Source of the DNA: a virus
Lineage: Duplodnaviria > Caudoviricetes
Direction: 5' to 3' (one strand)
IMG/VR virus record: IMGVR_UViG_3300020576_006344
Coordinates: 1-64,000 of that record
DNA: 64,000 nucleotides
The notes under the pieces are model-generated. The model had not been told where the DNA came from and did no database searches. It was given only the letters and a program-made list of their open reading frames with translations. Of the stretch, positions 1 through 64,000 are shown in pieces. Position numbers and translations under genes: made by a program. Positions within the stretch are counted from its first letter, which is position 1. Each line of letters begins with the position of its first letter.

Positions 1-725
1 GCGTAGGTCTGAGCAAGAAGTCCTCCCAATTCACTTGCGCCGGAGTATAGCGTGTTACCGCTCAATGTCGGAGCGAATGTCACTCCAGAGGAGATGAGGT
101 TCAGCACCGATGGCGATGCCACCAAGCCTACACTAGGAGCATTAGGCGTACCACCAGTGGTGATGTTGTTGCCTTGCTGCACCCACTGGTTCTGCACGGT
201 AATCGGCGCGTAGGCCGAGTTGAACTTGTTGGAGAGGGCGATTGATAGCTCAGTGGCGCCGGAAACGAATGTTGTGGCAGATACGGATGTTCCGCTTACA
301 GACATCGCCGTAATGGCCGTGAATACGGGCGAACCAGCAACGTTGATAATGGGCGCTGTGACAGTCCCGCCAGTTGTGATGTTGAGACCCGGCTGAACGT
401 ATGCCGTTGTACCACTGAGCGCGAACATCTGGCTCAACGGAGTGCCGCTCACGTATATGTTTGTTGCGCTGAAATTGACAGCGCTGAAGGACTGTGCTGC
501 GAAAGCGTTGAAAAATGGAAGGCCTCCCCACAGTGAAAGGAAATCAAGCGTCCTAGATCCGGTGGAACTCCATGACGCTGCGCCGTCCGTGTTGGTGTAC
601 AGGAGTCCCGTCTGTGTATCAAGGTACGTGCTGCCGCTCGTTGCCGTGTGGTCAGGTGTGCCCCCGCTTCCAATTTGTATTGAAACGAGACCTACTGAAA
701 TATCCCTGAGTCCTATGGTGGCCAT
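1..725 (-). CDS. Tail fibre-like repeat protein (partial, runs off the left edge)
   Basis: Not in the ORF track. ATG at 725 reads MATIGLRDISVGLVSIQIGSGAPDH... and stays open to the edge. It carries the same YVQPGLNITTGGT repeat as the neighbouring 2171-aa protein. Confidence 0.75.
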   Translation of the reverse strand, partial: MATIGLRDISVGLVSIQIGSGGTPDHTATSGSTYLDTQTGLLYTNTDGAASWSSTGSRTLDFLSLWGGLPFFNAFAAQSFSAVNFSATNIYVSGTPLSQMFALSGTTAYVQPGLNITTGGTVTAPIINVAGSPVFTAITAMSVSGTSVSATTFVSGATELSIALSNKFNSAYAPITVQNQWVQQGNNITTGGTPNAPSVGLVASPSVLNLISSGVTFAPTLSGNTLYSGASELGGLLAQTY

Positions 726-728
726 ATC

Positions 729-3700
729 TTAATACTTAGTTTCTACCTGCATTTGTATGAAGTCCATGATCGCGTCAGCGCTGGTTGTGGCATTGTTGAT
801 GTACAGGTGTGGAGTAAGGAAGACGGTTGAGGGCGGAACGTTCGTGTTGACCGACCCTTCGATCTTATCGGTGGAGTCCAATCGCTCCAAGTAGTAATTC
901 ACCACGGAGGAGTTTGGTGTCGCGTATAGATGTGCCTCGTACACCGTGTTGGCTGATGTAGCGGGGAACGCGGCTCCGAAGTCCACTACCGAAGCGGTTC
1001 CTGACCCATCATTGTACATGAACTTGACGTTGGTATCTCCCGAGTTGATACCGAAGCCCAAGATGGTACCCAAGCTGGTGGGCTCCACATTGCTTATGGC
1101 GGTAACGGCCGAGTACATACCCACGAACCACCGCATGTTGGTCTGCGCCTGTGCTATGCCGAACCTGAAGATGGCGTGGAACCCTCCTGCATTCGTGAGG
1201 TTGCCCAGCCAGAACGGAGCGGTTCCGCCGTTGTTGAAGATCATTGTTGCACTGGTAGAGGGCGTTGCGGTAGTACGCATTCCGACACGCTGCAATGACG
1301 CAAGAAGGCTTGATGTAGCGTATGTCTTCGGTTGCGATGTTCCGCCGATGATAGGAGATAGTCCGAAGCTGCTCAGCGTAGTTCCCCCATTACCCAAGGC
1401 CTTGACGAACCGCACGTTCGTCATACCCATGTGCGGCTGGAAGTTGGTTATCACTCCAGCGGCATCCTTGGTCTCCAACATGTTCCTTCCGGCTCTGGAG
1501 CGGTCATACAAACGTACTCCGTTGGCTGTACTGGAGGCGGTGTTGGATGAGTATGATTCCAGCACCAATGAGTTCGCGCTCATCGTGACCGCCGTCATGG
1601 ATACGGCCGTCACCGATGTGAAGATGGGCGTACCGGAGACATTGATTATCGGAGCGCTTGCGGTACCTCCAGTGGTAATGTTCAGTCCCGGCTGAACATA
1701 TGTGGCCGCTGCGGTACTGAACGTTGACAATATGGTGTTTAGAGGAGTACTACCGGAATAATACGTGGTGGCGGAGATGGACGTCGCCGACATCACATTT
1801 GCAGTCACTGCCGTAAACACAGGAGACCCAACGACTCCAACTATCGTATTGAATACAGTAGATGCCGTGTACGTGTTGGATCCGGGCGCCACAAACACAT
1901 TGGATAGGCCAAGATTGGTTCTGGTTGTCGCCGCTCCAGTTGGTGATGTCCATTGTAGTCCTGCATCATTCTTCACCAACATACCAACAAGTGTGTTGTT
2001 GAAGAATCTGGCTATGTCATTGACGTTCGTGCCGTCATTCGACACAGCAAAAAATGCAGGGAACGCAACACTGTCAGCAACGATACCGTAATTATTCTGG
2101 CTGAACCCATAGATACCTATTCCATCATTAGACTGTGATTGTATGCCATAGCTGACATCAGATGTTACGTTGACGGCATCAACACCAATGGCTTGTACAT
2201 TCAATGCTGTTATTCCACTGGAAGATGCAGACAGGTTACCATAAGGACCGAACTTGACAAGCTTGTCTCCATCAGCATCAAAGTTGCCTCCATAGCTCGC
2301 ATCTGTGATATCGGCGCTGACGTGAGTATGTGCGGATGATGCGAACACCGTCTGTAACGGTGTGCTACCGGAATAGTACGTGGCGGCGGATATGGACGTA
2401 GCGCTCAACGCAACGGCCGTGAGTCCCGTCAGATTTATCGTGCCAGCCAAGTTGACCACTGGAGCGAATGGGGTACCACCAGTAGTGATGTTCAATCCCG
2501 GCTGAACATAAGTTGTCGGGTTGGTATTGAATGTCGACAGTATGGTGTTGAACGGCGTGCTACCGGAGTAGAAACTGGTACCTGATATGGACGTACCACT
2601 GAGCGATTGCGCTGTAACTCCCGTAAGGATGATGGACCCCGCGAGGCTAACGATGGGGATGTTCGCTGTGCCTCCAGTGGCTATGTTCAAACCCGGTTGA
2701 ACATAGGTTGGTATGGTTGCGGTGAAGAGGGAGCCCAACTCGGATGCGCCAGAATAGTACACGGCGGCCGTGATGCGATTGCTCGCCTTGGCGTTCATCA
2801 TGAACACCGTGTCAACAGCATCAGACACTTGATCGTGTCCTCCCAGAATGGTAGATCCGGAATGAGTGAGCTTGTTGGCGTAACCGCCTACAATGACAGC
2901 GCCGATAATTCCGGAACCACTGAGCACATGGTCGATGCCTCCGATGATGGAGTTTCCGGACAAGCTACTATCATAGGGTGTGCTTCCTACAATATAGCTA
3001 CCGATGGCGCCAAGTATGACTGACGGTCCTCCAGCATTTATTATGCTAGAGTATACGGAAGAAATAGCGTATGCGTAGTACGAATTAAGGAATGTGATAT
3101 TGGTACTACCGAAGACGCTTCCGCTTCCGCTGTACGAACCAAAGCTTGAGTAGAAGGATCCAACACCAACGCTGCCCCCGAACACGTTGTATTGACCGCC
3201 TATCTCAACGGTTGAAATAGGAGCATTGAATATGGAACCAATAGAGCCGAATGCCACGTTATGGTTCCCTCCGTACATTTCGGTGCTATTGGAGGAAATG
3301 ATGGTTCCATATCCGCCTACGTCTTCGTACTGAACAATGTTGTTACTACCGCCAATGATAATGGCTTCGTAAGCATTCGTTGATGCTGTCGATGCGTATG
3401 AGCTTAGTATCATTGCTCCGTCAGAACCATCCCTTATCAAAGAGGAGTTCGAGAACAACATCTTGGCTCCGTATGTATTACTGATGGTTGATCCCCAACC
3501 ACCTACGATGTTATTGGAGTAATGACCTGTTGGAAGAGTTCCACTTATGATGGAGTCACGAGCGCCTATGATGTTCGATCCAGCATTGGATCCTGAGAAC
3601 GTATTGTTCCAACCTCCAATGATGGTGGAGCCAGATATGTCGAACGAGTCTGCCTCACTGAACACATGCGCAGGACCAACGAACAACGAGCCCCCTCCGT

Positions 3701-6700
3701 TGGCGGGCGTACCGCTGAGAACCATGTTCTTCTCCAGCGCGATGTGTCCATTACCGAGAACCTGATCCAATGTTGGATTGGATACAGCGGCTATGATGAG
3801 GTTCAGCGGCGTATTACCGGAGTAATATGTCGTTGCGGAAATAGAAGTACCAGAGATGGAGTTGGCCGTGACTCCGGTAAGGAAAATGGAAGTGGCTAGG
3901 TTGACCACCGGGTCATACGTTGTACCGCCAGTTGTGATGTTCAGTCCCGGCTGAACATACGTGTTCGTTCCGCCAGTGGCAACATCATCAAGAGTGGCTA
4001 TGATGCCGCTCTTGACCGGAAGGAACAGCATATGGTTCTGAGATACGCCACCATTGTTCGTCAGTCCAGTGACGGCAATGGTTATACGATCAAAAAACAA
4101 AGTAGAATAATCATACGACTGGAAAGTGATGTACTGTACTATCTCGGTTCCAGCACTCGCATTTCCTAAGGACAACCCGCCGCCGAAACCACCTTCGTAG
4201 TAAGTGATACCTCCCATTATACCCGGAATCAAGCTCTGTATGGTGGTATAGTCGAGGAAGTAGAAGTTCGATGGGCTCTTGAACGTCAAGTTGGGCGTGA
4301 AGCCCATATTCAAATCAGAACCTATGAAAGGATTGGATGAACCTGATAGTAATACATTGAGTTCTTGGAAGTAAATGCCACGGATAGCGAAAGGATCGCT
4401 ATCGGATGTCATGTAGATGTTGTTCGATGTAGTGTTTCCTGCGGATGTTACAGCTTGAAGAGTAGCGACCGGAAGTTGGGAGAAGACAGTGTTCAGAGGG
4501 GTGCTTCCGGAGTAAAAAGTATCTCCTGTGATCGATGTCGCGAACACAGAGTCTGCTGTAACTGCGCTGAAGAACGGGCTATCTACCACATTCACGACGG
4601 GGGCATACTGGGTGCCGCCTGTGGTGATATTCGTTCCCGGCTGAACATAGGTGCTGGTGCCGCCAGTTACGTCATCAAGATATGCAACGGTTCCGTTCTT
4701 CTTCTGGAAGTTGGCTGTGTAATAGGTGTTGCTGGCGTCCGATGTGCCGGAGGCCATAAGGAATACAGTGCTGTTGTAGTTGTTGGTCGTGTCTTTCTCT
4801 CCAAGAGTGATGTAGTTCCAAAAAACATCCGATCCGGTGTTGGCGGATAGCGCGCCAATGTTGACAGTGGGTGCAGAGTAAGAAGGACCAAATGCAAAGA
4901 GATAATGGTGTGAAAGAGATCCGGGATAGAATGCAACATCAGGCACAGGGGCTCTTGAGACTCCGACCACATAGCCCGGTGAAGAGTAAGCCAGACTTCC
5001 GAAAGATATCGTATAGTCATAACCTATCCACGCGTCAGTGCTTGCTGAAAGTGAGGGATTAGTCTCCTTGAAAATGACCTTCCTCTGTAGGTCAAAGCCG
5101 ATTCCATCTCCCTGAAGAACAATGCTATCGTCCGCCGTGTTGCCAACGGCCACGACCTGTCCAAAACTTGGAGTGGTTCCGATACCGGACAGAATGGTAT
5201 TGAATGGAGTGCTGCCGGAATAGAAAGTTACGCCCGAGATGTTGGTAGCGAAAACCGAGTCTGCTGTAATGGCGCTGAAGAACGGGTCGTCAACGACATT
5301 GATGACAGGAAGGTTTGGCGTGCCTCCAGTAGAGATGTTCGTTCCCGGCTGTACGTACGTCGTATTCCCGCTCGCGACATCGCTGAGCATGGCCACCGTT
5401 CCGCTCTTATTGGGGAAGTTGGCGATGTATTGTCCATACGAGGCGGTGGATGTTCCGGTTGCCGTCAACAGGACTTCACCGCCATAGTTATTGCTGGTAT
5501 CTTTCTCGGATAGACGCAGGTAGTTGTATGTACGATCTATGCCTGTGTTCGCAGACAAAAATCCCATCCATATGGGTGGGGCGATGCCGGTGTCCTCTCC
5601 TAGGTAAAAGTTGGGCGTCGATACAAGATATCCTGACGCTGGTGCGATAGAGGCCTTGGTGATGGCATATATCGTGTGGGGGCTCTCCAACAACAACTCC
5701 GCTATGCCTATCAAAGACATGTCCACTCCTACGGATGGGTCCGACGCGTTGGGAGAACCGGGGTCGGTGTCGTGGAACAACACTTTTCTGGAAAGCCCCC
5801 CACCGCTTCCATCGCCTTGCAGGGTAATACTTCTGATGGCGGTGTTACCGGCATTGACCACCGTCTCCAAAGTCAATGCGTTCTGTAGCAGAGAACCGCC
5901 GGAATAAATCGTAGTGGCGAATACGGATGCCGCAGTGACTGCGGTGAATGTCGGCGAACCAGATACGCTGATGATGGGCGCCTGAGCGGTACCACCGGTG
6001 GTGATATTGGAACCGGGTTGAACGTAAGTGGAAGCGCCAGCGCTGATCAACGTACCCAATATGGTGTTCAGCGGCGTATTACCGGAATAGTACGTTACGG
6101 CCGATAACGAGGTGAATGACGGTGAGGCCACCACACTCACGATGGGCAAGCTCGGGGTTCCGCCTGTGGTGATGTTGGTTCCCGGCTGAACGTACGTTGG
6201 AGTGACGCCAATGAGCGACGACAATATCGTGTTCAGCGGTGTGCTGCCGGAGTAGTACGTCGTGGCACTGAACTCACCGAGTATCGCCGCATTGCCAGAG
6301 GCGATGTTACCGGCATTGATGACCGACTGTAATGTAGCAACTGTGCCACCCGTGACCCCAACGGACATCGTCGTGGTGGTGATCGAATTCTTGGTGCGGT
6401 ATACACGATAGGTTATCGGGATACCGTTCCTAGTGACCGATACAGGACTGTAGAAGAAAGCTCCATCGAACGAGGCATATCCATCGCTCGTACCGGCCAT
6501 TTCAATGGGCAGGTTCGTGGTGGAATCCCTGAATCCGTTCGGTGTAGAGAATGAGTTGGGTACGCACAGATACCCGTATCCTGTTCCAGCAAGCGAATAA
6601 GACCCAGCGATGTCGGACGCCAGAGCGGTTCCGGCCAACGCCACGATGGCAGCGGCGTTCAGCGTCAAGCTGGCGCTTATCCCATAGAAGACCGCGTATT

Positions 6701-7244
6701 GCCAGTTGATCGTATAAGTCCGACTGAATACGTTCGCGTCGGTATCCTGACCATAGATGGTCCATACGTTATAGTCGGGAGTGGTCTTGGTGACGGATGA
6801 CAGGAAGATGGTCTCGGTTCCATCATTGGCCAGTCCGGAAGCCAGTACCGTTGAATTGGTCGTGTCCTCAATTGAGATGGAGTTCGCTTGTAGGTCAGCG
6901 GTATTGGCCATTCCCCACGTGAACGTCTTGGAGCCCGCCACAGTGTCTCCGACCTCCAGCAACGTGGACTGCGCTGTTATCAGGAACGATGTGAAATTGG
7001 GCGTTACCGCTGGGTACAGCAGCAGGTCCATCATGTCCTGCAAGTAGAAGTCGCCAACGAAGGTCGTGCCAGCAGGGATGCCGCCCACTGTAGCAGTGGT
7101 CGGGTTGGCATTGGTGAACTTGCTCGCAGATATGCCCGTGAACGATGAGAACGCGAGTATCGAGAAGTTGTAATTGATCTTATACCTGCCCTCGTTCGGG
7201 GTATCTGGTGGATCGATTATGAGCAGGGTGGCGCCTGATGGCAT
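729..7244 (-). CDS. Giant S/T/G-rich tail fibre / receptor-binding protein (2171 aa)
   Basis: Eight YVQPGxNI(T/S/A)TGGT repeats, repeated YSGSTPLNTI and TLQxVxxxGN motifs, and a central (S/I)IIGGxxN beta-roll-like region. TATTTA lies upstream. Confidence 0.75.
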   Translation of the reverse strand: MPSGATLLIIDPPDTPNEGRYKINYNFSILAFSSFTGISASKFTNANPTTATVGGIPAGTTFVGDFYLQDMMDLLLYPAVTPNFTSFLITAQSTLLEVGDTVAGSKTFTWGMANTADLQANSISIEDTTNSTVLASGLANDGTETIFLSSVTKTTPDYNVWTIYGQDTDANVFSRTYTINWQYAVFYGISASLTLNAAAIVALAGTALASDIAGSYSLAGTGYGYLCVPNSFSTPNGFRDSTTNLPIEMAGTSDGYASFDGAFFYSPVSVTRNGIPITYRVYRTKNSITTTTMSVGVTGGTVATLQSVINAGNIASGNAAILGEFSATTYYSGSTPLNTILSSLIGVTPTYVQPGTNITTGGTPSLPIVSVVASPSFTSLSAVTYYSGNTPLNTILGTLISAGASTYVQPGSNITTGGTAQAPIISVSGSPTFTAVTAASVFATTIYSGGSLLQNALTLETVVNAGNTAIRSITLQGDGSGGGLSRKVLFHDTDPGSPNASDPSVGVDMSLIGIAELLLESPHTIYAITKASIAPASGYLVSTPNFYLGEDTGIAPPIWMGFLSANTGIDRTYNYLRLSEKDTSNNYGGEVLLTATGTSTASYGQYIANFPNKSGTVAMLSDVASGNTTYVQPGTNISTGGTPNLPVINVVDDPFFSAITADSVFATNISGVTFYSGSTPFNTILSGIGTTPSFGQVVAVGNTADDSIVLQGDGIGFDLQRKVIFKETNPSLSASTDAWIGYDYTISFGSLAYSSPGYVVGVSRAPVPDVAFYPGSLSHHYLFAFGPSYSAPTVNIGALSANTGSDVFWNYITLGEKDTTNNYNSTVFLMASGTSDASNTYYTANFQKKNGTVAYLDDVTGGTSTYVQPGTNITTGGTQYAPVVNVVDSPFFSAVTADSVFATSITGDTFYSGSTPLNTVFSQLPVATLQAVTSAGNTTSNNIYMTSDSDPFAIRGIYFQELNVLLSGSSNPFIGSDLNMGFTPNLTFKSPSNFYFLDYTTIQSLIPGIMGGITYYEGGFGGGLSLGNASAGTEIVQYITFQSYDYSTLFFDRITIAVTGLTNNGGVSQNHMLFLPVKSGIIATLDDVATGGTNTYVQPGLNITTGGTTYDPVVNLATSIFLTGVTANSISGTSISATTYYSGNTPLNLIIAAVSNPTLDQVLGNGHIALEKNMVLSGTPANGGGSLFVGPAHVFSEADSFDISGSTIIGGWNNTFSGSNAGSNIIGARDSIISGTLPTGHYSNNIVGGWGSTISNTYGAKMLFSNSSLIRDGSDGAMILSSYASTASTNAYEAIIIGGSNNIVQYEDVGGYGTIISSNSTEMYGGNHNVAFGSIGSIFNAPISTVEIGGQYNVFGGSVGVGSFYSSFGSYSGSGSVFGSTNITFLNSYYAYAISSVYSSIINAGGPSVILGAIGSYIVGSTPYDSSLSGNSIIGGIDHVLSGSGIIGAVIVGGYANKLTHSGSTILGGHDQVSDAVDTVFMMNAKASNRITAAVYYSGASELGSLFTATIPTYVQPGLNIATGGTANIPIVSLAGSIILTGVTAQSLSGTSISGTSFYSGSTPFNTILSTFNTNPTTYVQPGLNITTGGTPFAPVVNLAGTINLTGLTAVALSATSISAATYYSGSTPLQTVFASSAHTHVSADITDASYGGNFDADGDKLVKFGPYGNLSASSSGITALNVQAIGVDAVNVTSDVSYGIQSQSNDGIGIYGFSQNNYGIVADSVAFPAFFAVSNDGTNVNDIARFFNNTLVGMLVKNDAGLQWTSPTGAATTRTNLGLSNVFVAPGSNTYTASTVFNTIVGVVGSPVFTAVTANVMSATSISATTYYSGSTPLNTILSTFSTAAATYVQPGLNITTGGTASAPIINVSGTPIFTSVTAVSMTAVTMSANSLVLESYSSNTASSTANGVRLYDRSRAGRNMLETKDAAGVITNFQPHMGMTNVRFVKALGNGGTTLSSFGLSPIIGGTSQPKTYATSSLLASLQRVGMRTTATPSTSATMIFNNGGTAPFWLGNLTNAGGFHAIFRFGIAQAQTNMRWFVGMYSAVTAISNVEPTSLGTILGFGINSGDTNVKFMYNDGSGTASVVDFGAAFPATSANTVYEAHLYATPNSSVVNYYLERLDSTDKIEGSVNTNVPPSTVFLTPHLYINNATTSADAIMDFIQMQVETKY

Positions 7245-7266
7245 AGCGTTCTGATGGGGTCCATCA

Positions 7267-7272
7267 TAAATA
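7267..7272 (-). promoter_or_regulatory. TATTTA candidate late promoter
   Basis: 22 nt upstream of the fibre gene ATG (7244). Confidence 0.6.
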
Positions 7273-7290
7273 GACCCCTACCCTTTTCGG

Positions 7291-8058
7291 TCAAGCTTTC
7301 GTATTGGTCAGGAAATCAGCATCATGGCTGGTCATTGCGCCATTGCTGAAGAGCACGAACTCACGCAGAGCTTCATGATATTTTTCAACTGGCTCCTTGT
7401 TTCCTTTGCCCTGTTGTTGCAGTACAGTGGCGCTGACGCGTCCGTTCGGTCCGTGGTTCAAGGTTATCTCGATGGTGACGTGTGGCATGTTGTTCTCATC
7501 ACGCAGCGATACGATGAAAGCACGGTTGTTGTCGATCAATTTCGTATAATGGCCTCCGTGGGTACCAACGCAATGTCCCATCGAGTATCCTTCGAACTGG
7601 AGATCGGAGGGCTTCAGGAGGTACAGGAAGCAACCGTTGGAGCATCTGTATATCACGCGCCCCGTGTCGATAGGTTGTGGTCGGACCACGCCTTGATCGA
7701 GCAGGCGTTCTATCCACCTCTTTTGTTGCTCGAACGCCTGCTCGTAACTGAGCGAGGAGAGGTTGGGCCGAGTCTCGATGGCCCAGTCGATGATAAGGAA
7801 CAGGTCGCCCTCCCTGTCCAATATGGTGTTGCGCGGAGGGTCCATCATAAGCTCGCGTCGCACCTGATTGGCTATCCACACATCATACTTGTGTTTCCTG
7901 CGGTCATCGTTCCCTTGATTGCCGACGAAGCCGAACCTGTCGCCGATGGAGGATATGCGACGTACAAGTTCCTCCGCCTCCGCATCACCCATTAACTTGG
8001 GATGGAACAGGCCCTTTATGTGGAGTTCACGAGCGGTGAATTCAGACCGTTGTTGCAT
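7291..8058 (-). CDS. PcfJ-like domain protein
   Basis: C-terminal LQFEGYSMGHCVG...Y...IVSLRDENNMPHVTIEI...QQQGKGN matches the PcfJ pattern. Confidence 0.7.
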   Translation of the reverse strand: MQQRSEFTARELHIKGLFHPKLMGDAEAEELVRRISSIGDRFGFVGNQGNDDRRKHKYDVWIANQVRRELMMDPPRNTILDREGDLFLIIDWAIETRPNLSSLSYEQAFEQQKRWIERLLDQGVVRPQPIDTGRVIYRCSNGCFLYLLKPSDLQFEGYSMGHCVGTHGGHYTKLIDNNRAFIVSLRDENNMPHVTIEITLNHGPNGRVSATVLQQQGKGNKEPVEKYHEALREFVLFSNGAMTSHDADFLTNTKA

Positions 8059-8314
8059 GCAATTTCAACATCACCTCCAGATCATTGTCGGGGATGTCGG
8101 TCGTGTAGTAGATCACCGTGTACTGCTTGTCCAGTTCCTTGACAATGCCATACTTGCTGACGCTTATCTTGCACTTGACGGTGTTGTTCTCCTCATCGAC
8201 CGAGAAATCCCTGAGCGTGTACGCCTTCAGGGTGCGTATTATCTTGTTCTTCAAGATGCTACGTCGCTTCTTGTTGAAATCACGCTTGTTGATCTTGTAT
8301 TCAGACTTGATCAT
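8042..8314 (-). CDS. Hypothetical basic protein
   Basis: 90-aa ORF overlapping both neighbours, operon-like. Confidence 0.6.
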   Translation of the reverse strand: MIKSEYKINKRDFNKKRRSILKNKIIRTLKAYTLRDFSVDEENNTVKCKISVSKYGIVKELDKQYTVIYYTTDIPDNDLEVMLKLHATTV

Positions 8315-8822
8315 TCTTGATACGCTTTAGTCCGAGAGCCTCTATCTTCTTTTTCACAGAATGCTTGTTTCTGCCAAGCTTGTCGGCGCAATGCTGGAGA
8401 CCATGTTTGGGATAGACCCTCTTCAGGTATGTGATCTCATCGTCTTCCCACTTGATTCTGGTCGCTTCGCTATCTTCCACGACCACTGCGACCTCCGTCT
8501 GCTCGACCGGGTCGGACTGGGCCTCCACCCGTGCCCAATGACCATCGGGATAGGCTTCGTAATAGTTCGCGTCGCTGGGCTTGGCTGTCGTCGATAGCTC
8601 CAAGAATCCCTTTTTGGTGTACACCAGAAGCGACTTGGTATCACGCTCATCAGGGCACCAGAACACTTCGCCAGCAGACAGTTGCACCACGATGTCACGG
8701 CCCATCACATCGCCCTTCACGTGTACAGGAAGGGCGTGCTGTAGCTTGCTGATGTTCTTGATCTGTCTATCTGGCATTTGACTGGTTTCTGTTTCCCTGA
8801 AAATAGCTTGGTATTGCGTCAA
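8301..8822 (-). CDS. Protein with C-terminal Myb/HTH-like DNA-binding domain
   Basis: KWEDDEITYLKRVYPKHGLQHCADKLGRNKHSVKKKIEALGL. The start may instead be the ATG at 8777. Confidence 0.6.
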   Translation of the reverse strand: MTQYQAIFRETETSQMPDRQIKNISKLQHALPVHVKGDVMGRDIVVQLSAGEVFWCPDERDTKSLLVYTKKGFLELSTTAKPSDANYYEAYPDGHWARVEAQSDPVEQTEVAVVVEDSEATRIKWEDDEITYLKRVYPKHGLQHCADKLGRNKHSVKKKIEALGLKRIKNDQV

Positions 8823-8846
8823 AACAAAGGGGCCTTGCGGCCCCTT
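8821..8846 (-). terminator. Rho-independent terminator
   Basis: Minus strand AAGGGGCC-GCAA-GGCCCCTT followed by TGTTTT, just after the stop at 8868. Confidence 0.75.
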
Positions 8847-8867
8847 GTGCTCATGTGGCCGATCCGA

Positions 8868-10661
8868 TCACACAGGTTGGTAGTTCGGGTTATTCACCAG
8901 AGTGCCGGTGAGATAGTCATGAATGTAGGCGCACTTGGTGTTCTTGTACTCGCTTTCCTTCACGAGGTGCTCGATGGAGAACAGCGTGTTCTTCTTGTAC
9001 ACCTTGATGATGTTGTCCCCGTCGATCTTGTCGCCTTCCTCGATGTTCTCGTTGCGCATGTCGACCACTTCTTCATTGTCGTTCACCTTGCGGGTCACTG
9101 ACTCGGAGATGACCTTCTTGTCTGGAGTTACGCTCTCAGCGCGCCTGATGGTCTCGTTCTGATCGATGGTCGCCAGACGTTCCCAGCGACTGTTGCGCTC
9201 CGCCTCGGTGATTGGCGTCTCGTGGATGTATCTCTTGCGCACGGACTCATCAATGCTCATGTAGCGCTCCACGCTCTCCTTTTGCTTGATCTGAGCCTCA
9301 TTCTTGGCGGCATTGTGACGCTCAAAGTCTCCGTCCTTGAAAGCCTTGCCTTGGGGGAATTTCTGTATTCCGCCGCTGTTGTACTCCTCCTCGGCCTCAC
9401 TGTTGATCTCGATGTCCTCAGCGCCGGGAGCGCCCATGATGTGGTCTTTCTTGTACTTATTCAGGGTCTCCTGTGAAACGACCGTCCAGAATCCATCCGT
9501 GCCTTCAACGATACGTGGGCTCCAATTGCCGATGCCCTCCCTCAGTCGCTTGCGCTTGCCATACTCGGTGTCGGCGAACTTCCTCTTGGATGGCTTTCCG
9601 ATGGGCGCGTCATATCCGATGTTTCCGATGGAGCCCGCTCCGGCGCCAGCAGTGGTGACTTCCTTGATGGCCGCTTGCAGACTTTCGTTGGTCATGGCGC
9701 CTTCCAGCGTGTCGAACTCTGACCTGAGGTATCCCTCTGGCGCTATCTTGCTCGGTGGGGCACCATGAATGTCTATGGTGTAATAGATGTAGTTGTGACC
9801 GTTGGAATTGGTATGCCATTTTTTGACCACACCGGACTGTCCGAAGTTGGGGTCTCCCACCTTGGTGATCACGACGTCCTGACCGATGATAGCCTCATCC
9901 ACCTCTTTGTCGTTCGCAACTTCATCCAAGGCCACTTCATCCATCTCGTCCGAAAGGATCAAATTGTCCTCCGGGCAGGGGTCGGTAGTAGATGGGGACT
10001 CAAGGAAGGCGAACGACTCGTTTTTCATGGAGGTCACCTTGTTGATGAAGTCCTCATCGGATGAGAAAAGAACATCGTTCATACTGAGCTTGTTCTCTAC
10101 CATGGACGCAGTGGACTTCTCGATGGGGTCCTCGGTGCCCAGCTTCGTGGAAGTCATGTACGCAGCCTCTTTGGCGGCGAACTCCTTCATCTTGGATTGG
10201 AACTCCTTCTTGAATTTTTCCATGTCTTTAAGGTCGAATTGCAGTTGTTCATTGATCATCATGGGGCCAGTTGGGCTACCGTAACCACGGAAGGCCGAAG
10301 CCTCGGTGGTGCGGTACCGCATCTCCATTGTTGATGTTGTCGGTTGAATGGAGATGTGTATCTCGATACCCATGCGCTTCCCGCCGAAGGATATGATCTT
10401 CTCCATCATGGACTGGGTCTGCCCGGCTATCTTCACGTTGAAGTGGCTCGTGGCTGCTCCCATGCCCCATGCGCGGCCATCGGCGTATACGCCAGCGGGC
10501 TTGTCCGCTTGTGGGAACCCAGCGTCCTTGAAAGCCTCCTCAGTGGTGCTTTCCAAGGTCTCACGAACAAAGGTGATGACCTCTCCCTTGAGGCCCAATG
10601 CTTTGTTGAATTCGTCCCCTCTTGGGACTATTCCCTTGTTGTAGATCGTGTCTTTGGCCAT
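8868..10661 (-). CDS. Probable head-internal virion protein
   Basis: Acidic, many (L/I/V/M)xE motifs, IKEVTTAGAGAGSIGNIGYDAP segment. TATTTA upstream favours the MAKDT start (track start 10682). Confidence 0.6.
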   Translation of the reverse strand: MAKDTIYNKGIVPRGDEFNKALGLKGEVITFVRETLESTTEEAFKDAGFPQADKPAGVYADGRAWGMGAATSHFNVKIAGQTQSMMEKIISFGGKRMGIEIHISIQPTTSTMEMRYRTTEASAFRGYGSPTGPMMINEQLQFDLKDMEKFKKEFQSKMKEFAAKEAAYMTSTKLGTEDPIEKSTASMVENKLSMNDVLFSSDEDFINKVTSMKNESFAFLESPSTTDPCPEDNLILSDEMDEVALDEVANDKEVDEAIIGQDVVITKVGDPNFGQSGVVKKWHTNSNGHNYIYYTIDIHGAPPSKIAPEGYLRSEFDTLEGAMTNESLQAAIKEVTTAGAGAGSIGNIGYDAPIGKPSKRKFADTEYGKRKRLREGIGNWSPRIVEGTDGFWTVVSQETLNKYKKDHIMGAPGAEDIEINSEAEEEYNSGGIQKFPQGKAFKDGDFERHNAAKNEAQIKQKESVERYMSIDESVRKRYIHETPITEAERNSRWERLATIDQNETIRRAESVTPDKKVISESVTRKVNDNEEVVDMRNENIEEGDKIDGDNIIKVYKKNTLFSIEHLVKESEYKNTKCAYIHDYLTGTLVNNPNYQPV

Positions 10662-10681
10662 TGATGAGCGATTGCTCATCA

Positions 10682-10687
10682 TAAATA
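10682..10687 (-). promoter_or_regulatory. TATTTA candidate late promoter
   Basis: Upstream of 8868..10661, divergent from the copy at 10770. Confidence 0.6.
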
Positions 10688-10769
10688 GCCTTGTTTTCCG
10701 CCAAGGACAGCCTAGAACCGCACCACGCGATTAACCATGATTCAATCCTGCTGATTGGCAAACACTACC

Positions 10770-10775
10770 TATTTA
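10770..10775 (+). promoter_or_regulatory. TATTTA candidate late promoter
   Basis: 5 nt upstream of the HNH ATG (10781). Confidence 0.55.
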
Positions 10776-10780
10776 GGTGC

Positions 10781-11317
10781 ATGAGACCAAAAAACGACAT
10801 CATAGGCAAGACATTCGGTAATTTGAAGGTAATCAAGGATGATGGCGCTCGCGCTGTCACCGGAGATGTATTGTGGCTGCTAAACTGTTCATGCGGTGAA
10901 GAGTGTAGAGCAACATCAAGCGACCTTAAAAGAGGAAGAAGAGGGTTTTGTCTCAAATGCAAGGATGCCATATCAACAAAATCACCGTTGAAAACGTTGT
11001 ATGGCAGCTATAGAAGAGGCGCTATAGCCAGAGGCTTGTCATTCAACATTTCTATTGAACAAATGCATGACATAATAGTCAAAAACTGCCACTATTGCGG
11101 TACTCCACCGATGCAATGGCTCAAGAAAAAACAGGCCAAGAAAGGCATTACATACAATGGAATAGACAGAAGAGATAGTTCGATAGGGTACGAGCTATCA
11201 AACTGTTATCCTTGCTGTAAGTTTTGCAACTACGCAAAGATGAGCTTCCCATTACAGGAGTTCGAGCAGTGGATGAATAGGTTGGTCAAATACAGAACCA
11301 CTAAAGGTGATATTTGA
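10781..11317 (+). CDS. Free-standing HNH homing endonuclease
   Basis: N-terminal IGKTFGNLKVI..WLLNCSCG domain, then CHYCG...NGIDRRDSSIGYELSNCYPCCKFCN. Visibly AT-richer than flanks and on the opposite strand. Confidence 0.85.
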   Translation: MRPKNDIIGKTFGNLKVIKDDGARAVTGDVLWLLNCSCGEECRATSSDLKRGRRGFCLKCKDAISTKSPLKTLYGSYRRGAIARGLSFNISIEQMHDIIVKNCHYCGTPPMQWLKKKQAKKGITYNGIDRRDSSIGYELSNCYPCCKFCNYAKMSFPLQEFEQWMNRLVKYRTTKGDI

Positions 11318-11681
11318 TTACTCTCAAAGGAATCCCTTTGGCTTCAGTAATGTTGATCATGTGAGCAGAGCCACGGCTTATTCCGTCCCAAAATACTATG
11401 ACTGCGTCGGCTGATTGTAACATTTGAGCGTTTCTAATCATGCCTCCTCCTTTTCCGTGATTGACCCAATCAGCAGGATACCGGTGGATTTGATATCCGC
11501 GCTCGTTCGCATACTGTTCTCCCATCTTGTCGGCTCCACCAGCGGTACCAGACACGATGGCAATGTCATGCGTGTCGGCTTTTGCCTTCAGGATGGCGTC
11601 GCACTTGGAACGCATGAGTTCAATGTCACTGAAGGAGCGGGAGCCAGCGATTATCACTCGGAACAATGGCTTCATATCCAT
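11301..11681 (-). CDS. YspA/DUF2493 SLOG-family protein
   Basis: RVIIAGSRSFSD...IVSGTAGGADKMGE...ADW...RNAQM...VFWDGISRGSAHM. Confidence 0.8.
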   Translation of the reverse strand: MDMKPLFRVIIAGSRSFSDIELMRSKCDAILKAKADTHDIAIVSGTAGGADKMGEQYANERGYQIHRYPADWVNHGKGGGMIRNAQMLQSADAVIVFWDGISRGSAHMINITEAKGIPLRVIKYHL

Positions 11682-11983
11682 CTCTTTTTCAACCAGTGGG
11701 CACGTGTCTCGGCATCAACAGAGCACTGAGGACCGGGATTGTCCATGTATATTCCTCCCTTGTACCAATAGCCCTTGAGCCTGTTGTAGGTCCCGCGTTT
11801 GGTGTCGAACTGGAACTGGAGGTTCACGTTGTCGAGGTTCTTGTCGAGGTCCAGTTTCTCGTCCATATACGAGTAGTGCTTCTGCTCATAGAAGGGTTTG
11901 GAGTTCATCCAGAACCCAACGTTCCACGTGGTGTTGAGCCAGTAGAACCGCAGAATAGAGAGTTTCCACAATCGTTTCAGCAT
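11672..11983 (-). CDS. Hypothetical protein
   Basis: 103-aa ORF coupled to neighbours by stop/start overlap. Confidence 0.55.
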   Translation of the reverse strand: MLKRLWKLSILRFYWLNTTWNVGFWMNSKPFYEQKHYSYMDEKLDLDKNLDNVNLQFQFDTKRGTYNRLKGYWYKGGIYMDNPGPQCSVDAETRAHWLKKRWI

Positions 11984-12228
11984 TACTCGAACGGACCCGA
12001 TATGGTCACTTTGCAGAGCAAAAGGTACGAGAAGAAAATGATGATCAAGGCAAGGCAGGCACTCACCATGTAGAACACGGCATTGTACTTCAGCCTGTCC
12101 ATAGGAGTGGTGTTCTCTATGTAGACATCGGTCGCTCTAGCCTGCTTCCAATCCCGGAACAAATGGCGGAACAACAGCCCTACGGCCACTATCAATAGTG
12201 CGCATGTCGCCTTGAAGATAATGACCAC
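11983..12228 (-). CDS. Small membrane protein (2 TM)
   Basis: Two hydrophobic stretches in 81 aa. Confidence 0.6.
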   Translation of the reverse strand: MVIIFKATCALLIVAVGLLFRHLFRDWKQARATDVYIENTTPMDRLKYNAVFYMVSACLALIIIFFSYLLLCKVTISGPFE

Positions 12229-12234
12229 AATTGC

Positions 12235-12513
12235 TTACTCAGATGGTTGTGCCGTTTCCGTCGCCGCCTCCTGCCTCTTTTTCTGGATCTCGGCGTGGGC
12301 CTGTGCGATCAGATTGTACGTGATGGTGTACTTCTGCTCGGCATCGGCCGCGCGCTCGATTCGCTCCTTGAAGTAATCGATGACCTTTTGCTGGTCCATG
12401 TACGTGGCGGTGTTCAACATCGTGTTGATCTCACCATACATGGATTTGCGCTTGGTGTCATAATCCATCAACAAGTGCATCAGTGCCTCTATGGCCTTAT
12501 CAGTGTTCTGCAT
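12235..12513 (-). CDS. Hypothetical helical protein
   Basis: 92-aa ORF in operon. Confidence 0.6.
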   Translation of the reverse strand: MQNTDKAIEALMHLLMDYDTKRKSMYGEINTMLNTATYMDQQKVIDYFKERIERAADAEQKYTITYNLIAQAHAEIQKKRQEAATETAQPSE

Positions 12514-13072
12514 TCTCTTTCGTTTTCTTGGTCTTGGTCTTGGTCTTCGCTTCCTTGGCCTGCTCGGCGATGCGCGACGTGGCCAAGTGGACCACTTCGC
12601 TGCTCTTGAGCACGGCGTCGGCGCCCCAATAGTGCATGTTGTCCATGTACTCGCGGCAGTCGAACGGGCCCTTCTTGATCTTGGTGGTCACGTCAATGCC
12701 CACTTCCTTGGTCTCCACATCAACGCCGCAGAGGAGGCGGTCCAGTTGAATGAACTTGTTCTTCTTGTCCAGTTCCCTCCACGTAGGGTAGTACACCGTC
12801 AGGACGTAATCGTACTCATCGAATACGGCCCTTTCCTTCTCGCTGCGCGCCGAGAGTTCGCCTATGGTGAACTTGCCACCCTCCTTCTTCGACTTACTGG
12901 TATACAGGAACTTGATCCTGTCGACGTTCAGGTCGTAGTTGTGAGGGGTCTGTCTCTGGATGCTGCGGGCCATGGGTGCCAACTCGTCGTCGGCGTCCAT
13001 GAACTCGATGGGACCAAGCATGTCAGGGGTGACGGCCTCTACGTCCGCCATTGCAAAGTCTTCTGCTTTCAT
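12500..13072 (-). CDS. Phage metallopeptidase-like protein, HExxH absent
   Basis: IKFLY...KKEGGKFTIG...DYVLTVYYPTWRELD...LDRLLCG resembles the putative phage metallopeptidase family, which normally has DHELxH. Confidence 0.55.
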   Translation of the reverse strand: MKAEDFAMADVEAVTPDMLGPIEFMDADDELAPMARSIQRQTPHNYDLNVDRIKFLYTSKSKKEGGKFTIGELSARSEKERAVFDEYDYVLTVYYPTWRELDKKNKFIQLDRLLCGVDVETKEVGIDVTTKIKKGPFDCREYMDNMHYWGADAVLKSSEVVHLATSRIAEQAKEAKTKTKTKKTKENAEH

Positions 13073-13090
13073 GTGCTTCTTGTTTCCCAG

Positions 13091-13098
13091 CAAAAGTA
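13091..13098 (-). promoter_or_regulatory. Bacteroidota-type -7 promoter box TACTTTTG
   Basis: Matches TAnnTTTG, 18 nt upstream of ATG 13072. Confidence 0.5.
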
Positions 13099-13125
13099 AT
13101 GACTTTCATGAGAAAACCCAAGACA

Positions 13126-13623
13126 CTATTCTGCGTTCTGTTCTCTGTTCTTCACGGCGCTCCACGCGGACCTCTCCCTTGTACGGGTGGCGCTCATCAT
13201 ATTGGTGTCCATGGTACCCATACCCATGTTGACCCCAGCACCGCCCATGGTCCGGGCGGTCTTCTTCGATCGAAGGTTGCCATCGCGGATGCGGTCCAAC
13301 TCACGCTTGACCCATGCGTACGTGACATCCCCACCGTGCAGTTCCCACGCCGCATGGTTCTGGCCCTTGGTCTCCTCCTCGGTGTCAAAAAAGGACTTCA
13401 GCCGTTTCATCTGTGAGAAGGTCATGGTCTCGCCAGCAGCCAGTCGTCTTGCTTTGTCAGCGCCGTTCCCTTTGTCGCCGTTCATGGAGGATGGACGTAC
13501 CGTCTCTAGGGCCTTTTGGGCCGCGCTGATCACTTCATGAGGAGGGGTGAAGGTCTTGTTGTCGTCGAACTCCAATGCCTCCTTGATCAACATCCTGACG
13601 ATGCTATGGAGGTTGTCCGTCAT
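13126..13623 (-). CDS. Head-associated protein
   Basis: PPHEVISAAQKAL...ARRLAAGE...MKRLKSFF...AWELHGGD..AW pattern, as seen in phage head-gene domains. N-terminal LIKE. Confidence 0.55.
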   Translation of the reverse strand: MTDNLHSIVRMLIKEALEFDDNKTFTPPHEVISAAQKALETVRPSSMNGDKGNGADKARRLAAGETMTFSQMKRLKSFFDTEEETKGQNHAAWELHGGDVTYAWVKRELDRIRDGNLRSKKTARTMGGAGVNMGMGTMDTNMMSATRTRERSAWSAVKNREQNAE

Positions 13624-13979
13624 TTTCCTTCTACCATCTTGAGAAGCGCCTGCTTGATGTCAAGAGGAAGCTTCGATGGGAACCCGAGGTTGCTCAGGTG
13701 CCAATTGATCTCATCGTAGAAGGACACATTGTTGATGGGCGCCCCGCTTGTGAGCACGCGCTCAATGGCGATCTTTAGCCCTTCCTCGGGCTTCAGCGCA
13801 CCGGTAACGTCGGTAACGTTGCCCCACTGCTGTTTGCCAGCGCCTATGGTGCTGACGGTCTGCGCCATAGCACCGTTGTTGGTGGAGGTGAACGCTTCGT
13901 TCACCTCTGGCAGTCCACAGTTCCTGCGGAGTTGCTCGTATTCCTTCTGAAGCCTCTTATCTGTGTTCATGATTACCAA
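13620..13979 (-). CDS. Hypothetical (probable virion) protein
   Basis: 119-aa ORF in a TATTTA-led operon. Confidence 0.55.
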   Translation of the reverse strand: MVIMNTDKRLQKEYEQLRRNCGLPEVNEAFTSTNNGAMAQTVSTIGAGKQQWGNVTDVTGALKPEEGLKIAIERVLTSGAPINNVSFYDEINWHLSNLGFPSKLPLDIKQALLKMVEGK

Positions 13980-14440
13980 GTTATTATACCTATTCCCAGA
14001 TCGCCGCTGTACATACGGGATGGGCGGGAGAATCCGCTCTGATAGACCTTATCTAGGTCCCAGACCGATTGGCCCACCATTTTGCCGGTACCGTTCGGAG
14101 GGATATCGCCATCCCCATAGAGATTGCCGTCACCATCCACTATTTCCTCCATGGGTTGAAGCTGCTCTTCGGAGTGCTTCAGGTAGTGGATGACATAGGC
14201 CTTGAATACGTTGGCGTACTTGTCCTTGTTGGCGGCGAACCACTTTTTGAACTGGCCGTACTTGGTCAATATGGATGCCTCTTTACCATAAGTGGTCTGG
14301 AAATCAACGCGTAGGTAGTCTTCCTCAGGGTTGATCTTCACGTCCCGGACGACACCGATGACAGAGTGGTCTATGTGCGTGTGGCCCTCAGATTCATTGA
14401 GGAACTTCAGCACCTTGTTGCGCAGATCGGGTCTCATCAC
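13973..14440 (-). CDS. Hypothetical (probable virion) protein
   Basis: FLNES motif near the N-terminus, TATTTA upstream. Confidence 0.6.
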   Translation of the reverse strand: MMRPDLRNKVLKFLNESEGHTHIDHSVIGVVRDVKINPEEDYLRVDFQTTYGKEASILTKYGQFKKWFAANKDKYANVFKAYVIHYLKHSEEQLQPMEEIVDGDGNLYGDGDIPPNGTGKMVGQSVWDLDKVYQSGFSRPSRMYSGDLGIGIITW

Positions 14441-14443
14441 CCA

Positions 14444-14449
14444 TAAATA
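14444..14449 (-). promoter_or_regulatory. TATTTA candidate late promoter
   Basis: Immediately upstream of 13973..14440. Confidence 0.6.
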
Positions 14450-14453
14450 GCTT

Positions 14454-14834
14454 TCAGCCGCTCAGTCTGGCCTTCCAGTCTTCAATCAGGTCTTGGCGGA
14501 TAGAGTAGTTGCCGATGACGCCGTTGACGCCGTCCGCCCTTTCCACCACGGTTGGCATGCCAACCGAGTCTTTGCGAGAGAAGGCGTTGACGGTGTACAA
14601 GTCTGGCATCGGTCCGGGTCTATAATACAAGGAGATGGGCTTGTCGAACACCACCTTCGACCTCTTGATGCCTCCGCCATGGGTGGTCCAACTTTTCTCC
14701 AGAACGTTCCCCTTTGCCATGTAGTACGCCAGCACCCGTTGGCCTTGGGACTCAACAAACCCCACCAGTTCCCTCTCTGTGTCGTATAGGAAGGACTTAA
14801 CGGTTTCGGTATCGGATGTCAGTGGTGCGCTCAT
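14454..14834 (-). CDS. Hypothetical protein
   Basis: Likely start MSAPLTSD at 14834. The longer track start overlaps the upstream gene heavily. Confidence 0.55.
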   Translation of the reverse strand: MSAPLTSDTETVKSFLYDTERELVGFVESQGQRVLAYYMAKGNVLEKSWTTHGGGIKRSKVVFDKPISLYYRPGPMPDLYTVNAFSRKDSVGMPTVVERADGVNGVIGNYSIRQDLIEDWKARLSG

Positions 14835-16977
14835 CGTATGTGATGTCCTTTGCCTCCAGCCAGCGACGCACGTGTTCTTTGACCGTGTCACTGGCTTGCG
14901 CGTTCTTGTACTCCTTGAGTTGGTCGAACTCCAAGAAGCCGAACCTGTCCACGGTGAAGCCGATCGTGAACCGACGAGCCTCCTTGGGATCATCCGATTT
15001 GGAGTGGTCCAGCAGTCGCGCCACCAGATAGATGCCTTGAGAGACCTTGGCGCCATATTGCGCCTGAGAACTCATCATGATGTGCCCCTCTTTCATGAAG
15101 TCGCTCATGGTGCGCAAAAGCTGCACCTCGATCGGGCCGTCATAGTCGCCATTCTCTTCCAACCGTTCGTACTTGCTCACGAACTTGTGATAGGAGCTAT
15201 CCTTCTCCAGACCACTGCTCTCCATCAATCGATATTGGGCAGCGAGGCTATCGTGGAAGTTCTTCAGCTTCTTGTAGTCGCGTATCTTGTCGAAGTAGCG
15301 TGAGCGATCGAACATGTCCACGTCCGTGTCGGCCGGTTTGGCATCCGCCTTGGAGGTCAGGTCACGAAGCGACTCAAGCATCGAGATGGAGTCATCATAG
15401 ATGGTGAAGTCGAACCGCTCCATGAGCGAGTAGTCGAGGTCCTTCTCGTCCACCTCGTTCATGTTCTCTTGGAACATGCGCTTGCCCACGGTCTGTATAC
15501 GGATGAAGTCCTTGATGATCTTCGATAGTCTGTAGAATTCAGATTCGTCCATCTTCTCGCGCCAGTAGGCCACCTCAATGAAGTTGATGAGGTAGTCGAT
15601 CTCATACTTTTTCATCAGGTCCGTAAGTTCCTGCTTGTCATAGAACTTGAAGAACTTCACCAATCGCGCATAGTCGGCGAAGGTCCTGAGACGATCGTAG
15701 ATGTACTTGGTGATGGTGCCGTCCTCGATCACCGATGTTACGTCCGACTTCCCACCGCGCTCACCGCGTCCTGCCTCGGCAATGCGACGCGTGCGCATTT
15801 TGTCAAGCTTCTCTTGGTCGCGCACCCGTATGTTGAGCGTGGTGTGGCTTGCCGTAGAGGCTGTCGTGAAGGCGCTGTCGACAAACGCCATTGAAGGCAT
15901 GTCCTGATTGATGTCGGTCTTGATGTTGATCCTCTTGGGGGCCTCGTCGGGAATGTCTTTGTCCTGAATGATGGCCGCGCTCTTATCGGTGAGCACTATC
16001 TTTCCATCAGATGCTATGTCGGGCGTGTGTTCAGAGGGTCGGAACACATACTCGTTGACGCTGTTGCTGTCGTTGGAAAGTTCGTTCTTGATGCGTTTTA
16101 GGTACAACCCAGTGAGGTCGTTGAAAATATCAAGCGGTGCCGTAGATCCGGATTCCTTCATTTCATTCGATGAAGGCATGTCGCAGTTCATGATGAGGTC
16201 CGACAGGAACATTATGCTCTTGGTCAGGGCTATGGTGGATAGGTTCGGGAACTTCAGGATGCAGAAGAACACGCACAGCGCGCGTTTGATCTGATCGAAC
16301 CCGGCGTCGTTGATCCTGTTGCGCATCGGGGCGAGTATCTCCCCAACGATGTTCATCTTGCTGGCGTCCTGAGTGACATGTCCTAGCCAATTGAGGAACA
16401 TGTGCAATTCGTGGATGTCGTAGATGGTCCTTACGGTGTCCATCGCGAAGAACTCTTCGACAGCGCTGACGATATTGTCGAGATCCAATTGTTTTCCATG
16501 TCTGAGCGCCAGCTTGTTTTCCCAAGGGAAAGGCTCATACCATACCTCTCCTTCCTTTGGCATCACCTCAATGGACTTCTCTTGTTTGATGAACTTGACG
16601 GATGCGTCGACTGGATCGATGTAGGACTTAAGTCGCCAGAAGGATAGCTTGCCTTCACCCATCCACGTCTTGAACGAGAAGCCGCCCATGAAGTATGAGC
16701 CGACCGATATGAGCCGCGCCCGTTCATCCTGAATGAAGAAGTTGGTCTCGCACTCCGGGCATTTGAGCTTCTCGTGAGTAGAGAACATGATGAGTTCCTT
16801 CATATCCGCCAAAGATTCGGCCTCCGCCTCCGTCAGCCGCTCTCCGTAGTTGATCTCCTTTTCGAAGCGGGCCCCGCACTTGCAGATTACCTTGCTCATT
16901 CCGGCCTCCTCGTACACGAAGGAGTAGAGGTCCATGACCTCCTTCTTCTCCAATATGCTATCAATCGCTGTTTCCAT
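14797..16977 (-). CDS. Large protein with N-terminal Zn ribbon and degenerate C-terminal PcfJ-like domain
   Basis: CKCG...CPEC near the N-terminus. C-terminal KEGHIMMSSQAQY...FTIGF...DQLKEYKN. Start placed at METAID, downstream of the terminator. Confidence 0.6.
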   Translation of the reverse strand: METAIDSILEKKEVMDLYSFVYEEAGMSKVICKCGARFEKEINYGERLTEAEAESLADMKELIMFSTHEKLKCPECETNFFIQDERARLISVGSYFMGGFSFKTWMGEGKLSFWRLKSYIDPVDASVKFIKQEKSIEVMPKEGEVWYEPFPWENKLALRHGKQLDLDNIVSAVEEFFAMDTVRTIYDIHELHMFLNWLGHVTQDASKMNIVGEILAPMRNRINDAGFDQIKRALCVFFCILKFPNLSTIALTKSIMFLSDLIMNCDMPSSNEMKESGSTAPLDIFNDLTGLYLKRIKNELSNDSNSVNEYVFRPSEHTPDIASDGKIVLTDKSAAIIQDKDIPDEAPKRINIKTDINQDMPSMAFVDSAFTTASTASHTTLNIRVRDQEKLDKMRTRRIAEAGRGERGGKSDVTSVIEDGTITKYIYDRLRTFADYARLVKFFKFYDKQELTDLMKKYEIDYLINFIEVAYWREKMDESEFYRLSKIIKDFIRIQTVGKRMFQENMNEVDEKDLDYSLMERFDFTIYDDSISMLESLRDLTSKADAKPADTDVDMFDRSRYFDKIRDYKKLKNFHDSLAAQYRLMESSGLEKDSSYHKFVSKYERLEENGDYDGPIEVQLLRTMSDFMKEGHIMMSSQAQYGAKVSQGIYLVARLLDHSKSDDPKEARRFTIGFTVDRFGFLEFDQLKEYKNAQASDTVKEHVRRWLEAKDITYDERTTDIRYRNR

Positions 16978-17004
16978 CAGAGGAAATATATGCGCACGAG
17001 GTGT

Positions 17005-17036
17005 AAAACGAGGAAGGGCGCATCGCTGCGCCCTTC
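17005..17036 (-). terminator. Probable Rho-independent terminator
   Basis: Minus strand GAAGGGCGCA-GCGA-TGCGCCCTTC then CTCGTTTT, after the stop at 17058. Confidence 0.65.
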
Positions 17037-17057
17037 TCTTCAATTTGGATATCTCTA

Positions 17058-17687
17058 TCAGAGAAGCTCGGAGATCTTCTTCGCCTCTTCCTTGATGTAC
17101 TTCAGCAGTTCTGCCTTGTTCTTGAACGTGGTGCCTTCCTTCATCTGGATGGCATCGGCGATGCGCTTCTTCTTCTCATCGCTCTCTGGCGCGTCTTCCT
17201 TGAAGTCGGCCTTCTTTTGACCAGTGGTAGCGGGTTGGTCTCCGACTCCACCGTCACCAGCTTTCACAAAGGTCTTGGCTCCAGCGTTCTCGTCGGTGCC
17301 ATCCATCTTGTTCATGCCCTCCTTGGGCTTCTCGACGAACGGACCGCCCGCCTTTACGGAGGCTGCTGCGCTGTCTTTCTCTTCCATGTTGGCCGTGTGT
17401 TGACCAGCGGTAGGGCCTTTGTTGCCCTTGGCAGCGCCCGCCTTCACTTTCACCTGTGCGCCAGTGGCCTCAGTGCCATTCTCGGCCTCAGTGTTCATGT
17501 CGACGTTCATTGGGTCGTCGGCGCCAACGGTGGTACCGAGCTTGCCTCCTTCATCGGCCATGGTGTTCAGTTTCACTTTCATTGGGTCACCAAGGCTCTT
17601 GACGCCTTCGGATTCCATGATGCGAGTGACGCGCTGCTTGATGATGGCTCTAAGTCCATCGACGTTTACCTTTCTAATTTGAGCCAT
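17058..17687 (-). CDS. Probable head-internal / scaffold-like protein
   Basis: Low-complexity G/A/K/D/E-rich, IMES and IKEEA motifs, own TATTTA and terminator. Confidence 0.6.
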   Translation of the reverse strand: MAQIRKVNVDGLRAIIKQRVTRIMESEGVKSLGDPMKVKLNTMADEGGKLGTTVGADDPMNVDMNTEAENGTEATGAQVKVKAGAAKGNKGPTAGQHTANMEEKDSAAASVKAGGPFVEKPKEGMNKMDGTDENAGAKTFVKAGDGGVGDQPATTGQKKADFKEDAPESDEKKKRIADAIQMKEGTTFKNKAELLKYIKEEAKKISELL

Positions 17688-17704
17688 CGGGTATGGTTTG
17701 ACAA

Positions 17705-17710
17705 TAAATA
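17705..17710 (-). promoter_or_regulatory. TATTTA candidate late promoter
   Basis: 17 nt upstream of ATG 17687. Confidence 0.6.
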
Positions 17711-17726
17711 AGGCGAAAAAGCCTGT

Positions 17727-18707
17727 TTACTTCTTGGGATGCTTGAGTTTCACTCGCTTGAGGTCCATGCGGAAGTACTCGCCGTCCATTTCAATGAGTT
17801 TGGCGCTGGGGTTGTCGAACTTGTGCGTGGTCTTCACCTCCTTGAAGTACTTCTTGCCCTTGTTCTCGTCCAGCACGGTCTTGATCATCTCTTTGGCCAT
17901 GGACATGGCCATCTCCTGCATCAGTCGCTGATCATACTGTTGACGACCACCGGTGTTGGCGAGATAACGGTCATCGTCACCTTCCATCACATCGGTATCT
18001 CCCTCCAGTTCACGGTAGTCGAGACCTGCGGACCTGCCCCGAGCGCTGACCTTGTTCATGATCTGAGCCATGGGATTGAACGGAACGGAAGCGGCGTAAC
18101 CGTCTCCCAATTCAGTGTTGTGTCCACGCTCTGCCATCAGGGGTCCTTGAGCCTTATAGCCGCCAGAATACCCGCCGCCTCCACCGAATAATGCATCCAC
18201 CTCTTGTGTGAGTCGAGAGACTTCCGGGTCCGTGCGCACTCCAACCTTTGTTAGAGCTACAGGGTCCTCCACACTCACTCGGTATCTGTCGTCGCTCAAC
18301 CCCGCCTTATTTTGCTGTGGGCCACGCGGACGTTGACGCCTACGATCGTTAGCTGGCATCATGGTGTTGGTGTTAAGCGCTGCCGCTTTCCCACCACGAT
18401 CGACGTAGTTCTGTTCGCTGTTCTCGGGTCTATGGAAGTTGGCGCCTATGCGTGGTGGAGCTTCCATTCCGAACTGGAAGGATTGAGCCCTGTCCAACTC
18501 GCTGAGCTTGTCCTTGAGCCCACCGCTCAGAACGTGTCCGAAACGGTTCATGAGGACACTTCTGTGGATAGGCGGTGGAGCCATGATGCCAGCGCCGTCG
18601 CCGTAGCTGCTGTCGGGACGGGCATTGGACATTGTACCGGCACGTTCCGGTATGCCCATCATTCTCCTGCGCTGGGTCTGGAAGTCAATTGCCGCTTGGT
18701 TGCTCAT
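17727..18707 (-). CDS. Hypothetical, largely disordered protein
   Basis: 326-aa G/P/M/R-rich ORF. Confidence 0.65.
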   Translation of the reverse strand: MSNQAAIDFQTQRRRMMGIPERAGTMSNARPDSSYGDGAGIMAPPPIHRSVLMNRFGHVLSGGLKDKLSELDRAQSFQFGMEAPPRIGANFHRPENSEQNYVDRGGKAAALNTNTMMPANDRRRQRPRGPQQNKAGLSDDRYRVSVEDPVALTKVGVRTDPEVSRLTQEVDALFGGGGGYSGGYKAQGPLMAERGHNTELGDGYAASVPFNPMAQIMNKVSARGRSAGLDYRELEGDTDVMEGDDDRYLANTGGRQQYDQRLMQEMAMSMAKEMIKTVLDENKGKKYFKEVKTTHKFDNPSAKLIEMDGEYFRMDLKRVKLKHPKK

Positions 18708-19059
18708 CTGGCTCGGTATCTATTCGTACGTTGGTTATCTTGAACCCGTATACGAAGGAGAATTTCGACTTTCTGTCCTTCGTACCGCACTCATAAATAT
18801 CCATGAACTTGTCATACTGAGGGTTGGTCATCTCCAACTTGCATGTCAGGCCGTTCTTGGTGATTATCTCTCTGGCCTTGCGGAACTTGATGCGTCCTAT
18901 TTCGGATGTCAACACGTTCTTCAGTTCGATGTAGCTCTCCTGTTCCAAGTCATGGTAAGAGACCGAGTCGCCATAGAACTCCTCGAATTGGTTCATCGTC
19001 CCATCATAGACAAGGTCAATGAGCAGTTTAACATCGTTCTTCTTGTTCGCTTTAGTCAT
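18685..19059 (-). CDS. Hypothetical protein
   Basis: 124-aa ORF in operon. Confidence 0.55.
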   Translation of the reverse strand: MTKANKKNDVKLLIDLVYDGTMNQFEEFYGDSVSYHDLEQESYIELKNVLTSEIGRIKFRKAREIITKNGLTCKLEMTNPQYDKFMDIYECGTKDRKSKFSFVYGFKITNVRIDTEPDEQPSGN

Positions 19060-19363
19060 ACTTGTATATGATTACTTCTTCGTTGTCCGCATTCCACCAA
19101 GCGTAGTGGCCACACTTGTCCTTGCTCATGAAGAACAAGCTGGAGATGGATGGCGTCTTCATGTTCTTGACGCGAGCACGCATCTGCTGTACGGATTCTG
19201 TGATCTCGGGATCATCAGCTTTCATCTCGCGCAGCGTCCTGAGGGAATCCGACAGGTCCTTCTTCAGGAAGGCTACGATATCATCGCGGAATTCCTTCTG
19301 ATTCTCTATTATCTGCTTGATCGTATGCAAATCGAAGGAGAATATATGCTCAGCTAAGAGCAA
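19052..19363 (-). CDS. Hypothetical protein
   Basis: 103-aa ORF in operon. Confidence 0.55.
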   Translation of the reverse strand: MLLAEHIFSFDLHTIKQIIENQKEFRDDIVAFLKKDLSDSLRTLREMKADDPEITESVQQMRARVKNMKTPSISSLFFMSKDKCGHYAWWNADNEEVIIYKYD

Positions 19364-19372
19364 ACTAAAACG

Positions 19373-20011
19373 TCAGACACCCATCGGGTTAGGCGCTCCG
19401 CCCGGAGGCGTCTCTGGCCCGCCCGGCGCCTCACCTTGCTGCCCCACCATTGGAGCGGCTGGCCCTTGACTGTCCTTGGCCTGCATGCTCTCACCTCCAT
19501 CAGGAGCGAGAAGCTTGGCTCTCCAGTCCTTTTGCCATGAATCGTAGTAGTTGGCCATGTCAGCGATAAGGTCGCGGTTCATGGGCGTTACCTTCAGGCC
19601 ACTGGTCTCGATGCGGAAGCCGTTGGGGATGGAGAACATCCAGCGGATGTCACCATCCCCACCAAGGGAGATGGTGCCGCTGGCCACAACACTTACTCCG
19701 TTCTCGTTCTTCAGGAGGATGGAGTGACCGTTCTTTTGTTGGTCGAAGTTCAAGACAGCGTTCTGCGAACCGGAGACTATCTCGTTCATCTTCTGCTCGA
19801 AGGCGGTTATGTCGCTCTGATTGATCTTGGCCACGCGGTCAAAATCCTCCTTTAGCGTGGGCATACCCCCGTGGAACAGAATGCCGTCGAGTTCGTCATC
19901 CGACAGGTCGGGCGGGTCGTGAGGAGAAGCCGCGCGCTTCTTCTTGAGTTGGCCTACAGCCTCGTCATGGATCAGCTTCTGTATCAACTCTATCATTTGT
20001 CCCTTGCGCAT
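19373..20011 (-). CDS. Hypothetical (probable virion) protein
   Basis: Start MRKGQ at 20011 sits just below TATTTA. P/G-rich C-terminal tail. Confidence 0.6.
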   Translation of the reverse strand: MRKGQMIELIQKLIHDEAVGQLKKKRAASPHDPPDLSDDELDGILFHGGMPTLKEDFDRVAKINQSDITAFEQKMNEIVSGSQNAVLNFDQQKNGHSILLKNENGVSVVASGTISLGGDGDIRWMFSIPNGFRIETSGLKVTPMNRDLIADMANYYDSWQKDWRAKLLAPDGGESMQAKDSQGPAAPMVGQQGEAPGGPETPPGGAPNPMGV

Positions 20012-20017
20012 CTCACA

Positions 20018-20023
20018 TAAATA
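20018..20023 (-). promoter_or_regulatory. TATTTA candidate late promoter
   Basis: 6 nt upstream of ATG 20011. Confidence 0.6.
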
Positions 20024-20043
20024 GGCCCTCACAGCGGACCCGT

Positions 20044-20328
20044 TCAGATTTGCTTGATGAAGACCGCTGACTTCAGCCACAATTGCTTGTACATGGACAC
20101 GATGGTGTCCCTTATCATCTCCTTCACGTCGTTCTTGTCGGGGAACTTGTCGCCGAGCTTGTCCATGCGGGCATTGAGTTCGTCCGCAACGAGCTTCTTG
20201 ATCTCCGCTTTGGTGAGGTCAGACTCCATGAGCGGTCGCCTGCCTTCTACCCAATGCCCGGCCTTGCATATGTTGCAATCGGGGTCGGTGACCTGATGTA
20301 TCGAGCATATGCTGGCCCACCTCTTCAT
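20044..20328 (-). CDS. Small hypothetical protein with CSIH/CNIC motif
   Basis: ATGA-coupled to the endolysin stop. Confidence 0.55.
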   Translation of the reverse strand: MKRWASICSIHQVTDPDCNICKAGHWVEGRRPLMESDLTKAEIKKLVADELNARMDKLGDKFPDKNDVKEMIRDTIVSMYKQLWLKSAVFIKQI

Positions 20329-21233
20329 GGCTTATGGTATTTGGCCGCTAGGCGGTTGAGCATGTCGATGACCCTCTTGTCGGGGTAGAGGTCGAACTTG
20401 TCCTTGCGCACCGTGGTGTGGCTCCACAGGCCGGGCAGCGTGTTGCGAATGACCGCCTCATTGTAGTCGAACCAAGTGAAGTCGAAGGACTTCTGTATCT
20501 TGATGTTGTACTTCGGGATGAGGAAGTTCAAGAGCACCTCAAGGGCGATGACCTGTTGGTCCGTAAAGGCCTCGTAGTGATGGAATCCACGGAAGTCACG
20601 CTCAAGGTTGCAGATGCGCTCGCTCGGCACCACAACGGAAGAGTAGTCGTTAGGCCATGCGTAGAACTTGCCGTCCTTCTCCTTTAGCGGGCCATAGGCG
20701 CATACTTCCACTCCGATAGAGGCTTTGTCCAAGCGGCCCTTGGTTCCCTTGATACCCAAATGATAGCTCCAGTAGTCCGGGTTGTAGCACTCATAGATTG
20801 ACGCGGAGTTGCCGTCAATGACGAATGGGGTGGCTATCTGTGGCTCATCACCGTTCCAGTAGTCGATGACGTTTTTGGCGCTGGGACCTCCTGCGGTGTA
20901 GTGCAGGATGATCTGGGTCTTCTCGAAGACTTGTTTGATGTACTGGTTGGGGTTAAGCCTGTACTGGGTGTTGACGGGGAAGTCATACCCAGCGGAAGAG
21001 CGTGGCCCTGCGGTCTCCTCAGACTTGCGCGTCTGGGATAGCTTCAGGGCATTGAGCGTGTCATCGTCGACCTCGCCAGTGTTCTCTAGCCCGGCCCTCT
21101 TCTGGAAGGCTGTAACGGACCTTTTTGTGCGCGGTCCGTACTGTCCGTCAATGATCAGATCATAGCCCAACAACGAGAGCAGCTTCTGCACTTCGACCAC
21201 CTCTGGTCCCATATCCCCTAGCTTCAACAACAT
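20325..21233 (-). CDS. Endolysin: PG-binding domain + N-acetylmuramoyl-L-alanine amidase (Amidase_2)
   Basis: LKLGDMGPEVVEVQKLL...IDGQYGPRTKRSVTAFQ (PG_binding_1). IILHYTAG...YHLG...SIGVE...SH...K.D amidase motifs. Confidence 0.9.
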   Translation of the reverse strand: MLLKLGDMGPEVVEVQKLLSLLGYDLIIDGQYGPRTKRSVTAFQKRAGLENTGEVDDDTLNALKLSQTRKSEETAGPRSSAGYDFPVNTQYRLNPNQYIKQVFEKTQIILHYTAGGPSAKNVIDYWNGDEPQIATPFVIDGNSASIYECYNPDYWSYHLGIKGTKGRLDKASIGVEVCAYGPLKEKDGKFYAWPNDYSSVVVPSERICNLERDFRGFHHYEAFTDQQVIALEVLLNFLIPKYNIKIQKSFDFTWFDYNEAVIRNTLPGLWSHTTVRKDKFDLYPDKRVIDMLNRLAAKYHKP

Positions 21234-21248
21234 CACGGCGCTTTCCAA

Positions 21249-21254
21249 TAAATA
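21249..21254 (-). promoter_or_regulatory. TATTTA candidate late promoter
   Basis: 15 nt upstream of the endolysin ATG. Confidence 0.6.
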
Positions 21255-21303
21255 GTAGGGGTAAGGCGTTCTACAAGAGCAAAATGGGTTGTTCCGAAAT
21301 GCT

Positions 21304-21311
21304 TAACTTTG
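21304..21311 (+). promoter_or_regulatory. Bacteroidota-type -7 box TAACTTTG
   Basis: Matches TAnnTTTG, intergenic, upstream of the + strand gene at 21400. Confidence 0.4.
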
Positions 21312-21399
21312 GATACCCGGTAGGGGTCTTTTGGGTGCCGGAAAAGGGTCTTTCGACCTCGGATGAAACATTTTCCATGCGGACTTCGTATAACAGAAT

Positions 21400-21765
21400 A
21401 TGCGGGTAACAACTCCAATCCAAAGGGCCTCCATCGAGTTCGAGGGAGTCCATGACACAGTGGATGAACACATTCGCTGGGTCAGCAAGAACATCAGCAT
21501 GCAACATGATGTTCTAACCGAGCTTTATGCCAAGAGAAAGGACTGCACGATCATCTCCACGTTCTGCGGGGTATCGTTCGCCTTGTTCATGGTGTCGCTC
21601 CCTGCCTCGCCGATCGCCATGTGGTGTCACGCGGCGCTGACCATCGGAAGCGCCATCCACTTGGGACTACTGCATTTGTCCTTCTCCCGAGTGCAAGCCC
21701 TGTGGTCACAGAACATCCACTATCGGGATAACATCCTCGAAGAGGAGCGTTCAGGTCAGGCCTGA
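21400..21765 (+). CDS. Membrane protein (2 TM)
   Basis: Two hydrophobic helices, fills the gap between minus-strand genes. Confidence 0.55.
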   Translation: MRVTTPIQRASIEFEGVHDTVDEHIRWVSKNISMQHDVLTELYAKRKDCTIISTFCGVSFALFMVSLPASPIAMWCHAALTIGSAIHLGLLHLSFSRVQALWSQNIHYRDNILEEERSGQA

Positions 21766-22304
21766 GGCGTATCGACTTCGGTGAAGGCGCTACCGGGGTT
21801 CGCCCCCCTCAACTGTGTGGTGTCAGAATAGGTGTCGGTCGCTGGGTCGAACTTTACGGACTTTGCTCCGTCCATATTGACCTTGATGAAGCTCTCAGCG
21901 CGAGCAGGATTGATGGCCTTCCTGTTTCCGCCTTTGAGGAAGTTATCGATGGCCTGAGTCTTCTGTGGCATGTACTGCTTGAACTGCGCGATCTGTTCGT
22001 CAGACGCATATCTCAATAGTTCGGGGCCCTTGACGGGGTGTGACAGAAGGGCGATGACGGTTTGTCTGCGCTTGTCATCTCCACCACCTCCGAATCCCAG
22101 CTTGGACAGAAGACCTTCTTCCATGTCCATGTCCTCGGACAGGGTCTTCAGTTCAGTCTCAAGGGCTTTCTTGGCCTCCAGCAACTGATTGATGCGGGCC
22201 TTCTTCTTGCTCTCAGAGAGCATTTCTGCGCGCCTTCTGAGCGCTTCTTCCTTGATGATCTGATCAAGCTCCTCTTGGGTGAACTTTGAGAAATCGATAG
22301 GCAT
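21756..22304 (-). CDS. Probable head-internal protein
   Basis: IIKEE, LSES, LLEA, MEEG motifs in an N-terminal coiled coil, TATTTA upstream. Confidence 0.6.
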   Translation of the reverse strand: MPIDFSKFTQEELDQIIKEEALRRRAEMLSESKKKARINQLLEAKKALETELKTLSEDMDMEEGLLSKLGFGGGGDDKRRQTVIALLSHPVKGPELLRYASDEQIAQFKQYMPQKTQAIDNFLKGGNRKAINPARAESFIKVNMDGAKSVKFDPATDTYSDTTQLRGANPGSAFTEVDTPQA

Positions 22305-22322
22305 GGATGGTGAACTTTCACA

Positions 22323-22328
22323 TAAATA
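22323..22328 (-). promoter_or_regulatory. TATTTA candidate late promoter
   Basis: 18 nt upstream of ATG 22304. Confidence 0.6.
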
Positions 22329-22342
22329 GGCGGAAAGACAGC

Positions 22343-25342
22343 TTACGCCTTGAGCTTGTTGTATAGCATGTGCGCGAGACTTCCCTCGTAGGAGGTGATC
22401 TTCTTCTTGCTATCGACGTTGTCCAGCACCTTGGAGACCACTTGGTCTTTCTTGGTGAGGAACTCGTGGATGTCATTGTCCCACGTATCGTTGCACAGAT
22501 AGGTGATGATCTGAACGTTGTCATGAGTGGTACTGGCGCGGTGGATGCGGTCCTCCGCCTGCTCCATATCAGCGGGCGTCCAAGCCTGTCCGATGAAGAT
22601 CAGTTTGTTCGCTGCGGTGAGTGTGATACCGACGCCTGCGGACATGATGGTCCCGCCGAACACGTTAACGCTCTTGTCGTTCTGGAACCTTTTCACCGCG
22701 TCATGTTTGTCGGCGTCTTTCATGCTCCCGGTATGCACCACAGCATTCTTGCCAAAGAGGTCCAGAATGCGCTGCGCCGTGGGCAGGTAGTCGAAGAAGA
22801 TGACCACCTTGTCCTTCGCCGCTATCATGTCCTGTATGAACTCCGAGGCGCGCTCCAGCTTGATGGTCTCCGTGAGCAGTTTGATCTGGTGGACCTTCTC
22901 CATGAAGCCCTTGGGGATCTCTTTCTCGCTGATCACATCCCCCTCCTGTTGCTTCACCTTCTTAGTGGCGGTCTCCAACTTGGTGAACTCCTTGAGTTCG
23001 TCCGGCTCCAACTCCAACCTGATCTGCGTGTAGGTCTTCGGCGGCAGTTCCGGCAGGATGTCCTTTTTCAGGCGCCTGAGGTACAATGGGGCCATTCTGG
23101 TGTATAGCTCCTCGGTGTTGGAGACACCGTCGTAGACCCAGCCGAAATGGTCCTCGAAGGCCGCGCAATAGCGCTTGCCGAACTCATGACGATTGTTCCA
23201 TGTGTTGGGGTCCAAGAAGTTCAATGGAGCGAAAAGCTCTATGGGGCGGCTCTTGATGGCGGTGCCCGACAACAGGAGCTTCTCCGGGATGCTGCTGAAG
23301 GCCCTCTTGATCACCTGCGTCCAATCGGTCTTGGGGTTCTTCATCCGGTGGAACTCATCGATCACGATAAGCTCGTAGTGGTCCGGATCCATTATCTCCT
23401 CCTCTTTCGTCTTGAAGTACTGCACGCCGTGAACGCGCGACTTGAACTTGGTGCCGCCACAGTTGGGGCACTCTTTGCATGACTTGGTGAGCGACAGGAT
23501 CTTTGCGCCGCACTTCCTGAAGGCCTTGGACTTCGCGTCCATCTTGTTTCCCTCGCAGGTATGCTCGTACTCCAAGCGTATGAACGGAGCGATGCCTTCA
23601 TAATTGACCACGTGAAACAGGGATTCCTCCTTGCTGTGGTTGACCTCCTTGGTCCTTTTGCTCGGATAGTAGCGGAAGATATGGGCCTTCTCGGAAGTGA
23701 ATTTTGCGACCTCGTCCTTCCACATGAACTTCAAAGAAGCTGGGCATATCACCAACGTCTTCTTCTTGTGCTTGACAGCGTATGATATGGCGCTGAGGGT
23801 GTTGTGCGTAACGATGTAGTGCTCCGTCAGATATGTGTTATCAGGTGAGTCGACAGAGATGCACTGCTGTTCAGCATCACCCACGTATTCAACGCGCTCG
23901 ATGTATCGTGATAGGTATTGAGCGGATGGATTCCATTGTGCCGCTTTCGACTCCAGCTTGAACGGACACATGGGCGTACGAATGTCAACGCGGTATTCCG
24001 TGGGTTTGTCCTCTTCGCTCCTGTCGTACTCTTTGATGTATGCGATGCCGCCAAGGGATTGGACGAGTTCCACTACATCTTTGGCAAGAGCGTGAGATGT
24101 GGTGTGGTAGTTCACTCGGTTCTTGTCGCAGCTTCCATCGGTGTCCATGAGGCCATGAAGCAGTTCGATGCGTTGCTCAACAGAGCCGTACATGTACTTC
24201 TTGGGAATGAACTTGTCCCCCGATCTGACGTTAAGGCCGATGGAGCGGACCTCAGTTTTGAAAATGTTTTCTTGTGGACCAGTCCTGTTCTGTTTGACAA
24301 TGTTGTATTGTGGACACTGGCCTTCGTGTCTGGTGAGCTTCATGTCAGAAGGAAGAAGCGCCTCTACCTCTTCTTTGATCTGAAGTTGGAAGTCTGGTAT
24401 GGAAATGGCCATATGATTGCTTACCATACAACCATCGCCGATAAGCGCACCCATGATGTATGGAGCGATGACGAGGTCGGCGGTTGGGTATTGGCAAGGC
24501 TCCGTGAGGGGTATTTCCCACTTGTTGATGAGCTTTCTGCCTGTTCCTTCCCTGCTGGCGGACATGGGATATTGGAGCCCGGAATCAAGCAGTTCTTGCA
24601 GAGTCTTGGTCGTCCATCCACGACCTTTCTTTCTACGGTTCATATCACGCACGACCCAGATGTGGTCCATGCTGCAATCCACAGCGTATCCATCAGTGAA
24701 GGTCACGCGGTAGGATGGAATGCTTCCTTGAGGATAGACGCCAGTCACTGTGTGAGCTTTTCCGTCGCTGGCGAACACCTCTTGTCCAACTTGAATGTCA
24801 CCCATTTTTATTGGGCCTGAAGGTGTGTAAATGACTGATTTACAGTCGATTGCCTTGCCTACCCCCGGCTGGTCTCCGAGGATGGATATGCCATTGTTGA
24901 TCTCGAAAAACTTCACGGCCCGCTTCTGATATTCATACGGCGGCATCTTCATGAATGAGTAATCCTCGTCTGTAACGACAAGGGATTCCTCCTTGAGCTT
25001 CAGCGCGCGCTTGATGCGGTCCTGACGTTCATGATATTCCTTCTTGATGTCCTGAAGCTCGGCGTTGGTGACGTTCTCAAGGTTGAACTCGATGCCGTTA
25101 TCGATGAGAAACACGAGCAGATTGCCTATCTGCACGTCGCGCACGATTCGCACCCAGTCCTCCTTGGTGGTGCCATCGGGCAATACGACATTATCAACGC
25201 GCGTCTGTCGGTGTTCGGCCGGAAAGGTCTTGATGAACTCCGTTAGCAGCGCGCTGTAATTATACCTTACCTCATAGTTCGTCTTGAGCTTCTTTAGGCT
25301 CACCTTGAGCGGGCCCTGCTCTTTCTTTGATTTCTTGCTCAC
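22343..25342 (-). CDS. SNF2-family (SMARCAL1/HARP-like) helicase containing an intein
   Basis: Walker A GDQPGVGK|T split by the intein. ICPASL, DEFH, LSGT, RRLKKD, GVGITLT, QAEDRIHR motifs. Confidence 0.92.
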   Translation of the reverse strand: MSKKSKKEQGPLKVSLKKLKTNYEVRYNYSALLTEFIKTFPAEHRQTRVDNVVLPDGTTKEDWVRIVRDVQIGNLLVFLIDNGIEFNLENVTNAELQDIKKEYHERQDRIKRALKLKEESLVVTDEDYSFMKMPPYEYQKRAVKFFEINNGISILGDQPGVGKAIDCKSVIYTPSGPIKMGDIQVGQEVFASDGKAHTVTGVYPQGSIPSYRVTFTDGYAVDCSMDHIWVVRDMNRRKKGRGWTTKTLQELLDSGLQYPMSASREGTGRKLINKWEIPLTEPCQYPTADLVIAPYIMGALIGDGCMVSNHMAISIPDFQLQIKEEVEALLPSDMKLTRHEGQCPQYNIVKQNRTGPQENIFKTEVRSIGLNVRSGDKFIPKKYMYGSVEQRIELLHGLMDTDGSCDKNRVNYHTTSHALAKDVVELVQSLGGIAYIKEYDRSEEDKPTEYRVDIRTPMCPFKLESKAAQWNPSAQYLSRYIERVEYVGDAEQQCISVDSPDNTYLTEHYIVTHNTLSAISYAVKHKKKTLVICPASLKFMWKDEVAKFTSEKAHIFRYYPSKRTKEVNHSKEESLFHVVNYEGIAPFIRLEYEHTCEGNKMDAKSKAFRKCGAKILSLTKSCKECPNCGGTKFKSRVHGVQYFKTKEEEIMDPDHYELIVIDEFHRMKNPKTDWTQVIKRAFSSIPEKLLLSGTAIKSRPIELFAPLNFLDPNTWNNRHEFGKRYCAAFEDHFGWVYDGVSNTEELYTRMAPLYLRRLKKDILPELPPKTYTQIRLELEPDELKEFTKLETATKKVKQQEGDVISEKEIPKGFMEKVHQIKLLTETIKLERASEFIQDMIAAKDKVVIFFDYLPTAQRILDLFGKNAVVHTGSMKDADKHDAVKRFQNDKSVNVFGGTIMSAGVGITLTAANKLIFIGQAWTPADMEQAEDRIHRASTTHDNVQIITYLCNDTWDNDIHEFLTKKDQVVSKVLDNVDSKKKITSYEGSLAHMLYNKLKA
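23801..24853 (-). mobile_element. Class 3 intein with LAGLIDADG endonuclease (351 aa)
   Basis: Begins AIDCKS after Walker A GK and ends IVTHN before Thr. LAGLIDADG blocks MGALIGDG and HGLMDTDG. W/C/T signature present. Confidence 0.88.
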
Positions 25343-25724
25343 GTTGATCCCTCCTTATTTTTTCAGCTATACGTATTTGCTGTATTTTCTCCTCCACTTT
25401 CTCCTGTGACAATCCGTCCGTGCGCTGGTTCTCCGCATCTATTGTGGCCTGTTCACGCTCGATGATCGACAACAGCATCTTGTTCTCGGTGAACTTGCCC
25501 ATACGGACCTTGATCATGTCCCGCATGATGTAGGACAGATTGATCACATCATGCATGAGCTTGCGCACTTCCACGTTGGCGGATTTGGTTCCACGGACCA
25601 CCTTGTCGGCCTGCTTCTCGGCCGCCTGCGCCTGTTCACGTATGAGCTTGGCGAGGTCCAGTTCATTGTAGTCGTGGATCTTGTTGAAATCCTCCAAGCG
25701 TAGTCTGCCCTTTCTGTAGGTCAT
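25272..25724 (-). CDS. Hypothetical coiled-coil protein
   Basis: 150-aa ORF in operon. Confidence 0.6.
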   Translation of the reverse strand: MTYRKGRLRLEDFNKIHDYNELDLAKLIREQAQAAEKQADKVVRGTKSANVEVRKLMHDVINLSYIMRDMIKVRMGKFTENKMLLSIIEREQATIDAENQRTDGLSQEKVEEKIQQIRIAEKIRRDQREQEIKERAGPAQGEPKEAQDEL

Positions 25725-25725
25725 G

Positions 25726-26178
25726 TCAGTCGTTCTTGAGAAATCCTTGTTCCATCAGTAATGCCCTGACGGCCTTCCAATCCACGAAGGCCTTATGCGA
25801 TAGGGACGGGTCCGACTTCAATGGGCAACCCAGCGCCGCATCATCGATGTAAAGGTGCGCGTACGCCTTCGGCGAGGTCGTCCACTTGGTCTGATCAGGG
25901 TCCGATTGCACGCCATAGAGCGGTATGCCTTCCTTCCTGAACCAGTCAAGGGCATCGGACAGATAGTTCTTTGCTGGGGATGGATCAACACCGATCTCCT
26001 TGGCGAACTCATCCCCGATGGAATGCTCATCACTGCGCATGGTGAAAAGGATCAACTGGTGGCCATTGGCCACCAACTCTCGCATCACATGCTCGGCACC
26101 GATGTTCTTGCCCACCAACGGGAATTCGTGCGTGACGCTCGTGCCGTCAAAGTCCACTGCAATCTTCATGCTCTTCAT
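25726..26178 (-). CDS. HAD-superfamily phosphatase (capless)
   Basis: IAVDFDGT, LFTMR, K..AHLYIDD. Confidence 0.85.
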   Translation of the reverse strand: MKSMKIAVDFDGTSVTHEFPLVGKNIGAEHVMRELVANGHQLILFTMRSDEHSIGDEFAKEIGVDPSPAKNYLSDALDWFRKEGIPLYGVQSDPDQTKWTTSPKAYAHLYIDDAALGCPLKSDPSLSHKAFVDWKAVRALLMEQGFLKND

Positions 26179-26779
26179 TGATAGGGTATACTCCCAAGGT
26201 CTTCAATGACTCATACACATCATGGCCGTCGAGCCAATCCTTATGTTCCTTGCGCTTCGGATCATATTTCGCCTTGTCGAGTTGGTCTATCCTTGATTCT
26301 GTGTAATGAGAAGGAACCGGCTTGTTCTTCCAGAACTTCCAGTGGAACCTGTTCTTCTTCATCTTGAGCTTCCGCCAAGTGGTCATCGGTTTTGGAGAGA
26401 ACATGGCCTCCACCATTGTCGGTTCCCAGTTGTACTCCTTGTGGTAACGCTCCTTTCTCTTTTTGTTCTGGTACGCCTCATGCCATCTGATGATGAACAT
26501 CGGCAGCAACGAGCGCAGGAAGGATGTCATGCGGTGATCCACGGTATGGACCACGTCAGCGGTTGTTTTGACGTACGGGTCGGGCGTAACGCCAGCAAGC
26601 AGTTGCATGCGATACTTTGCGAAAGGCGACATGTACAAGTGCCTATCTCGATAAGTGCCCATCAGTGCTGAGCGGGCATCGTTGGACATCAGTGGGCGCA
26701 CAACCCCATTTTTATTGAACATCAGCGACAGTCTCAACCACCAGTAGCGGAAGATGTTGTCGGTCATTTGAGTTACCAT
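26147..26779 (-). CDS. Hypothetical basic protein
   Basis: 210-aa ORF with TATTTA upstream. Confidence 0.6.
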   Translation of the reverse strand: MVTQMTDNIFRYWWLRLSLMFNKNGVVRPLMSNDARSALMGTYRDRHLYMSPFAKYRMQLLAGVTPDPYVKTTADVVHTVDHRMTSFLRSLLPMFIIRWHEAYQNKKRKERYHKEYNWEPTMVEAMFSPKPMTTWRKLKMKKNRFHWKFWKNKPVPSHYTESRIDQLDKAKYDPKRKEHKDWLDGHDVYESLKTLGVYPINEEHEDCSGL

Positions 26780-26795
26780 TGGTCTAGTTTCCAGA

Positions 26796-26801
26796 TAAAT
26801 A
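26796..26801 (-). promoter_or_regulatory. TATTTA candidate late promoter
   Basis: 16 nt upstream of ATG 26779. Confidence 0.55.
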
Positions 26802-26804
26802 CGC

Positions 26805-27794
26805 TCACTTTCCCGTTTTGGGAACAGTCGCGTGCTCCGCGAGCAATGTTTGATCTTGATCTATGCTTGAGTTGCAGAGTGGATGTTTGCCACCCTTCAG
26901 CTTGCAGAACATGCAGGGCTTGTCATCCATGAGCGGCCTGCCGAACTTGTCATTCTGGATGCGTCCGTACTCGTCGAGAACGAACTTGGCCTTCGGGAAT
27001 TTCTTGTCCAGATGGATGGACTTGATGGTCTTCGCCACCAACTCTAGTGCGTCGCGCACTTCGCTCTGTGCGCTGGTCATGGAAACCTCCTGTAGCTCTC
27101 CATACCCCTTTTTTGGGTTCTTTTTGTCCGCCAGTCGGTTCAACACCATGTACTTCACATCGATCTTCGAGAGGTTCACATCATGCTTGCGGGCCCAGAA
27201 GTACTTGTAGAACTTCATCTGCATCAGGAACACCACATCGGCCAGCTTGTACTTCAGTATCCACGCGACCGTGGAGGTCTTCCAATCGAGGATCAGGTAG
27301 CGTCCCGTCGTCTTGTGCTTCAACACAAGGTCAATGAACCCTTTGAAGTAGAAGTTGCCGTAGATGGGTTGGTAAAGCGGTTCCTCCACCGCGATGACCT
27401 CATAGTCCCGCAGCAGGGATTCGAAGTCTATCATGGAGAGAATGTTGCATCCTTGGCCCATGAAGTCATCCATTTCACTATAGGCGGGCTCACCCTTCAT
27501 GGTGTCATCCATGTTCTTCCGGAAACGCTCTCGGAAAAAGTCGATCCTGTTCTGTAGACCCAAAGAATCCTCGATGGTCCGTTCGATGGACGCATGTATG
27601 GCATCACCGAAGGCGAGGTGTATGGAAGGTGGCTCCGTCTCCAAGGCCAAATGCTTGAAAACAAGGTGCTTGTGTCCACATTTGTTGAACAAGTCGAACT
27701 CCGAGAAGGATATGTGTTTCTTCCCGTCTTTCTTGGCCTGTTCCATGATGGCCAGCATTTCCTTCTTACCCGAAACCTTCGCAAGTGATGTCAT
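26805..27794 (-). CDS. PD-(D/E)xK exonuclease (RecB/Cas4-like)
   Basis: ISFSE...C, GDAIH, KGFIDLV, LDWKT, QMKFY, CMFC...C. Start placed at MTSLAK. Confidence 0.85.
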   Translation of the reverse strand: MTSLAKVSGKKEMLAIMEQAKKDGKKHISFSEFDLFNKCGHKHLVFKHLALETEPPSIHLAFGDAIHASIERTIEDSLGLQNRIDFFRERFRKNMDDTMKGEPAYSEMDDFMGQGCNILSMIDFESLLRDYEVIAVEEPLYQPIYGNFYFKGFIDLVLKHKTTGRYLILDWKTSTVAWILKYKLADVVFLMQMKFYKYFWARKHDVNLSKIDVKYMVLNRLADKKNPKKGYGELQEVSMTSAQSEVRDALELVAKTIKSIHLDKKFPKAKFVLDEYGRIQNDKFGRPLMDDKPCMFCKLKGGKHPLCNSSIDQDQTLLAEHATVPKTGK

Positions 27795-27810
27795 GAGTGT
27801 ATCTCTAATA

Positions 27811-27818
27811 CAAAGATA
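27811..27818 (-). promoter_or_regulatory. Bacteroidota-type -7 box TATCTTTG
   Basis: Matches TAnnTTTG, 16 nt upstream of ATG 27794. Confidence 0.5.
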
Positions 27819-27832
27819 GAACATCGGGTTCA

Positions 27833-27838
27833 TATTTA
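27833..27838 (+). promoter_or_regulatory. TATTTA candidate late promoter
   Basis: Abuts the start of the + strand gene at 27838. Confidence 0.55.
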
Positions 27839-28578
27839 TGAGTGTGAACTTGAGCTTGCCCTATAAGGTGCGGTTGATGGAGTTGGCTGGCCTTGACGTG
27901 GCCGACCTGCTCACCGAGAGCGACCCTTACGTTCGGAAGAACGAGCGCATTCCCTTCAGCAAGGAACTGATGCAGCAGGCCATAGAGTACGGATTGGAGG
28001 TCGGCATCCTCTTCCAGAGCAAGAACGAGAAGTACAAGATGCCCATCTCGAAATTCAGGCTCATCATGCCTGTGGCTTTGGGCGTAGACCCAAAGGGCAG
28101 GATGATGTTACGCGGGGTACATATCACGGGACAATCCGAGAAGGTGGCCCTCCAGACGGGTCAACGTAGCGCGGAAGCCAAGAACGTATGGCGCCTGTTC
28201 AACACCGCCAACATCAAGAGCATGTTCTTCACAGGGAAGACTTACACCAAGGTGCCCATTGGCGGCTATAAGCCCAACGACAGCGCGTTCGTCAAGACAT
28301 TGGTCGCGTTCAATGCGGCGACCGCCAAGAAGCGTCAGGATGACTACAACAGGTCACATGCCGACAATACCCCGGATGCTGTCCAACAAAAGAGGCAAGG
28401 AATGATCAAGAGTTTCTTCCGCAACGATGTGCGACAGGCTCCCACTCCCCTAGCGCCATCGAAGCCAGAACCAAAGAAGGCGGCTCCAGTGAAGCCTCAG
28501 AAGCCGGGTGCGGTGGCTCCACAGAAGGATTCGGAAAAGTCTCCTGCTCCGAATCCGATGATCAAAGCTGTGGCATAA
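27838..28578 (+). CDS. Probable virion protein with WYL-like domain and P/K-rich tail
   Basis: RLMELAGL...LTES leader, then RLIMPVALG...LRG...WRLF. Confidence 0.5.
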   Translation: MSVNLSLPYKVRLMELAGLDVADLLTESDPYVRKNERIPFSKELMQQAIEYGLEVGILFQSKNEKYKMPISKFRLIMPVALGVDPKGRMMLRGVHITGQSEKVALQTGQRSAEAKNVWRLFNTANIKSMFFTGKTYTKVPIGGYKPNDSAFVKTLVAFNAATAKKRQDDYNRSHADNTPDAVQQKRQGMIKSFFRNDVRQAPTPLAPSKPEPKKAAPVKPQKPGAVAPQKDSEKSPAPNPMIKAVA

Positions 28579-29110
28579 CACGCCACATGACTTTGAACCA
28601 CCGCAGTAGGCGCGGCAGGAGCCCTTCCTTCGATCGCTTGTTCGCCAATGCTATGGCTGCGTCGATCGTGGATTCCAGCGTGTTGGTTGGCGTGATGTCA
28701 GCGAACTTCTTGCCGATGAAGTCCAAGTATCGGATCTGTAAGGCGTCATCCGGGCGGCCATACACGACCTTGTCGCTCTTGACGTACAAGCCGTATTCGG
28801 CATTGGTGGTGATACCCATCATATCCGGCGCCTTTCGTGGTACCCAGAACATGATGACATCGGCAAGGCCAAGGTGATGGAGTTCCCATTCGATCTGCCC
28901 ATCATAGGTGGTGGAATTTCCGGTGGAAGGTCGCGGAACGAATACGCGCCCTGTGAAGTTCCTATCCTTCAATATGGCGAAGGCCTCGTCGCGCCAATCT
29001 GAAGGGAAGCCATCTCCTCTTCCGCGTGGTGAAGGACCCGCAAGGAATATGGCGGGGTCGCGGTCGATCTTTATGGAGAGACCTTCGTCAGAGTGGACGG
29101 TTCGCAGCAT
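28562..29110 (-). CDS. Nucleoside 2-deoxyribosyltransferase-like protein
   Basis: IFLAGP...DWR...PR...QIEWE...ADVIMFW...TNAEYG. Confidence 0.8.
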   Translation of the reverse strand: MLRTVHSDEGLSIKIDRDPAIFLAGPSPRGRGDGFPSDWRDEAFAILKDRNFTGRVFVPRPSTGNSTTYDGQIEWELHHLGLADVIMFWVPRKAPDMMGITTNAEYGLYVKSDKVVYGRPDDALQIRYLDFIGKKFADITPTNTLESTIDAAIALANKRSKEGLLPRLLRWFKVMWRVMPQL

Positions 29111-29661
29111 GGAAAGACGTGTTTATCGTAGTGATGTTGGATTGCGTTGTAGACGAACAGGATCTCTGTGAGGCTCACAGGGCGGAAGTGCCAAGCATCA
29201 ACACCCACGTTGATCATGTTGGGCTGTACCTTCCATAGCCCGTGGATGTGGCCCACGATACTGAGCGCGTGTGGCATGCCCGCCGAATGCTTTGCCCCGT
29301 TCGCAGGATAGTGGTTCAGATACATCAGAACCCCTTCGAATTGACGAAGCATGGAGTCGAACACCTGTCCATTGAACGCCGCGTGCAACAGCGGCATCTT
29401 CTCCGGCACGTCAACATCGTAGTTGCCCAAGATGAGCGTACGGTTCTTGCACTTGATGCGGTCCATGAAGGAGATGCCTTCAACCGTATAGGCTACGTCG
29501 CCCAAATGGTATAACTCATCATTCTCTCCAACCACCTCGTTGATACGCTCCACCATGGTCTCATTCTGCTCTTCCACCGACTTGAACGGGCGGAAGAACG
29601 GATTGAAAGCAGGCGTGATGCGGGTCTCGCCCCAATGGGTATCACTAAGAAAGTAGGTCAT
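29071..29661 (-). CDS. Calcineurin-like metallophosphoesterase
   Basis: SDTHWG, HLGD, LGNYD, HYP, GHIH, INVGVD. ATG overlaps the LAGLIDADG stop (ATGA). Confidence 0.88.
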   Translation of the reverse strand: MTYFLSDTHWGETRITPAFNPFFRPFKSVEEQNETMVERINEVVGENDELYHLGDVAYTVEGISFMDRIKCKNRTLILGNYDVDVPEKMPLLHAAFNGQVFDSMLRQFEGVLMYLNHYPANGAKHSAGMPHALSIVGHIHGLWKVQPNMINVGVDAWHFRPVSLTEILFVYNAIQHHYDKHVFPCCEPSTLTKVSP

Positions 29662-30473
29662 GTTGATTGTTGGATTTTTTGCCAAACCCTAATGTATCCA
29701 AGCCTTTTTATGATGAGGGTGACACCGCTCTGCGATAGTCCCATTGCCTTCGCTATAAATCCGTTAGACCTGTTTTCTTCTAACATGGTTCGAATCTTAT
29801 CTTCGTCTACTCTCGATTTTTCGTACTTGCCAATGTACGACAAATCTATCTTATCCCATTTGCGTACCAACAATGGTAGTCCAAGTTTCAAGATTGCTGT
29901 CTTTAGTTGCTTTAGTGTTTGGGTGTTGCCAATGCAAAGTTCAGCATATCCTTGATTGTTCAATTTGGGCCGCCCCCTTTCGTGTGCGATTTTCAAGTGA
30001 GTATAGATGAAGTCGTTCATGATGGAGACATTGTTGAGCCAACTGCCATGACACTTGATTCTAAGATGAAAGTCCATTCTATTCTGAAGCCTTCCAATAC
30101 TGCCGTCGCCATCTATGAATCCACATATGAATGACAAGAACAGGTCTCCCTTGGTTGTTAACCAGTCCAAGGATGGTGGATTTTCAGTTTTGTTGGAGAC
30201 AATGCCGTACTTCTTTCTTATTTCGTCTATAACAGGTTTGTTTGAGGCTGAAATCTTACAATTGGGATATCCATCGTTGGACCCATCGAATATGCGATCA
30301 ATCGACAGGTAGTTTTGTAGTCTAACCAGATGGGGTCTGTCTTTTGCCGCCAAGGTCACTTTCAATTCATGGTTCTTGTTGATGGTTCCATCCGCCATGA
30401 TGAATCCCATCCAGTAGTACGCCTCATTCGTTTCTTCTAGTAGCTTGTGGAGTGAAGTTGTTTTCATGCCCAT
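29658..30473 (-). CDS. Free-standing LAGLIDADG homing endonuclease
   Basis: YWMGFIMADG and FICGFIDGDG motifs, C-terminal HTH, AT-richer than flanks. The frame extends to 30521 through a phosphoesterase-like stub. Confidence 0.88.
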   Translation of the reverse strand: MGMKTTSLHKLLEETNEAYYWMGFIMADGTINKNHELKVTLAAKDRPHLVRLQNYLSIDRIFDGSNDGYPNCKISASNKPVIDEIRKKYGIVSNKTENPPSLDWLTTKGDLFLSFICGFIDGDGSIGRLQNRMDFHLRIKCHGSWLNNVSIMNDFIYTHLKIAHERGRPKLNNQGYAELCIGNTQTLKQLKTAILKLGLPLLVRKWDKIDLSYIGKYEKSRVDEDKIRTMLEENRSNGFIAKAMGLSQSGVTLIIKRLGYIRVWQKIQQST

Positions 30474-30478
30474 AAATA
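30473..30478 (-). promoter_or_regulatory. TATTTA candidate late promoter
   Basis: Directly upstream of the LAGLIDADG starts at 30473/30467. Confidence 0.55.
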
Positions 30479-30517
30479 GAGGCATGTCAGCAAATTGCGT
30501 ATCAGATGTGAAGTACA

Positions 30518-31156
30518 TCACTTCTTTTTGGCCCTTTCACGGGCTTGTTTTTCGAGCAGTTCGATCTTCTTTTTGGTCCTTTCACGAGCCTGTTTTTCGA
30601 GCAGTTCGATGCGAGAGAGGACCTTCTCGGCCTTCTCCTTCAACTGATATACGTTGGTGGAGGTGTAATTGTTTCCCACCCCAACGCCTCTTGCTCTATC
30701 GGCTAAGCTCTTGACCCCTTTAACTGGCTCTGCACCAGAGAGGTACATCTTGTACATGGAAGCACCTCGTTCGATGCTGAACACCTGACGTTGCTCATGA
30801 AAGGCTTGCAGCACCCCTGTATTATCATACTGCCACTGGAACCGTTTGGTGGGCGCCTGAAGAGAGTCAAGCAAGGCCTTACGCTTCTCGGCGGCCTGCT
30901 CCTTTTTGTTCATCTCACGCATCCTCCTCTTTGCCATGGCCATCGACTCCGCAGTCTGTCTCTCGCTCTTGGCGAATGCCTCCTCCAGCTTCTTCTTGGC
31001 CCGACGCTTCACTTCGGCCTCCGCCTGCTCTTTCAGTGTTTTGGCCTGCTGCTCCTCATCGGCGACCTCGGTATTCTTGGTCTTCTTCTTGGCCTTCTTG
31101 GCGTCCATTTCGCCCTTGAGTATGTCGCCCAGCAATATGTCGAACAAGCTCTTCAT
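30518..31156 (-). CDS. Hypothetical K/E-rich protein
   Basis: 212-aa ORF, ATGA-coupled to Rad50, duplicated C-terminal 15-mer. Confidence 0.65.
   Translation of the reverse strand: MKSLFDILLGDILKGEMDAKKAKKKTKNTEVADEEQQAKTLKEQAEAEVKRRAKKKLEEAFAKSERQTAESMAMAKRRMREMNKKEQAAEKRKALLDSLQAPTKRFQWQYDNTGVLQAFHEQRQVFSIERGASMYKMYLSGAEPVKGVKSLADRARGVGVGNNYTSTNVYQLKEKAEKVLSRIELLEKQARERTKKKIELLEKQARERAKKK
30521..30610. repeat. Tandem 45-bp duplication (2 copies, 3 mismatches)
   Basis: 30521-30565 versus 30566-30610. Encodes IELLEKQARER(T/A)KKK twice. Confidence 0.9.
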
Positions 31157-33990
31157 CGGCGTACATGCAATCTGGTGACCCCGGCGCGCTCGTCCCGGTC
31201 GTGGGCGCTGTCCATTATGATGTTGCGGTCGCGGATGGCCTCTATCACATGATCGGCCCCCTCTTTCACTTCATCAAGGTGTGTGATGATGACCACGTTC
31301 TGGTACTTGCCCTTCAAGTACTCAAGCATGGTCATGATGTTCTCGCGTAGCTCATTGCCGAGCGTGCCGAAGCCTTCATCGATCATCATGATGGATGGCT
31401 GCACGATGGAGCGCTTGCTGACGTAGTTCAAAGCATCCTTGATGGCGATCGATGCGATGAACTGCTGGGAGCCGGACCCGCTGTTGAGCGGAAGCGCATC
31501 CCACTTGCTCTCGGTGTTGTAGAACAACTCCGTGATGTTGCCTTTCATGTCGATGGAGAACTCCATTTTGAATCCGACGATGGTCTGCAAGATGGAGTTG
31601 ATCTTGTTGTTGAGCATCGGAAGCCGCTTCTTGATCACCATGGCTGGTATCCCGCTGCGCTCCACGGCTTGCAGGTAGATGGAGTACAGCTTGTACATCT
31701 TGTCCCCGGTCTTCACCTCATTGAGCTTCTTGACCTTATCATCCATTGCATTGCCCAATAGGCGGACATCAGCGGCAAGGCTCATCAATTGGGTCTGTTG
31801 TCCATGCATGGACAGCTTGTAGGTCTTGATCAGTGCTTGCAGGGTTTCTATCTCCGCCTCCAGCAGCTTGTTGTTCGCCTTGGCTTGAACAACACTGTCG
31901 TACTTGGCGATCTTCTCATCCAACTTGACAAGTTCACGCTGGCCGAGTTCATGCGATATTTTCCACATCTTGACTTCCTGACGCTTGCGCTCGATGATGC
32001 GGTTCAATTCGATGAACTCCTTGTTCTTCTTGAAGTTCTCCATCTCCAACTTGATGGACTCGATGATCTTGCTGCGCGACTCCAAGGACACCTTCAGGGC
32101 ATCCAGTTGGACCTGCTTGGTGTCGAAGCTGCGGTTCCACTCTTTGACCGTGTTGAACGATTCGATGGATTGGCGATAGCGCGTGATCGCATTGTTGCCC
32201 TCGGTGATCAAGGCGTCCATGTCGGAAACGCCCTTGGGGTCCGGTTTGCTGATGGCCTGCTTGCACGTGGGGCAATCCTTGCCGAGGAAAGTCTGGCGTT
32301 TGTTCTGATAGTCCCGAAGATTCCGGTTCAACTCGTCTATGCGCGCCTGCGTAGCGGTGACATCAATGTTGGGCAGTTCCTTCTTGGGGTTGTCCTCCAA
32401 CCACTTCTTGTTCGTGAGGTACTTCTGCTTGTCGGTCGCGAACACAGAGCGGACCTCAGCGAGTTCGGCCTCCAATATCTCAGTGGTCCTCTTGGGGTCA
32501 ACCTCAAGTTCGCGCAGGACGTTCTTGTCGAGCCACTCATCATGGAGGTCAATGGCCGACTTGAGCGTCGTCTGGGAGGTGAGCTTCGTGGCGTGGTCGG
32601 CGATGATGGCGTCCTTGCTGTCGTACCCGAGGTCCTCCACTTTATGGAGACTCCGCGTGAGTTCCAGCACCTTGCTCTGTGCATCCTCCTGCTTTTGTGT
32701 CCACATCCGACGCTCCTCCTCAAGGGTCGACACCATCTTCTCCTTGTCCTCTATCTGTAACTTGAGGCTCTTGATGTCCAACTCTATGTCGACCGACTCA
32801 CCGAGCAGCTTCTGCTTTGTGCGAAGCTCATTGTATGGCTTCTTCACATATTCATGACGATCACGATAGGTGTGTAGATTTAGGTAGCGCGCAATGAGGT
32901 CATTCTTCTCCTGCTGCTCCAAGTTGAGGTATCCGTCCTTCTCGTTCTGGGCGTGCAGGCTGACCTTCATGAAGTCATCGTATGTTCCGAGCGCATCGGC
33001 TATCATGTTCTTCACCTCCGTGTTATCGGCGGTGGAGTTGTCAGACATGGTGTTGCACCACCTGTACTCCATGGCGCCATCGGGGCCCATGGCCTCGCGG
33101 AAGACCTCGAATTTGGTCGGATAGCTGTTGCTGGACTTTCCCTTGTGTACCTCCCGCGTGCTTCGGTATCGGATGCCGTCTATGTCGTAGGTGTTGCGGA
33201 CATAGCCTTTGTCGGATTTTGTGTAGATGTTGATCAAGTACTTCGCGTGCGCACCACCGATGATGTACTGGAACATGCCCCACACCACCGCCTTGATCAG
33301 GTTGGACTTGCCGCAATAGTTCTCGCCGAATATACCGGTGAGGCCACGCATGTGGTCCCAGTTGATGGTGGTGGGCTCCACAGGGAAGGAGAACACGTTG
33401 CTGACCTCCGTGGTCAACAGGGTATACCTCCTGTTCTCCTTGTGCGTCTGCTTGATGTCGATCTCCCGTTCCAGCTTGAGGGCGAACTCGATGATCTCCC
33501 GGCGCTCATCCTCATCGACGTCGAAGTCGTTCTCGTCGAGGAACATGTTGAACATGCGCTCGATGTCATTGGGATCGATCTCGTCTTGATCGACCTCCTC
33601 GGGATTGAGCGTCTGCTTGTCCAGTTCACGGAACTCCACGTGGATGCTCTCGCACCCATGTTTGTCCTTGACCAACTGCTTGATCTGATTGAGGCGTTCG
33701 ATCGAATAGCTCTCCTCGAAGTCCTCGTACACGATGTGGACCTTGGTCTTCCGCTTGTTGTGGCTGAACTGCAAGTGCGATAGGCGCTCCTCGATGTTCT
33801 CCCCGCGTGAGATGGTCATCTTGCACCACCCATAGTCGTTGGGGATCAGTCGGCGCTCGTTCGACACCTCCTGACCATCGATGTGCCACAGCAGGTAGCC
33901 CTTGTCAAGGGATTCTCCATACCCCTGCTGCAAAAGTGATCCTGAATAACCGGCAGACGGTATTTTTTTTCTGAGCTTAACGGTTGCCAT
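31153..33990 (-). CDS. sbcC: Rad50/SbcC-like ATPase with Mre11 C-terminal fragment fused at its N-terminus
   Basis: Walker A GENYCGKS, zinc hook CPTC, GSGSQ signature, IDEG, ITH. N-terminal YSGSLLQQGYGES..KGYLLW is an Mre11 motif. Confidence 0.9.
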   Translation of the reverse strand: MATVKLRKKIPSAGYSGSLLQQGYGESLDKGYLLWHIDGQEVSNERRLIPNDYGWCKMTISRGENIEERLSHLQFSHNKRKTKVHIVYEDFEESYSIERLNQIKQLVKDKHGCESIHVEFRELDKQTLNPEEVDQDEIDPNDIERMFNMFLDENDFDVDEDERREIIEFALKLEREIDIKQTHKENRRYTLLTTEVSNVFSFPVEPTTINWDHMRGLTGIFGENYCGKSNLIKAVVWGMFQYIIGGAHAKYLINIYTKSDKGYVRNTYDIDGIRYRSTREVHKGKSSNSYPTKFEVFREAMGPDGAMEYRWCNTMSDNSTADNTEVKNMIADALGTYDDFMKVSLHAQNEKDGYLNLEQQEKNDLIARYLNLHTYRDRHEYVKKPYNELRTKQKLLGESVDIELDIKSLKLQIEDKEKMVSTLEEERRMWTQKQEDAQSKVLELTRSLHKVEDLGYDSKDAIIADHATKLTSQTTLKSAIDLHDEWLDKNVLRELEVDPKRTTEILEAELAEVRSVFATDKQKYLTNKKWLEDNPKKELPNIDVTATQARIDELNRNLRDYQNKRQTFLGKDCPTCKQAISKPDPKGVSDMDALITEGNNAITRYRQSIESFNTVKEWNRSFDTKQVQLDALKVSLESRSKIIESIKLEMENFKKNKEFIELNRIIERKRQEVKMWKISHELGQRELVKLDEKIAKYDSVVQAKANNKLLEAEIETLQALIKTYKLSMHGQQTQLMSLAADVRLLGNAMDDKVKKLNEVKTGDKMYKLYSIYLQAVERSGIPAMVIKKRLPMLNNKINSILQTIVGFKMEFSIDMKGNITELFYNTESKWDALPLNSGSGSQQFIASIAIKDALNYVSKRSIVQPSIMMIDEGFGTLGNELRENIMTMLEYLKGKYQNVVIITHLDEVKEGADHVIEAIRDRNIIMDSAHDRDERAGVTRLHVRR

Positions 33991-33993
33991 GAT

Positions 33994-34731
33994 TCAGACA
34001 GCCACTCTGGCCGTTACGGGTTCCCATCCTTCTTGGATGTATTGCTGTACGTCCTCCTCATCCACTTCGATGAAGTGATCGCGCTCGAATGTCTGGTGCT
34101 CATGGATGTCGCCCATGAGGACAGCGTCGAATCCGGCGAACGTCGATAGCTTCACAAGTTCATCGCCGGAGGCATCGTAGCCGTTGTCCATCTTGCAGCC
34201 GTAGAGCATGCCATGCCACAAGGCCACATAGGTCTTGCCGGGCTCCTTGTTCTCCAACTTCAGCAACTTGTTGTCCTTACAGGAGAACACCCCATACACC
34301 AGTTTGTCGCTGATGTCGAAGAAACCCGTGTTGGGGAAGTAGTAGATGGCCCTGCGGCTGAAGTCGATTAGGGATTTGTTCTCATCGGTGACCACTACGG
34401 CCTTGTCCTCCCTTCCAAGGCGACGCGCTATCTCGAATATGGGCGATAGCGCGTCGCCTTGCTCCAGTTGCTTGAGGTTCAGGTCATGATTGCCAAGAAT
34501 GACATCCGTGGGCGCTATCTCAGCGAGTTCGAACATGAACTTGGATACCAAGTCAATGGAGGATGGCGACAGCTTCACCTTGTCATGGAAGATGTCGCCC
34601 GCCAGTACAATGCGATCGGGTCGGCGCTCAGCGAGGTCTTTGAGTGTTCTGGTGAACACCGTCTGGAACTCATCGTGCCTCTTACCGTACCGTACCTGAA
34701 TGTCAGCTATGTGGGCTATGGAGACGCTCAT
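33994..34731 (-). CDS. sbcD: Mre11/SbcD-like nuclease, N-terminal part
   Basis: IAHIADIQ, LAGDIFH, LGNHD, WHG, MGDIHEHQ. Ends before the YxGS motif. Confidence 0.88.
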   Translation of the reverse strand: MSVSIAHIADIQVRYGKRHDEFQTVFTRTLKDLAERRPDRIVLAGDIFHDKVKLSPSSIDLVSKFMFELAEIAPTDVILGNHDLNLKQLEQGDALSPIFEIARRLGREDKAVVVTDENKSLIDFSRRAIYYFPNTGFFDISDKLVYGVFSCKDNKLLKLENKEPGKTYVALWHGMLYGCKMDNGYDASGDELVKLSTFAGFDAVLMGDIHEHQTFERDHFIEVDEEDVQQYIQEGWEPVTARVAV

Positions 34732-34737
34732 CAACCG

Positions 34738-34745
34738 CAAACGTA
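34738..34745 (-). promoter_or_regulatory. Bacteroidota-type -7 box TACGTTTG
   Basis: Matches TAnnTTTG, 6 nt upstream of ATG 34731. Confidence 0.45.
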
Positions 34746-34774
34746 CACATTTTTATGCGTACGCTATCATAAGT

Positions 34775-35383
34775 TCACTGAGAAGACTGATTCGCTTCCA
34801 GAAGCTCCTCCTGCTTGATGACGTTCAGGATGTGGCACGTCCCCACGATGTAGGCGTCTACCATGTCGTAGCTCTCGTCGATGAGTTTGCGACTCTTGGG
34901 TCCATACTGCCAGTTGATCTGGGGTTCCATGCGGGACACCCTCTTCCAAACCTCTTGCTTGGCGCTGGTCTCACTGGACTTCGGCAATCCCGGCAGGACC
35001 GTGCTGCGAGCGTGGTTCACATTGTAATGGACCGGTTTGACCCCGAACAAGCGGAAACACCTGTCACTGATGATGCCGTTGAAGAAGTTGAGCAGGCCTA
35101 TGGTGGCTGCTGAGCTATGCTTCCCCTGCACGCGGAGCAAAGGTTCTTCGATGGCCACGAACTGGACCTTCACGGGCTCGCCTTCGATGACAAGCTCATT
35201 GATATAGGACACCTTCTTCTCGAAGAGGTCGGCCTTCTCAAAGAGGTCCTGCTCCTTGTTGGACCCGAACTTGATGTAGTCCATCGAGAGCAGGTCGCCG
35301 TTCTCATTGAACAGGCATATGCCGATGACGGAAGTGGATACGTCCAGCGCGAGAGTGGTCTTGTTTATCATGGGTGTTCCCAT
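34775..35383 (-). CDS. RuvC-like Holliday junction resolvase
   Basis: LALDVSTSVIG, AIEE, K..VW, DMVDAY RNase-H-fold acidic residues. Confidence 0.8.
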   Translation of the reverse strand: MGTPMINKTTLALDVSTSVIGICLFNENGDLLSMDYIKFGSNKEQDLFEKADLFEKKVSYINELVIEGEPVKVQFVAIEEPLLRVQGKHSSAATIGLLNFFNGIISDRCFRLFGVKPVHYNVNHARSTVLPGLPKSSETSAKQEVWKRVSRMEPQINWQYGPKSRKLIDESYDMVDAYIVGTCHILNVIKQEELLEANQSSQ

Positions 35384-35427
35384 GAAATATCAACAAAAAC
35401 GACCCGGAAATCAAGTCGCTGCCGACC

Positions 35428-36513
35428 TTACACGTCTATCTGCAAGGAGAACGTGAGCACGCCCGTGTATCCCTTGAGCTTTGGTCGGTCCAACTTGGCG
35501 ATGGCGATTAGCTCATCGTTGCGGTTGTACAGGCCTATCTCCGTGACGTAGGTGTCGGTGTAGTTGTTCGACCCAAGCTGGTACTCGCTCAGGTTCGCAT
35601 CAAAGTCCCATGTGGGGTTGCTGCTGAAGTAGAACTCGCCCGGAAGCGCGGTTGTTACGACGGTCGTCTTGTACTCCACGTCAATGTCGTAGAAGGTGAT
35701 ACCACAGCCGTTCCCGGAGAAGACGATGTTGGTGGTGTCACCACCGACGTTGTTGGTGACGGTGGCCCTGACCATCTGTCCTTGTGTCCATGTGATGGCT
35801 GTCACGATAGCGGGGTGCGTGATCACCACGAAGCCCTTATCCAAGGCTATGAACCCGATGGGTATGTCGTAATTGTATCCTTGGTTGGTGTTGGTGGGAT
35901 ACGTATATGGCATGACGACCGCCCGATTGATCGATGCGTTGGTACGCTGGTCGGTGTACACGTCGTTCGCTTGCAAGTTCTGGTAGGACACGGCCGCTGG
36001 TCTGTCCAGATAACTGCTTGCTGACCAACTTGTGACCGTAGCTCTGCTGACGGAACCACCATCCGTTGTACCGGTGTATGGACGATTGATGGTGTCAGCG
36101 AACAAGAAAGCTATGTTCTTGCCAAGCAGGGCATTGTCCTCCGACTTGGCCAAGACGTTATAGGTGGACGACAAGCATGTTACGCCATTGGGAGTAACAA
36201 GAACGACCGAGCGTCCATCGATCATCTCATTGTAGTGGTCGGGATGGATGGATGCCAGCAGGAATGAGCCGGTATTGAGTTGCTGAAGCTCGGGATAGGC
36301 GAGCGAAAGCGTAGAGGCGCTTGAGAACGCATCACGCTCGAATGGAAGATTGAAAGAAGACGTGTAGTTCGTCTCCCACGCTGTCAGGTCGGTACGCGTT
36401 ACCAAGGTCCACAAGAGCCCTGTGAGGCTCGCGGTGTTCACCGTAACGGGCGCCAATGTCTCTTTTCTCGTGGAGATGACACTTTGTACTGGCTTATGGA
36501 AATTGCTTGGCAT
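35428..36513 (-). CDS. Tail/baseplate structural protein
   Basis: C-terminal YVTEIGLYNRNDELIAIAKLDRPKLK motif typical of phage tail-collar/baseplate proteins. Confidence 0.65.
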   Translation of the reverse strand: MPSNFHKPVQSVISTRKETLAPVTVNTASLTGLLWTLVTRTDLTAWETNYTSSFNLPFERDAFSSASTLSLAYPELQQLNTGSFLLASIHPDHYNEMIDGRSVVLVTPNGVTCLSSTYNVLAKSEDNALLGKNIAFLFADTINRPYTGTTDGGSVSRATVTSWSASSYLDRPAAVSYQNLQANDVYTDQRTNASINRAVVMPYTYPTNTNQGYNYDIPIGFIALDKGFVVITHPAIVTAITWTQGQMVRATVTNNVGGDTTNIVFSGNGCGITFYDIDVEYKTTVVTTALPGEFYFSSNPTWDFDANLSEYQLGSNNYTDTYVTEIGLYNRNDELIAIAKLDRPKLKGYTGVLTFSLQIDV

Positions 36514-37136
36514 TACCTGACGGTGTTAATGTTGTTGACGTTACCGCTCGTGTTGGTGTTGTTGGGGTTGTTTGGCCCGAACGTCACATTGCCATTGTTC
36601 ATCTCAACAATGTTGCTGTTGTTATTGCTGTTGTTGCCAACATTGGCACCACGATAGTTGAACCTTATTTCGAAGCTCACTGCATTGTTTGCCTGAGCGG
36701 TATCTGAGCCGTAACCGGTAAAGCTCAATTTGCGATAGCGGATAACACCGGAGGTCGATGGCGCTCTACCGTTGTCGATCCACTTCTTCATGGCCGTCAC
36801 GTATGCCGCTGGCACGCGCTGCATATAGTCTTTATACCCATCGTCATAGGTGTTGTTCTTGGTGCAGAACGTCACATACATGGTCTTGTTGACCAACGCA
36901 TTGTTGCTAGAAGTGTTGGGGTAGTGCAGCTTGATGAAGAACGAACCTTCTCCGGTCTCCGTAGTCAATGGAATGACGGCCTTGTCTCCCGTCCTGAGGC
37001 GTGTGATGCGTATTCCCTGAGCGTAGGGACCGAAAACTTGGAATGGCTCATTTATCACGTTGCCATTCGTGCTGTTCACAGTGGCGAAGATGATACGCCT
37101 GTTCAATATGGTCGATGGTGCGGGATTCGTTGCCAT
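36513..37136 (-). CDS. Probable structural protein with Asn-rich tail
   Basis: TAATG-coupled on both sides within a late operon. Confidence 0.6.
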   Translation of the reverse strand: MATNPAPSTILNRRIIFATVNSTNGNVINEPFQVFGPYAQGIRITRLRTGDKAVIPLTTETGEGSFFIKLHYPNTSSNNALVNKTMYVTFCTKNNTYDDGYKDYMQRVPAAYVTAMKKWIDNGRAPSTSGVIRYRKLSFTGYGSDTAQANNAVSFEIRFNYRGANVGNNSNNNSNIVEMNNGNVTFGPNNPNNTNTSGNVNNINTVR

Positions 37137-37663
37137 TATCTTACTGGATCAATGTTGGTGACATTGCCACCTGTGTTATTGTTGCCGTTGTTCAGAACGG
37201 AAACCACGTTGCCACCGGGGTCTAGGGTCACCAGCGGACGGTTATTTCCTCCACCGCCGCCTCCGCCGCCTGTGTTGCCATCCACGCCAACCGGTATGTC
37301 TCCATCGTTAAGATTGACGTTCACGTTGAGGATGTTCCCGTTCGCGTCAGTTGTATAATCGATGTTGTTGCCTACGACTTGATCGAAGTTCTCGAAGAAC
37401 AGAAGATTCCTCTGTTCGTAGTCCAAGGCTGTCTTCAAACAACTGTCGTACGTTCCGCTCAGGTCCGGTACTCCTCCTTCCGGAAGGACCTCCGAGGTGA
37501 GATAGTTCACATCCGGGTCGCCCAGAGTGAAGGTCTTGATCTCGAAAAGGTCTTGACCCAAGTTGTTGAATCGTATGTTCCCGTTGTTGAACAGGTACTC
37601 CCTGCCTCTACCGGTAAGATAGGCTCTCGCGTATATTGTCGATGCTGAAGCTAGGTAACCCAT
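37136..37663 (-). CDS. Probable structural protein
   Basis: MGYL...LTGRGR...FTLGDPDVNY, N/G-rich tail. Confidence 0.65.
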   Translation of the reverse strand: MGYLASASTIYARAYLTGRGREYLFNNGNIRFNNLGQDLFEIKTFTLGDPDVNYLTSEVLPEGGVPDLSGTYDSCLKTALDYEQRNLLFFENFDQVVGNNIDYTTDANGNILNVNVNLNDGDIPVGVDGNTGGGGGGGGNNRPLVTLDPGGNVVSVLNNGNNNTGGNVTNIDPVR

Positions 37664-37680
37664 ACTTGTCGCGTTTTTCT

Positions 37681-37686
37681 TAAATA
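37681..37686 (-). promoter_or_regulatory. TATTTA candidate late promoter
   Basis: 17 nt upstream of ATG 37663. Confidence 0.6.
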
Positions 37687-37695
37687 GCTATGGTG

Positions 37696-39717
37696 TCAAA
37701 AATCCAGATGCAACTGGATGATGAGATATAGGGTGTCATTCTTGAGCGTTGGCTTGGTCAGCTTTCCTACGGCCACCAATCGATCGTCGTCGTCCAATAT
37801 CCCTATCTCGGTGAAATACGTGTTGGTATCCACTCCCGTATAGAAGGTCGGGTTCAATGAAGAGTTGAACTCGGAGTTCTGAGCCTGTAGGGTGATCACC
37901 GTTGTATAGGTGGTCCGCATGAGCGACGCCTTGACATTGCCATAGAAGAAGGCCTCGTTACCGAAGGTCATGTCCAGCGTGTTCCCGCTGGCTTGATAAT
38001 CGATGCGCTCGGTGAAGGCGGTGTCGAGTGTATAGGTAGTGGCACTGTCGACATCCGATTGGTCGACAATGAACTCATTGAGCAGAGCGTAGGACGGGTT
38101 GATGGTGTTGCCGCCATCTTCGCCTCCAACGTAATAGCCGCCCCCTGTTCCTATGAGCTTCCATCCATCAGAACCCACATGGTCCACTCCCAAGTCAGCA
38201 TCCGTGTCGATCTCCTTGATCAGGATGGCCATGGAGTTGGCGTTCCAACCTGTACCAGAGTATGTCGTCATTCCAACATCGCTCCTGAGGTAAGGAAATG
38301 CGGGCGCGGAGAACCTCGCAGAGAGGTATGGCGAATAGCCGTCAGAATCCGTGTATCCTGATATTTTCTGTATGTAACCGCAGTGGAGCGCTGGCTGGTA
38401 CCCAAAAGAGGTGTTCGCCGCCCATTGATTGTCCATCGCTGGCAGGTAGGTCACATAGTAGGTTTTGCCATCCACTAGGCATCCGCTCACATCATTGATG
38501 GTCAGTCCCGCGCGAGGCGTGGAACGATAGTTAAGGTTCAACGGAGGTAACGTCCAGTTCCTGTTGCTCTTGTATGAGAGAGCCGTTAGAAGTTCGGGGT
38601 CCGTTATGGCGATGAGTTTCAGATTTGGATATACACGCCCCACAGTGAAGCCGCTTTGCGGAGCATCCATGAGCAGCGTATATGTTGTTCCGGCGATGGG
38701 GTCATAGAACACGGGGCTGTTGTTGTCGGTGAACCGTTGACCCGCATGTTCTCCCTCTCCAGCAACAGCCGCGTTCCTGTGCCATAACAAATGGGGCATG
38801 TCGACCTCCACGCTACCCGGTACAAGTTGCTCACCGTAGGTGTTGCCCGTGTACTCGTTAGTGTAGTGAAGGAAACCTATCTGACGATAGTGGTCGTCAA
38901 ACCCTAGAAAGTGCTTTTGGCCATTGTAGTCAGTGGACCCGTAAGTGGTATAGCCGCTGTCGCCCAAGGCAGTGCCGATCTCGGAACTGGAGCGTACGAT
39001 GTTGAGGTTCCAAACCTTGGTGTCCATACTGCTCCCGGACCCGTAGTACTCCATGATGCCGTTCCATGGATAATGGTGCATCCTGCTTGATTCTGATGAG
39101 CCAGCGGTGCTGAAATCAGGAAAATTGCGATCGGCAGTTACGCTGCTCGTACTACCTGTTATCCTGTACCACAACGCTACGAATGGCGCATCAGAGGTGA
39201 TTGCGGCATCGCCTCCTCCGGATGGGTTGCTGAAGACCACAAAAGCCAGATTGCCCGGTCCGGGAGAGTATGAACTGCTGGTGATTGCGGCCACGTTGGT
39301 GCCATCGAAATTGCCAGCGTTGGTGTTCCCCAATCCCAGTCTCTGGGTTCCAGAGATAACATAATCATTGACGCTGGGTATGGTGTCTCCGGTGACGCTG
39401 GTACCTCCGGAATAGAACCCCATGGATTGGCATGTCGCCGTTACGCTATGAACACCGCCAAGCAATTGGCTCAAGAGGGGAGTGGCTGGAGTGCCATCAA
39501 AATGGAACGGAGGCAATCTTGGCTGGTCGTCTTTTGGCGCCATGACGCGATTGAGAAGAATGCTGTACTGTCCCGAGCGGTCGATGGAGTAGTCGATCTC
39601 CCTATCGGAGAACACGGCCTTCTTGTAGGTCAATTGTCCGAGCGAGAGCAGTCTTCTTCCGGTGTCAGTCAGTTTGATATTGACGAACGTGGTGGGCTCT
39701 TGCACCAAAAATGACAT
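37696..39717 (-). CDS. Tail/baseplate structural protein
   Basis: N-terminal KLTDTGRR...DREIDY, C-terminal YFTEIGILDDDDRLVAVGKLTKP. Confidence 0.65.
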   Translation of the reverse strand: MSFLVQEPTTFVNIKLTDTGRRLLSLGQLTYKKAVFSDREIDYSIDRSGQYSILLNRVMAPKDDQPRLPPFHFDGTPATPLLSQLLGGVHSVTATCQSMGFYSGGTSVTGDTIPSVNDYVISGTQRLGLGNTNAGNFDGTNVAAITSSSYSPGPGNLAFVVFSNPSGGGDAAITSDAPFVALWYRITGSTSSVTADRNFPDFSTAGSSESSRMHHYPWNGIMEYYGSGSSMDTKVWNLNIVRSSSEIGTALGDSGYTTYGSTDYNGQKHFLGFDDHYRQIGFLHYTNEYTGNTYGEQLVPGSVEVDMPHLLWHRNAAVAGEGEHAGQRFTDNNSPVFYDPIAGTTYTLLMDAPQSGFTVGRVYPNLKLIAITDPELLTALSYKSNRNWTLPPLNLNYRSTPRAGLTINDVSGCLVDGKTYYVTYLPAMDNQWAANTSFGYQPALHCGYIQKISGYTDSDGYSPYLSARFSAPAFPYLRSDVGMTTYSGTGWNANSMAILIKEIDTDADLGVDHVGSDGWKLIGTGGGYYVGGEDGGNTINPSYALLNEFIVDQSDVDSATTYTLDTAFTERIDYQASGNTLDMTFGNEAFFYGNVKASLMRTTYTTVITLQAQNSEFNSSLNPTFYTGVDTNTYFTEIGILDDDDRLVAVGKLTKPTLKNDTLYLIIQLHLDF

Positions 39718-39733
39718 CGCAGCGTGTTTAACC

Positions 39734-39739
39734 TAAATA
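39734..39739 (-). promoter_or_regulatory. TATTTA candidate late promoter
   Basis: 16 nt upstream of ATG 39717, divergent pair with 39836. Confidence 0.6.
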
Positions 39740-39835
39740 AGACTGGTCAAAATTTACTGGCCAGTCCGTTGAAAACAAACGGTTAACGAAGATGTGGGGT
39801 GATGAGGCACTTTGCTTCAAAAACGTTGTGTCTCT

Positions 39836-39841
39836 TATTTA
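39836..39841 (+). promoter_or_regulatory. TATTTA candidate late promoter
   Basis: 20 nt upstream of ATG 39862. Confidence 0.6.
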
Positions 39842-39861
39842 TTGGAAACGCTCTCAGCAGA

Positions 39862-42309
39862 ATGCCCTTCGGACAACCGAGTTCGGCCAACACTCTTTCA
39901 GTCCGGATAAGGCCGGGCGAGGACCTGCGTACCTTTCCGACTGCGTCCCAATCGGTCTTCACGCATGGGGCCTTCAGAATAGAGAGAGACTTCAGTGACA
40001 ACTTCATCTCGGCCGACACCACGAGTTTGAGGTTCGACGGCTATGAGAGCTTGAGTAGCATGAACATGTCCGGTGTCACCGAGAGCGACACCACATTTGT
40101 TCATGCCAATGAGTTGAACCTCACCGACAGGGAGCTAACCAGCTATGTCTACTTCGGTTCGCTCAAAATGGAGGTCGGCGTTGCGATGAACAATATCATC
40201 GACAACTGGCCATATGCGGTGCTTGCCAACAACTTCTCCCAGAACGGACAGAACGGGACAGGCATAACCGCATACAGTTACACCGCATTGACAGCGGGAC
40301 AGTCAGGCATAGGCAGTCAGGTGTCGGTATTCCGCATTCCATATACCGCCATCACCAACATGGGCGGCATCATCCTGACATCGGGGTCCACGCGCCAAGG
40401 CAGAAGCCTGCTGATGGACACGCAGGATTTCGTGGTGCAACTCAGCGGCGGCTCCTCCCAGCACGCCATTGTGAACTATTCGTTCTCCGCTGGCCTATAC
40501 TTGGAGTTCACCGTGATGGGCTACTTGTTCAGTAGCTCCACCACAGCCTCCACCACCAACATATACATCAGGCCGAACGACAAGGTGATAGCGAACTTCA
40601 AGGAGTCACTATCCCCATTGGAGTATCAGATTCTGTACCGTGGAACATGGTTGATGCCCAATCCGTATTATGACGATGGCTCTACCATCCCGGTGACCTA
40701 TACATGGCCTATGGAGGTCGACGGCTTCAACCCCGACATATTCGGAGATGCCTTCGATGAATACCAGAACGACTTGATCGATTTCTCCGACAGGATGGAC
40801 AGGGAGAAGACCGATGTGCTAATCAGGTCCGTGGTGCCGGAGAACTACTTGGAGCTTGACTCCGAGCAATCGGTATACAGGAACATCGTTCAGGCATACG
40901 CGCACCAGTTCGACATCATCAAGCGGTACATTGATGGACTGGCCTTCGGGCACACTGTTTCATACAACGGCGAGAACAACGTACCGGACAAGTTCCTGCA
41001 CAAGCTGACCCAACTTCTTGGCCTGCAACTGCCAAGGGGGTTCAACGAGCTTGATCTCTTCAATTACCTATCGGGGGATGAGGACGAAGATGGCAACTCG
41101 CTGGGTTACTACAACCTTCAGGTGTGGAGAAGAATACTGGTGAACATCATTTGGCTCTTCAAGAAGAAGGGCACTCGTGATGCGCTCATGTTCATCTTCC
41201 GCCTCATCGGCGCTCCGGACTGCTTGATCAGGCTGAACGAGTTCGTCTATGATATCGAGAGAACAGTTGATGCGTCGGTCATCTACGATGAGTTCAGCGG
41301 CGCCACCATACTGTCGACCCAGAAGATAAACGCTGATGGGTTCGTAGAGTACGATGCCAGTGTGTTCAAGTTTCAAGAGGGCGGCAAAGGAAGAGGCGAT
41401 GGACGGAAGTATATCGACCAGTGGAGGCCTGAGTTTGACCCTGTGATAAGGGTCGACAACATAAAGACACAGACGGGCGACACCGTGTACTTCATGACCG
41501 ATAGCATCATGAACACGAAAGAGATTGACTGCGCTCTTGATCCGGCGAAGGCTATTGAGTGCGACGTGTTCACCTACTACCAACTCAGCGGAACATGCTG
41601 GGTATGGGGCTCTGGGCTGCCTTTCCAGTTCGAGAACATGAACGTTCCGTTCGAGTACGCCATAGAGGATTGCGATCTGGTGAACCCGGACTTCATAACC
41701 GGCATGACTCTGGCGCAGTACGTGGACTTCATCTACAGGTCGAACGTTCATGTTCCATCGCGAAAGACGGCCATTGGAAACCACACGGCATACCACTACC
41801 CGGAGTTACGCAGGATCTACATGAACTACTACCTCATGAGCGAGCCTGACTCCAACAGCTTGAACATGAGAAAGTTGGAGGCGTTCCTTCAACTCATAGA
41901 GTCGAATTTCTTTGTCTATTCAGAGCAGTTCATTCCCGCCACGACCATCCTTAGAACGCAAGGAACAGTGTACAGGAATACCGTCTACAACAGGCAGAGG
42001 TTCGTTTACAGGCAAGGCATAAATGCGGGAAGTGAATTCCAAGTTGAGCTTCCAGTGTCGCCCCCATGCACGGGATTGACCGCCACGGTCACTGGCACGC
42101 TTGAGGATTTCCCCACAGCCGTTATCGCCCCTGTGACTGTGGATGCTATAATCGAATCCGCGATAATGGTTTCCATCGTGCCAGTGACGGTGACCATAGA
42201 CGTATTCGAGAACATCGCCGCATCGATCGACGTGGTGAACGTGGAAATGGTGGTAGGACCTACGGATGAGGTGCAGGAGTACTTGGAAACGGTCGAACAG
42301 CGCGTCTGA
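39862..42309 (+). CDS. Baseplate wedge protein (P2 gpI / T4 gp7-like segment)
   Basis: VPDKFLHKLTQLLG...WRRILVNIIWLFKKKGTRDAL...IG. Start placed at MPFGQ. Confidence 0.65.
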   Translation: MPFGQPSSANTLSVRIRPGEDLRTFPTASQSVFTHGAFRIERDFSDNFISADTTSLRFDGYESLSSMNMSGVTESDTTFVHANELNLTDRELTSYVYFGSLKMEVGVAMNNIIDNWPYAVLANNFSQNGQNGTGITAYSYTALTAGQSGIGSQVSVFRIPYTAITNMGGIILTSGSTRQGRSLLMDTQDFVVQLSGGSSQHAIVNYSFSAGLYLEFTVMGYLFSSSTTASTTNIYIRPNDKVIANFKESLSPLEYQILYRGTWLMPNPYYDDGSTIPVTYTWPMEVDGFNPDIFGDAFDEYQNDLIDFSDRMDREKTDVLIRSVVPENYLELDSEQSVYRNIVQAYAHQFDIIKRYIDGLAFGHTVSYNGENNVPDKFLHKLTQLLGLQLPRGFNELDLFNYLSGDEDEDGNSLGYYNLQVWRRILVNIIWLFKKKGTRDALMFIFRLIGAPDCLIRLNEFVYDIERTVDASVIYDEFSGATILSTQKINADGFVEYDASVFKFQEGGKGRGDGRKYIDQWRPEFDPVIRVDNIKTQTGDTVYFMTDSIMNTKEIDCALDPAKAIECDVFTYYQLSGTCWVWGSGLPFQFENMNVPFEYAIEDCDLVNPDFITGMTLAQYVDFIYRSNVHVPSRKTAIGNHTAYHYPELRRIYMNYYLMSEPDSNSLNMRKLEAFLQLIESNFFVYSEQFIPATTILRTQGTVYRNTVYNRQRFVYRQGINAGSEFQVELPVSPPCTGLTATVTGTLEDFPTAVIAPVTVDAIIESAIMVSIVPVTVTIDVFENIAASIDVVNVEMVVGPTDEVQEYLETVEQRV

Positions 42310-43185
42310 TCAGATGCCTTGTGAGATGTCGTCGAACGTCTGATCGAGATTGATATCCTTGATCTCCTGACGAATGTCGAGGTTGCCGTTGGTGAAGGTG
42401 CTCTTTCTGGTCATCAACAAGTACTGCTTGTACAGGTTGCCTTGATCGTCGAACACGGAGTACTCTCCGGTCTCCAGATTCCTTACTGAATTGCCTCCCA
42501 ACTGCCACGACAGGGTCTCAAGCGTCTGATCTACCATCTCCACCTCTATCATGGTGGGGTCGAAGAAGGTGTTTGAGATGAGTATGGTCTGTCCTGCGCT
42601 GCCAAGGTCGGCCTTTTGCTGGCTTGAGATGAGACTGGCTTCATCCGGGGTCAACGTCAAGAACAGGTTGTTCCCATTGGGATTCAGCACATAGCTGGTG
42701 GAGTTGGCGTTACCGTTGTTATTGTTGGTACTCACGGACACTATCTCACTTGATGTGATGATGCGATGGAAGTTCTTGATCTTCACTCCATTGCCGTCAA
42801 AGTACTCCACCTGATAGCCGATAAGGCTACCACTGCTTTGGAATTGCAGTTTGGGTATGACGATGCCTTTTTTGGATATCTGAATTTCCGTGTCGGTATT
42901 GGTGACCACGAAAGAGCAGTCGACTATCTCCGTCTTGAAGCTCTTGGGCTTGATCAGGATCAGGTAGAAGCCCAACTTGTTGAAAACAGACGCTGGCAAC
43001 TTCAGCTTGTAGCCACCATCAGCGCCCAGTATCCTGCGGAACTCAGCTTCGGTGGTACTGCCGTATAAAGGAGTGAACTGGATGTCGCCTAGCTCCTCGC
43101 GCGATGACGAATAGGAGTACAGGGTGTCGACATCATTGAAGTCGACCGACGCGAGACGCTTGTTACCGTAAATGCCTACCGACAT
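42310..43185 (-). CDS. Probable virion structural protein
   Basis: 291 aa, beta-rich composition, TATTTA upstream. Confidence 0.65.
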   Translation of the reverse strand: MSVGIYGNKRLASVDFNDVDTLYSYSSSREELGDIQFTPLYGSTTEAEFRRILGADGGYKLKLPASVFNKLGFYLILIKPKSFKTEIVDCSFVVTNTDTEIQISKKGIVIPKLQFQSSGSLIGYQVEYFDGNGVKIKNFHRIITSSEIVSVSTNNNNGNANSTSYVLNPNGNNLFLTLTPDEASLISSQQKADLGSAGQTILISNTFFDPTMIEVEMVDQTLETLSWQLGGNSVRNLETGEYSVFDDQGNLYKQYLLMTRKSTFTNGNLDIRQEIKDINLDQTFDDISQGI

Positions 43186-43203
43186 GCGACAGTTGCTTTA
43201 GAG

Positions 43204-43209
43204 TAAATA
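43204..43209 (-). promoter_or_regulatory. TATTTA candidate late promoter
   Basis: 18 nt upstream of ATG 43185. Confidence 0.6.
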
Positions 43210-43215
43210 ATAGTG

Positions 43216-45030
43216 TCAGAGGATTTCGAAAGGAATAGATATCCAAGGAAGATTGTTCAGGTTGCCAGTGGAGGCTCCACAGATGGGGGTGAAGTCATCG
43301 CGCAGCCCTATTTCGTGGGTCATGTAGTCGGAAGCCAAACTGTTCTGGCTCAACAGGATCAAACCGTGCATCCTGACGTTGTGAACCTTGTTCGGGCCCA
43401 TGAACGTGGTGGTGCAGGTGGTGGTATCGAACCTCGTTCTCATGTTGCTGTAGCTGGAGAAGAGAGCCAAGGCGTTGTTGGTGGCCTGAGCAGTGGTGGA
43501 ATGGCCCGATAGGGTGAACTCCCCTATGAAGTAGGTGTTCGGTTCATCACTGAACGTCTTGAGTTGGAATCCATGGGGCCCTGACGTCTGGGAAGTGCCA
43601 ACGATGTTGAACTCCGGAATGGAAGCATACAGTTCGAACTTGTACTTCGACTCCACGAACGTGTCATCTTCCAATGTTATGTTGTCCGATGCCAGCGTAC
43701 TGCCCGCTGGCTGAAGCCCGTTGTTCGTTGGAAGCGTGATGGTGGTGGCGTCCCTTCCAAGGAGTATGTTGAAAGTAGATCCCGCTGGGATGATGGATCC
43801 GTTGTAGGTTATTTCCCCCGCTCCTTGATTGGTCACCTTGAGGACCACCCCGGAGTCGTTGCCAATGGAGTCGACTCCAAAATAATATGTGGGCCAATCC
43901 GCATAATTCAGCGACTCGGAGATGCCTGCCGTATTCTGTTGGTCCGTATAGATGGTGCCCATCTCCACCAGCCAATACAGGGAGAATGTGGTGGTTGTCT
44001 GTCCATCGGCTATGGACATCAGGTAGAGTTCCTGTTCTGTGTGGTTGGGGTCATAACCAGACAGAACAGAGCCACGCTGCTTGAATATCCTGCCAAAGTC
44101 TATGGTAGTGAACCTACGCGCTATAGGAGGGTCTTGTATCAGTATTTGGACCCTCCTGATGGACTCAGGAAGGAACTTCACACTGTCAGGGTTGGTCAAC
44201 TCAAGGATGATGCGACGTGTACCGTCCAGAAGATTGTTGAGGCTCGCATTGATGGTCAATGTCTTGATCTGCTCTCCGATAGCCCATTCCAATCGCGCTG
44301 AGTTCAGCACCACGAATGATGTTGGGTCTAGGTCGAAGTTGCTCATACCGTTGATGATGGACACATCGACTTTCTCGACGCCGTATTGACTTGGTTGGTC
44401 GAGCGACACGGTGATGTTCACCTGCTCTCCCTCCACGACCAAGTATGACTGTAGTGCTGCGCTCGAATTGACCACACTGGAGGTGAACACAGAAGCGTTG
44501 GGCCTGCTGCTGGTCACCGAGTCCACGACGACTATCGAGTCGTTGCTGTTCACAAGTGGTCGAGTGTTGGTGCTCGCTTCGATGATGGAGACCGAGCGAA
44601 GCTCGGTCGTATCCAATATCATGACGTTGGACTGCACGAGAGGGCCCGGCAACAGGTTGACCATATTGGTGATCCCCAATATGAGTTCCTCGTCGCTTTC
44701 CTCCAAGAAGTCACGGAGTGCTGGGACGATGATCACCTTTTCCTGTTCGCCTATCTCCCACCGCACATGTACCGGGAATCCAGCCACATCTACATCCCCA
44801 TCAGTGGTGCTCACATGCGAAAGAACGATGTCAGCCTCTTCAGCGCCAGTGGTGCTCGGGGAGTTCAGGGAAACGATCACTGATACCGTGTTGGCTTCGT
44901 CCACCGTATAATAGGCCGTTATGAATGAGACGCTCAGTATCTGGACGTCATATGGGAACATCTCGTTGGTTTCGAGGTTCATGTCTACGAAACACTTCAA
45001 TATGGTGTTGACCTTTGCGGATTCTTCCAT
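43216..45030 (-). CDS. Structural protein with two Calx-beta/Ig-like repeats
   Basis: Repeated VxEG/A...VSLxxPS..G.E...W.IGEQ.K.I...D...E pattern. Confidence 0.6.
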   Translation of the reverse strand: MEESAKVNTILKCFVDMNLETNEMFPYDVQILSVSFITAYYTVDEANTVSVIVSLNSPSTTGAEEADIVLSHVSTTDGDVDVAGFPVHVRWEIGEQEKVIIVPALRDFLEESDEELILGITNMVNLLPGPLVQSNVMILDTTELRSVSIIEASTNTRPLVNSNDSIVVVDSVTSSRPNASVFTSSVVNSSAALQSYLVVEGEQVNITVSLDQPSQYGVEKVDVSIINGMSNFDLDPTSFVVLNSARLEWAIGEQIKTLTINASLNNLLDGTRRIILELTNPDSVKFLPESIRRVQILIQDPPIARRFTTIDFGRIFKQRGSVLSGYDPNHTEQELYLMSIADGQTTTTFSLYWLVEMGTIYTDQQNTAGISESLNYADWPTYYFGVDSIGNDSGVVLKVTNQGAGEITYNGSIIPAGSTFNILLGRDATTITLPTNNGLQPAGSTLASDNITLEDDTFVESKYKFELYASIPEFNIVGTSQTSGPHGFQLKTFSDEPNTYFIGEFTLSGHSTTAQATNNALALFSSYSNMRTRFDTTTCTTTFMGPNKVHNVRMHGLILLSQNSLASDYMTHEIGLRDDFTPICGASTGNLNNLPWISIPFEIL

Positions 45031-45033
45031 GCG

Positions 45034-45999
45034 TCAGTTTGCGTTTAGACATGAGTAGACCTCTGGACGGACAGGGTATCCGTTCATGGAAAGCTCCTGA
45101 ACAAGAACGGAGAGCACGTCACTGGAGGAGAACCCGTTGGTGGTGTCACCGAGCATGTCCTGTATATGCTGGCTATCAATGGCGTTGATCTCCATCATCC
45201 TTCGATGCGAGAAGTACAGCAGATCGCAATGCCGATTGTCCATGCATTGGGAACCATAGCATCTGGCTATCAACTCCTGCGCTGAGGCACTGAAATCATT
45301 TACGTTGAATACACTCGTGCTTCTTCGCAGTCGCTCTGATGGCAGAATGGTGACTTCGGCTCTACCAATGCGCTCGGTTTCTATGGTGGTATCAACCTCA
45401 ACGAACACTTCTGGATTCATGAGTTGACTGATCCGGTTAGGACAGTCATCGTACTTGTCCTTGCCATCTTGCAGATACGTTCTCGTAATGAAAACGGATA
45501 TGTAGTATCCGGGCGCAAGGTCGTACTTGATGGTGGTGTTCATCGCTTCTTGCGATCTGTCAGATTGGTCGACCGACAATGGGATGTTCTCCAGTGCCGC
45601 CGTGGGAGCCTCGCCGTTCCACAGGTGATCGGCCTCCATCGTCTGTACGGTAACCGTTTGGACAAGGCTGTTCTCCACGACGTTGGATGGAGTTTGTGTC
45701 CCCGCGAGCACGGTGATCTCATAGAATTGATTGAATACGTTGGCAAGCTCCTCATTGCTTCCCACTATCTGAACATATTCCGACTGCGTTGTGTTACCGG
45801 TGAGATAAGCTAGGAAATCCATGGCTATGACATTGTTCCTAGGATCGTTCAAGAACGTACGTACGTTGAACGGTGTCACCGTGGAGCCGCCTATGGAGTT
45901 GCCATAGACATAGTATCCGTTGAAATCGCGCAGGGCGGTTGTCGTCACTGACGGCGTTCCGGACAAGGACCTGTCTAGGAGAAGTCGGTGATACTGCAT
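45034..45999 (-). CDS. Probable structural protein
   Basis: 321-aa ORF in late operon. Confidence 0.6.
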   Translation of the reverse strand: MQYHRLLLDRSLSGTPSVTTTALRDFNGYYVYGNSIGGSTVTPFNVRTFLNDPRNNVIAMDFLAYLTGNTTQSEYVQIVGSNEELANVFNQFYEITVLAGTQTPSNVVENSLVQTVTVQTMEADHLWNGEAPTAALENIPLSVDQSDRSQEAMNTTIKYDLAPGYYISVFITRTYLQDGKDKYDDCPNRISQLMNPEVFVEVDTTIETERIGRAEVTILPSERLRRSTSVFNVNDFSASAQELIARCYGSQCMDNRHCDLLYFSHRRMMEINAIDSQHIQDMLGDTTNGFSSSDVLSVLVQELSMNGYPVRPEVYSCLNAN

Positions 46000-46514
46000 T
46001 ACTTCTGGATGTCTATGTTGAGCAATTTGGCCTTAGACACGATGCTCGTGAGCATGACCTGCGAGGTCTCTATCTCATCAATAGTGACCTTGGTGCCATC
46101 AGGAGCGGTCCATGGCAATTCGTTCTTGCCGACATAATCGAACCAGTTCCTGACCTCCGTGTTGGAGGACCCTTGCAGGTCCGCCCTCACGGAGAAGATG
46201 AAGTTGATCATGGTGTCGGTAAGGTCATATCCATTGTTCACCTTGTTCCTCAGGATGTTGTCGAAAAAAGCGTACTCCAGATAAAACGGGTTGACCTCCT
46301 GTCTCTCTATCTTCTGTATGCGGTTGTCCTTCTGCACATCAACATAATCCATGACCTGATAGGTCTTATAGAGAGGGATGTTGAGGTAGAAGTCGTTGAA
46401 CGGTATGTCGGATATGCTTCCATTGCGGAAAAAGGCGTACCCCTGTGTGTATGCGCTTGTGGGGCGCACATCGACATAGATGGTGGTCTTTATGAAGTCT
46501 CCCTCAGCGTACAT
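45999..46514 (-). CDS. Probable structural protein
   Basis: 171-aa ORF, TATTTA upstream. Confidence 0.6.
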   Translation of the reverse strand: MYAEGDFIKTTIYVDVRPTSAYTQGYAFFRNGSISDIPFNDFYLNIPLYKTYQVMDYVDVQKDNRIQKIERQEVNPFYLEYAFFDNILRNKVNNGYDLTDTMINFIFSVRADLQGSSNTEVRNWFDYVGKNELPWTAPDGTKVTIDEIETSQVMLTSIVSKAKLLNIDIQK

Positions 46515-46523
46515 GGCTTCTCA

Positions 46524-46529
46524 TAAATA
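46524..46529 (-). promoter_or_regulatory. TATTTA candidate late promoter
   Basis: 9 nt upstream of ATG 46514. Confidence 0.6.
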
Positions 46530-46538
46530 CACCATCTC

Positions 46539-49385
46539 TCATAACGAGATGGCGAAGCCTCCTAGGCCGTTGTTGCCGAGATTGTAGTCACCCTCCTGTT
46601 GGTTGGGCACTACGTCCGTTTTGATGATCCTACCTGTAGTGTAGGCGTCAACATAATTGACGATGTTCTCCACATAGTATGGCACACCAGCGACTTTGGC
46701 CGTGAACCGGATCACATTGTTGCTGAGGAGTTGCCCATAAACCGGACCCTCGTCGATGGAGTTGTCCGAATTGCCGGTATCTAGGCGTTCCTGTAGAGTA
46801 GATGCTGGCAATGAAGTGCCATTTTGATCCACTGCTGGCACGTTGTTGGTCCACCACCACTCCGCTAGGTTTCTCAGGCCATAAAGGTTGCCTCCGAAAG
46901 TGTATACCGTCTCGTTGCCAGAGCTACCATATCTGAAATCGAATGATCGTGAGTACGGGGGTGTGTAAGGGTTGTGTGCGTATATGGCGAGTTCTACTGT
47001 CTTGAACGTTGGTGTGATGACTATCGTCTCGAACGTATTGGTCAGCGGTGTCACTCTCTGCGGCAAGAACCCAGCCGTGAAAAGATCTTCACCGAGTCCG
47101 TAATTGGTTAGATTCTCCTTGGTGTCATGAATGATGTTGTCGGCGAGGAAACATATTCCGTTGACGAATGCCGATCCGCGTTCCATATAGGATGGTTGCA
47201 CTTGGTTGACTTGCCAATACTGTAGAAATTGGTCATCTATAGTTGAGCCAGAGCCATAATATGGCTGCCCAAGGTCTTGATAGTAAGGGCGTAAAATGGA
47301 CCCATAGCTGGTCACCAGATAGTACGGAATTGGTGTTTCGGACGCGTCAAGTTCGGTGCGTGGGATGAGAAGGGAACGGAATCCGTTCTTCTCAAGTGTG
47401 AATGAATAAGATGCCTTGGTATTCTCTTCGGAGTTTGCCAGAAGCTGGATGTTGTACTCTTCTTGTTCCTTTTCGTAGAAACCCACTAGTGTTGTCGCAG
47501 TGATAGACGGATCTGTCGTGCGGAAATCAAGCTTCACTCCGGGACTCTTGGAGGTCAGCACCACGGTCAACCCGGTGTCATTGAATACGGCATCGAATGG
47601 CTGCTCTATCTGGTAATACTGATAGGCATCGTATTCTGGCGTGCCAATGCATCGCTTGAACGTGCTGTATCCAAGGTATCCGTTATTGCCGATGAACCGA
47701 TGGAACCCGTTGATGGTGTATCTCAGGGTTTGGTTTCCGTTGTTGGTAGACCATTCAGAATTTATGCCAGCAAAGACACCGAAATTCACCGGGAATTGCA
47801 ACTTGATGGAGTGTCGTTGTGGCCCTATGAACCTTGTAGGCAGAGAAAACGACTTTACCTCGCCTATGTCGAATATGCTTTCCTGCTCTACTCCGAGCAG
47901 CGGGTTCATAGGAAATAGCGTTCTATTGCCTTCGTTCTTTATCTTGAGCCTGTATCCGGATGATGGATAGAACTCTTCACCTCTTCCTTCATACCTGTAT
48001 CCGTTGCGAAGAACAGAATAGCTGGGGAGGGTTTGTGTCGCCAATATGGTCTGCTGATAGAAAGTCCTGCCCGTGAAGTATACACTGTTCTCATATGTCG
48101 GTCCTAAAAACAGTGACACATAGTTGCGTGTTGTCGTATCGTCGAAGACAATGCGGCTCTCGACGAATCTGCCGGGCTCACAGTAAAGAAGGTCCCTTAG
48201 CCCAAGATCCACGTATTCAGTGAACTCTATCTCGAAATCCGTGTTGGCGCTGAATGACAGGAGCTTGATCTGTTCGTTCTGCTGCCAGTACAGGTTGACG
48301 GGAAGGTCGATGACTGATCCATTCATGCTGAACGTGATGTCGGGCGATGAGCCAGCACGGTAATCCATGGGCACATTGTTTGTTCCGGAAGTATCATAGT
48401 TCACGTCTAGTATCACCTGATACAGATCGGAGTGTGGTTCTATGATGGCCGAGAAACTGCTGACGATCGTATGGGGCCCGACATAGCTTCCGGTGAGCAC
48501 TTTGAAATCCACACCAGCCGATATCAAGTGAACATTTTCCAGTGGCACCTGCACAAGAAATGTCATTCTGCCAGCATAAGGTCCATCGGGTATGGACTTG
48601 ATTATGTCGTTGCCTTGTCCCACATCATTGAACGTGGACCCAAGGAAGAAACCCGCTGTTGAGCTTGACTCCAGACATTTCAATGTGAGGACCTCAAGGC
48701 CGAATGGGCTTGGTTTGTCCAGTGATATGAGCAATTGACCGCTCTCGCCTTCAGATAGTTGCTGTTGTGTTATGTCAAAGGTGACCTTTGCCTTTTTTTC
48801 CTCTATGATGTTATAGTCGTTCCTTATCCAGTGCTTGTTGAAGAAGAACGGGAAGTCGTTCTCTATCAAAGATGTTTCTCCATCCGAATTGATGTCTATG
48901 GTCGCGCTCCCATACGGAACGATGGTGCCATCGGCATCATAGAAAACGACGCGCTGTTCCCATTCCTGATCCCGATACGTGAGATTGTTGGATTCTATCC
49001 TGAAGTAGACGACGTCGTATTTGTAATTGCTGAGCTTTATGTAGTATTTGCCACTGTGTTTGCCGAAGATGTTTGGTTTGTCATAGGCGATCGTACTGGG
49101 CTCTATGATAGCTATCTGATGCTGTCTACCGGCATCGCGATATACGCGAATGGAAAGTCCGGGACAATCTACCACAGTGGAATCCAACACTCCATAGATG
49201 ATGAAGTTGCGCGATGTATTTCTCTCCTTAATGAACTGGGCGGCAAGGTCGAAGTCGTTGTCGAAGCGCTCTTTTTTGAATTCATCGAATTGCCTGCGCA
49301 GGTCAACATTGAGGAACATGTCTACATCCTCGCCGGTTACCCTTCTCTTGCTGGGTAGCAGTATTTTGATCCTGTTATCCATCAT
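46539..49385 (-). CDS. Large structural protein with Calx-beta-like segment
   Basis: LSEGESGQLLISLDKPSPFGLE...WQQNEQIK...DFEIE, paralogous to 43216..45030. Confidence 0.6.
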   Translation of the reverse strand: MMDNRIKILLPSKRRVTGEDVDMFLNVDLRRQFDEFKKERFDNDFDLAAQFIKERNTSRNFIIYGVLDSTVVDCPGLSIRVYRDAGRQHQIAIIEPSTIAYDKPNIFGKHSGKYYIKLSNYKYDVVYFRIESNNLTYRDQEWEQRVVFYDADGTIVPYGSATIDINSDGETSLIENDFPFFFNKHWIRNDYNIIEEKKAKVTFDITQQQLSEGESGQLLISLDKPSPFGLEVLTLKCLESSSTAGFFLGSTFNDVGQGNDIIKSIPDGPYAGRMTFLVQVPLENVHLISAGVDFKVLTGSYVGPHTIVSSFSAIIEPHSDLYQVILDVNYDTSGTNNVPMDYRAGSSPDITFSMNGSVIDLPVNLYWQQNEQIKLLSFSANTDFEIEFTEYVDLGLRDLLYCEPGRFVESRIVFDDTTTRNYVSLFLGPTYENSVYFTGRTFYQQTILATQTLPSYSVLRNGYRYEGRGEEFYPSSGYRLKIKNEGNRTLFPMNPLLGVEQESIFDIGEVKSFSLPTRFIGPQRHSIKLQFPVNFGVFAGINSEWSTNNGNQTLRYTINGFHRFIGNNGYLGYSTFKRCIGTPEYDAYQYYQIEQPFDAVFNDTGLTVVLTSKSPGVKLDFRTTDPSITATTLVGFYEKEQEEYNIQLLANSEENTKASYSFTLEKNGFRSLLIPRTELDASETPIPYYLVTSYGSILRPYYQDLGQPYYGSGSTIDDQFLQYWQVNQVQPSYMERGSAFVNGICFLADNIIHDTKENLTNYGLGEDLFTAGFLPQRVTPLTNTFETIVITPTFKTVELAIYAHNPYTPPYSRSFDFRYGSSGNETVYTFGGNLYGLRNLAEWWWTNNVPAVDQNGTSLPASTLQERLDTGNSDNSIDEGPVYGQLLSNNVIRFTAKVAGVPYYVENIVNYVDAYTTGRIIKTDVVPNQQEGDYNLGNNGLGGFAISL

Positions 49386-52354
49386 TCTCCATTGCTATCT
49401 TCCCTGTATGGAACTCCGTATGGGCATGTAATATCAACCTGCCAAGGCCAGAACCTTGCCCCCCAGAAAGGATCTCCACGGCCACCGCGCTGGTCAGGCT
49501 GGGCGAACGCCATGCCCGGAACTATGACCGTGGCTCTGCCATCACATGCCGTGTTAACGTTGGTCAGATATGATCTTATCCAATACATGGGTACGTTGGA
49601 CTCTGGACCGGCATTCGATGAGTACACGAACAGCGCTCTGTCATGGGTAGGCCCCTCCTGTTGCGCTTCTCCTGCGAAGAATCCACCTTCGCCATTGTAG
49701 AGCTTTACGTTCTGGAAAACGAATTCATATCGCGCTTCACGGTACCTGAACAACTCATAGTCGAAATTGAGGTTGCCGGGCAGTCGCAAGACGGCATTCT
49801 CGAACGTGGTGGATGTTTCGCTCAACTCTGATCCATAGAATGTTGCGGCGGCTCCGGGTGCAAGGCGTCTGCCAAGTATCTCTACGGTAACTACGCCCAT
49901 ATTGCGTATCCTGAGAGTCATTTCGTTGATGGACATTTCCCAACCAACACCTCCGGTGGACCAGAACAGATTGCCACCGCCACCACCGCTGTTCTGAATG
50001 CCCATGAAGGTTCTGGCGCCACGTCCTCTATGGAAGAACATTCGGTTGAAGTTGTAGTCCGTATAGGTGGGAGTGACGGCTGGTATCGCCAAATTGAGGT
50101 TCTTAGGACTTGGGTCCACTATCCTGTAAATGTCGAGGCCACCCTCCTTCATCTCCGTCTCCGAACCAAGGTCCAAGAACAGCTTTTTCCCAGCGGGAGT
50201 GCTTAGGAATTGGAACGCCGTCTGATAGTTGTAGGACGAGTGCAGCGGTTCATTGGAACCATTGACCATGGCTGGGGTGACGACCGTGTGCGGGTTCTTG
50301 GTGTCGAACGGGTATATCGCCTCTGAGCCATCATTGTTGGTGTAGTGCGCTATGCGTGGCCATCCTTCAGGCCTCAGCCAATAGCCATATCCGCATTCCA
50401 CGCGCTGGTATTTTTCACCGCCCACCACAGAAGAAGAGCCGGGTTGAATCGGGAAGTCAGGGTTGTTGGGCATGTATCCCACTGCGTACTTTGAGTTGGG
50501 GTCCTCTGAGTTCTCGTACCGGTACATGTAGTTCATGGTGACATACTTGGAGAAGTCTGTCTTGAACCACTCATTGTTCGTCTCATCTATGGCCGCTCCG
50601 TATCCACCGGTCCCCCCATAGATGTTATCGATGTTTAGGAATTGATGGAATGGGTTGCCGATCAGTTCTCCATCCAAGAACTTGGGACGCTCCAGCCATC
50701 TCTTGCCAGCATTGTTGAGGACATCGAAGTCGGGATTCAACATGCTGGGCACCTTCGGTATGTCGTACGGCTCAGGATAGATGTGGTCCCACTTCCGCTC
50801 GTATGGGAACGCTCCTCCGATGGGTTGTGCTGCGGAGTTCTGCGTCGCCATGTCAGCGTTGTTCTTGTTGAGGTTGAAGTGGTCCCTCGTAACATAAGAT
50901 CCACTTTCGAACACGAACTTGCTGGAGCCCGTGTTGCGGAAGAACTGCGTCTGGTCTGAATAGTACATCGACAACTGATATCCGGCCAACCAGACTCCTT
51001 TCGACCCCATAGGCTCTCCATTCTGGTCGGTCTTCCTGCCAACCGGGTCGTACATGTTGGCGGGAAGCTTGAACGCGTGATAGCCATCGGTGTAGAATTG
51101 TGCTTTGGGCTTCAATTGCACGAATTCACCATCCCATAGAAGAACATGGTCGCTGTCGCGGAACAGCATGTCCGGCACCTCCATGATCTGTACTTTGGTC
51201 CTTGGGAAGCCGTCGCGTGCCATGTTGCGGATGGCAATGGTCAGTGGAGTGATGAACCCGCGTCGTTGAAGCTCCTCGAAGTCCAGTTCATTGAAGGAGA
51301 CCTGCTCTATGAAGTACGTTGCCCACTTCCTGAGATCAAGTTCGACCTTGATGTTGACCTCAGTGTATCCCGTCTGTAGGGTACCCCACGTGGGCACTAC
51401 ATCGATGGGGAACTGGCGAAAGAAAAGGTTGGGCAACCCGTCGATGTTCGGAGAATCATCCGCAGGGAACGGATAGAAGTTGAGCGCTATCTCATCTTGC
51501 GTGAGCCCCTGCTTGAACAGGTCCACTTCGAAGAACAGTGTTTGTGTTCCTGTCGGAACATTGTGGATGACGAACTCACCCTCATCATTGGTGGTGGTGA
51601 CATACTTGTAGTAGGCTGGTACGGCCGTGAACTCTCTTCCTGAGTGAAGATAGTTTGTAGTATCCGCCGTATACGACTGGATATTGAAGTAGTCAGCGGC
51701 TCTGGCGGCCTCGCTCAAGTTCAGGGTTATGCGGTTCCCGTTCTCATCGGAACTGGCCGGAGACGGGAACTCATCCGTTGGATTGAACACCCCCACCGGG
51801 ACGTTCCTCAGGGGAATGGTGATGTTGTTCCCGTTGACATCAATGATCTTCTGGAGAGCCACCAGTCGTCCGAACACGGTGCCTGTGGGGGATTCCTGAG
51901 ATGGAAAGCTGTTGACGAGGTTGTTGTAGATGCTCAGGGTATCGAGCGTGCCGAACGTTCTGTGGAGCGCCACATCGATGAACATGTCGTTCAGCAAGAT
52001 GTCCCTGAAGAACGTATAGGATGTTGACTGGCCGCTGAACATGATGTTCATGCTCTGCTGCCACTTTGTGTCTATCCTCAAGCGCTGTGTGCTGTTCAGG
52101 GAGTACTGAAGGTCCTCGAAGCGCGTAACACCCGTGATGAACGGCATGTTGAGGTTGGACAGCGGGACAAGACTGTTGTCGGTGTCTCTCCACATGGGGG
52201 TCACCTCGAACGTGTCGACGTGTACCGGCTGGTTGTTCTGGTTGAACAGGACGTACGCAGGGAACGTCGTGACCCCATCAGGTTCAAGGTGAGTGTTGAA
52301 GAAAGTGACTGTCGTGCCTGAGCGCGACGTTTTCAGCTTGATCTGTTCCTGCAT
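49382..52354 (-). CDS. Large structural protein with carboxypeptidase-regulatory/prealbumin-like domain
   Basis: GTVFGRL...YVTTTNDEGEFVIHNVPTGTQTL. Confidence 0.6.
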   Translation of the reverse strand: MQEQIKLKTSRSGTTVTFFNTHLEPDGVTTFPAYVLFNQNNQPVHVDTFEVTPMWRDTDNSLVPLSNLNMPFITGVTRFEDLQYSLNSTQRLRIDTKWQQSMNIMFSGQSTSYTFFRDILLNDMFIDVALHRTFGTLDTLSIYNNLVNSFPSQESPTGTVFGRLVALQKIIDVNGNNITIPLRNVPVGVFNPTDEFPSPASSDENGNRITLNLSEAARAADYFNIQSYTADTTNYLHSGREFTAVPAYYKYVTTTNDEGEFVIHNVPTGTQTLFFEVDLFKQGLTQDEIALNFYPFPADDSPNIDGLPNLFFRQFPIDVVPTWGTLQTGYTEVNIKVELDLRKWATYFIEQVSFNELDFEELQRRGFITPLTIAIRNMARDGFPRTKVQIMEVPDMLFRDSDHVLLWDGEFVQLKPKAQFYTDGYHAFKLPANMYDPVGRKTDQNGEPMGSKGVWLAGYQLSMYYSDQTQFFRNTGSSKFVFESGSYVTRDHFNLNKNNADMATQNSAAQPIGGAFPYERKWDHIYPEPYDIPKVPSMLNPDFDVLNNAGKRWLERPKFLDGELIGNPFHQFLNIDNIYGGTGGYGAAIDETNNEWFKTDFSKYVTMNYMYRYENSEDPNSKYAVGYMPNNPDFPIQPGSSSVVGGEKYQRVECGYGYWLRPEGWPRIAHYTNNDGSEAIYPFDTKNPHTVVTPAMVNGSNEPLHSSYNYQTAFQFLSTPAGKKLFLDLGSETEMKEGGLDIYRIVDPSPKNLNLAIPAVTPTYTDYNFNRMFFHRGRGARTFMGIQNSGGGGGNLFWSTGGVGWEMSINEMTLRIRNMGVVTVEILGRRLAPGAAATFYGSELSETSTTFENAVLRLPGNLNFDYELFRYREARYEFVFQNVKLYNGEGGFFAGEAQQEGPTHDRALFVYSSNAGPESNVPMYWIRSYLTNVNTACDGRATVIVPGMAFAQPDQRGGRGDPFWGARFWPWQVDITCPYGVPYREDSNGE

Positions 52355-52362
52355 GTCCCCAA

Positions 52363-52368
52363 TAAATA
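52363..52368 (-). promoter_or_regulatory. TATTTA candidate late promoter
   Basis: 8 nt upstream of ATG 52354. Confidence 0.6.
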
Positions 52369-52400
52369 TGGGGCTTCAGAATTGAGAAAGAAACAGTGTT

Positions 52401-53390
52401 TCAACCTCTTGGGTGGTGGGCTATCTCTTCGATGACCTCTGGGGCGAAAAGGGATTCAATGACCGCAAGCTCTTCGTCATAGAAAGATGCATTAGAGAAG
52501 AACTCCGTGACCTCCACGCAGAACTCGGGACGGATCGGCGTTTTCGGTTTCCTTTTCGGCTTGATCGGCTCAAACAACACTACGCTCTTATATGATAGCA
52601 TGAATGCGAACGCTGAGGCCATATCTCCTCGCAAGGCGGGTCCGAACCTCTTTTCCTTCATGGATGCCGTGTGATGCTGCTCTATGGCAAACCTAGCTGC
52701 GCCGATGGTGTCGAACCGGTCTAAGTTCTGCCAATTGTAAACACTCTCCATGTGCTTGTCCACAAGCACTTTGGTGTAGAACTGTGATGTTCCGTCAGCT
52801 AACACCTTCTGTATTATGCGGTACTTATCGAGGGTCTTGTCCATCTTGCTATCACTATATGCAGCGAGAGCTTGGGCGTTGTAGTATGGAGACGACCCTC
52901 TTACGAATGCGTATACGACTGGCGTGCTTCCGTACACCACTATGATGTTAGAGAGGAGTTCATCGCACTCGAATGTGTACGGGGGCTTGGACGTCAACTT
53001 CATGTGGTCCTTGAACACAGGGTGGCAGATGATCTTGATGTCGTTGACCTCGAATTCCAACCTGTTGGTGCGATGATGTCGTAGCAGTTCAGAGAAGAGG
53101 TCACGATATGCGTGGCTCTGATCTGATATTTCAACTGCGCGCATTTCGATGCGCTTGTCCGACTTCAGCAAGGACATGACCACGTACTTAGTGGTCTCGC
53201 TGCTACTGGAGAAGAAGATGGAGTTGTAATCGATGTCGCTTATCGAGAGACCTTTTTGTTGCCTGTCCTTGTTCACGAGGTCGATCAGGTACTGGCTGAT
53301 CGATGAGTACTCCATGGAGGACATATACCCAAGGTAGTTCTTGAGTTCTTCGGGGAGATTGAAATTGAACTGCTTGGTCTCCTGTTTCAT
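52401..53390 (-). CDS. Protein with N-terminal ribbon-helix-helix (CopG/Arc-like) domain
   Basis: MKQETKQFNFNLPEELKNYL...SISQYLIDLV. Confidence 0.6.
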   Translation of the reverse strand: MKQETKQFNFNLPEELKNYLGYMSSMEYSSISQYLIDLVNKDRQQKGLSISDIDYNSIFFSSSSETTKYVVMSLLKSDKRIEMRAVEISDQSHAYRDLFSELLRHHRTNRLEFEVNDIKIICHPVFKDHMKLTSKPPYTFECDELLSNIIVVYGSTPVVYAFVRGSSPYYNAQALAAYSDSKMDKTLDKYRIIQKVLADGTSQFYTKVLVDKHMESVYNWQNLDRFDTIGAARFAIEQHHTASMKEKRFGPALRGDMASAFAFMLSYKSVVLFEPIKPKRKPKTPIRPEFCVEVTEFFSNASFYDEELAVIESLFAPEVIEEIAHHPRG

Positions 53391-53395
53391 ATCAA

Positions 53396-53412
53396 TACAT
53401 ATACAATATGTA
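53396..53412. promoter_or_regulatory. Perfect inverted repeat TACATAT-ACA-ATATGTA (candidate operator)
   Basis: 5 nt upstream of the RHH gene start. Confidence 0.45.
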
Positions 53413-53530
53413 GGTCGGAAAACCTATTTGCAGGTCCTAGCGCAAGATTCTCGTTGATTTGGCATATACGGCGTATAGCCCCACCAATGGTGTGGGAACG
53501 CGTGTCACGTAATGTGATTCAGCAGGAAGA

Positions 53531-55393
53531 TTAGGCGACCCTTATGCGGATGTCACGCGCAGGATTCCGAATTTCTACCATACTGATGGGAGTCGAAAAA
53601 ATGGTGTTGTCCATCAATTCGATCTTGGTTCTGAAGCCTCCCGTCTCCGGTATTTGTTTTCTGTCGCCCAAGGCTTGGGAGATGAGCGTGGAGGAATATC
53701 CGCCTCCTTCTAGGTTGTAGAACTCGATGTTCACCACGTTTATCACGCCCGGAACTTCCCTCAGCACATCCACCAGTTGAGAGACATAGATGTGCTGGTT
53801 CATCTGCCAGCGCTCCACGTCCATGAAGTCGCGGATGACGTTCGCGGCGGCCAGCTTCACCTCGCGTGGGCTGAAGGCGTTCCTGTCGATGTGCAGGTCA
53901 ACGTTGATCTCTATGTTGATCACGCGACCGTCATTGATCTCGATGAAGTCGTTGATCATGCGATAGCGGGACATGTAGGTCACAAGGTTCTCCTTGATGG
54001 TGCTGGTGGAGGACGAAACGAGCTTGCCATTACCGTCTCGGGTAAGGATGTACATCTTGACCTTGTTGTCCTCCACTGTGGCATGTATCCTGAAGGGTCC
54101 TCCGAATTTGCCGGGCAATTGGTAAGCGCGCGAGATGTAGTCGTTCAAGGTCACGCAGCGGTCTTGAGCAGCGTGGTTGGCGGCGATGTTGTAGCGTATT
54201 TCCTCCACCGATGGCAATCCCTTGCCGCCCAAGGCGGGGATGGGGTTGTTGGACCGAGTGGACGAAATGACGAGGTTGTTCTGTGCGCTGTCGGGTCCGT
54301 TGATCTCAGGATTGACGTTGCTGACCTCCGTCAGGGTGTTAGCTCCCACGTTGCTCAGCGTGCCCCCTCCAACCCTGTACTGCACGAATATGGTGCAGTT
54401 CCTAGGTATCTTGTGGCCCAAGGCGGTGTTGTCGAGGATATCGGAGATGTTGAGGTTGGTATTGTTCCTGCATACATCTTCTCCCGATAGGAAAGACAAA
54501 TACGTGTTGTAGGTGTCGTAGTTCTCATCTCCACCGCCGAAGGTGAGCACGCAGCTACCATCGGACTTGAACTCCTTCTCGAAGCGCTTGCGCACTGTGA
54601 GCCACTGCCCTGTATGAACGCCATTGATGGAGGCTACCGTATCATCCTCAATGAAGATACGGTCGTTGGGAAGATAATCAACCTCGTAGTACCGTATGTC
54701 ATCGTCATGAAAGTCGCTGTAGGTAGGTACGGTCGTCACGTTCGTAGAGTCCATCACGATGACGCTGACGATATCCAACACGTTCTTCTGTGGAAGCTCA
54801 AGCTGAAAGAACGGCACCCCGCCTTGTTCTCCAATGACCGCCTTGTGTATCACGGTTGTCCCCGCCTTGATCTTCTCGCGCTTCAGTATCCTGTACTTGA
54901 TAAGCTGCTGGTTCCCGTTCAGGATCGGCTCTATGGTCCTGTTGGCTACTCCTTCATCGGAGAAGTCGCTGGAAAAGTCGATGTCATCAATGGTCTCGAA
55001 CACCTGACCTGCACCCTTTACCTGAACGCCCTTGCGGTATACTGGTAGGTAGTTCGGGTCAGGACCATCGGCCGTCACCGGAACTTCTATGATGATGTCC
55101 GACAACGAAAGGGCGGGACGAACACCCGGAACCTTGTAGCCTTTTGTCTTGGCCAAACGATAGACGCTCTCACGACTAAGGGCGCCATCGATGAACATCT
55201 CGATGAACTTCTTATCGGCTACGTGGCTCATGAGGTCGGCCACATAAGCGTTCATTTCGAGAAGCGACATGCCCGGAGAGGCTACGTTGAAATCCTGCCA
55301 CTGGTCCGGAAAGAATGTCCTTAGGTAGTCAATGAGGTCTCTTCTGACCGTATTGAAGTCCCTATCAAGATAATTGACTTGTACGTTTGGCAT
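53531..55393 (-). CDS. Baseplate wedge subunit (T4 gp6 / baseplate J-like)
   Basis: YLDRDF...L..YL...DFN..SPG...LAKTKGY, YRVGGG..SNV, AQDRCVTLNDY. Confidence 0.85.
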   Translation of the reverse strand: MPNVQVNYLDRDFNTVRRDLIDYLRTFFPDQWQDFNVASPGMSLLEMNAYVADLMSHVADKKFIEMFIDGALSRESVYRLAKTKGYKVPGVRPALSLSDIIIEVPVTADGPDPNYLPVYRKGVQVKGAGQVFETIDDIDFSSDFSDEGVANRTIEPILNGNQQLIKYRILKREKIKAGTTVIHKAVIGEQGGVPFFQLELPQKNVLDIVSVIVMDSTNVTTVPTYSDFHDDDIRYYEVDYLPNDRIFIEDDTVASINGVHTGQWLTVRKRFEKEFKSDGSCVLTFGGGDENYDTYNTYLSFLSGEDVCRNNTNLNISDILDNTALGHKIPRNCTIFVQYRVGGGTLSNVGANTLTEVSNVNPEINGPDSAQNNLVISSTRSNNPIPALGGKGLPSVEEIRYNIAANHAAQDRCVTLNDYISRAYQLPGKFGGPFRIHATVEDNKVKMYILTRDGNGKLVSSSTSTIKENLVTYMSRYRMINDFIEINDGRVINIEINVDLHIDRNAFSPREVKLAAANVIRDFMDVERWQMNQHIYVSQLVDVLREVPGVINVVNIEFYNLEGGGYSSTLISQALGDRKQIPETGGFRTKIELMDNTIFSTPISMVEIRNPARDIRIRVA

Positions 55394-55395
55394 GA

Positions 55396-55779
55396 TCAGG
55401 TTTGACTGGTATCGAATTGCATCTTCACGCTATCGGACAGACTGCCGAACGACGGTATGGAATAGACTATCTCCACTTCTAGTGCATTCTCTTCCTCGTT
55501 GGGCGTCAGTACGATATCCTTCAGTTCTATCTCGGGAAAGTACTTCTTCAATTTGGCATCGACGGCCTCGATTATCTCCTTCTCGGCAATGGCGTCCAAT
55601 GGCTCGAAGATGAAGTCGTACAATGGTGAATAGAGGTCATTGTGCATAGGCCTTTGCCCCCGCCTGAGGGTGAGGAAGGCGATCAGGTCGCTCTTGGTGG
55701 ACTCGCGCGTTGTCTGAGTGGGCTTTATTACGCCACCAATGTCGGTGTCCTTGAAGGGAAAATACAGTCCAATAGCCAT
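55396..55779 (-). CDS. Baseplate gp25/GPW-like protein
   Basis: GLYFPF...LTLRRGQRPMHNDLYSPLYDFIFEP. Confidence 0.8.
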   Translation of the reverse strand: MAIGLYFPFKDTDIGGVIKPTQTTRESTKSDLIAFLTLRRGQRPMHNDLYSPLYDFIFEPLDAIAEKEIIEAVDAKLKKYFPEIELKDIVLTPNEEENALEVEIVYSIPSFGSLSDSVKMQFDTSQT

Positions 55780-55794
55780 ATCAGAGCTTTCATC

Positions 55795-55800
55795 TAAATA
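55795..55800 (-). promoter_or_regulatory. TATTTA candidate late promoter
   Basis: 15 nt upstream of the gp25-like ATG, divergent pair with 55824. Confidence 0.6.
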
Positions 55801-55823
55801 GGAATGTCAACCAAATTGAGTCA

Positions 55824-55829
55824 TATTTA
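55824..55829 (+). promoter_or_regulatory. TATTTA candidate late promoter
   Basis: 15 nt upstream of ATG 55845. Confidence 0.6.
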
Positions 55830-55844
55830 GAGGGAAAGCAACAC

Positions 55845-57263
55845 ATGTCGCGGCTCAGGATCTATCCTACCAAGGAAAACACGATAGCGTCGGGCATTTA
55901 CGCCCCATACAACAGCAGCCAGAACGCTGTCGCTGACCTCTGGTATGGCGGCGGCGTGAGCACCGGTAGTGATTTCCGCAACTCCATAAGCCGCCACCTC
56001 ATGTACTTTGACCTGAGCGGGCTTTCAGCCAAGATAGCGGCATGCGAGGTCAATACGGCCCTGACGGTCACCTATCGATTGCGCATGAAGAACGCTGTTC
56101 CATCCGACAAGGTGTTGGATAAGGAGCAAGAGTTCCATCGGATGCAGAAGGCCATAGCCTCCTCCTTTGACCTGATCGCGTTCCCTGTGAACATGGCGTG
56201 GGATGAGGGTCGCGGATTCGATCTGCTCAAGGAGAAGAATCTGGTCAACCAATTGAGCAGTCCTCGACTATCAGGGTACTCCAACTGGGACCGCGCCACA
56301 TCAGTTATTCCATGGACGGAATCGGGGGTATTCACTGACCCCACGGCCAGCACGACCTACCATGCCACACAGCACTTTGCCATTGGAGGGGAGGACATGG
56401 ATATGGACGTTACGTCCATTGTCGAGGACTGGCTGAGCGGAGGCACCACCAACAATGGTATCGCCATCGCCTATAGGAGAGACTACGAACTTCTCAGTGG
56501 TGACACAAGGTACATCTCTACGTTCTTCACCAACAATACCAATTTCTCCCACAAGCCGTATCTGGAGGTCATCTTCGATGAGCAGAGGATAATGGACGAC
56601 CGATTGCAGGTGAGCAACAACAGAAGGTGCAGGCTGTTCCTGTACACATTCAGTGGCCACTCTGCGGCCAACTACGCCTCAGCATCAACGGTAAGCATTC
56701 TGGACTCCACCAATACGGTGATCACGTCGGGACTTGTGCCGACACAGCTTGAGAAGGGCGTGTATTACGTTGATGTCTTCATGTCAGGCGCATCGCGTGG
56801 TCAGAAGTACAAGGATGTGTGGAACGGCGTGTCGTTCGACCCTCCCTACGACCAGCAGAACATAACCCAGACATTCTCAATACAGGACAATTACTACACC
56901 TCCAATCTGCCAGACCTGAATGAGTACGCGCTCGATGTGTACGGCCTGACCAATGGGGACACATACTCCAATGACGAGGTCATTCGTGTATACTGCGACA
57001 TGAGGGTGAATTACAGCCTCAACGCCCCAGTGAAGAATTACAACCTCAAATACAGGGTCGTCATGAACCACCAAGAGGAGGTTATTCCATGGACCGCTGT
57101 GAATCAGGCTGTTATAGGCGGAAAGAAGACCAACTACTTTTTGCTCGACACCTCTTGGCTACTGCATAATCAGACCTACAATGTGGAGTTCAAGATAGAG
57201 GAGCTTGGTACCAGCAGGATAATGCCGGTGGCGCACACCTTCAAGGTGCTCAGGCCGTTTTAG
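55845..57263 (+). CDS. Structural protein with DNRLRE/disaggregatase-like domain
   Basis: SRHLMYFDLS...WDEG...MDVTSIVEDWLSG..NNGI...KPYLEV. Confidence 0.55.
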   Translation: MSRLRIYPTKENTIASGIYAPYNSSQNAVADLWYGGGVSTGSDFRNSISRHLMYFDLSGLSAKIAACEVNTALTVTYRLRMKNAVPSDKVLDKEQEFHRMQKAIASSFDLIAFPVNMAWDEGRGFDLLKEKNLVNQLSSPRLSGYSNWDRATSVIPWTESGVFTDPTASTTYHATQHFAIGGEDMDMDVTSIVEDWLSGGTTNNGIAIAYRRDYELLSGDTRYISTFFTNNTNFSHKPYLEVIFDEQRIMDDRLQVSNNRRCRLFLYTFSGHSAANYASASTVSILDSTNTVITSGLVPTQLEKGVYYVDVFMSGASRGQKYKDVWNGVSFDPPYDQQNITQTFSIQDNYYTSNLPDLNEYALDVYGLTNGDTYSNDEVIRVYCDMRVNYSLNAPVKNYNLKYRVVMNHQEEVIPWTAVNQAVIGGKKTNYFLLDTSWLLHNQTYNVEFKIEELGTSRIMPVAHTFKVLRPF

Positions 57264-58231
57264 TTAAGCCTGATGTGATTCGACAGGATGTCCTGTAGTT
57301 TGCCGCTGACGGTGTATTCCTCAAGCCTCTTCAAGAGCGGGCCCGGAACAGGTGGGTTCTGTGGCGTGTGAACGTGCGTTCTCATGAACTGCACCATCAG
57401 GTCAAGCAGTTTGACTAGCTCGTCTCCCAATACGGCTGGATGCAGGGTCAAGGCCGTCTCTCCGAAGTTCTGTAGATCAGGGTTTACCTCGAATCGCTGC
57501 GAGTCGCTTTTTCTGAACTTGCCTCTTGGAGAGTAGAGGTTGACGTTCGTGGACACCAGATTCGTCTGGCTGTACTCGATAGGGTTGGTGTTGAACTGGC
57601 CATCCGGCTTTACATCGAACTGCCTCATCTGAAGAAAGCTGGGGTGTTCCAGATTTGGGTCGAACGTGCCCTTCTTGAATGTGCCTGAGTTGATGTACAC
57701 CTCTCGCGGCTTCAGCAGGACCATGGAGTCATCCCTGCCCATCAGAGCCACGTCGGACTTCTCCGGCCAGCTTCTGGAGGGACTTGGGCGGCTGCTTATG
57801 TTCTGGTTGACCCCGAAACGCGTGTAATCGAATATCTTGATGGCCTCCCTGTAGGATTGGTACTTGAGCTTGAGCTTCGAATTGATCAAGGGACCTATCC
57901 AATACCGTGGAGATGTGTTGATCTCAGGATTTTCCATAACGAGTATGACCATCTCACCTTCAAGGGGGGTGACGTGGAAGAATCCGGGTACCAACGGCAC
58001 GGCGAACGGCAACTTGTCATCCGGAGTGTCCTTGTCTCGTCCGCCACGCATGTTACCGGCTTCATCCAAGCTCACTATCCTCGCGATGATGCGCCCTTGT
58101 TCAAGCGGGTCATCCGCACGGACCACGACGGCAGGGTACGTGGTACGCTTGACCTGTCCACCTTCCTGTGCGGTCCTGTTCTGCTGGATGTCGCCCATGA
58201 GCGACTTGGCCAAATCATCAAACCCGCCCAT
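57260..58231 (-). CDS. Baseplate central spike (gp5/gpV-like OB fold)
   Basis: VVVRADDPLEQGRIIARI...PLEGEMVIL...YWIG, C-terminal THVH metal-binding tip motif. Confidence 0.7.
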   Translation of the reverse strand: MGGFDDLAKSLMGDIQQNRTAQEGGQVKRTTYPAVVVRADDPLEQGRIIARIVSLDEAGNMRGGRDKDTPDDKLPFAVPLVPGFFHVTPLEGEMVILVMENPEINTSPRYWIGPLINSKLKLKYQSYREAIKIFDYTRFGVNQNISSRPSPSRSWPEKSDVALMGRDDSMVLLKPREVYINSGTFKKGTFDPNLEHPSFLQMRQFDVKPDGQFNTNPIEYSQTNLVSTNVNLYSPRGKFRKSDSQRFEVNPDLQNFGETALTLHPAVLGDELVKLLDLMVQFMRTHVHTPQNPPVPGPLLKRLEEYTVSGKLQDILSNHIRLN

Positions 58232-58439
58232 CGTATTCGCTTATTTTGTTCAACAGTTCGTTATAGATGGTCTCGGCATCCGATAGTCTGTCTTCGGTCT
58301 CGATGATGGCCAGACGTATCTTCTCCTTGTCCAACACGTCGGTAGCACGGTCCATGTCATCGCACATCTCCAGAATTGAATCCTTGAGACCAGAAATGAC
58401 CACGACGGTCTGCTTTAGTTGGTCTATCAGTTCGGTCAT
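58218..58439 (-). CDS. Small coiled-coil protein
   Basis: 73-aa ORF coupled in late operon. Confidence 0.55.
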   Translation of the reverse strand: MTELIDQLKQTVVVISGLKDSILEMCDDMDRATDVLDKEKIRLAIIETEDRLSDAETIYNELLNKISEYDGRV

Positions 58440-58852
58440 CTTGCTACGCCTATCCCGGTGTGTGGTTTGAGCGTGGTATTGGTGGTGATGATGGGACCTC
58501 CGGCGTTGGCGCCCATTCCCTGTCCGATAATGCCGGGGTCGACAGCTATGTCGACACGCATGTCGTTCTGCAAGGCATCGACTATCTCCTCGCAGAAGAA
58601 CTTGACGAACTGCTCCATCGAGTTGGGGAACCCATCACTGAGCGGCCCGTTCGGTATGCCAGCCTCGGGGAAGCGGCTGATGATGCGGGACGCCATCTGT
58701 TCTGCACTAAGTCCGGGACGCGCCTTGGCCAAAAGAAGTTGTGGCAGGGAGAGCTTGGGCACAGGTATTCTGTCCTCGTTCAGAAGGAACAGGAGGAAGT
58801 CGGCTATCTCCTCCGACTTGTTGTTGTCGTCATCAATGGGTATGAGCGCCAT
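58436..58852 (-). CDS. Hypothetical (baseplate-region) protein
   Basis: 138-aa ORF, stop/start coupled. Confidence 0.6.
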   Translation of the reverse strand: MALIPIDDDNNKSEEIADFLLFLLNEDRIPVPKLSLPQLLLAKARPGLSAEQMASRIISRFPEAGIPNGPLSDGFPNSMEQFVKFFCEEIVDALQNDMRVDIAVDPGIIGQGMGANAGGPIITTNTTLKPHTGIGVAR

Positions 58853-60123
58853 TATGTATCGGGATTTAGGAGGCTATTGAGTGAGGATAGCGCGGCGGCG
58901 TATTTCTCAGCTTTCTTCGCTGTTGCCTTGACATCTTCGAACACCTTGAACTTCTGTCGTATTTTCTCTGACTTCCTCTTTTGCTTCTCAAGAGCGATCT
59001 TTGCATAGTAGTTGGCCACCAGCTTCTTGAACTCTCTGATCAGGAAAGTCAGCATGATGGCCAGCAGCATCTTGAACATGCGGTTCGACAATTTGCGCGT
59101 GAAGGTCTTCTTCTCCTCGTTTTCGGGGTCGTTGAGAACATCGCAAGTGGAGTGAACGAGATCGTCCTGCGTGTAGTTGGAGCCCGCTGGTGTGGCATTT
59201 ATGCCTGTCATGATGGGTCCTAGGAAAGGGGTCACCAGTGATGTCATGTGGCTGATCATCCGTTCAACCATTATCTCAAAGAAGCTCCGGCCGCCAGATT
59301 CTCGGTTCGCCTCGGAGTTGATCGTTTGGACTTGGTTGCCCACGTGTTGGACAACGAAATTCAAGCTCTGTGCTGGTGTGATCACCTGTCCGGGAACGGT
59401 GAACTGGCCTCCACCTTCGAAGATGATGGATGGGTCTTGTGGGAGCGCCACATGCACATCCTGACAACTGATGGTGAACATGACCTTGCCACGCTCAAGC
59501 TGTCTTGCCAAGGCCACGCGGTTGTACTCTAGGTCTTGTTCTTGAACGATGGGCTCATTGCTCATGGAGAAGGCGAACGCGCTGCAAATGGCCTCATCTA
59601 TCAGACGCTGCCGTTGTACAGGGTCCGGATTCAGGTATTCAGCCGCTGGGCCGTCTTTCGGTCCGAAGAGCATGATGACTAGGTCTTTCGCGATCCGCTG
59701 CTTCACCACCGAGAGGAAGTTTGCTGGCAGCCCCATTTGGGAGCGCATGTACACGAGATTCTGCTCTTCGTACTGCTTTGTGAGGACCGGCGTCATGTCG
59801 GCCGTGGGTGTGTTCGTGTTGGGCAGGAGAGTGCCTTTTCTGGCCAGCGAGGCGGCCATGCCGCGCAGTACTTCCTTCTCCAAGAAATCCCCCGCCACAT
59901 CGAACACCTTGTTCACGAACAGGAGGAACAACGGTTCCAACGTGAAGCCCATGGTGTTGATGATCTTCTTAAGGTAATCGTAGCTTGATACCTGCGCTGA
60001 TTTGGGCACGCGCATCTTCTTCGCAGAGGTCAACGTGAGCAAGCTCTTCATGGAGCTTACCTTGGCGTTGAGTTCGCTCTGGGATTCGGTCAGCGGCGTT
60101 CCTACAGGCAGTTTCAGGGCCAT
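58852..60123 (-). CDS. Hypothetical (probable virion) protein
   Basis: 423-aa ORF in late operon. Confidence 0.65.
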   Translation of the reverse strand: MALKLPVGTPLTESQSELNAKVSSMKSLLTLTSAKKMRVPKSAQVSSYDYLKKIINTMGFTLEPLFLLFVNKVFDVAGDFLEKEVLRGMAASLARKGTLLPNTNTPTADMTPVLTKQYEEQNLVYMRSQMGLPANFLSVVKQRIAKDLVIMLFGPKDGPAAEYLNPDPVQRQRLIDEAICSAFAFSMSNEPIVQEQDLEYNRVALARQLERGKVMFTISCQDVHVALPQDPSIIFEGGGQFTVPGQVITPAQSLNFVVQHVGNQVQTINSEANRESGGRSFFEIMVERMISHMTSLVTPFLGPIMTGINATPAGSNYTQDDLVHSTCDVLNDPENEEKKTFTRKLSNRMFKMLLAIMLTFLIREFKKLVANYYAKIALEKQKRKSEKIRQKFKVFEDVKATAKKAEKYAAALSSLNSLLNPDT

Positions 60124-60533
60124 CAGCTATCGGTCTTATCGTTCGGATTCTCGATCGGAGGCAGCTTCTTCCTGCGCTCGCCTAGGACGTTCAGGGCACG
60201 CATGGCGATCTCCTTCTTCTCATCATCGCTCAGCAGCCCCCCTACCACTCCGGCCGTGGAACCATCATTGTAGGCCAATTTCATGATATCCTTGACCATA
60301 TCACCCAAGTAGTTCGATGACTTGCAGGCAGAGTCCAGATACATGATCGATGTCTTGCCTTTGAGCCAGAAATCGTCCTCGCCCATCTCTTCATTGGAGC
60401 GCTTGAACCTGTCAAGAGCAAGGTCTCTTTCCTCCATTTTGAATGAGGCGACCTTGCTCAGCATTTTCAGAACGGCGTCTTTGTTGACCTCTATCTGAGG
60501 GAAACCGTTCTTGTATTCATCGTTGTCTTCCAT
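60123..60533 (-). CDS. Hypothetical protein
   Basis: 136-aa ORF, TATTTA upstream. Confidence 0.6.
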   Translation of the reverse strand: MEDNDEYKNGFPQIEVNKDAVLKMLSKVASFKMEERDLALDRFKRSNEEMGEDDFWLKGKTSIMYLDSACKSSNYLGDMVKDIMKLAYNDGSTAGVVGGLLSDDEKKEIAMRALNVLGERRKKLPPIENPNDKTDS

Positions 60534-60550
60534 GCACTTTTCGTTTCAAG

Positions 60551-60556
60551 TAAATA
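60551..60556 (-). promoter_or_regulatory. TATTTA candidate late promoter
   Basis: 17 nt upstream of ATG 60533. Confidence 0.6.
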
Positions 60557-60570
60557 GGAAAGCCACGAAT

Positions 60571-60945
60571 TCAGGGGGTAAACAGGTATCCTTGCTTGAT
60601 ATCCTGAAAGTCCCCAACGGCGCGTTCCATGGCCTCTTCAACGAATGTCAGATGCAATCCGGTGCGCTCCCCGACGAAGACCCTGAAGTTGTCAGGGTTC
60701 TGCGCCAGCAGAAGAAGCAGGGCCGTATCATACATGTGGAAATAAGACAGCGTGTGGATGATGCTCCCCACTACGAAGTAGTCGTCGCTATCATTGTTGA
60801 CGTGCATTTCTGCGCGCACTTCAAGGCTTTCAAGCAAAAAGAGATAGAAGCCGATGAGCTTCTCGTCTTCAATATCTTCACATTCATCGAAGAAGATGGA
60901 CCTCAACAGGTATCGGAACGCCTTTTTCCTGTCATCGATGCTCAA
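60571..60945 (-). CDS. Hypothetical protein
   Basis: 124-aa ORF overlapping the sigma gene stop. Confidence 0.55.
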   Translation of the reverse strand: MSIDDRKKAFRYLLRSIFFDECEDIEDEKLIGFYLFLLESLEVRAEMHVNNDSDDYFVVGSIIHTLSYFHMYDTALLLLLAQNPDNFRVFVGERTGLHLTFVEEAMERAVGDFQDIKQGYLFTP

Positions 60946-61910
60946 CTCTTGTCCTTGTTGTAGAAATCCTTCTTCTTTTCCTTGTAGAGGTTGCGCAGTT
61001 TGGTGAGGCTCTTGCTCATATCCTCTTTGGAGAGTTTGGACCTGTCTGCGATGAAGTCCAAGATGTTCCCTTTGCTGTATCGATTGTCGTCAATGCTGGC
61101 GTCGAACCTCTGAGCACCAGATATGGCGTGCTTCGCGCTGTTGGTCTTTCTCAACTCTTCCAGTTCATCGGAGGTCAACTTCTGGTCACCATGGCCCTTG
61201 AACAGAACGAGAATGGAATCTAGGACCTTCTTGTCGTTGTCGTTCAACGCCTTGTTGTTCATGTTCTTCTCAAAGGCGATCACCATGTGATTGAACAGGT
61301 CCATCATCTCATCGGACTCGGCCGTATCACCTAGCTCGTAGTTCTCGCGTTCATCCACCTCCTCCATGTGGTCATCGTAGTTCAAGTTGATGGACTTGAG
61401 CATATCAAGGTCCTTCTTCTTGTTCTGCAAATAGTGTTTGGCGATGGTGCCGAAATACGAGAACGACTTCGTGTTCTGGTCTGGGTCGAACTTGTAGAAC
61501 TTCTCGTATACATGAGACATGCAATCGTTGTGCAGTGTCTTCACGTCTATGTCGTAGCGGAACAGCTTGAAGCTGAATATGATGTTCTCTATCAATCGGT
61601 TCAGCGGGGTACGTATCTTCTTCCTGAAGATAAGCTCCTTCTTGTGCTGGGTCCTGTCCGAGCGGCTCTTCCGGATCTTGGATTCCAATTCGGCGACGTG
61701 GCCATCTTCAATAGAAGAGTCATACTTGTCAGACTCCCTCAGGGTCTTCAAATAGTTCGCCAGCTTGCTGCTGAGATGATCGAAGTCCATGGAAAGATAC
61801 TCTTTGACGGCCGCTTCCGTCTCATCGTTCCAGTATATCTTCTGTTTCTTCTCTAGCTCAACTGTAAGTGCGAGTGTATTACCGGTTCTTATCTCAATTT
61901 GCAGGCTCAT
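60942..61910 (-). CDS. Phage late sigma factor (T4 gp55-like)
   Basis: LIENII...KFDPDQNTKSFSYFGTIAKHYL resembles sigma region 2 of gp55-type factors. Confidence 0.7.
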   Translation of the reverse strand: MSLQIEIRTGNTLALTVELEKKQKIYWNDETEAAVKEYLSMDFDHLSSKLANYLKTLRESDKYDSSIEDGHVAELESKIRKSRSDRTQHKKELIFRKKIRTPLNRLIENIIFSFKLFRYDIDVKTLHNDCMSHVYEKFYKFDPDQNTKSFSYFGTIAKHYLQNKKKDLDMLKSINLNYDDHMEEVDERENYELGDTAESDEMMDLFNHMVIAFEKNMNNKALNDNDKKVLDSILVLFKGHGDQKLTSDELEELRKTNSAKHAISGAQRFDASIDDNRYSKGNILDFIADRSKLSKEDMSKSLTKLRNLYKEKKKDFYNKDKS

Positions 61911-62874
61911 ACTTTATCTCACTGTTATCCTCCTCCATGAAGTATGCGTCAGTAGCGTACTTGCCCCAGAACTGTGCTTCCTCGGCAGAAAGCCCTCCCT
62001 TGTCGGCCGGAAGGCTGAGCAGGGTGTGGGGTATCTTGCTTGAGCGTTGATCATAGCTCTGGAGTTCCACCACGCGCATCTCATATCCGATGCGCGGGAT
62101 GTTCATCATCTTGTTGTCGTTGTAGGCAGACCGCAGGAAGAACTCGTAATAGTTGAACAGCTTGATGCTGTGCTTCATCGGGTATAGGAGTCCGTCCGCC
62201 TTCGTCTCATAGGCCGCAGAACCTTTGAGCATGTTATCGATCACGCATGTTGCTCCCAGCGGATGTGCGGCGAAGTTGAACTTGAGCAGAAGATTGTTGT
62301 CATACTTGCCGACCTCCTCGGCCATTCCATCTGCCCAGCATGATTCGTTCATGAACCCATGGAACGCACCGAAGTTCATGTGCTTGATCAATGGGAAGAA
62401 CATGCTGATCTCGGGGTTCTCGTCGTGCCACGTCTCAACGAGTTCGAACCATCTCAAGGAATACACGTCTTCCGGCTCCGTAATGGACGCATACTTGTAT
62501 CCGTGTTCAACAGCGGCTTGGAACACCTTGTTGAAGACGTCCGAGAAGTTCGATGCTTCGACCTTTTCGACCACATAGTTCAGGACATTGGTGGCGCTCT
62601 CGGTGACGATCTCCTCTTTTTCCGTCTCCGTGCCATCCTCGTTCTTGACCTTGATCTTGTTCTTGGTCCGCATCTGCACTGTCGGGTTCTTGGCTATAGC
62701 GTGCAGTTTCTCCACATCAGCATCGGACAGGTCCGAATGAAGAATGAGAAGGTTCACGGGCGAGTTCTGCATGGCAATGCTGAACAACGACTCGTTCAAG
62801 AAGCCTGCGTGTTCGATGTTCCTTACGAACATCCCCACGAGGATATCACTGTTTTTTAGATCTTTCAAGCTCAT
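61894..62874 (-). CDS. Glycosyltransferase, GT-A fold (GT2-like, divergent)
   Basis: LNESLFSIAMQ...FN...YASITEPEDVYS...YEFFLR...IPRIGY. Start placed at MSLKDL. Confidence 0.55.
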   Translation of the reverse strand: MSLKDLKNSDILVGMFVRNIEHAGFLNESLFSIAMQNSPVNLLILHSDLSDADVEKLHAIAKNPTVQMRTKNKIKVKNEDGTETEKEEIVTESATNVLNYVVEKVEASNFSDVFNKVFQAAVEHGYKYASITEPEDVYSLRWFELVETWHDENPEISMFFPLIKHMNFGAFHGFMNESCWADGMAEEVGKYDNNLLLKFNFAAHPLGATCVIDNMLKGSAAYETKADGLLYPMKHSIKLFNYYEFFLRSAYNDNKMMNIPRIGYEMRVVELQSYDQRSSKIPHTLLSLPADKGGLSAEEAQFWGKYATDAYFMEEDNSEIKYEPAN

Positions 62875-64000
62875 GTACTCTCTGTGTTTTGTATTCTTCA
62901 ACAATCTCAATGATGCGGTTCTTCTCGCCTTCCACCGTGTACCTCTTGAGTACTTCTTCATAGGTAGACTGCGTGTCTTCCATGTCCATTTCTCCGCTCA
63001 ACCATTTGTCGAGTGCTACGCCGATCATTTCGCTCATTTGGAAAACGTCGCCGTTGTTGCACCAGTATCCGTTGTTGTGCTCGATGTACTCCTTGCTGCC
63101 GAACGCCGCCCATCCGATGACGTGCGTGCCGCAGGCCATGGCTTCCAGAGGAAGCGTGCCGAACCCGGCCACGTCATCCGCGTAGAGAACGAACGCACAG
63201 GATTTGATGCGCTCAGCGAACTCCTCGCGGCTCAGATTCGATAGCTCAACGAACTTTACCCATCGGAAGTGCGGGCAGGTGTTGGCGAACATCTTCATCA
63301 TGTTCACCAGCTTCATCTGACCGATCGAATCACGCGCGTTGACGTAACCGATGCATGGGTATTTCTCCGACTTCTTTGATGGTGGTCGGAATATCTCCCG
63401 GTTGATACCTTGATGGATACGCTTGATGTTCATGCCCGGCATTACCGTGTCGATGAACTCAGTGATGGCGTCGGACACGCTGATCACATCCTTGATGCCG
63501 AAGTTCTGCCATGTCTGGCCATACTGCATGCCGGACAAGATGTATAGCCAGCTTTGTGCGAGGACGATACGTTTGCATGACACCTGTGCGGTCTTCTCCA
63601 TGATGTTGGGGAATCCCTCAGGGATGATGAACAGGTCCTGTGTGTCCACTTTCAGTGGATGTGTGCTCTGCGTCTCACCGTTGGTGAACAGGACCGACCC
63701 GTTCTCATCTCCAAGGGGAACGAAATCGATGTCGGCAATGCTGAAGTCCACCCACGTGGGGTGGAACTTATCGAAGATGTCCACGCGTTTCTTGGCCTTG
63801 TTGGAGGCGTCCATGCTGGCCTTCTGGTCGAACCGTGGCTCATACCAGATCTTCACTCGTGTGCCATTGTCCTTCAGGGACCGCGCCAAACGAAGCAAGA
63901 CGCCGATGCCACCGCTTGGGGTGTTCATGGCCGGAGAATAGAAGTGTACAGTGAAGTCATTGCCCTTCACCTTCTCTATCACCGTATCAATAAAGTCGTT
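62846..64000 (-). CDS. Glycosyltransferase, GT-B fold (GT4-like), 5' end possibly beyond the window
   Basis: PSGG, IIPE, FGTLPLEAMACG. The frame is open to the right edge. Confidence 0.8.
   Translation of the reverse strand, partial: NDFIDTVIEKVKGNDFTVHFYSPAMNTPSGGIGVLLRLARSLKDNGTRVKIWYEPRFDQKASMDASNKAKKRVDIFDKFHPTWVDFSIADIDFVPLGDENGSVLFTNGETQSTHPLKVDTQDLFIIPEGFPNIMEKTAQVSCKRIVLAQSWLYILSGMQYGQTWQNFGIKDVISVSDAITEFIDTVMPGMNIKRIHQGINREIFRPPSKKSEKYPCIGYVNARDSIGQMKLVNMMKMFANTCPHFRWVKFVELSNLSREEFAERIKSCAFVLYADDVAGFGTLPLEAMACGTHVIGWAAFGSKEYIEHNNGYWCNNGDVFQMSEMIGVALDKWLSGEMDMEDTQSTYEEVLKRYTVEGEKNRIIEIVEEYKTQRVHELERSKKQ

Follow-up and report, generated by a model that had tools for sequence, protein, structure and literature searches.

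On the minus strand of the window, a 64,000-nucleotide stretch of a Caudoviricetes virus record (IMG/VR IMGVR_UViG_3300020576_006344), two consecutive open reading frames share the parts of an Mre11-Rad50 repair enzyme (Table 1). The upstream frame, ORF-N, carries Mre11 motifs I to V, then a 30-residue acidic tail, then a TGA stop; the downstream frame, ORF-C, opens with an 8-residue basic head and continues through motif VI and the capping domain into a complete Rad50. ORF-N likely starts at the ATG at 34731, where its homologs begin and where the first-pass annotation of this DNA had placed its end coordinate. The junction reads GCT GTC TGA ATC ATG GCA; its stop and its start share a frame, and a conceptual read-through of both ORFs is 1196 aa long. 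The first-pass annotation had described an in-frame GTC TGA ATC ATG, an upstream ORF with Mre11/SbcD motifs up to GDIHEHQ followed by an extra segment and a stop, and the remainder of Mre11 as the N terminus of a Rad50 ORF. The sequence reads as it stated: the segment ends in ..GWEPVTARVAV, and YSGSLLQQGYGES..KGYLLW opens ORF-C. Its caveat was equally sound, in that stop, three nucleotides, and ATG also follow one another in frame at 725/729 (TAA GAT ATG) and 45030/45034 (TGA CGC ATG), so that the shared frame is weak evidence. As far as sequence comparison goes, the observation is carried by homology across the break and not by the frame. The Shine-Dalgarno context of the ORF-C start is uninformative, an SD-like core being found in only 5 of 66 long genes.

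Table 1. Features of the split Mre11-Rad50 locus (positions in the window)
Feature	Position	Strand	Remarks
ORF-N	33994..34740	minus	248 aa counted from TTG
ORF-N catalytic part	34093..34740	minus	phosphoesterase motifs I-V: ADIQ, GDxxH, GNHD, H176, GDIH..Q216
Acidic tail of ORF-N (ERDHFIEVDEEDVQQYIQEGWEPVTARVAV, 30 aa)	33997..34086	minus	5' end of insert; predicted strand and helix
Break	33991..33996	minus	TGA stop (33994-33996) and 3-nt spacer ATC; no cargo gene
Basic head of ORF-C (MATVKLRK, 8 aa)	33967..33990	minus	3' end of insert and new start codon
ORF-C	31153..33990	minus	945 aa
Mre11 remainder in ORF-C	33406..33966	minus	motif VI strand (KIPSAGYSGSLLQ), last core strands, capping domain, Rad50-binding helices
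Rad50/SbcC part of ORF-C	31153..33405	minus	stop 31153-31155
Walker A (GENYCGKS)	33301-33336	minus	Rad50 part of ORF-C
Zinc hook (CPTC)	32263-32274	minus	Rad50 part of ORF-C
Signature (SGSQQ)	31462-31476	minus	Rad50 part of ORF-C
Walker B/D-loop (IDEGFG)	31366-31395	minus	Rad50 part of ORF-C
H-loop (ITH)	31279-31287	minus	Rad50 part of ORF-C

ORF-N is matched by Pfam Metallophos (E 4e-12), and residues D13, G48, D49, H52, G83-N-H-D86, H176, G210, D211, H213, and Q216 are invariant in 33 homologs. Motifs II (G48-D49..H52), III (G83-N-H-D86), IV (H176), and V (G210-D211-I-H213) are invariant in each of two 33-sequence alignments; in motif V, Asp replaces the first His of classical Mre11. The first-pass annotation had correctly pointed to DIQ in place of DxH in the first metal motif. 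The window has A-D13-I-Q15, which departs from the canonical D-x-H in that the invariant Asp is kept and His is changed to Gln. Of 33 relatives, 21 in one alignment and 19 in the other have Gln at this position, and since it is clade-wide, in split and unsplit forms alike, these alignments mark it as a variant of the clade and not as a sign of decay. In the Rad50 part, the five ATPase and zinc-hook motifs listed in Table 1 are all present and are invariant in 18 split homologs. On the read-through, Pfam AAA_23 scored 35.8 bits (E 1.7e-8; cut-off 27), and SbcC_Walker_B (23.5 bits; cut-off 27) and SMC_N (23.7 bits; cut-off 40) both fell below threshold.

ORF-N and the first 200 aa of ORF-C were modelled with AF2 as one artificial chain, not as a complex. 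This read-through model (pLDDT 87) matched, across the break, SbcD of S. aureus and of E. coli over model residues 1-370 (Z 24), and T. maritima Mre11 and E. coli SbcD over residues 6-430, including the Rad50-binding helices (Z 24); plain phosphoesterases align to it only until about residue 300. Structure comparison places about 50 residues from ORF-C within the phosphoesterase core, and the model indicates that the calcineurin-like phosphoesterase fold with its capping domain is made up only by both ORFs together. The break divides this fold and the capping domain; it leaves the metal-ligand set undivided, because all five metal-binding motifs sit in ORF-N. The earlier proposal that the nuclease domain is complete only when two chains assemble is supported as regards the fold. 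Neither a complete SbcD (for the 248-aa ORF) nor a plain SbcC (for the 945-aa ORF) is a fitting annotation.

Alignments show that the “extra segment” of the first-pass annotation and the first eight residues of ORF-C are the two ends of one discrete insert. The window has 123 nt (33967-34089) where an unsplit gene, such as that of locus L006, has the two codons R-E; the tail is missing from unsplit relatives that have no insert, and the DNA homology of relatives breaks directly after the ..Q-x-F codons. The insert lies in the turn that links the motif V and motif VI strands, where unsplit relatives have about 8-16 residues between the two motifs. In the read-through model, a strand (216-227) and a helix (228-236) are followed by a low-confidence loop at the break and a second strand (253-265). 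With ORF-N modelled alone, strand 216-227 was lost and pLDDT fell below 50 at 214-220. Tail and head are accordingly predicted as one long hairpin that needs both partners and has the break in its tip loop; the pairing of strand 216-227 with 253-265 is read from secondary structure and model confidence.

The split is conserved. About 45 clusters of ORF-N homologs, from 98% down to about 35% identity, are 230-270 aa long and end just past a conserved ..IDExELExYxxxGWExV; the first-pass annotation had proposed asking whether the break position is conserved, and it is kept in dozens of clusters from 98% to about 30% identity. L003, a 99% identical contig from another metagenome, keeps both TGA and ATG though the two flanking codons differ (GTA TGA ACC ATG versus GTC TGA ATC ATG in the window). 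Synonymous and non-synonymous differences between window and L003 number 29 to 4 in ORF-N, 60 to 8 in ORF-C, and 6 to 0 in the tail, giving a non-synonymous/synonymous ratio of roughly 0.05 in both halves. These counts point to purifying selection on both halves and to a real two-gene arrangement. A lone stop within an otherwise continuous frame could also mean that a recent inactivating nonsense mutation has turned the locus into a pseudogene, or that positions 33994-33996 were missequenced or misassembled. We regard this as highly improbable, given the same stop amid different neighboring codons in an independent contig, the low ratio in both halves, the intact catalytic, ATPase, and zinc-hook motifs, and the dozens of clusters that share the break position.

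Programmed readthrough or recoding of the TGA, by which the locus would yield a single Mre11-Rad50 chain and the split would be merely formal, would suit the shared frame, the mere three nucleotides between stop and start, and the existence of close single-chain relatives of matching length (1189-1192 aa versus 1196 aa). It is nevertheless very unlikely. TGA is the commonest stop in the window, ending 52 of 75 long minus-strand ORFs; the window holds no tRNA gene; and RNA around the stop folds no better than shuffled sequence (z -0.09) and has no Rfam match. In the 70% identical relative L004, the two ORFs overlap as TGATG in different frames, and in other lineages TAG or TAA closes the first half and the next start lies 430-2272 nt away. 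The start Met of ORF-C is itself conserved. The first-pass annotation had named TGA readthrough and a recent nonsense change as its alternatives, and L003, L004, and the TAG/TAA lineages speak against both. An alternative genetic code was rejected (TGA is the main stop, and in-frame neighboring ORFs are no commoner in the window than expected), as were a suppressor tRNA, there being no tRNA gene in the window, and an RNA structure at the stop that would promote readthrough or bypass, on the folding score.

In most relatives one ORF of about 1050-1190 aa encodes the whole enzyme, and 118 of the 128 IMG/VR loci in which both motifs were found are unsplit. With the conserved break position, these single-ORF relatives support the earlier inference that a fused ancestor was re-split inside the nuclease domain. 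A megablast of the locus against a phage collection gave no match, and tblastn found only relatives below 30% identity. Between L133 (split) and L006 (unsplit), identity is 94.8% in one half and 96.4% in the other; the two differ only by the insert, which was evidently gained or lost between them.

In some split relatives the gap between the halves holds a gene. Motifs V and VI lie 1069 nt apart in L084/L090, 562 nt in L104, and 2401 nt in L133, and the ORFs in these gaps match homing-endonuclease PHROGs (phrog_9084, E 1.6e-24; phrog_559, E 5e-15 and 6e-11). An endonuclease gene lies between the halves in L141 as it does in L084/L090, and L056 has there a 313-aa ORF that matches no Pfam or PHROG family. 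The window itself has only 3 nt between the halves, with no endonuclease gene or remnant, and a search of the 94.6-kb record, itself only about 28% complete, turned up no endonuclease of the L084 type; for this reason the cassette origin rests on relatives. A recent lateral transfer of the endonuclease between the L084 and L133 lineages was considered and rejected: the two enzymes are 31% identical and diverge more than the host genes (about 50-65%). The comparisons thus indicate gain or loss of the insert and not a fresh transfer between these lineages.

This arrangement has been published. Dassa, London, Stoddard, Schueler-Furman, and Pietrokovski (2009, Nucleic Acids Res 37:2560; PMC2677866, section 13) described an intein-less “SbcD-like” fractured gene in the Lake Gatun GOS metagenome, whose upstream ORF has about 25 additional C-terminal residues and whose downstream ORF about 9 additional N-terminal residues, missing from unsplit homologs. 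The likeness extends to a SbcD/Mre11-like nuclease split between consecutive conserved motifs, to extra terminal segments with no intein, and to a Vsr-like homing endonuclease at the site, found here in L084, L104, and L133. Unlike that locus, the window has a gap of only 3 nt with no endonuclease gene and with stop and start in frame, and the sequences nearest to it are single chains, either re-fused or fused still, in which both extra segments are retained; beyond that locus, the second half is seen to run into a full Rad50. Endonucleases of this family are also found alongside split inteins in other fractured genes and within group I introns (PMC2677866), which invites the reading that tail and head are split-intein halves, or the insert an intron, and that splicing restores one chain. 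We find this hardly credible. Tail and head measure just 30 and 8 aa; Pfam detects no Hint or intein domain; both segments are kept in the mature-length ORF of fused relatives that bear the insert; no group I or II intron model of Rfam matches the window region or four cargo-bearing loci (E up to 1); 123 nt is too short for a self-splicing intron; and the SbcD-like locus of Dassa et al. was likewise stated to have no intein. The insert ends, the endonuclease genes in exactly the same gap of relatives, and the prior publication are additions to the first-pass annotation.

The two ORFs are probably a gene in pieces, that is, a fractured gene with no intein, at the endonuclease-free stage of a cassette-split Mre11-Rad50. 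According to this model, the ancestral gene encoded one Mre11-Rad50 chain until a cassette inserted at the turn that links the motif V and motif VI strands, bringing an acidic tail, a stop codon, a free-standing Vsr-like homing-endonuclease gene, and a basic head with its own new start codon. In the window lineage the endonuclease gene would since have been lost entirely, leaving stop, 3 nt, and ATG. Both halves would be translated, probably coupled through termination and re-initiation. ORF-N would contribute the metal-binding site, and ORF-C the last core strands, capping domain, Rad50-binding helices, and Rad50; tail and head may come together in a long beta-hairpin, helical close to the tip, that clasps the halves into a working enzyme. 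Purifying selection and the predicted hairpin argue, indirectly, for reassembly of the two polypeptides into an active enzyme.

By Rad50 sequence, the window is closest to P0067 and P0068 (73-75% identical). These are single ORFs in which tail and head persist as an internal insert, about 45 aa long, as they do in P0070-75, P0080, P0081, P0090, and P0105. On a tree of the Rad50 part, unsplit, split, and fused-with-insert forms are intermixed, at least 13 changes are needed, and a single clade uniting all insert-bearing rows is rejected (p-AU 6e-5). P0067 and P0068 form the sister group of the window (support 99), and in their 15-row subclade a fused-with-insert ancestor takes 3 changes versus 4 for a split one. 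This slight preference would suit a secondary fission with no mobile element involved, in which a fused 45-aa insert acquired a nonsense mutation in its variable tip loop and a Met close by became the start of a second gene; one nonsense change in an uninterrupted linker should leave just such an in-frame TGA-ATC-ATG, and the linker varies in sequence and length among fused forms. We nonetheless think it unlikely. Every split C-part starts M-[GAST]-K-[VI]-basic.., and the Met of ORF-C (M-x-K-V-basic-hydrophobic-basic-K-K) is at the same position as in all other split lineages, endonuclease-bearing ones included; the fused-with-insert relatives lack that Met, so that retention from a split ancestor fits better than three parallel gains. 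Even under such a fission, the insert would still derive from the same cassette.

The fused-with-insert relatives may be secondary re-fusions in which the cassette-borne segments have become a permanent internal hairpin mini-domain of Mre11, a reading to which we give slightly less than even chances. If it is correct, the in-frame TGA-ATC-ATG of the window is one point mutation from such a re-fusion, and the path from mobile-element scar to new protein insertion is traceable, with every stage surviving in nature. Unsplit, split-with-endonuclease, split-empty, and fused-with-insert genes all exist, some of them 95-96% identical, and because they do, the family forms a natural series for the survival of an essential enzyme cut inside its core fold. 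The fracture mechanism is not new, and the window is a clean but ordinary example of a split first reported in 2009; it shows the final, endonuclease-free stage of a fracture type already in the literature, affecting a repair enzyme whose Mre11 and Rad50 subunits are usually studied as separate proteins.

Other fractured phage genes offer parallels. NrdA of Aeromonas phage Aeh1 was split by insertion of mobE (Crona et al. 2010, PMC3045599; reviewed by Edgell et al. 2010, PMC2988022), which made new C- and N-terminal tails that experiment showed to be essential for activity (PMC3045599). There too an essential DNA-metabolism gene was fragmented by a free-standing homing endonuclease and acquired new terminal tails, although the host gene and the endonuclease family differ (HNH MobE in Aeh1) and tail function here is predicted. 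The Mre11-Rad50 family permits asking whether cassette-borne tails act as a clasp, as in split NrdA, or become permanent insertions. A comparable pair of full and empty forms of one split is described for gene 43 (43A/43B) of Aeromonas phages 25 and 44RR (reviewed in PMC2988022): one phage has an endonuclease gene at the split, and a relative has just a short intercistronic sequence there; gene 43, by contrast, encodes a DNA polymerase and its endonuclease is of the GIY-YIG seg type. In domain order and motifs the window resembles the single-chain Mre11-Rad50 of large phages, such as that of Microcystis phage Mel-JY01 (WWT39521.1; 1066 aa), which is 24% identical over 97% of the read-through and is one ORF where the window has two.

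The window encodes an Mre11-Rad50 homolog in two ORFs: ORF-N, the upstream part of Mre11, and ORF-C, the rest of Mre11 followed by a complete Rad50. The translations and the junction, GTC TGA ATC ATG, in which stop and start share one frame, confirm the first-pass annotation of an in-frame split with the Mre11 motifs upstream and the rest of Mre11 opening ORF-C. ORF-N, whose homologs start at the ATG at 34731, matches a calcineurin-like phosphoesterase family (E 4e-12), and a read-through of both ORFs also matches AAA_23, SMC_N, and the SbcC Walker B domain. All five metal-binding motifs lie in ORF-N (A-D13-I-Q15, G-D49..H52, G-N-H-D86, H176, and G-D211-I-H213) and are invariant across 33 homologs except at position 15 of motif I, where 21 have Q and 12 have H. 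The departure from DxH noted at first reading is real, and the D-I-Q form is a clade-wide variant independent of the split. No variation among 18 homologs was seen in the motifs that follow motif VI in ORF-C: Walker A, a CPTC zinc hook, the signature motif, Walker B, and the H-loop. The C-terminal tail of ORF-N is acidic, and the N-terminal head of ORF-C is basic.

Features of the split Mre11-Rad50 locus, its surroundings, and related loci
Feature	Position	Strand	Remarks
ORF-N	33994..34740	minus	248 aa counted from TTG
ORF-C	31153..33990	minus	945 aa; starts MATVKLRK, then KIPSAGYSGSLLQQGYGES (motif VI)
Tail	ORF-N residues 219-248		
Head	ORF-C residues 1-8		
RuvC-like resolvase gene	34775-35383	minus	directly upstream of ORF-N
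Lys/Glu-rich ORF	30518-31156	minus	212 aa; overlaps ORF-C stop
LAGLIDADG-type endonuclease gene	29658-30521	minus	two genes downstream of ORF-C
Phosphoesterase gene	29071-29685	minus	immediately after the LAGLIDADG-type gene
Junction of a 332-aa and a 605-aa ORF	45028-45036	minus	TGA CGC ATG
Junction after fiber-like 2182-aa ORF	723-731	minus	TAA GAT ATG
Endonuclease of split locus L084	L084:2008-2811		
Cargo in the gap of split locus L133	L133:1224-2557		
Insertion site in unsplit locus L085			..GAATATCAAACATTT before and CGTGAAGATGAA.. after the site

The split is genuine and has been kept under selection. A search with ORF-N returned about 45 protein clusters of 230 to 270 aa, at identities from 98% down to about 35%, all stopping just past a conserved ..IDExELExYxxxGWExV. 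Locus L003, from a different metagenome and 99% identical in amino acids, retains the TGA and ATG within different flanking codons (GTA TGA ACC ATG). Codon changes between it and the window are overwhelmingly synonymous (29 against 4 non-synonymous in ORF-N, 60 against 8 in ORF-C, and 6 against 0 in the tail alone) and therefore indicate strong purifying selection on both halves while split. This selection, together with the split kept in L003, excludes a sequencing error or a fresh pseudogene. Readthrough of the TGA is neither needed nor conserved: in locus L004 (70% identical) the halves overlap as TGATG, with the second in a different frame; the first half ends with TAG or TAA in other lineages; and RNA folding near the stop was no better than that of shuffled sequence. 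An Rfam search around the stop gave no family matches. The readthrough and recent nonsense change offered as alternatives at first reading are accordingly disfavored.

For a structure model spanning the break, based on 33 homologs, the stop was translated as W so that ORF-N ran on into the N-terminal 200 aa of ORF-C (mean pLDDT, 87; pTM, 0.78). The model aligns with SbcD/Mre11 at a Z of about 24 over residues 1 to 370, or 6 to 430 when the Rad50-binding helices are counted. Because the alignment with plain phosphoesterases (Rv0805, GpdQ, and purple acid phosphatase) extends to about residue 300, the break at residue 248/249 is predicted to fall inside the core fold, with three strands of the core contributed by ORF-C along with the capping domain and Rad50-binding helices. 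The insert is modeled as a strand (216-227), a helix (228-236), a low-confidence loop at the break (245-247), and a second strand (253-265). When ORF-N was modeled alone, the core was retained but strand 216-227 was lost, with pLDDT below 50 at 214-220. The tail and head may therefore pair in a hairpin that keeps the two halves joined. The conserved break and a core fold spanning both ORFs support the earlier proposal that a fused ancestor was re-split inside the nuclease domain.

A search with ORF-C returned three architectures, intermixed by similarity. Unsplit relatives are single ORFs of about 1148 to 1160 aa with just 8 to 16 residues from GDIHEYQ to YSGS. Relatives fused with insert are single ORFs of 1172 to 1213 aa carrying an in-frame insert of about 40 to 45 aa, the ends of which match the tail and head of the window. 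Split relatives have C-parts of 940 to 955 aa, every one starting M-[GAST]-K-[VI]-basic. Among 128 IMG/VR loci in which both motifs could be located, the unsplit form accounts for 118 and the split form for 10. A single-ORF relative of 1328 aa, 33% identical to ORF-N, lies on contigs labeled as giant-virus MAGs (L019/L020; IMGVR_UViG_GVMAG-M-3300020192-26_000001, a 417-kb contig); either the fused architecture extends beyond tailed phages or such bins hold phage DNA.

In several other split loci the gap between the halves is occupied, measuring 1069 nt in L084, L090, and L141, 562 nt in L104, and 2401 nt in L133. Gap ORFs match homing-endonuclease families (phrog_9084, E 1.6e-24; phrog_559, E 5e-15 and 6e-11), and a 313-aa ORF between the halves of L056 was assigned no Pfam or PHROG family. 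The L133 gap also holds DNA methyltransferase fragments (phrog_67, E 5e-50) together with a segment similar to a head-maturation-protease family; the gap gathers unrelated DNA. L133 and the unsplit locus L006 share 94.8% identity over the N-part and 96.4% over the C-part, and their DNA homology ends right after the Q-x-F codons and restarts at I-Q-Q. In the comparison of L084 with its 75% relative L085, an insert of 1042 nt interrupts the homology exactly at the boundary of the F and R codons.

When the three states were mapped on a maximum-likelihood tree built from the Rad50 part (55 rows, insert left out), they required at least 13 changes, and insert presence or absence required at least 10. 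A tree forcing all insert-bearing rows together, a group named after the tree had been seen, was rejected (log-likelihood lower by 3441; p-AU, 6e-5). The insert is therefore a discrete unit repeatedly gained or lost, a pattern expected from homing that is reversed when unsplit alleles recombine with split ones. The window stands at the empty stage, in which a stop, 3 nt, and a start separate the tail from the head, with no cargo. Its split could instead be a secondary nonsense event in a fused-with-insert lineage, since its nearest relatives (73% identity) are of that form and parsimony in a 15-row subclade slightly favors such an ancestor; this is less likely, as all other split lineages share the position of the ORF-C Met and the fused forms lack it.

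The mechanism, an endonuclease-fractured gene with clasp tails, is already known, and the window represents its endonuclease-free stage. Dassa et al. (2009; PMC2677866, section 13) described a Lake Gatun locus with the same split, in which one ORF matches the N-half of an SbcD-like exonuclease and another the C-half, and in which the break is bordered by 25 C-terminal and 9 N-terminal residues that unsplit homologs lack. That locus has no intein; a Vsr-like endonuclease ORF occupies its gap, which in the window is without cargo. In phage Aeh1, where NrdA is split by mobE, activity depends on the equivalent tails, and this was proposed as a general way to neutralize gene fragmentation (Crona et al. 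2010; PMC3045599). Split gene 43 is known both with and without an endonuclease (PMC2988022).

The virus record is 94.6 kb long (IMG/VR) and estimated to be about 28% complete. No close cultured phage was found; the top matches are single-ORF Mre11-Rad50 fusions of Microcystis phage Mel-JY01 (1066 aa) and uncultured huge phages, at 22 to 25% identity. The window has a G+C content of 52%, with nearly every gene on one strand. Across the whole record, a Shine-Dalgarno-like core precedes just 5 of 66 long genes and TATTTA-like words lie about 10 to 25 nt before many starts, suggesting that the host, or the expression system, does without Shine-Dalgarno pairing. No sign pointed to an altered genetic code: TGA ends 52 of 75 long minus-strand ORFs, more than any other stop, and no tRNA gene occurs in the window.

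The RuvC-like Holliday-junction resolvase (phrog_159, E 1e-5; phrog_827, E 7e-5) adjoining ORF-N marks the locus as a recombination and repair module. On the other side, the Lys/Glu-rich ORF, with no Pfam or PHROG match, closes with two direct copies of a protein repeat, ..ELLEKQARER.KKK. The genome carries several selfish elements; the LAGLIDADG-type gene (LAGLIDADG_3, E 7e-7; LAGLIDADG_1, E 1e-4; Pfam) is followed by the phosphoesterase gene (phrog_547, E 5e-39). The two other in-frame junctions of stop, 3 nt, and ATG, raised as a caveat at first reading, are indeed present, and the 605-aa ORF at one of them has a weak Calx-beta match.
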